Notes under the pieces: model-generated
What the model was told of the DNA's origin: nothing
Database searches by the model: none
What the model saw: only the letters and a program-made list of their open reading frames with translations
In this document: in pieces, positions 1 to 64,000 of the stretch
Layout of the letters: every line of letters starts with the position of its first letter
Numbering within the stretch: position 1 is the stretch's first letter
Made by a program: the position numbers and the translations under genes
Assembly: GCF_004010195.1 (NCBI RefSeq)
Contig: NC_057754.1
Location: 1,458,709 to 1,522,708 of the forward strand
From: Chiloscyllium plagiosum
Lineage: Eukaryota
Direction: 5' to 3'
Length of the DNA stretch: 64,000 bases

Positions 1-345
1 TTCCTCTGGCAGCTCATTCCACACACGCACCACCCTCTGTGTGAAAATGTTGCCCCTTAGGCCCCTTTTATATCTTTCCCCTCTCACCCTAAACCTATGC
101 CCTCTAGTTCTGGACTCCCCCACCCCAGGGAAAAGACCTTGTCTATTTACCCTATCCATGTCCCTCATAATTTTATAAACCTATAAAGGTCACCCCTCAG
201 CCTCCGACACACCAGCGAAACAGCCCCAGCCTATTCAGCCTCTCCCTTTAGCTCAAACCCTCCAACAACCTAGTAAAACCTTTCTGAACCCTTTTAAGTT
301 TCACAACATCCTTCTTATTGCAGGGAGACCAGAATTGTTGGACTG
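1..345 (-). mobile_element. CR1/HER1-like LINE 3' fragment
   Basis: Reverse complement of the RLRGDL / RTRGH region seen in other copies. Confidence 0.8.
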
Positions 346-1432
346 AAGGGGATTGGGAAAAGAACTCGAGGGAGGGATGAGGAGAAATTTGGTGATGATT
401 TCAGAACCCAGTACCTGGAAGGCTGGTGGAAGCAAACTCCAGTGACAATGAACTGAATGGATAAAAGCTCGAAAAGGCAACATTTGCAAGACAAAATGGA
501 AATAATTGGAGTGGTCTAGGTTCGATGGGCTGAACAGCAGCCTCCAGCACTGTGTGAGGCTACAATGCAATTCCGCTCGTCCTCTTGATGTTACAAACGC
601 GTCTCAATAAAGCAGCCCCCCCCCCATGAAACAGCAAGTTGAGTTAAAGCCTCACCAGTTCGCCCAGGGTCCGGCTGCTCCTGGTCACAGTTGCTGGTAA
701 ATCGGTGAGCAAGTGTCTTTTCCTCGTTAGCATGTGCCAGAAATGAAGACTTCCTGCTCGCTTCTCAGTCTCTTCTCTCTCTGAGCAGGGCGTTTCCCAC
801 CAATTTCAAACATGCAAGCAGTTTCCGTTCAGGGAGAAGTTTGTCCACTCCGGATTCTGGTTTCTTTTTAATAAAAATGATTGCCCTCCTGCAGCTCACT
901 GAAGTAAAAAAAAAGCTTCAACTTACCTTTAGTGAGTTCCAGACTAACTACTGGGCAGGTTTTGCAATCTCGAGGTGGTGACTGTGCAGACGTGCCTAGG
1001 GCAAGGCACTAGAGTCATATACCTACCTGTGGCTGAGGATTCATGTTTACAAAGATTCGAGCTGCTTTCGTTCAAGCCCTGCCCCATTGAGCTGTCACAT
1101 TTTCTTACAGTTGGTGTCTAATCTTTGAAGTTGCTTAAAAGCTGATGGTACCTTTTTTTAAAAAATTGCATCCAAGTTTGAGGTATGTTGGAAATTAAAA
1201 TTGCCCTGTCTGAACACGTCCAACTGTTATGGAGTATGTTTTTGTGTGGAGGGAGTCTCCTGGACTGCTCTCATTCACGTTTCCAACAGAGCTTTTCACA
1301 TCCCTGCTTTTTAATTGATTCCTGGGATGTGGGGTGGGTCACTAGCGGACTCCAGCATTTGTTGCCCCTCGAGAAGGTGGTGGTGAGCTGTCTTCTCGTG
1401 GGTTAATCCACAATGTCATTAGGGAAGGATGA

Positions 1433-2392
1433 TGTGGATGTGCTGGACTGGGTTGGATAAAGGGTAAAAAAAATCACCAGGTTATAGCCAATAGGTTTAA
1501 TTGGAAGCACTAGCTTTCGGAGTGCCGCTCCTTTATCAGGTTGTTGTGGAAGACAGAATTTATAGCAAAAGTTTACGTGTGATGTAACTGAAATTATACA
1601 TTGAAAAATACCGTGATTGTTTGTGGAGTCTCTCATCTGTTCAAATACCATGATAGTTTCACTTCTATCGTAAGTAAATCACAAAACTTTTTTTCCCCCT
1701 TAAAAAAGTTACATTCTCAGGTTAACTGTAACAATTGGTGTCAGCCAGATAAAATGTTGAAAGCGTTAGCCCACTTTTTAGATTAGAATCAGTCTAACCA
1801 TTATGGCACAGAGAACACAGGGGGCTCACACCTTCAACATCTTATCTGGCTGACACCAATTGTTAGTTCACCTGAGAATTTAACATATAGAAAAAAAGTT
1901 TTGTGATTTACATATGAAAGAAGTGAAACTATCATGGTCATTCTAACAGATGAGAGAGCTGAAAATGTGTTGCTGGAAAAGCCTTCTTCAGGCTTATCCC
2001 CAAAACGTCGATTCTCCTGTTCCCTGGATGCTGCCTGACCTGCTGCGCTTTTCCAGCAACACATTTTCAGCTCTGATCTCCAGCATCTGCAGACCTCACT
2101 TTCTCCTAACAGATGAGAGACTCAGCAAAGAATCAAGGTATTTTTCAATGTATACATCACACTGTAAACTTTTGCTATAAATTCTGTGTCTTACAATCAT
2201 GTCCTCCACAACCACCTGATGAAGGAGCGGTGCTCCGAAAGCTAGTGCTTCCAATTAAACCTGTTGGACTGTAACCTGGTGTTATGTACACCCCAGTCCA
2301 ACACCTGCATCTCCAAATCAGGTTTATTTGCAAACACTAGCTTTTGGAGTGCTGCTCCTTCATCAGGCCTGGTGTTGTGTGGTTTTTAACCT
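1433..2392. mobile_element. Fold-back family A element (~300-bp inverted arms) with nested family B hairpin element at 1958-2105
   Basis: 1466-1771 is inverse-complementary to 1823-2285; nested insert flanked by 15-bp TSD CTAACAGATGAGAGA (1943-1957, 2106-2120). Confidence 0.82.
2213..2247 (+). ncRNA. Minimal type I hammerhead ribozyme motif (family A)
   Basis: cac-CTGATGA-A-GGAGC-ggt-GCTCC-GAAA-GC-TA-gtg, palindromic AGCT; related copies at ~1508-1541(-), 2336-2367(-), 24230-24262(-), 24287-24320(+), 36507-36541(+). Confidence 0.75.
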
Positions 2393-5030
2393 CGAGGGAG
2401 GGAGTTTCAGGATTTTGACCCAGCCACACTGAAAGAACAGTGATATATTTCCAAGTCAGGAACTTGCAGGGGGTGGTGTATGATATTCTCATTGAGTGAA
2501 AAATTCCCAAATTCTATGTCTCCACCCTTTTCTTTTCACAAAAAGTACGTAACAAAGTTCATTTCCTTTCCTGGCCCAGCAGAGTCATTGCTATGAATAA
2601 GTTTTGTATGAAATCATCTCTCCATCATACACTGTCAGGAATGTTTCACAATGCAGACGTCACATCATGTGTATCATCGATTGCACAACCTGCCTCAGAG
2701 GTGTCGAGAATCTCTCTAAGGCAAACTTTCCTAGTGCAAACCTATCACATTCCTTTAAACTTGAATTTTGCTCAACTGAATAGCCAGCAGCTTCCACATC
2801 CACTTATCACTAGAGTGCTACTACCTGGGAGGACAAGGGCACCATATATATGGGAACACCATCCTTGGCAAGTAGCCTTCTGGGCTGCAAATGGTCCTGA
2901 CCCAGAAGTATAATTGGTCATTCCAATCATGCCTCTAGGTCAAATTTCTGGAGCTCCCTCTCTAACAACATTGAGGGTGTCTTTACAATCCCAAGGATTA
3001 ATGGTTCAAGGTAGCAGCTCACCAGCTCTTTCTCCAGGTAATTTGGGAGATGGACAGTATATGTTGTGCCTGGCCAGCACCACATGTGAAGAATGGATAG
3101 AAATAAAAGCTTCTGGGCCTTTAAACCCTGGCATTGGACTTTAGCCTAGAGCCTCTGGCTCAAATGCAGGGACAATACCACTACACTACATGACTTTCCA
3201 AGTTCTGTTCTAATGCTCATTAGACTCAATGGTTAACTTAATATGAAGGAAATATGCTACTGACTCAGTGTATCTGTACAAAAGCATTTCCTTTTTTTGT
3301 GCATCTCTCCCCAAAAGTCAATTGTGAATATTTGCCAAGTTGGTCTCCTGCCTCTTCAATTAGTCATGGAGTAGTCAACCTTTTACATTGTGACACTACG
3401 CCATTTCTTGGCGTTTGCCCACACAGCAAACCTGTTACAGATACTTATTTGTGAGCAGTAGGCAGAAGCTTGGACCTTTGGTGACATACTGCTCAGGTCT
3501 GGGATTTCCCCACCGATAGGTGGATATTTTGATAGTGCACCATTGGAAAAGGGGTTTCCCCATGAAATGGTTACAACCATATGCGCACTGTTACTTCAGG
3601 GCACCTGACAAGCTCTGTTGAAAGAATCAGTGGCATTACATTGGTGGCAGCTGTAACCAAACAGGTCGTATAGAACCAAAAAGCTCTAGGGCCAACACAC
3701 ACTCCTGAATGTTGCAGATGCTGCTTTTTGGCAGCATATTGAACCAATGACCCCACCCTACCTTCTGAAGTGGTAACAAGATCCTGTAATACATGTAAAA
3801 ATTCTCCCTCAGTGTCCTGGCCAATATTTAACACAATCAATGCCACAAAGCCTGGTTATCTGCTGGTATCTATGATCTCGGCAACATTCAATTCAGGATG
3901 CTGGATGAACTGGAGATCCACAGCTGCTGTCTTTCTAGGTCAAGCCACACGAGAAAACCCTTGCAATTTGCTGCAATGTATCTTACAACTTTGCAGCCAC
4001 AAAATACCAGTGGCAGGACTGACGGGTTCAAGGCAACATATGAGTTGTCAACCAAGCAGCCTGCTTTATCATTGAGCAACTCGCCTTGACAATAGTTCCT
4101 ATCCTGACAACTTTAGAATCAACAGTGACCCCTGAAGGATGTTGCCGGTATTTCATTTACACAATTCTTAAACAGTAGGTACAGTTTCATTTATCCTGTG
4201 CTTGGAGTAAGGTTTCTGGAAGATAGCATCTAGAATATTCACCTTATTAAAAAGAACAAGGAACCCAATTCACACCAATTGAGATCACACTGTCTCTTGT
4301 GGATTCAGCTGTTTGGCTAAGTTTAAAGAAAAACAGGAACAAGGGAGATGAAGTATCACCAGCTGCAATGTTGATACATCCTTCCTAAATCTGATTTGGA
4401 AGGAGTTAAAAAATTCAGATGGAGTTCCCCTTAGATATAGGAAGTGTGAGCATTTCAAAATATTCAATTAAGCATGAAAGTCCTACAACTCAAATTCACC
4501 TCCACTCATTTAAAAGGACAGAGAGTCCATTCTCTTTTGTATCCTGATGTCCAAACTCACTTCCAAGCTTTGAAAGAATGATCACAAGGTAAAATCTTAA
4601 GGTATCTATGGGAAAGAGCTCAGGAAAACCACCATCTTTAGAAGGCGAGAAAACATTTTGGGGAACACAAAATGCCCAAATATTTCAAAACTAGAATATT
4701 ACGATCAGTAGATGATCTGAACACAGTTCCCATTTTAGGCAGATGGAGGCAAGCAATGGTGAATAAAAACCCCAACAAAATGGTAGTTGTGTACAATTAG
4801 AACTTGCTGGTTACCCAAGCAGCTGCATGTGAGAAATGGTGTTAAAGTACAGGCACTGTGAAAATTCAGAGAAAGGGAGAGACCATACAGTCAAAAAGAC
4901 AACCAAATGATGTAGAGGATTACACAAAACATGCCACACATTACATATATGAATACATTATGTCTGTAAATTGTAAAATGTACAGCAAACAGAACAAGAC
5001 AAGAGGTGCGCAGATAATTGGATACAACAC

Positions 5031-5273
5031 TTTAATGCAACTCTTCACATGCAATAAACTGCAAAATCTGAAAACCCCTTCATCTCTACATTTACTGCAA
5101 GGTTATAACAGCAGAGATGCACCTTTCATATTGTCATTTTAAAAACAAAAAATAAAATTACAGAAGTGCACAGGCTATAGGTTTGCACCAAGATTGCGCT
5201 AAATATCATTAGATCACAAAATAATCAGATGTCACAAATAAAAACAAATGTGAGATGCTGTACACTTTTTATT
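5031..5273 (-). terminator. Candidate STIP1 polyadenylation signals: AATAAA (5268-5273) and ATTAAA (5031-5036)
   Basis: Hexamers ~115 and ~350 nt past the stop, each followed by U/GU-rich sequence on the minus strand. Confidence 0.5.
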
Positions 5274-5386
5274 TTGGCTGCTTTAATTGTGTCTTTTTCC
5301 TCCTGTTTCCCTCCCTCCCTTAAATCCCCAGAGGGCTTTTTCCTGTCAGACTGTCCTAGCTTCATCTCTGCTGAAATCTTGAGTCA

Positions 5387-38125
<32,739 letters not shown>

Positions 38126-38153
38126 CAGCAGTTCGACCAGCTCACCATGCGCC

Positions 38154-38193
38154 TTCTCGAACTTACCAGAACTCGCGCCGGAAGTCCCGCCCC
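38154..38193. promoter_or_regulatory. STIP1 proximal promoter: heat-shock element TTCtcGAActTACcaGAA, ETS site CCGGAAGT, GC box
   Basis: Four alternating nGAAn units (one mismatch) at 38154-38171; CCGGAAGT 38178-38185; CCCGCCCC 38186-38193; fits an HSF1-inducible co-chaperone. Confidence 0.75.
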
Positions 38194-38237
38194 CACCTCC
38201 TGCATGCTCCCAGTGGCTGCTGGCCTGGACGCTCTCC

Positions 38238-38765
38238 CTTTCGATTGGTGCAACCGTCGGTCCATCCGCGGATGGCGTCCCCGCCCCTACACTTCGCATT
38301 AGCCCGGACCATCCGCTTCCTCCTTTCTGATTAGTCCACCCTGTAGTCCATCGTCGGAATGGTTCCCGCCTCCAATTCTTATTCGTCAGGGCTTCACTTT
38401 CCATTAGTCCAATTGCCCGTCTATCATCCGGTGGTTGACCCATCCCCGCCTTCGGGGTCACGACCGTCACAATTTTCACATTCAATTGGCTCACAGACCA
38501 ATCCATCAACCGAAGTCCATCCCGCCTCCAAACCGTCGCACACCATTGGACCGCCCCCTAGATATCCCATTTCGATTGGTTAGCCTCCCGTCAATTACTC
38601 GACATTCCCGCCCATGCCCGTGCTCCCGCTCGTTCATTGGCCGAATATGGGCAGTAGGGCTGTCAACCAGGACGATATGGCCAATTGGAAGAACGGCCCC
38701 GCCCTAATCCGGCTCACTCGAGTCCACGGGTCGGCCTGACTTTACCAAGGGAACATTCCAGAGCA
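38238..38765. promoter_or_regulatory. STIP1 CpG-island upstream promoter with repeated CCAAT and GC boxes and a second HSE-like site (GAAcaTTCcaGAG, 38751-38763)
   Basis: High CpG density; multiple ATTGG/CCAAT and CCCGCC motifs. Confidence 0.7.
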
Positions 38766-39067
38766 CAGCTGTACCAGACAGTTTACTTTAAGGGTCTTCG
38801 TAAACAACTTGCTAACAGGATTGAAATGGAATGTGTTACGTGACTATTAAGATGTTGAGAAGCATATTAGGTGGAACATGCCCTGTGTATTGCAAATTAT
38901 ATAATTAATGTTTTAACTCAGTTTTTTGTATGGTGTTTATTTTTAAAAATGAATAAAGGATATTTCTGGAAATAAATAATACTAACACCCCCACAACTAA
39001 TTTCTAATTCTGTACTTGACAGGATGTGCAAATTTTAAAATGCTTACAAAGCAAATCAGAACTTTGA

Positions 39068-39392
39068 TTCATTGAATCCCTACTGTAAGGAAGCAGGCCA
39101 TTCAGCCCATACTGACCCCACCAGGACCCACATCCCCCCCCCCTCCCATACCCTGCAACCCTGAATATTCCATGGTTAATTCATCCCTGGACACTATGAA
39201 TTATTTAGCATGGCCAATCCACCTAACCTGCACCACTTTGGACTGTGGGAGGAAACTGGAGCACCTGGAGGAAATCCACGTAGACACAGGGAGAACGTGC
39301 AAACTCCACACAGACAATCGCCCGAGGCTGGAATCAAACCCTGGTCCTTCGTGCTGTGAGACAGTAATGTTAACCACTAAGCCACCATGACA
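39068..39392 (-). mobile_element. HE1-like SINE
   Basis: Reverse complement of the same SINE consensus. Confidence 0.82.
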
Positions 39393-40349
39393 CCTAATTT
39401 GATTTGAAAATTGCAGAATATGCAATACAATTCAACCTGCCTTTGCAGGACATATCCAACTGATATGATTGTAACCATCGTAACATTCACACACACATTC
39501 CATGTCGGATCTTAGGCCCCCCAGCAGTTGTGGGCGAAAATGATCAAAAGACTGGAATAGGACAGAAAAGATAGAGAAGGGTGTCAGGGTTGGAGAAGGT
39601 TATCAAATTTATTACTCATTCTGATAAAGGGTCACTGGACTGATTGTTAACTCTGCTTTCTCTCCATAGATGCTGCCAGATCTGCTGAGTTTCTCCAGCG
39701 ATTTCTGTTTTTGTTTCAGACCGTTGACCCTGTTGTGCTTTAATTAAGCTCAAGGTTGCTGTTCATACCATCTTCAAATCCTTCCTAAAGTATATTCACA
39801 GTTCATTTTATTTTGAAACCATCAAAGCTTCAACATGTCCTGTGGGAGAGAGTTCCACATGCTCACCACACTGAGTATAGAATTTGCCCTGATTTCCCCT
39901 TTGGATTTATTCATAGTTTTGGATTCTCCGACATGTGTAAAAATTTCCTCCACTGCCTATTACCTGCTTCTCCTTTTCTTCTTGCCTCATTTTTAAAATT
40001 TTATTTTTAGAATTCAAAGCCCTGAAAATAATCCCTTTTGAGGAGACTGATTGACTCCTTAGCTGGCTCACGGTAAAGTTCTTAAATTGTCTTCTAGGCT
40101 CCTGTGAATCACTTCAGGGAACATTTTACAATATTTAGGGATGCTCAATGAATGTAAAGTTGTGGTGCAGGCAGGTGGACTTTCATCTGAAAATGAAGAA
40201 TGTGCAGGGTTATGGCAGAAGAAGCCAAGTGTTCTTTTGCAAATTGTTCTTTTGTAAGCCAGTGCAGAAATGATGTGGCGAATTGTCTCCTGTGTGTTAA
40301 TTAAACTGTGACACAAAATAAGTGTAAGACAAGTTGCAAGAGGGATACA

Positions 40350-41130
40350 AACAATTTTCAGAGTAACATTGATAGATTAAATAAATGAGCAAAAAAATAG
40401 GCAAATTGAGTATTATGTGGGAAAATGTGAAGTTGTTCAGTTTGGAAGGCAGAACAAAAGGACAGTATTGTTTAAATGGAGAAAAATTACAGAAAGCAGC
40501 AATCTAAAGAGACTTAGGTGTACTCATGCACGAAACACAAAAAACTAGCACACAGGGGCAGCAGGTAATCTGGAAGACTAATGGAATGCCGTCCCATAGT
40601 ACAAGAGTAGGGAAGTTTTACTGTTACAGTACAAGTTGCTTGGCAAGATCACATTTTGGTCTCTGGTGTTATTCATTGGAGGCAGTTCACAGAAGGCTCA
40701 CTAAGGATGATTCCTGGTATGGGGAGAGATTGTCTTATGACCAAAGACTAATCAGTTTGGGACTGGGGTTTAGAAGAATGAGCGGTGACCTTATTTGAAA
40801 CATAGGTAATTCTTAAGGGCCTTGACAGTGTAAGTGTGGAGAGGATGTTTCTCCTCATGGAAGAGTCTAGGACCAGGCGGCATAGTTTTAGAATAACAGG
40901 ACACCAATTTAAGACTTCATTTAGGAGGATTGCCACAGAGAGCTGTATGGGCAGAGTCCTTGTGCATATTAATACTGAGATATATAGATTCTAGATCATT
41001 GGGGAAATAAAGGGTGAGGGGGAAAGGTCAGCAAAATGGATGTGAAGAAGGTTGGATCAGCCACAATCCTATTGAATAGCAGAGCAGGTTCAAGAGGCCA
41101 AATTGACTAGTTCTGATCCTATATCTGTAT
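40350..41130 (+). mobile_element. Old CR1 3' relic between the STIP1 and MACROD1 promoters
   Basis: Decayed NVGKCEV...RDLGV...RMSGDL. Confidence 0.7.
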
Positions 41131-41250
41131 TCTTAATTGCAAGCTTTGATTATAGCAGATCTCCTGAACATTGGGTCCATGATACTCTTGTGCCTATGGG
41201 ACAGTGGCACGCATCGAAACATAGTTCATAAACAGAACCAAAAGCAGGTA

Positions 41251-41466
41251 ACTACAAATCCCAGAGGGCAATGCTACATGATGCCGTATGCCGCGATTCT
41301 GCTTTCCGATTGGCTCGGGCAGACAGGGAACTACAAATCCCAGAGGGTGATGCTCCACGTAAAGTTCTTCCTCAATTGATTGTTCGGGGCTGGCAGAGGA
41401 ACTACAAATCCCAGAGGGCGCTGCTCCCGACCGCCCCCCCCGATTCGCCCGAGTGGTCACGTGACC
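41251..41466 (+). promoter_or_regulatory. MACROD1 promoter: three ACTACAAATCCCAGAGGG (ZNF143/THAP11-type) motifs, CCAAT box, palindromic E-box GGTCACGTGACC
   Basis: Identical 18-mers at 41251, 41330, 41401; GATTGG near 41308; E-box 41455-41466; CpG island continues through exon 1. Confidence 0.75.
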
Positions 41467-41625
41467 GGGAAGAGCTTGCTTTTCGTGAGTCACCCCTGTC
41501 ACCCAAAATAAAATCCCACCCCGTCCCAAAAAAAAGCCCAAAAACCATTGCAGCGACCTTGACAGTGCCGTCAACCATCGAGTGCAGAGAAGCGGTAAAG
41601 GTTGAGTGGAGGGGGAAGCGAAGCG

Positions 41626-41893
41626 ATGGAGAAGGTGCTCGCCGGGTTGAGGCGGGGCCGCTTTCCTTGGAGCTGGGGGCCGTTTCGCGCGCTGCCCGTT
41701 TCGAACGTTTTTCAAATCCAACGGCCCCAACGGTCGCTGGCCGGCGGCGACGGCCCCGCGCCTGCGCGGTGGTCGCTGCGCGCCGGCCGCCGGCTCCCCT
41801 GCTCACAACCGCTGTCGTCCGCCCGCCTTTCAGGGATGTCCCGAGAGGAGTTTAACCCCTCCCGGCCCACCACCGACTGGAAAGTGGCGAAAA
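41626..41893 (+). CDS. MACROD1: MACROD1 (mono-ADP-ribose hydrolase) exon 1 with Arg-rich mitochondrial-presequence-like N-terminus
   Basis: MEKVLAGLRRGRF...MSREEFNPSRPTTDWKVAK + A|gtaagt. TDWKxAK matches recalled human MACROD1 (STDWKEAK). Head-to-head with STIP1 as in human. Confidence 0.85.
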
Positions 41894-42582
41894 GTAAGTA
41901 CCCACCGCCCCCCACCACCCCATCCTTTTTAACCACCGAACTTCCGAGCCAAGTAGTGCATTTAGCCATCGCACCTGCTGACAATAAAAGAGAGAGATTC
42001 CTCACCTCAGGAGGGCACATTCAAATCTTGCCAAATTCGAGAGGGAACAACAATTTACACTAGAGCAGTGGAAACAAAAGCAGGCACTATGATTGATTTG
42101 ATAAGTGGCCGGTTACAAACAATGCACCAAGTTCAAGAAGAAGGGTCACCGGACTTGAAAGGTTGGCACTTTCTCTCTCCACAGCCTCACCTGAGAGTTT
42201 CTGCCACAATTTCTGTTTTTGCATCAAAGAACTACTGTCCTCCACAGTTTCACTTTGTCCGGGTAAGGTGCGACTCCTGAACTGGCCCTTTTTGTCCACA
42301 GGCGAAGGATGTGAGTACATAAAAGTCAGCAAGCTGGAAGGGCAATCTTGGTTGACAGCGCATTTGGGATTGTACAACAATTGCTGTCCCATTAGAATAG
42401 AATATCTTTCACTGTCTCACTATAGTCGTTTCTGAAATCTTTTCCAATAACGATCGGATGATCATTTTAACTTGCTCTGGATTTTATTTCAAAATAGATG
42501 GTTGTTTGAAAAAAATGTTATTGGAGTTCGTAGAGAGCAACCTGTTGCAATGGTAAGTTAAAGTGTGCACTTTGCTCACTTT

Positions 42583-43080
42583 CCACAGAATCCCTACAGT
42601 GTGGGAACAGTCTAATCGGTCCAACAAGACCACACCGATCTTCCGAAGATCGTGCCACCCAGGCTCAATCCAACCTTATAATCTTGTATTTTAGCAAGTT
42701 TTGAGAAAATTTGTATCTCCGGTTGAGGTTCTGGATGTAGGTTTGCTTGCTGAGCTGGAAGGTTTATTTTCAGATGTTTTGTCATCATACTAGGTAACAT
42801 CTTCAGTGAGCGTCCGGATGGAGCTCAGTGAGCAAACCTACGTCCAGTCTTGCATTTTCCATGGCTAACACTCCAAACGTCCCCCCTGAACACCTTTGGC
42901 AACTTATCATGGCCAATCCACCTAACTTGCACATCTGTTACCATGGGAGGAAGCTGGAGCACCCGATGGAAACCCACACAAGCATGGGGAGAATCTGCAA
43001 ACTCACACACACACACGTGGAATTGAACCCCGGGACCCTGACGCTGTAAGGCAGCTGTGTGAATCACTGACTCACCCATG
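42583..43080 (-). mobile_element. HE1-like SINE split by a Penelope pLTR fragment (~42689-42825)
   Basis: SINE head 42830-43080, tail 42583-42680; intervening piece matches 44655-44785. Confidence 0.75.
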
Positions 43081-45958
43081 TTTCCCTAGTTTTCCTTAAA
43101 CAAAATACTCATTCACTGAGTTCTTTTCATGTTAATAGTTTGTTTAGCTTTTTCTCACTCTGAGAGATGACATTTATTGCTGTGAGTGTGCATGCTCCTG
43201 GTAGTCAACAGGCACAGCTTCTAGTTTTGTTTTTGAGAACTTTATCACAATAGCATTCTCAGTTACAATTGACAAAACCTGGCTCGGGCGAATGCACAGT
43301 TTGATTTTTTTTCTTCCTGATTATAACTGCAGAGAAGGCAGTATCCTGTTACCAAGTGCTCTTTTATTTACTTGTGCACAGTACTGTGGCTGTGGCCAGT
43401 CAGCTTGGAGTCAGTCCCCTGAACTGAGGAGATTCTAAATCCCTGTTAATTTTATAAAACTTTTATCAAATGGTACAAAATACAAACAGTTAACAATACA
43501 TAATAAACAGCAGTTTACAAGTAACAGCGATTTACACTGCACAACCAGTGCACAGGGAAGTCAGGACGAACCTCAAAAAAGGAAATAGTAAACGCAAACA
43601 CATACAAAACAGTCCAATAAACTGAACAGTAAAACAGTGTATACATCACACCCACCCCTGGCAACCTGACAAATCACCTGTCCCTCCCACCTTCCAGCCA
43701 CAAGTCAGTCCATACCAATGCACCACCCAGCCTATGGACTGCCCCGATGCACCTTCTGGCCACCTCTATGACAGCCCATCCCTATACCTCCCTGGGACAA
43801 AGGCACTCAGGCAGCCCACACGTCTTTTGGTCCTTGACATGGCCCTATGCACCTTCTGGCTCTCAGTCTGTCCTAATACACCTTCTGGTCACCTCTAGGC
43901 AAGTCCAGCCTGCCCCTTTCTTGGGGCAATGGTGCTCAGGGGAGCCTACGCACCCTCCGGTTTTCAGGGATACCAGCATCAGGCTGGCCTACTCACCTTC
44001 CTGTATACGGGATGGCCAGCCCAACCTCTCAGGGAGACAGTTTTCAGGAGGACCCGTGAGCCTCCCTGCTCACACGAAGGCCTGCCAGACCTAGGGACAC
44101 ACGAGACAGTGCCGGTGATAAAATCAAACAGCGTGACGGCAGAGTGCACACCTCACAGCAGAGTCCATATCTGACGGCAGAGTCCACTCCAGCATGTAGC
44201 AAATGCTCACTCACAGCACATGCACAGATGTTCAGTATTTACAGAGGCCTGGTCCACCCACAGAGGGCTAGGCCTACTCACAGAAGAACGGTTCACTTGA
44301 TAAGGTGCAGTTGACTGACAAAGGCTCAGTCCAACCACCAAAAAAACATGATAAGCCAGAGTGTAAGGGCTAAGCCCTGCCACAAAACCAGTGTAGTCCT
44401 TTCTCAAAATAAACCAATAAAAAAGGAGTAGCACACAGGCTGCAACAGTTCCCTAGTGAAAACTGATATACAGCAGTTATACATTGACTGTGAAGATCAG
44501 TCTGCTCAGAAATCTGGTACCCCAGCTAGCTCAGAGTCAGTCCCCTGAACTGGGGAGATTCTAAATTTCCTGTTCATATTTTTTTGTTTTTTTTAAAATC
44601 AGTCCTCAATAAAAAGGAATACCAGTTAACAAACTGCCTATATAATTCAGCCAATGAGTTTTGAGAAAGATTTGTAGCTCAGGTTGAGGTTCTGGATGTA
44701 GGTTTGCTCGCTGAGCTGGAAAGTTTGTTTACAGATGTTTTGTCACCATACTAGGTAATTTCATCAGTGAGCCTCCAGATAAAGCACTGATGGTATGTCC
44801 TTCTTTCTACTTATGTGTTTAGGTTTCCTTGGGTTGGTGATGTCATTTCCTGTGGTGACATCGTTTCCTGTGATTGTCATTTCCTGTCCTTTTTCTCAGC
44901 GGGTGGTAAATGGGATCCAAGTCAATGTGTTGTTGATAGAGTTCTGGTTGGAATGCCATGCTTCTGAGAGTTCGAGTGTGTGTCTCTGTTTGGCTTGTCT
45001 TAGGATGGATGTGTCGTCTCAGTCAAAGTGATGTCCTTCCTCATCTGTATGTAAGGATACTAATGAGAGTGGGTCATGTCTCTTTGTGGCTAGTTGATGT
45101 TCATGTATCCTGGTGGCTAGTTTTCTGCCTGTGTCTGGCCAAGGAAACACTGATTACACTATTAGAAGAATCAAAGACACAGACACCAAACATCACCAAC
45201 TTCATCTGCAAGAACAGTATCGTCAAGCTAGTGGACCTATGCCTTACCACACTTCACCTTCAACAACAAAACCTACAGACAAACCAATCGAACACCCATG
45301 GGATCTCCGATATCGGGGTTCTTAGCAGAGGCAGTAATGCAGAGACCCAAACAAACAGCTCTGCCACCAATCCAACCCAAACTTTGGGTCCGCTACGTGG
45401 ATGACACCTTTGTCATCACTAAATGAAACAAATTAGAGGAAACCTTCAAGACCGTCAATAATACCCTTACTTGCGTAAAATTCACTAAAAAAGAGGAAAA
45501 CAACAACAAACTGTCATTCCTAGATGTCGCAGTAGAGCGAATAGCCAATGGGGAACTTCAAACCAGCGTCTACAGGAGAACAACACATACAAGCCAAATA
45601 CTGAACTATAGAAGTAATCATCCCAACATCCACAAACGAAGCTACATTACAACATGATTTCAACGAGCCACCACACATTGCAGCACAGAGGAACTACGAA
45701 GAGCAGAGGAAAATCACCTATACTGTGTATTTTTAAAAAAAACAGGTTCCCAATGAACATAGGCTGCCGATTTCTCAGCAACAAGCCCCGTCCAGAAACC
45801 CTCGCCACTCTCCCGTACATCAAAAGACAGCTTGGAAATGACTGAGACTATTCAGACCTCTTGGCATCATGGTAGGCCACAAACCCACCAACACACTAAA
45901 ACAGCAGCTTATGAACTTGCAAGACTCTGTACAGACAACAAGCAAAACTAATATCATA

Positions 45959-46042
45959 GCGTGTGGGACACGGGGAGCGGGGGGGGACTGTGTGGGACAC
46001 GGGGAGCGGGCAGCGTGTGGGACGCAGGGAGCGGGGACTGTG
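45959..46042 (+). repeat. GC-rich minisatellite (~3 x TGTGGGACACGGGGAGCGGG)
   Basis: Three degenerate tandem units directly upstream of the ZDHHC24 acceptor region. Confidence 0.8.
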
Positions 46043-46112
46043 AGTGTGCTGCTCGGTGATGTCTCTGGTGTTGTGTTTCCCCCCCCACCCCCCCCTCCCT
46101 GCCCCGGGGCAG

Positions 46113-46420
46113 GCCAGGTGAGCCTCTCCGTGTTTTGGTTTGCCTTTGTCGCCGATACCTGCGTGGTTGGCTTCCTGTTTGTGTCGGCCTTCCTCCTGTT
46201 CCACCTGCAGCTCCTGTGGCGTGGACAGACCACCCGCGAGTGGAGCACTGGGCGCCACAGTGTCTACAACCTGGGCTGGCGTCGGAATGTGGAGGAGCTC
46301 CTGGGCAGCCGCTGGTACCTGACCTGGATGTGCCCCCTGGTACCCTCCTCGCTTCCCGGAGACGGTGTGACCTTCCAGATGAGGGAGCTGCCTGCCCACA
46401 AACCCGTCAACTTCTTCTGA
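46113..46420 (+). pseudogene. ZDHHC24: Isolated terminal coding exon of palmitoyltransferase ZDHHC24 (TM4, TTxE, C-terminal motif), ORF intact; upstream DHHC exons not seen
   Basis: C-rich tract + cag|GC CAG GTG: QVSLSVFWFAFVADTCVVGFLFVSAFLLFHLQLLWRGQTTREW...YNLGWRRN...LGSRWYLTWMCPLVPSSLPGDGVTFQ, matching recalled human RVSLAQFALAFVTDTCV...RGQTTWEW...PLPGDGITFQ. Confidence 0.85.
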
Positions 46421-46614
46421 CCCACACCGGCCCATCACCTCTGTGGGTAAGCAGGGGGTGGGGTAACTGGGACTCGGAGACAGGTTGGCACCAGCTCAGC
46501 AGGGGGTCACAGAGCTCAAAGGGACGGGAAGTCTTCGAATTCAAGGACATATCCTCTTCCTCCGTTTGAATAATAGACTCCCTGCAGTGTGGAAACAGGT
46601 CCTCAGCCCCATGG

Positions 46615-46998
46615 GAAGGTCCTGGGGAGTGTTGCTGAACAAAGAGACCTTGGAGTGCGGGGTCATAGCTCCTTGAAAGTGGAGTCGCAGGTAGATAGGA
46701 TAGTGAAGGAGGCGTTTGGTATGGTTTCCGTTATTGGTCAGAGTATTGAGTACAGGAGTTGGGAGGTCATGTTGCGGCTGTACAGGACATTGGTTAGACC
46801 ACTGTTGGAATATTGTGTGCAATTCTGGTCTCCTTCCTATCGGAAAGATGTTGTGAAACTTGAAAGGGTTCAGAAAAGATATACAAGGATGTTGCCAGGG
46901 TTGGAGGGTCTGAGCTACAGGGAGAGGCTGAACAGGCTGGGGTTGTTTTCCCTGGAGCGTCGGAGGCTGAGGGGTGACCTTATAGAGGTTTATAAAAT
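46615..46998 (+). mobile_element. Well-preserved CR1 RT C-terminal fragment within the ZDHHC24 insert
   Basis: Open frame EQRDLGV...IEYRSWEVMLRLYRTLVRPLLEYCVQFWSP...RRLRGDLIEVYK. Confidence 0.9.
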
Positions 46999-47035
46999 GG
47001 ATGTAGGTTTGCTCACTGAGCTGGAAGGTTCACTT

Positions 47036-47075
47036 CCAGACGTTTCGTCACCCTACTGGCTAACATCCTCAGTGG
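47036..47075 (-). ncRNA. Minimal type I hammerhead ribozyme motif (family C, Penelope pLTR)
   Basis: cca-CTGAGGA-T-GTTAGCC-agta-GGGTGAC-GAAA-CG-TC-tgg; degenerate copies at ~47833-47872(+), ~44730-44770(-), ~42770-42810(-). Confidence 0.72.
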
Positions 47076-48339
47076 GCCTCAGGGCAAAGCACTGCTGATA
47101 ATTCCTGCTTTCTATTTATAGGTTTGGGTTTCTTTGGGCTGGTGATGTCATTTCCTGTGGCAGCCCAGAGGAACTACGAAGAGCAGAGGAAAATCACCTG
47201 TACTGTGTATTTAAAAACAAACAGGTTCCCAATGAACATAGGCTGCCGATTTCTCAGCAACAAACCCCGTCCAGAAACCCTCGCCACTCTCCCGTACATC
47301 AAAAGACAGCTTGGAAATGACTGAGACTATTCAGACCTCTTGGCATCATGGTAGGCCACAAACCCACCAACACACTAAAACAGCAGCTTATGAACTTGCA
47401 AGACTCTGTACAGACAACAAGCAAAACTAATATCATTTACAAAATACCTTGCAAGAACTGTAACAAACACTACATTGGACAAACAGGCAGAAAACTAGCC
47501 ACCAGGATACATGAACATCAATTAGCCACAAAAAAAATGACCCACTCCCACTAGTATCCTTTACATACAGATGAGGAAGGACACCACTTTGACTGGGACA
47601 ACACATTGCCTCCTAGGATAAGCCAAACAGAGACACACAAGAATGCCTAGAAGCATGGCACTCCAACCGGAACTCTGTCAACAACACATTGACTGACTTG
47701 GATCCCATTTAACCACCCCCTGAGAAAAAGAACAGGAAATGACATCACCACAGGAAATGGCATCACCAACCCAAGGAAACCTAAACACATAAGTAGAAAA
47801 CGGGCCATACCACTAGTGCTTCATCCGGAGGCTCACTGATGATATTACCTAGTATTGTGACGAAATGTCTGAAAATGAACCTTCCAGTTCAGCGAGCAAA
47901 CCTACATCCATAATTCAGCCAGTTTAGAAATCAGGTTCCCCAACAAAACAGAAACCAGCAGCAGTACACACTGGATGTGGGCAGCCAGCTCGGATTCAGT
48001 CCCCTGAACCGAGGAGATTCTAAATCCCCTGTTAATTTTTTTTAAAAATCCTGACTTTTTTATTAAACAGTACAAAACACAGTTAACAATAAACTGAAAG
48101 CAGCAATTCACAAAAAACCCCACTGTTTACAGGGGGAAAAGGGCAGCAAAGCCAAACCCCAAAGCCCACTGTTCAGCCAGTTTTCAGGGGGATGAGGACA
48201 AACCTCAAATCCCAGTTTCATTTATCACAAAGATAACATTAACCAACAGACAAGGCAGTGCACTTAAATGAGAAACTGTGCATACAACACAGACCCAAAT
48301 AGCTATAAAAAAGGACACCCGACACCCGTGCACACCACA

Positions 48340-49250
48340 TACTGATCCGACTATCCTTGGCTAGCCTTACTGCAAGACAGTCGTTGACCTACTGGTCTTT
48401 GGCCTCCCTGCGTACTGACCAACCCTCCCCAGACCCACTTTCCTCCAGGCTGGTTGTCAACCACCCAGCTCCCAGTCGCGCCATCTACTGATTGGACTAC
48501 CCTGGGCCGCTTTCCTAAGAGCTGGCTGTCGGCCTTCTGGTCTCTGGCCACCCTGCGTACTGGCCGATCCTTCCCAAGCCTGCTTTCCTCCAGGCTGGTC
48601 GTCGACTACCCTGCTCCCAGTTGCCCCGTATACTGATCGAACTACCCGGGCCGCTTTCCCATGAGCTGGCTGTCAGCCTTCTGGTCTCTGGTCGCCCTGT
48701 CTACTGACTGACCCTCCCCAGCATTCTTTCCTCTGGTTGTCGGCCACTGGCTGCTTTCCTACCGTCAGGCTGTTGGCTTTCCAGCACCCTGCTACCTCAT
48801 GTATTGACCCTTTCTGCTGACCAGCTTTCCTACTGTCCAGCTTTCCTACGGACCAGCTCCAGCCTCCCCGTATATTGATCTGTCCTCCATCAGTCGGCCT
48901 TCCTACAGGCTGCCGTTGGTTGCCTGGCTCAGCCTCCCTATGTACTGACTGGCCTGCCCTATACAGGCTTTCCTGGGGGGATGCTATTAGTTGCCTGGCC
49001 CTACCTGCCCTGCATACTGCTAAGCTCCTCCTGGCCTCCTTTCCTCCAGTCTGGTCATTGACCCTCCCACCCCCAGCCAGTCTGTGTACTGGCTGCCCCT
49101 CCCCTGACTAGCTTTCCTATGGGAATACTTTCGGTTGCCTGGTCCCTAGCGATCCTGCATTCTAATAGACACCCCAGCCCGCTTTCCCACAAGGCCGGCC
49201 ATTGATTCTCCAGCTTGTATGTTTTGGCTATCCCACTCTGGCCTGCACTC
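48340..49250. repeat. Degenerate C/T-rich minisatellite
   Basis: Recurrent CCCTGCGTACTG / GCTTTCCT...GGCTG units. Confidence 0.65.
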
Positions 49251-49974
49251 AAAACCAATTAATTTAAAACTCACCTGCTGTAACAGAATTCAAAATCCTC
49301 ACAATACAGTTTCCAGTACGAAGCCAGAGTCCACACCCGAAGGCTAGGATGCAGCAAATGCTCACCTCCCAGCACACAGACCGGTGTTCAGTCTTCATAG
49401 AGGCATGGCCCATCCATAGAGAACCAGGCCCACTCACAGGAACACAGTAGTGTAAAGGTGCAGTTATCTCAGAGGGGTTTGGTCCACTCCCGAACTCCAG
49501 AATGCAGCAATTGCTTACCTCCCAGCACACACACAGGTGTTCAGTCTTTACAGAGGCCGAGTCACCGACAAAGTGCCAGGCCTACACATACAGGAACAGC
49601 TCATCTGGAAAGATGCGGATGCATGACCTGTCCTAACTGCCAATCTTCCTTTCCACCTCTCCGCTCCACCCTCCTCTCTCTGACCTATCACCTTCATCCC
49701 AACTTCTATCCATCTATTGTACTCTTGGCTACCTTCTCCCCAGCCCCACCCCCCTCCCATTTATCTCTCCACCCCAGAGGCTCCCTGCCTTCATTCCTGA
49801 TGAAGGGCTTTTGCCTGCAACATCGATTTTCCTGCTCCTCGGATGCTGCCTGACCTGCTGTGCTTTTCCAGCATCACTCTAATCTAGACAAAATTGACAT
49901 TGTCCTTTTCTCAAAGTAATAGAGAAAAGAGTAACACACAGGCTGTAACCAGCCAGTGAAACAACAGTTCCCTT

Positions 49975-51148
49975 ATGAGAACTTCCAAAAGGCCTTTGAT
50001 AAGGTACCTCATGGGAGGCTGCTGAGTAAGCTGAGGGCCCATGGCGTTCAAGGTGAGCTACTGGCATGGATTGAGGATTGGCTGTCTGACAGAAGGTAGA
50101 GAGTTGGGACAAAAGGTTCTTTTTCAGAATGGCAGCTGGTGACAAATGGTGTCCCGCAGGGTTCAGTGTTGGGACTGCAGCTGTTCACTTTATATATTAA
50201 TGATCTGGATGAAGGGACTGGGGGCATTCAGGGGAAGTTCGCTAATGATACAAAGTTAGGTAGACAGGCAGGTAGTTCTGAGGAGGTGGGGAGGCTGCAG
50301 AAAGATTTAGACAGTTTAGGAGAGTGATCCAAGAAATGGCTGATGAAGTTCAATGTGAGCAAATGTGAGGTCTTGCACATTGGAAAAATGAATACAAGGA
50401 TGGACTATTTTCTAAACGGTGAGAACATTCACAAAGCCAAAGTACAGAGGGATCTGGGAGTACTATTCTAGAATTCTTTGAAGGTTGACTTGCAGGTTGA
50501 GTCCCTGGTTAAGAAAGCAAATGTATCTCAAGAGGGTTGTATTGTAAAAGCAGCGATGTGCTACTGAGACTTTATAAAGCTCTGGTTAGGCCCCATTTAG
50601 AATACTGTGTCCAGTTTTGGACCCCTCACCTCAGGAAGGACATACTGGCACTGGAGCGTGTCCAGTGGAGATTCACACGGATGATCTCTGGAATGGCAGG
50701 CCTAACATATGATGAACGGCTGAGGATCCTGGGATGGTATTCATGAGAGTTTAGAAGGTTGAGGGGAGATCTGATAGAAACTTACAAGATAATGCATGGC
50801 ATAGAAAGGGTGGATGCTGGGAATTTGTTTCCGTTAGGCGGGGATCCTAGGACCTGTGGGCATAGCCTTAGAATTAGAGGGGGTCAATTTAAAACGGAAA
50901 TGAGGAGACATTCCTTCAGCTAGAGAGTGGTGGGCCTGTGAAATTCATTGTCATGGAGCGCAGTGGAGGCGGGGATGTAACATGTCTTCAAGGCAGGGAT
51001 TGATAAATTCTTAATCACGCAAGCAATGAAGGGATATGGGGGGAGTGTGGGTAAGTGGCATTGAAATACCCATCAGCCATGGTGGAGTGGACTCAATGGG
51101 CCAAATGGCCTTACTTCCACTCCTATGTCTGATAGTCTTATGGTCTTA
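49975..51148 (+). mobile_element. CR1 LINE RT and 3' end
   Basis: GVPQGSVLGLQLFTLYINDL; LYKALVRPHLEYCVQFW. Confidence 0.9.
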
Positions 51149-51479
51149 ACTGAGTTACACCTGAAACACATTGACTGTGAAGATCAGGCAGTTTAGAAAT
51201 CAGTCCTCAATAAAAAAGGAATACCAGTTAACAAACAGTTTAGGAATCCGGTTCCGCCAAAAATAACAGAAACCAGCAGCAGTACACATTGGATGTAGTG
51301 TACTGAGGAGATTCTAAATCCGTTAATTTTTAAAAATATTTTCCTCCACATTTGCACCTAACAGTGGTAGTTCTTATATTTTCCCCACCACCAATGATAT
51401 ATGTGTGCAGGTTTGAGATACAGTGAAGAACAGCAAGTGCATAAACTTTTACTTATATTCCACCACCAGAAAGAGAGGA

Positions 51480-53380
51480 AACTATGTTTTCCAGCGTAGT
51501 AAAGGACAACTCCACCCACTCCCCCACTGCCCCAGCCAACTTTGCATACATGTCCTCTATGTGAGGGAGTGGATATTAATCCAGCTTTGAGAAGCTGTTT
51601 ACTGTTTGCTTAAAATCCCCACAAAAACAAACTGAGAAGTCAGGCTTCACAATCGGTACAACTGGTGCTGTCAATTCCGCAAACTGCACTGGTTTGATGA
51701 TTCCTTTGCTCTCAGCCTCCTGATTTCTGCTTCTACTTTTGCCCACAAGGCAAATGGCACTGAGTGGGCCTTACAAAATCGAGGAATTGCCTCCTGGTCA
51801 ATAAGTAAGATAGTTTTGTCTCTTTGATAGTTGCAACTCCTTTCTGAAAAATATCTGGGTATTTCACTAGGACGTCACGAAGCAGCCATTTTCTAATCAA
51901 AAAATGTTGAGCCAATCTAGGTGAACCTTTCTCAACTAATTTTGCCTCAATAGATTTGGACCCTAGCCTCTTACTACCATCAGTGGTAACTGCACTAACC
52001 GCTTCTCATAGGAGACTGGAACTGAAGTCATACCCTTAATTTGCAATGGTTCGCCAGTGTATATTCTCCGTCTGACTGAGGTCTTGCACAGACTTAAGGA
52101 TTGGAGACCCGAGTGAATCTTGTTAAAAACAGATTCTGCAACCACAGATACAGCTGCTCCGGTATTGACCTCCATGGGTGACCATTTATTGAAACATTAA
52201 TTTAATCAGTTCCGTTTTTGATGTCACTAAGCAATTTAATTGTTTCAACCCACATATAGGGGGACCTTCTAGGCTATGCACTCTCCTGGGTATCGGCCTG
52301 TGAGTTTTCTTACTCACGTTCTTGTAGGACTTCTTTACTCTCTCGAGTCTGCATACTGGTGGAAACTACAATGGCTTGCTGACCCAGATCCTGAAGAACA
52401 TTTTAACCGCTTGGCAGAGGCTCAGCTTTGTTGTGAGGTTTTGCTGTGGGCTGTCTTAGGGTCCCTCTGCTCAGGATATGCCCTGTGTGAATGCCTACAG
52501 TCAAGTGGTGCTCCCCAAGCTCAGTTGGACAAGTGATGCTGTCCACTTCCATTGGGATGCCCTGTAGTTCCCATGCTCTACTTGCCACATTTTCTAATGA
52601 CAAAGCCAGTTGCAGTGCATGTTTGAAGTCCTGTTGGGCTTCATCTAATAGATGCTTCTGTATGGTTATGTCATTAATCCCACATACCAAACAGTCTCTT
52701 AGCATCTCATTCATGGTTAATCCAAAATCACAGACCTCTGCTAGTTATCTTAACCTCATCAGAAATCCCAATATGGATTTTCCTGGTTCTCTAACAGCCA
52801 AATAAAATTGACAGCATCTCAGGATTAGTGGAGGTTTGGGGTCATAATATTTGTTAACCAACTCAGTCAACTCCTGGAAGATTTTATTGTCTGGAGCCTC
52901 TGGGAAAGTTAATCCCCTTATAACCAAAAATGCTGCAGGTCTGCAAGTGGTCAGAAGGATTAGTCATTGTTTTTCATCTGCCCCAATATAATTAGCCTGG
53001 GAAAAAAAATTGCATTCTTTCTACATGCTGGGTTCAGTCTTCGATGGCAGGAGCAAATGAGTCAAGCTTCCCAAATAAAAGCACAATGCCAGAAATGATT
53101 ACTCCAAGCTGACTGCTGCAAGTGAGCATCCTTCAGACACATACTGTTTTCTCCGATTGCCATTGAAATAACTGCACAGAGGCCGGTATTGTGCCACCAA
53201 GTCAACCTTTATTTACTTGTACACTAGCTGCAGCCAGCTCCAAGTCAGAACCCGGACTGAGGAGGTTCTAAATCCCCTGTCAATATTGGTCAGTTTCCCT
53301 GGTTGGCCCAGGTTAATAACCCCAAACAAGGACTTCATATTCAATGAGGCCCCGCTGGTTCCAATAATGAAAATTCCTGT
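51480..53380 (-). mobile_element. Gypsy/Ty3 LTR retrotransposon relic (LTR, gag, protease, start of RT)
   Basis: gag-like LRDCLVCGINDITIQKHLL; protease EVNTGAAVSV (DTGA motif); KYPDIF linker; frameshifted and stop-laden; LTR-like ~53165-53380 resembles 43323-43445. Confidence 0.85.
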
Positions 53381-54869
53381 CAATCTTTTTGAACAGTTTG
53401 GAAGTTTAAAAAGAACACCTTTTTTTAAGTTTATCCAACATTCATTGCCTTACTCCCAACAACTATTACTTAAATTTTGTAACCCATGCATTCATATTGC
53501 ACCCTTAACCCTATAAAAGCACTCCTTTTAATCACCATATCCAAATATCAATAAAGCCATCGATCTTTGTTACATACTGTTGTTCCCAGAAGTAATTTGA
53601 AGATGGGTTTCTGAGAAGACAACACGAGGAGGCAAAGTTTGAAATTCCACCTGTGCAATTTGGAGTAGTATTGGAATTCTGCAGTACAGATGCTGACTGT
53701 TTGATCCATCTTACTGGTGCTAACTCTTTAAAAGATCTGATTAATATTGTCTCACATCCTGAACTTTTAATTCCTGTAACCCTTCAGGTTAATCTTCTTC
53801 AAACATCCAGTGTACTTTTTAAAACCATTTATCACTGAGTCACATAGAATACAGATGGCCAAATGTCTGGGTTTAAGAGGGAGTTTTTACAGAATGTCTT
53901 AAATGATGAAAGAGATATATGGAAGGAATTAGACACATTCAAGCAAGGCTAAGGCATTGTCTTCAGTGCAAGAGGTTCACAGTTATTGGTCATGGTTTTC
54001 TATCATTTGCCATTCATTTTTACAATGAAGATTATCATTGTTTGACTACGCTTTAAGCTCTGTGGAATAAATCTCTGAAGACTCTTATTGTCTTCTTGTA
54101 TATCTACAAACAACTTGTGTCCATTAACTAGCAAGGGCAATATAATTTATTTCTTTAAAATGTCAAAATCCAACAAACGATTAAGTTTACTGCCTTCAAA
54201 AATAAAAGCTTTAAAATGAACGTACATTCCCCACTTGTTAACCTCCTCCCAACTGCTCTCAGACAATTTTATAGTTTATGGAAATCAAAAATATTATGTA
54301 CAGCAGTTATATGAGCAGAACACTTGCTCTGAGTCAATTCCTGTTTTTTTTCCTCACATAACAGTTGCTGCTTGTAGCTGCAGTCAAGATGTATCATGTG
54401 TGTCTGAAATGCACCATGCTCACTCACCTCCTGTAGCTCATTTGCAACTGCTCACTGACATCAATCATCCAATTGTCCCTCGGTCAACCGTCTTTCTGCT
54501 TTCCCTAACCTAACCTTTTGCCCTCTAAAAGAGATCTCCGTTGCTTTTCTGTTCTGATCAAGTTATCAAGTACTTACATTTTCTGATGTCAGGTTTTGGA
54601 CTCCTTTTGGCACTTGCAATTTCAAATACATCTTAATTTGTCTTTTGGTCTATGTATTGAATTTTTAACATACTTCTTAGTCTTCACATTTCAAAGACCT
54701 CTAGTTTCCAACTATTAGATCTTTAGTTAGTTAGAGTCATCGTTGTCAAGGTATTTGGGGCATACAGGAAAGTATTGTATTTCAGATTAAGAAGAAACTA
54801 CAAATTTCATCTGTACAAACATCTTTAACTGTATTATTTGCTCCAAAATGTTGGAATAAAATTTCACTG

Positions 54870-56490
54870 GAAAATCTGAAACAAAAACAGAAATTGCTGG
54901 CGAAACTCAGCAGGTCTGGCAGCATCTGTGAGAAGAAAGCAGAATTAACATTTAGACTCCGGTGACTTTTCATTAGAATTGATAGCAAAAAAAGTGGAGG
55001 AGGGGAGAGGTGACTGGATAGGTGGAGATGGTGCCCTGAAAGAGAGATCCATGGAGGGCAGACCAGGACAGTAAAGAAGCTGAAATGTGATAATGAAAAC
55101 TGAGGGTAGGAGAGAATGGGAAGTCTGTGATGAATGCAAACTATTAATTCAGTTTAGGATACCTGGTCGACATGGATAAGTTGGGACGAAGGGTCTGTTT
55201 CCGTGCTGTATGACTCTCTGTAATGTGATAATTTACCTGAGAGTAGGTGAAAATCGATTGTGCTAAAAACGTCCCAAGTCATAACAGGACTGGATGTGGG
55301 GTGGGTAAAAAATATAGAAGGATAGAATCTGCCTCTAAAGTTACTGAGCTCGATGTTGAGTCCCTGAGGCTTCAGGCTCCCGAAATGGAAAATAAGATGC
55401 TTTTCTTCAAGCTTACGCTGAGACTTGCTGGAATACTGCAGCAGACCTGCAGCAGAAATGTTGGCGTGGGAACATGGTGGTGTGTTGAAGTTGCAGGTGA
55501 CTGGAAGCTCTGGGTCATTTTTACAGAGAGAATGTAGGTGTTTTTCATCCAGTCTGTATTTCATCTCCCCAATGTAGAGGAGACCATACTAAGAGCAGCG
55601 AATACAGTAGATGAGATTGAATGAAGTACAGAAAAATTGCTGCACATCTGTCCAGGATCTTGGATAGTGAGGAGGTAAATGGGCAGAGTTACACCTTCTG
55701 TGATTGCATGGTAAGGTACTGTGGGGATATGTGGAGGTCTTGGGAATGGAGGAGGAGTAGATCTACGAAGCTCAGGAGAGACCAGTCCCTACAGAATGTT
55801 GACAGAGGAGTGGGGTGGAATACATGTCTGCCATCTTTTTGGCATAGAAAAGGTAGCTTACAGTCCTTTGGATGTAGAGGTTGGTGAACTGGTGAGTGAG
55901 GACATTGATGTGGGAGGGAAGAGATGGGTGAGGGCAGAAGTGTGGGAGATGCTAAAGGGCTTGTTGATGACCACTGAGTCGGGAATCCCTGGTTGATAAT
56001 AAAGGTGGACATTTCTGAGGCCCTTCGAGGAAGGTGGCAACAGGTGTGCTGGAGATGTAGAAACTTGGAGAATGGGATGAAGTCCTTACAGGAAGCAGGG
56101 TGTGTCAAGGTAACTGTGGGAGTTGGTTGATTTGTAATGGATATTAGTCATCCACGTATCCCCGGAAATTGAAATAGAGATGTTGAGGAAGGGAAGGGAG
56201 AAGTTGGAGTTGGACCGGGTGAAGGTGAGAGCAGGTTGGAAATTGGAAATGAAATTGATAAATGTTTCCAGTTCAGAACATGAGAGGTAAGCAGCACCAA
56301 CAATGTCATTGATATACTGGAGAAAGAGTTGTGGAAAGGGGTCCAAGTATGATTGGAACAAGGAATATTCCACACACTCCACATAGCTGGGGTTCATGCA
56401 ATTACCCATGACTATACTTTTGACCTGAAAAAAGTGAGAGGAGTTGAAGGAAAAGTTGTTCAACATGAGGATTAGCTTGGCAGGGAGATC
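54870..56490 (-). mobile_element. Penelope-like (Neptune-type) element, RT + GIY-YIG relics, with a small CR1 tail inserted ~55145-55220
   Basis: ORFs 56086..56466 (NNFSFNSSHFFQVKSIVMG, FLQYINDI, PFLNI) and 55154..55564 (RKLEEKHLIFHFGSLKPQGLNIE). Confidence 0.85.
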
Positions 56491-56549
56491 GATCTCCTGT
56501 AATATCTATAGCTAGAAGCATAGAAAACACTTCCACCACCATAGTTGTC

Positions 56550-58410
56550 TAGAATACTACATGCAATTCTGGTTGCCCTGGTATAGGAAGGATGTTGTTA
56601 AACTAGAAAGTGTACAGAAAAAATTTGCAAGGATGTTGCCGGGACTGGAGGATTTGAATTATAAGGAGAGGCTGTATATGCTGGATTTTCTTTTCCTGGA
56701 GCATTGGAGTCTGAGGAGTGACCTTAGAACGCTTTACAAAATCATGAGGGACATAGATAAGATTAATGACCAAGGTCTTTTTCCAAGGGTAGGGGAGTCC
56801 AAAACTAGAGGGCATAGGTTTAAGGCGAGAGAGGAAAGATTTAAAAGGGACCTGAAGGTCAACCTTTTGACACAGACAGTGGTGCATGTATGGAATGAGC
56901 TGCCAGAGGAAGTGGTAGAGGTATTAAAATTACAACATTAAAAACAACTTGAAGAACATAAAAAGGGAAGGGTTTACAGGGATATTGGCTAAACACAGGC
57001 AAATGGGAGTAGTTCAGTTTAGGATACCTGGTTGGCATGGATGAGTTGACTGAAGGGGCTGTTTCCGTGCTGTATGACTCTATGGCATTCTAAGAATTTA
57101 TATTTACATTTTCAGATTACAGCTTTCAAAACATTCTAAGGTCACAATGGAGTTCAATTTAGATAAATGTGAGGTATTGGATTTTGGTACAACAAACTGG
57201 GGGTCTCGTTCTGGTTGCCCTGTTATAGGAAGGATATTATTAAGCAGGAGAGGATTCAGAAGAGATTCACCAGGATGTTTCCGGGTATGGAAGGTTTGAG
57301 TTATAAAGAAAGGCTGGATAGGCTGGGACTTTTCTCACTGGAGAGTAGGAGGTTGAGAAGTTTATAGACCTTATAAAGGTTTATAAAATAATGAGGGGTG
57401 TACAGAGGAACTTCGATTATCCCAAAATCAATTATCCAGAGGAGATCTTGAGGTCCCAATAGAAATATTACATCAAAGACGTGTTTCCAACAGGAATTGC
57501 TTCTTTTGTTTACAGTGATTAAAAGTGAACTCTACTTCCTGAAATGCTGCCAAGAACAGTCCTGGACTGATGGGAGCCCAGGCACTGTCTCCAACTGACT
57601 TACCTTCCACCCCCTCTCTCTCCCCTCACACATTCCCTAAAGTTCTACACAGGGGTATACCCTAAACCCCCATTCCACAGATAATCTCTCCAACATTCCT
57701 GTACAGTGCAAAGGGGGAACTTGTCAAAAGTTGAGTGTGCTGTTTGGAGACTCACCCCCCCCAAAAGGCAGCAAGCAGCAGTCTTGTTGGTGGCACTCCA
57801 GCTGCACCAGAGAGGGGACAGGGGTGGGATTGGACGGGGGTGGGCACACGGGGCAGTGTTGGACGGTGTTGGGGGGGCGGGTGGGGGTGGTATTGGACGG
57901 GTTGGGGACAGTGTTGGATGAGTCTGGGGGCGGGGTTGGACTAGGTTGGGAGGTGGGCAGGGCTCACACGTGGTGTGCTGTGCACCTCCTGAACGAGGAG
58001 TGGATTTAACAGAAAACTGCGAGCCCCAGAGGAAAGGCATTTAATTGATTAACCAAAAAATCAATTATCTGAATGAAATAGTGCCTGCCCATCTCCTTCA
58101 GATAATAAAGGTTCCTCTGGTAGGTGTCTTTTCTCTAGGATGGAGGATTTCAAGACTTGTGGACATATTTTTCAAGTGAGAGAGATTTAAAAAAAAGACA
58201 TGGGGGCAAATCTTTTCCAGAGTGTTTTGCATGTGGAATGAACTTCCTGAGGAGGTAGTAGATATGGACACAGTTTAAAAGAGATTTGGAGAAGTACACA
58301 ATTAGGAATGGTTTGGAGGGATACAGGCTAGAAACAAGCAGGTGGGACTAATTTAGTTTGGGATTATGTTTGGCCTGGACTGAAGGGTCTGTCTCCGTGC
58401 TGTATGGTGA
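56550..58410 (+). mobile_element. Tandem CR1 3' fragments, the second split by the MITE
   Basis: ORF 56561..56941 YRKDVVKLESVQKKFARMLPG...TRGHRFK. Confidence 0.85.
57403..58119. mobile_element. MITE / non-autonomous Tc1-mariner-pogo-type DNA transposon inserted in a CR1
   Basis: TIRs CAGAGGAACTTCGATTATC / GATAATAAAGGTTCCTCTG; TA on left flank; CR1 sequence resumes on both sides. Confidence 0.7.
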
Positions 58411-59069
58411 AAAGTATAAGTCTCATCACAGGTAGTTAGAAAATGTTTCAAAGTGAAAACTTGAATGAAAGTGTTCAAATAAAGTGTTATGTGTAATATG
58501 CCATTTATTGTACTGAATTAACTGCAAGATATGGTTGGGGTGATAATGGCTGCAAGAGACCGTAGTGTTGAGGGTTCAGGAAAAAAAATCATGTGGGATC
58601 CCAGGTGCTGATTATTGAGAGTACACGCCTTTAAATGACAGCAAGATTAGACAGAATTACCTCAAGTGTCTGATCAGAATGCCTTAACATTAGCACTGAG
58701 GAATATAGTGGCACAGTGACTATGTTACTGGATTAGTAAATCAGGGGCAGGACCCATAACCTGTGGACATGAGCTCAAATTTCCAACATTGAGCTAGAGG
58801 AAATTTAAATTCAGTCCTGGAATAAATTTCAGGAATAAAGGCTTATACTGTATTGTTAACAATAGCACTTAAACTATCAGATTGTTGAGAAAATCTATCT
58901 GCTTCACTAGTGTGCTTTAGGGAAGGAGATCTGTGCTTGTGGAGGTACTGTCAAAGACTGGTAAAGCCTTGGAAAAGGCTGTTTATTGTTGGGAAGGGAG
59001 TAGGACAAGTAACATAATACAGAAAATCAGAGCCAAAAATACAGAACCTTCTTGTCTCTTCTACTAAAG

Positions 59070-59171
59070 AGTACCTCGAGAAAATTGATCTCGCCAAGAG
59101 ACGAAGTTACTACAAAACTGAAAACTTTGTTGTCCTTGATGAGATTAAAACCTGGAAGGAACTTGCTGAAG
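59070..59171 (+). CDS. MACROD1: MACROD1 exon 2 (KYLEKIDLAKRRSYYKTENFVVLDEIKTWKELAE); gene continues beyond the window
   Basis: aag|AG TAC ... GAA G|gtgagt, 102 nt, phase 1-1; aligns by eye with human SFLKGLSDKQREEHYFCKDFVRLKKIPTWKEMAK. Confidence 0.88.
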
Positions 59172-60899
59172 GTGAGTCATATATTTTTATACTTCAAACA
59201 AAATAAGCTTGGAGGAGAAGGTAGGTCAAGAAGCTTGCACTCTGAGTTTGAAATGTTCCTGATGTTTCCCTTTAGTGACAAAAGAATGGTAAGGTGTTAA
59301 GTGTTCAGTTGGGAAAGAGGGGATCTGCAATTATATTGAACTCCATCTCAAAGCACTATGGGTGTTGAAATGATATTTTTTTTTGTACTCTGGATTAAAA
59401 ATTGTGAAAATATACTGCTTCATACCAAAAGACCAGAATAAGATGTAGTTTTTAAAAAAAATGTTTTAGTGGGACTCATTGTGTGTTGTATCTATCAAGT
59501 TCCTTTATTCAAGAATTGGAGAAGGGTAGACATCTTACCTCGTTTGGTGTCTGTCCAGGGCAGTTTTGCTCAGTGACAGGACTCGATTGGTTTTTCAACC
59601 AGAGCTGGTTGCATGTTCAGGAATACTCAGCATAGTAACAACTTCCTGATTAGTTCCTTGGCTCCTGGCTACAGCTTGGTGTTTGGCCTATACAGCAGAA
59701 ACATTCAGCCTGTGAAAGAGACTGTATTGTTCTCTTTCAATCTTTTATGCGACTCGAGAAATAAAACACCAAGCAGCCTTCTCTCTGCATATTCCCTATT
59801 TGGAAGGAAACAGGGAGAAACTACCATCAAGACATTGAAAAGGCAAAACCAATGAATGGAAAAATGGGAATTGGCGTAACCACAAGCTCATATCTTGACC
59901 AAAGAGTCAAAAGGAAAACAGGTCATTGGCACCTGTAATCGGTACTGGCGCCAGAACTGTGCTTCACTGACTCGTATCTTTGTTCCTTCCCAGCTGTGAC
60001 ATTTGTGTCCTGCCTAATGTTTATAAGTTTATTTGTACGTGTATTGGAAATTTTTTTTAAAACAGGATTAAATTTAAATTTTAGGAAGTTTTAAATTAAT
60101 AGTTTGTCTTTGTTTTTAAACAAGAGCTGAAAATAATCTTTTAAATCCATAGTTGTTTTCTTGTCAAGTTCAGAATGCTGATAAGTGTTTTCTTTTAACC
60201 TGGGTTCATCAGTCAGGGAAATTAGAGATTTTCATTAAACCTCTTCACGAGTGTTATGACTCCGAGAGTTCCGAATTTATTTCCAGCACACCAACCCAGT
60301 GAGTTGTGACAATATACCCATGCTCAATGACTGCAGTGTTTCAAGAAGACAGTTTACCACTTTCTCTAGGGTTGTTAGGCACAAGCAATAAATTCTTGTC
60401 TAGCTAGTGGCACTCACATCCCAAGAACAAATAAATTACAAATTAATACCAGAAATATGTGGGTAGACATAATCATAAAAAAAACCGATGGCGACCCAAC
60501 AATGGGGTTTAAAATGCTAAATGTTTTAATGGAATGGATCCAGAGAGTGCCTTTCCTCTTGTGGAGAAGAGGATAACTAAGGGGTCTCTGTCATCAACAA
60601 ATTCAGCTAGAAAGTTCAAAGCAACCTGTTTACCCAGTGAATGTTGAGAATATGGGACTTCCAGCATGGGGAGTAGTTGAGGTAAACAGCATAGATGTAT
60701 TTAAGGGAAAGCTAGACATTTGCGTCAGGGAGAAGGGAATAGAGGGTTATGATGTGTTTAGATGAGGGAAGTTGGGAGGTGCTCAAGTTGGACATAAACA
60801 CTGGCACAGATACGTTGAACCATATTTCACGATACTGTATATCCTGTGTGACCCTTTACAATTCCTTTTTAGTGTTCCTGAATCAGCAAACAATCAAAT

Positions 60900-63160
60900 A
60901 CATTTGGAGTAGTCAGCATAGCTTTAAGCAAGAGAGACCATGCCTCACAAATTTGTTAAGTGTTCTTTGATGAAGTGACCATGAAGGTTGACGAGGGCAC
61001 GGCAGTAGATGTGGTCGGTATGGATTTCAGCAAGGCCTTTGATAAGGTTCCACATGGTAGGCTGCTCTGGAAGGTTAGATTGTGTGGAAACCATGGGGGG
61101 CTGGCAAGTTGGATACACAGTTGGTTTGATGGTAGGAAGCAGAAGGAAATATTGGAAGGATGCTTGTTGGACTGGAAGCCTGTGACTTGTGGAATGCCTC
61201 CGGGTTTGGCGCTGGGTCCATTTCTGTTTATCTATATCAATCTCTGATTTGGATGAGAATGTATAAAGCATGATTAGTAAGTCTGCTGATGACACTAAAA
61301 TAGGTGGTATTGTGGACCGTGAAGAAGGTTATCAGAAATCACAGTAGGACCTTGATCAGCTGGGGAAGTGGGTCGAGAATTGGCAAATAGAATTGCATTT
61401 TGAGAAGTCAAATCAAGGCAGGAGTTCCATGGTGAATGGTAGGGCCTTAAGGAGTGTAGTGGAACAGAGGACAGCACGTTGGCTCAGTGGTTAGCACTAC
61501 TGCCTCATAGCACCAGGGACCCGAATTCGATTCAAACTGCGGGCAACTGTCTGTGTGGAGTTTGCACATTCTCCCTGTGTTTGCATGGGTTTCTTCCAGG
61601 TGCTCCTGATTCGTCCCGCAATTCAAAGCTGCGCAGTTTAGGTGAATTACCCGTAGTGTTCAAGAATGTGCAGACTAGGTGGTTGAGTCAGGGGGAAGTG
61701 TAGAGTAACAGGGTAGGGTAATGGGTCTGAGTGGGTTACTTTTTGGAAGGTCAGTGTGGACTTGTTGGGCCAAATGGCCCATTTCCACAATGTAGAGATT
61801 CTATGAGAGGGACCTTGGAGTTCAGGTGCACAGTTCTCTGAAAGTGGAGTCACAGGTAGACAGGGCAGTGAAGAAGGTTTTTGACACTGACCTTCATCAG
61901 CCAGGGCATTGGGTATTGAAACTGGGAAGTTATGTTGCGGTTGGACAGGATGTTGGTGAGGCTGCACTTGGAGTATTGTGTTCAGTTTTGGTCACCTTGC
62001 TCTAGGAAGGATGTTTGTTAATCTGGAAAGAGTGCAGAAGAACTGTACAAGAATGTTACCAGGACTCAAGAGTCGAGTTGTAGGGAGAGATTGGACAAGG
62101 TTGGGGTGGCATGGTGGCTCAGTGATTAGCACCGCTGCCTCATAGTTCCAGGGACCCAGGTTTGATCCCAGCCTCGGGCTACTGTCTGTGTGGAGTTTGT
62201 GCAAACTCCGTGTCTGCGTGGGTTTCCTCTGGATGCTCCTATTTCCCCTCACAATGCAAAGATGCGCAGATTAGATGAATTGGCCATGCTAAATTGCCCA
62301 TATCGTTCAGGGATGTGTAGGTTAGGTGCAGTATTCAGGGGTAAATGTAGAGTTATAGGGTAGGGGAATGGGTCTGGGTGGGTTACTCATTGGAGGGTCA
62401 GTGTGAACTTGCTGGGCTGAATGGCCTGTTTCCACATTGTTGGGATTCTATCGTCCTAAGCTAGGACTTCTCTTTAGAGTGTAGAGTCTGAGGGATGGAT
62501 CTTATAGAAGTGTCTAAAATCATGAGAAGCATAGATAGCGTGAATGCATTCAGTCTTTTTCCCATGGTTGGGGAATTGAGGACTAGAGGGCATCAGTTTA
62601 AGGTTAGAGGGAAAGAATAAAAGGGAACCTGAGGGACAATTTTTTTTATACAGAGGGTGGGATGCATATGAATGAGCAGCCAGTGGAAGTGATTGAGGCA
62701 TGTACATTAATAATATTTAAAAGGCATTTGGACAGGTTTAGAAGGATTTGGGTGGCACAGTAGCTCAATGATTAGCACTGCCGCCTCACAGCGAAAGGGA
62801 CCATGGTTCAATTCCTGCCTCTGGCAACTGTCTGTGTGGAGTTTGCACATTCTCCCTGTGTCTGTGTGGGTTTCCTCCCACAGTCCAAAGATGTACAGGT
62901 TGTTAATTGGCCATGCTGAATTGCCCATAGTGTTCAGGAATGTGTAGGTTAGGTGCAGTAGTCATGGGTAAATGTAGAGTAATGTGGAATGGGTTTGGTG
63001 GGTTGGTGTGAACTTGCTGGGCTAAATGGCCCGTTTCCACACTATAGGGATTATATGATTCGAAGTGCAGAGAAATGGGGTTAGCATAGATGGACATTTT
63101 GGTTGACATAGATCTTTTGGCCCAAACTGATCCGTCTCTGTGCTGTAGGACTTTGTAACT
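60900..63160 (+). mobile_element. CR1 LINE 3' half with three nested HE1-like SINEs (~61472-61806, 62105-62452, 62751-63061)
   Basis: RT FFDEVT...VDVVGMDFSKAFDKVPHGRL; SINE heads GGCTCAGTG(G/A)TTAGCAC. Confidence 0.88.
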
Positions 63161-64000
63161 CTCTATTTGGAAAATGCTAGAAATATTCAATAGGTTACAA
63201 AGTGGGAGCAATAGTGTTAATGTTTCAGATCTTTTTTGGGGGAAAAAAAGTTCAAGATTTAATTGTGTGTGTGTGTTGGAATGGGTCAGGGTGGTGTTAG
63301 ACAAGTGGTTGGTGAACAATCAGCCAAGGTTTCTGATCACACTCATCATTCACTTCCTTACTGGATGTCAACATGTGTTAAAAGTTTGAATGTGGCTGTG
63401 ACACCCTTTACACAGGCAGAGGATTTATTTTCTCAGCACATAGAAGAAGAGTTATTGTTCCACTGAGCCACTGAAAACTTTTCTTAAAGCCTCATGGCAA
63501 ATGCAAGAAATTTAGCAGGGTAGACAGAATGAAACTGTAATCATATAATCAATTAACTTCATAATTCAAGGTTCATTGAAGTCTCTCAAAATATCTGTTT
63601 GGGAAAAATATATAAATATGACTGAACTATTTCAAAGCAATATCTTATCCAGTTCTGACAGCTTAGTAGGAAATTAGTCCCTTAAATACATGTTATAGGC
63701 ACACAAGAGACGACTGAATAATAAATGAATAATAATCTCTACCAAAGGCAGCATAAATATTTTACATTGATACTATGCCAACAGGGGCATGAAATCTATA
63801 GAACCTGTAACTGATGAAAAAAATCTAGGATTCACACATTTTTCAAAAACCTGACCCATCTATATATAAAAAACCTGTATAATTTATATTACTTATCCAT
63901 TAGCCAGAGGCACTTTGTAAAGATTGAATTTTCTAGCATATGGGAATGCAATGAAAAGATAGATGCCGTTGGAAATTAACTACCAGTCCTTGATACACAT

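Follow-up and report, generated by a model that had tools for sequence, protein, structure and literature searches.

The hammerhead motifs scattered through the window, i.e. the entire 64-kb stretch of shark DNA analysed here, are very probably minimal, dimer-type hammerheads carried in the pseudo-LTRs (pLTRs) of Penelope-like elements (PLEs) that bear an endonuclease (EN+) and belong to at least three lineages, and the copies in the window are most likely inert. These motifs are the already described minimal PLE hammerheads, residing mostly in broken insertion stubs. Through them a known RNA class comes to include three or four PLE lineages of shark, and they indicate neither a new ribozyme nor a host function. 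A preliminary description had assigned them to the minimal type I hammerheads of PLE pLTRs, an identity that protein remnants in the window bear out for the families designated C and B/B2, and that for family A is drawn from architecture.

Motif detection and core conservation

A strict descriptor of the minimal hammerhead (CTGANGA-N-stem II of at least 4 bp-GAAANNTH, with a helix I of at least 3 bp) matched the window five times, with C3 at 2216+, 22604+, 35354-, 36510+, and 47072-, versus one match in total across 40 dinucleotide shuffles of the same DNA. With one core mismatch tolerated, the window yielded seven matches versus a mean of 0.25 in the shuffles. Chance resemblance to a short, degenerate pattern might be suspected from the bare core pattern, which matches 18 times in all, unrelated places included, from the seven Rfam matches at E values up to 5, none of which is to a hammerhead family, and from the unremarkable folding z-scores of the four best copies (-1.11 to +0.58). 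Yet the shuffle control refutes a chance origin, which is left with a negligible probability, and all five strict matches lie within PLE-type ends. The hammerhead motifs of the window are real.

A fuller census of the window recovered 23 remnants: seven of family A, eight of B, four of a related type designated B2, and four of C. The complete 11-base core persists in six of these, and four keep the core, the palindrome, the G10.1-C11.1 pair, and helix I together. The copies at 32651 and 39620, originally placed in family B, belong to the fourth type, B2, along with those at 42134+ and 54976-. All 13 coordinates named in the preliminary description fall in or beside hammerhead-derived motifs, and the predicted cut positions that it gave, 2244(+), 22631(+), and 47039(-), agree with the descriptor scan. 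Several copies that it had listed without a decay label are nonetheless broken: 24287 carries AGCC and an A10.1 mismatch, 47833 carries ATTA and ATGT, and 44730 and 42770 both carry G12->A and ACAT. The palindrome at 35323 reads ACAT rather than the ACGT claimed, and the unlabelled copy at 36507 has one mismatch in stem II.

Comparison of the best copy of each family (A, B, C) shows all 11 core positions to be identical, whereas the flanks agree at chance level (5-11 of 40 positions downstream and 7-10 of 30 upstream). Stem II (4-6 bp) and helix I (3-4 bp) differ between the families yet still pair, as had been noted at the outset, with only 0-2 of 3-4 arm bases shared. The palindromic 15.1-16.1 tetramer is AGCT in A and ACGT in B and C. 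Intramolecular helix III is absent, and canonical hammerheads with a helix III were rejected. An extra base between 9 and 10.1, along with the G10.1-C11.1 pair, is present in 2216+, 36510+, 22604+, and 47072-; the pair gives way to A-U in 35354- and to A-C in 47836+. These features align the motifs with the minimal PLE hammerhead, whose consensus is CUGANGAH-G stem II C-GAAA-palindrome-UH (Cervera and De la Peña 2014, PMC4209133). The two share not only this consensus, a short helix I, and the lack of helix III, but also the coexistence in a genome of several families whose stems covary, the predominance of solo copies derived from truncated elements, and the presence of pairs on opposite strands. 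The accessible rows of Table S1/Fig. S3 in that study include no cartilaginous fish; shark motifs may already be listed in Lünse 2016 (PMC5785218), Repbase, or Dfam.

CpG-type changes are found at 17 of 31 core CpG sites versus 1 of 57 sites at A13, A14, and A15.1, and CpG decay explains much of the core loss. Selection on master lineages would keep the core while the stems drifted; copies, unselected once inserted, would then lose the core rapidly because one or two CpGs lie within it.

Elements that carry the motifs

The full consensus of family C is found at 47036..47075 (-), with a predicted cut after 47039; its A9, extra base, and G10.1 read ATG and open a frame. A Penelope/Poseidon-type insertion spans 44654..47911, flanked by a 12-bp target duplication (44642-44653, 47910-47921) and composed of two copies. 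The inverted, 5'-truncated copy, 44660-45135(-), carries a decayed motif (C3 44767) and a tail, while the direct copy carries the reverse transcriptase (RT) at 45129-45957(+) and the GIY-YIG domain, pLTR, and a decayed motif (C3 47836) at 47160-47911(+), placing the motif in a pLTR downstream of the RT-GIY-YIG ORF. An initial Pfam scan of 12 long frames returned no PLE domain; on frames from the window, RVT_1 (E 4.9e-5) and GIY-YIG (E 2.5e-4) were matched, although neither reached the curated cut-off. The element is tiled by shark proteins that are 59-86% identical, and a CX2-6CxxC linker precedes GIY-YIG in none of the 10 family C homologues. Family C is shown by these sequence matches to end a Penelope/Poseidon-type element inside the window. 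A further family C stub at 42699..42846 (C3 42806-, with G12->A and ACAT) bears a tail and a 25-bp inverted piece, and is bounded by an 11-bp target duplication with one mismatch. A putative last exon of ZDHHC24 is also located within the family C element.

The closest described relative is the Poseidon element PAc of the anole Anolis carolinensis (Frangieh 2024, PMC11167929), which family C resembles in carrying an RT followed by a GIY-YIG domain without a Zn linker, a stem II that opens with an ATG, the cut lying ~26-28 bases further on, and two 3' end points ~35 bases apart. Unlike PAc, the C copy of the window is broken by stops, frameshifts, and a 1.2-kb foreign segment. In the anole system, in vitro insertion was unaffected by catalytic mutations, and RNA-seq yielded no reads with an end at the cut site (PMC11167929). 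These observations, the overlap of the family C ATG with A9-G10.1, and the fact that none of three core-less 3' pieces begins at the cut site would fit a motif retained as a promoter, translation start, or protein-binding site that merely looks like a ribozyme. Such a role is improbable, given that three unrelated families have in common all 11 catalytic bases, the two helices, and the palindrome, and that the anole motif cleaved in the presence of protein and showed C3-G8 rescue (PMC11167929).

Family B is represented by a full consensus at 22600..22635 (+), with a predicted cut after 22631. This copy forms the + arm of a head-to-head mini-insertion at 22507..22729, in which the - arm lacks C3-U4, the tail is on the + arm, the arms are 99% alike, and the target duplication is 14 bp (22495-22508, 22730-22743). 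A variant at 35323..35358 (-), with a complete 11-base core but A10.1-U11.1 and a broken palindrome, is situated downstream of a GIY-YIG remnant of Neptune type (35570-35935, -); the pyrimidine-rich region upstream of it resembles that preceding another B copy at 49793..49828 (+), which has A13->C and ACAT. The remnant at 12880..13545 joins a Neptune-type endonuclease (13393-12989, -), with the linker CNQIRCKTC at 13363(-), to a decayed B tail; it also includes an inverted, decayed B motif at 13469+ and a 13-bp target duplication with one mismatch. Two smaller B insertions are a stub at 1958..2107 that has lost its 5' core, includes a short piece in inverted orientation, and has a target duplication of 15 bp, and a decayed head-to-head pair at 36863..37008, both arms of which begin at stem II, with a 14-bp duplication. 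For B2, a decayed Neptune-type RT, thumb, and GIY-YIG remnant at 54875..56505 (-) ends in a decayed motif (C3 ~54976), and decayed stubs lie at 32645..32748 (+), 39618..39720 (+), and 42130..42226 (+), the last of which had escaped the preliminary description.

Three B/B2 remnants match RT-GIY-YIG proteins, and the CX2-6CxxC linker is present in 143 of 150 among the matches listed; with the endonuclease remnant at 13 kb as query, a HMMER search gave matches, whereas a word-based search of proteins gave none (22 candidates). With the pLTR again downstream of RT-GIY-YIG remnants, the linker and the protein matches show B and B2 to end elements that, as read from sequence, are of Neptune type in a sense that does not separate Neptune from Nematis. 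EN+ PLEs of the Neptune (or Nematis) group likewise have a CX2-5CxxC linker before a C-terminal GIY-YIG domain, a hammerhead near the 3' end, an inverted 5'-truncated arm, and a tail at one end (Craig 2021, PMC8557442); unlike those full elements, B and B2 are present as remnants only.

Family A has a full consensus at 2213..2247 (+), with a predicted cut after 2244 and with the 1958..2107 B stub nested in its upstream region. Other copies lie at 1508..1542 (-), with G8->A, and at 2335..2369 (-), with G12->A (a CpG change) and a shortened 3' end. A head-to-head pair at 24184..24407 (C3 24261- and 24288+) has U16.1->C in both arms, a tail restricted to the + arm, and no clear target duplication. 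In a second pair, at 36385..36598, the - arm lacks the 5' core and bears the tail, the + arm (36507..36541, +) has an intact core and AGCT apart from its stem II mismatch, and the target duplication is 12 bp with one mismatch. From this architecture, in which the inversion, the tail, and one target duplication fit a PLE, family A probably ends a further Penelope-like family. No coding remnant was detected upstream of family A by tblastn with 167 proteins (best E 0.01), and an exact-pattern scan found no copy in metagenome contigs, prokaryote genomes, or viral contigs, where shark DNA is not expected.

Architecture of the insertions

Target duplications of 11-15 bp are present at 7 of 13 boundary pairs, and five of the seven scored at least 11, a score reached by 0 of 150 random pairs; at the other six, a convincing duplication was not found. 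A one-sided tail was read by eye in eight of nine inverted units, and a tail at one end is characteristic of EN+ PLE insertions (Arkhipova 2013, Craig 2021). The hallmarks of such insertions, an inverted 5'-truncated arm, a 30-40-bp tail at one end, and a target duplication, are accordingly found here. According to established work, the RT-GIY-YIG protein nicks DNA and primes reverse transcription just downstream of the hammerhead. Priming takes place at one of two sites there, which accounts for the tail, and since reverse transcription starts at this point, every 5'-truncated copy retains the hammerhead end; such copies are often head-to-head pairs flanked by a target duplication. The many short insertions of the window record start and stop points of PLE copying.

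The 5' ends of the truncated copies range from -88 to +9 overall, with 14 of 16 copies starting within -20 to +10 of C3, a count that leaves out 7 of the 23 copies, which extend upstream or served as references, and that uses offsets set by eye for 2366- and 22604+ (13 of 16 with the aligner's value for 22604+). A p-value for this clustering is not relied on because the insertion arms are non-independent and the copies were picked for a core remnant. Starts so close to the motif, and the lack of an ORF remnant beside any of the seven A copies, could mean that the A copies, possibly with the B stubs of 90-130 bp, form a separate non-autonomous family, SINE-like or made of retrozyme monomers, that has its own source copies and is mobilised by PLE proteins. 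Animal retrozymes are indeed reported as non-autonomous PLE derivatives, and non-LTR retrozymes with type I hammerheads from PLE pLTRs are described in one chondrichthyan genome (bioRxiv 10.64898/2026.07.22.740005). We consider this origin unlikely: two A copies run ~330 bp or more upstream, coding remnants run on without a break into the B, B2, and C copies, and the 5' ends are spread out rather than fixed. Non-LTR retrozymes are moreover defined in that preprint as tandem repeats in which at least two successive units each bear a hammerhead. In the window, none of the 10 tandem-repeat rows contains a motif, nor is there a close same-strand intact pair, and retrozyme tandem arrays were rejected on this basis. 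Truncated EN+ PLE copies are the preferred source of the stubs.

Cleavage potential and ribozyme load

In a master element, cutting by the motif requires two copies within the same tandem transcript to pair through the 4-base palindrome, either weakly or aided by the element's protein. In the window, no intact copy has an intact partner of the same family and strand within 34 kb. Long hairpins (-203.6 and -127.9 kcal/mol) form between the arms of head-to-head insertions, and two intact copies are buried in them. Activity at these loci is therefore unlikely. The modelled active dimers of A, B, and C (-17.7, -14.3, and -5.3 kcal/mol) compare with best co-folds of -30.0, -19.5, and -30.9 kcal/mol, and in the energy model the active dimer is the lowest-energy state for none of five copies; folding thus lends no support to cleavage, even in young copies. 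The copies of the window are most likely inert leftovers, and the young intact A, B, and C motifs may serve to test dimer and protein-assisted cleavage.

It might be argued that the host has co-opted some of the intact copies to cut or regulate surrounding transcripts, as full consensus is kept in 4 of 23 copies and conserved intronic hammerheads are known in amniotes (PMC6155905). Against this very improbable scenario, the intact copies have the look of recent insertions and not of conserved ones, as the near-identical arms at 22.6 kb attest, two of them are buried in hairpins, all require a partner because they lack helix III, and the intact C copy is antisense to a putative first exon (41626-41893).

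The very large ribozyme load first proposed for this shark holds for motif remnants, at 23 in 64 kb or ~360 per Mb, but not for working ribozymes, because 19 of the 23 are off consensus and no intact partner lies within 34 kb. Intact copies number four in 64 kb, or ~62 per Mb (95% interval 17-160), a density from which the genome average may be overstated, the window having been chosen for its motifs. If the local density held genome-wide, each cell would contain ~10^5 intact solo copies per family with a common palindrome and helix I, which, in different pre-mRNAs, could pair in trans or be folded by the element's protein and cut host transcripts. That prospect is a highly unlikely one; if true, it would entail dose-dependent cuts in host transcripts and make the stubs a genome-wide RNA-cleavage system, kept in check as CpGs in the core decay and inversions form hairpins. 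For comparison, coelacanth is reported to have ~4,000 motifs and Xenopus ~9,000 (Cervera and De la Peña 2014), both of which the density of the window, if genome-wide, would far exceed.

Minimal hammerhead motifs in the window

A strict descriptor of the minimal hammerhead ribozyme (min-HHR) matched five sites, with C3 at 2216+, 22604+, 35354-, 36510+ and 47072-, against a single match in total over 40 dinucleotide-shuffled windows; when one mismatch in the core was permitted, there were 7 matches versus a mean of 0.25 per shuffle. The cuts predicted in the preliminary description, at 2244(+), 22631(+) and 47039(-), were placed at the same positions by this analysis, and every site named there carries hammerhead-derived sequence. 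Profiles made from the window copies yielded a census of 23 remnants, comprising 7 of family A, 8 of B, 4 of B2 (a fourth type related to B) and 4 of C. The 11-base core is complete in 6/23, and four (2216+, 36510+, 22604+ and 47072-) keep core, palindrome, G10.1-C11.1 and helix I together. The preliminary description was largely right, its figure of more than ten copies in 64 kb holding for remnants and being too high for intact motifs.

The best copies of A, B and C share 11/11 core positions, and their flanks are alike only at chance level. Because the families were selected on presence of the core, the informative evidence is the retained pairing and palindrome; stem II and helix I are indeed unlike among these copies, with pairing kept. 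The motifs match feature by feature the 2014 min-HHR consensus (PMC4209133). No hammerhead family was matched in an Rfam search of the window, and folding z-scores of the copies were ordinary. A lone near-match at 34178-34211 (-), with a full 5' core, a 6-bp stem II, GAAATAGT and a helix I of just 1 bp, fits no family profile and is probably a chance occurrence or a very old copy.

Density in this window, which was chosen for its motifs, is about 360 remnants per Mb; for intact motifs it is 62 per Mb (95% interval, 17-160). If that density is typical, the load would far exceed the min-HHR counts of 4,000 in coelacanth and 9,000 in Xenopus reported in PMC4209133. Our literature search found no report of a hammerhead ribozyme in elasmobranchs; retrozymes bearing hammerheads are described from one chondrichthyan genome in a preprint (bioRxiv 10.64898/2026.07.22.740005). 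The motifs of shark Penelope-like elements (PLEs) may lack a detailed listing so far; their type is already known, and the window copies are new members of it.

Penelope-like carriers of families B, B2 and C

The motifs had been attributed to the pseudo-LTRs of PLEs. For family C this is confirmed by a Penelope/Poseidon-type element (44654-47911), recognized by reverse transcriptase (RT) and GIY-YIG frames and by protein matches, which ends in a family C hammerhead. The RT frames (45129-45957, +; Pfam E 4.9e-5) and the GIY-YIG frame (47321-47551, +; E 2.5e-4) both score below the curated cut-off. Ten proteins match the element, the eight named ones being from carpet sharks (63-86% identity), which points to a carpet shark as the probable source of the window; it is tiled by all three homologous proteins tested, and the CX2-6CxxC linker is absent from 10/10 homologues. 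The unit is bounded by a 12-bp target duplication and includes a 5'-truncated copy in inverted orientation (44660-45135). In family C, A9, an extra U and G10.1 form an ATG, from which a frame runs across the tail, the short stretch between two 3' end points downstream of the hammerhead; the Poseidon element of anole is described with the same arrangement (PMC11167929).

The attribution also holds for B and B2, whose motifs or tails follow three Neptune-type endonuclease remnants on the minus strand (13393-12989, 35935-35570 and 55726-55334). RT remnants reaching 56505 precede the third of these. The remnant near 13 kb has 2,155 protein matches at E up to 0.001. The CX2-6CxxC linker, a mark of the Neptune or Nematis clade according to PMC8557442, occurs in 143/150 among the matches listed, and RVT_1 and GIY-YIG are both present in 6 of 14 scanned homologues.

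Family A would, from its insertion architecture, end a further PLE family; no coding remnant of A was found within the window. Two A copies have ~330 bp of non-coding upstream sequence in common. A compound A unit (1440-2385) consists of a long inverted pair with a tail on each arm; upstream of the motif, the two arms are 76-79% alike. A B stub is nested in the unit, a further A copy, its third, faces the 2216 copy tail to tail, and no target duplication was found at it.

Insertion structure, decay and predicted activity

Head-to-head placement is frequent among the copies. Target duplications of 11-15 bp (scores 9-15) occur at 7/13 boundary pairs, compared with scores of at least 11 in 0/150 and at least 9 in 4/150 random control pairs. 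In every family the 3' ends fall at two points, ~35 bases apart, and the longer tail, read by eye, is confined to one arm in 8/9 inverted units; published accounts of endonuclease-bearing PLEs describe arms in inversion, tails on one side and short duplications (Craig 2021, PMC8557442; Arkhipova 2013). Because 14/16 truncated copies (13/16 with the aligner value for one offset) start -20 to +10 bases from C3, and 0/3 core-less 3' pieces start at the cut site, the copied RNA was mostly uncut.

Decay is visible in CpG-type changes, found at 17/31 core CpG sites versus 1/57 positions at A13, A14 and A15.1. Selection would maintain the hammerhead core in master elements, with inserted copies left to decay. 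PMC4209133 reports no cleavage of min-HHRs as monomers and weak cleavage as dimers; for the anole element, PMC11167929 states that cleavage required the element's protein and that insertion in vitro did not need cleavage. In the window, the nearest intact same-family, same-strand partner is 34 kb off (family A); in family C the closest copy on the same strand, at a distance of 2.3 kb, has G12 changed to A. Long hairpins are predicted for RNA across the 22.6-kb and 36.5-kb pairs. For none of the five copies tested was the active dimer the lowest-energy predicted co-fold. Cleavage at these loci is unlikely, and the copies are probably inert there.

A ZDHHC24 exon and other repeats

The family C element is split by a 1.2-kb foreign segment (45958-47159, +), flanked by a near-identical duplication of ~278 bp (45680-45957 and 47160-47436). 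Within it, 155 bp of intron end precede an intact ZDHHC24 last exon (46113-46420; 83% to a catshark protein across 102 aa; GC of the exon part, 65%), a piece of another repeat carries putative LINE-like coding remnants, and an intact family C hammerhead copy lies antisense. No other ZDHHC24 exon is present within the 64-kb window. The segment may represent host DNA captured in connection with a PLE, a templated insertion at the DNA level, or an assembly error. A CpG-island putative first exon (41626-41893, +) has a phase-1 donor (GT at 41894), and the probable acceptor of the stray exon (46113, +) is likewise phase 1, a match expected 1 in 3 times by chance; an in-frame chimeric splice from a predicted start codon is possible on paper. 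Upstream of this first exon, a motif occurring three times at 41249-41418, ACTACAAATCCCAGAGG, presumably resembles the ZNF143/SBS promoter motif.

Elsewhere, a 193-bp inverted repeat (24830-25022 and 25312-25504; 99% complementary, 289-bp spacer), in which core-pattern and descriptor scans found no hammerhead core, appears to stem from an inversion or inverted duplication of very recent date. A 44-bp motif occurs five times on the plus strand (43420, 44546, 48005, 51299 and 53253) at 1.1-3.5 kb spacing, each time adjoining GC-richer, unique-looking sequence, and possibly marks the ends of another retroelement family. An imperfect tandem repeat at 48356-49105 has a 144-145-bp period and a 73-bp sub-period. 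Several copies of a ~300-bp SINE-like repeat, whose head we take to be tRNA-like, lie at 5693-6360, 39180-39400 and 61449-63055; the stretch near 61.4-63.0 kb holds a tandem run of three, spaced ~640 bp apart.
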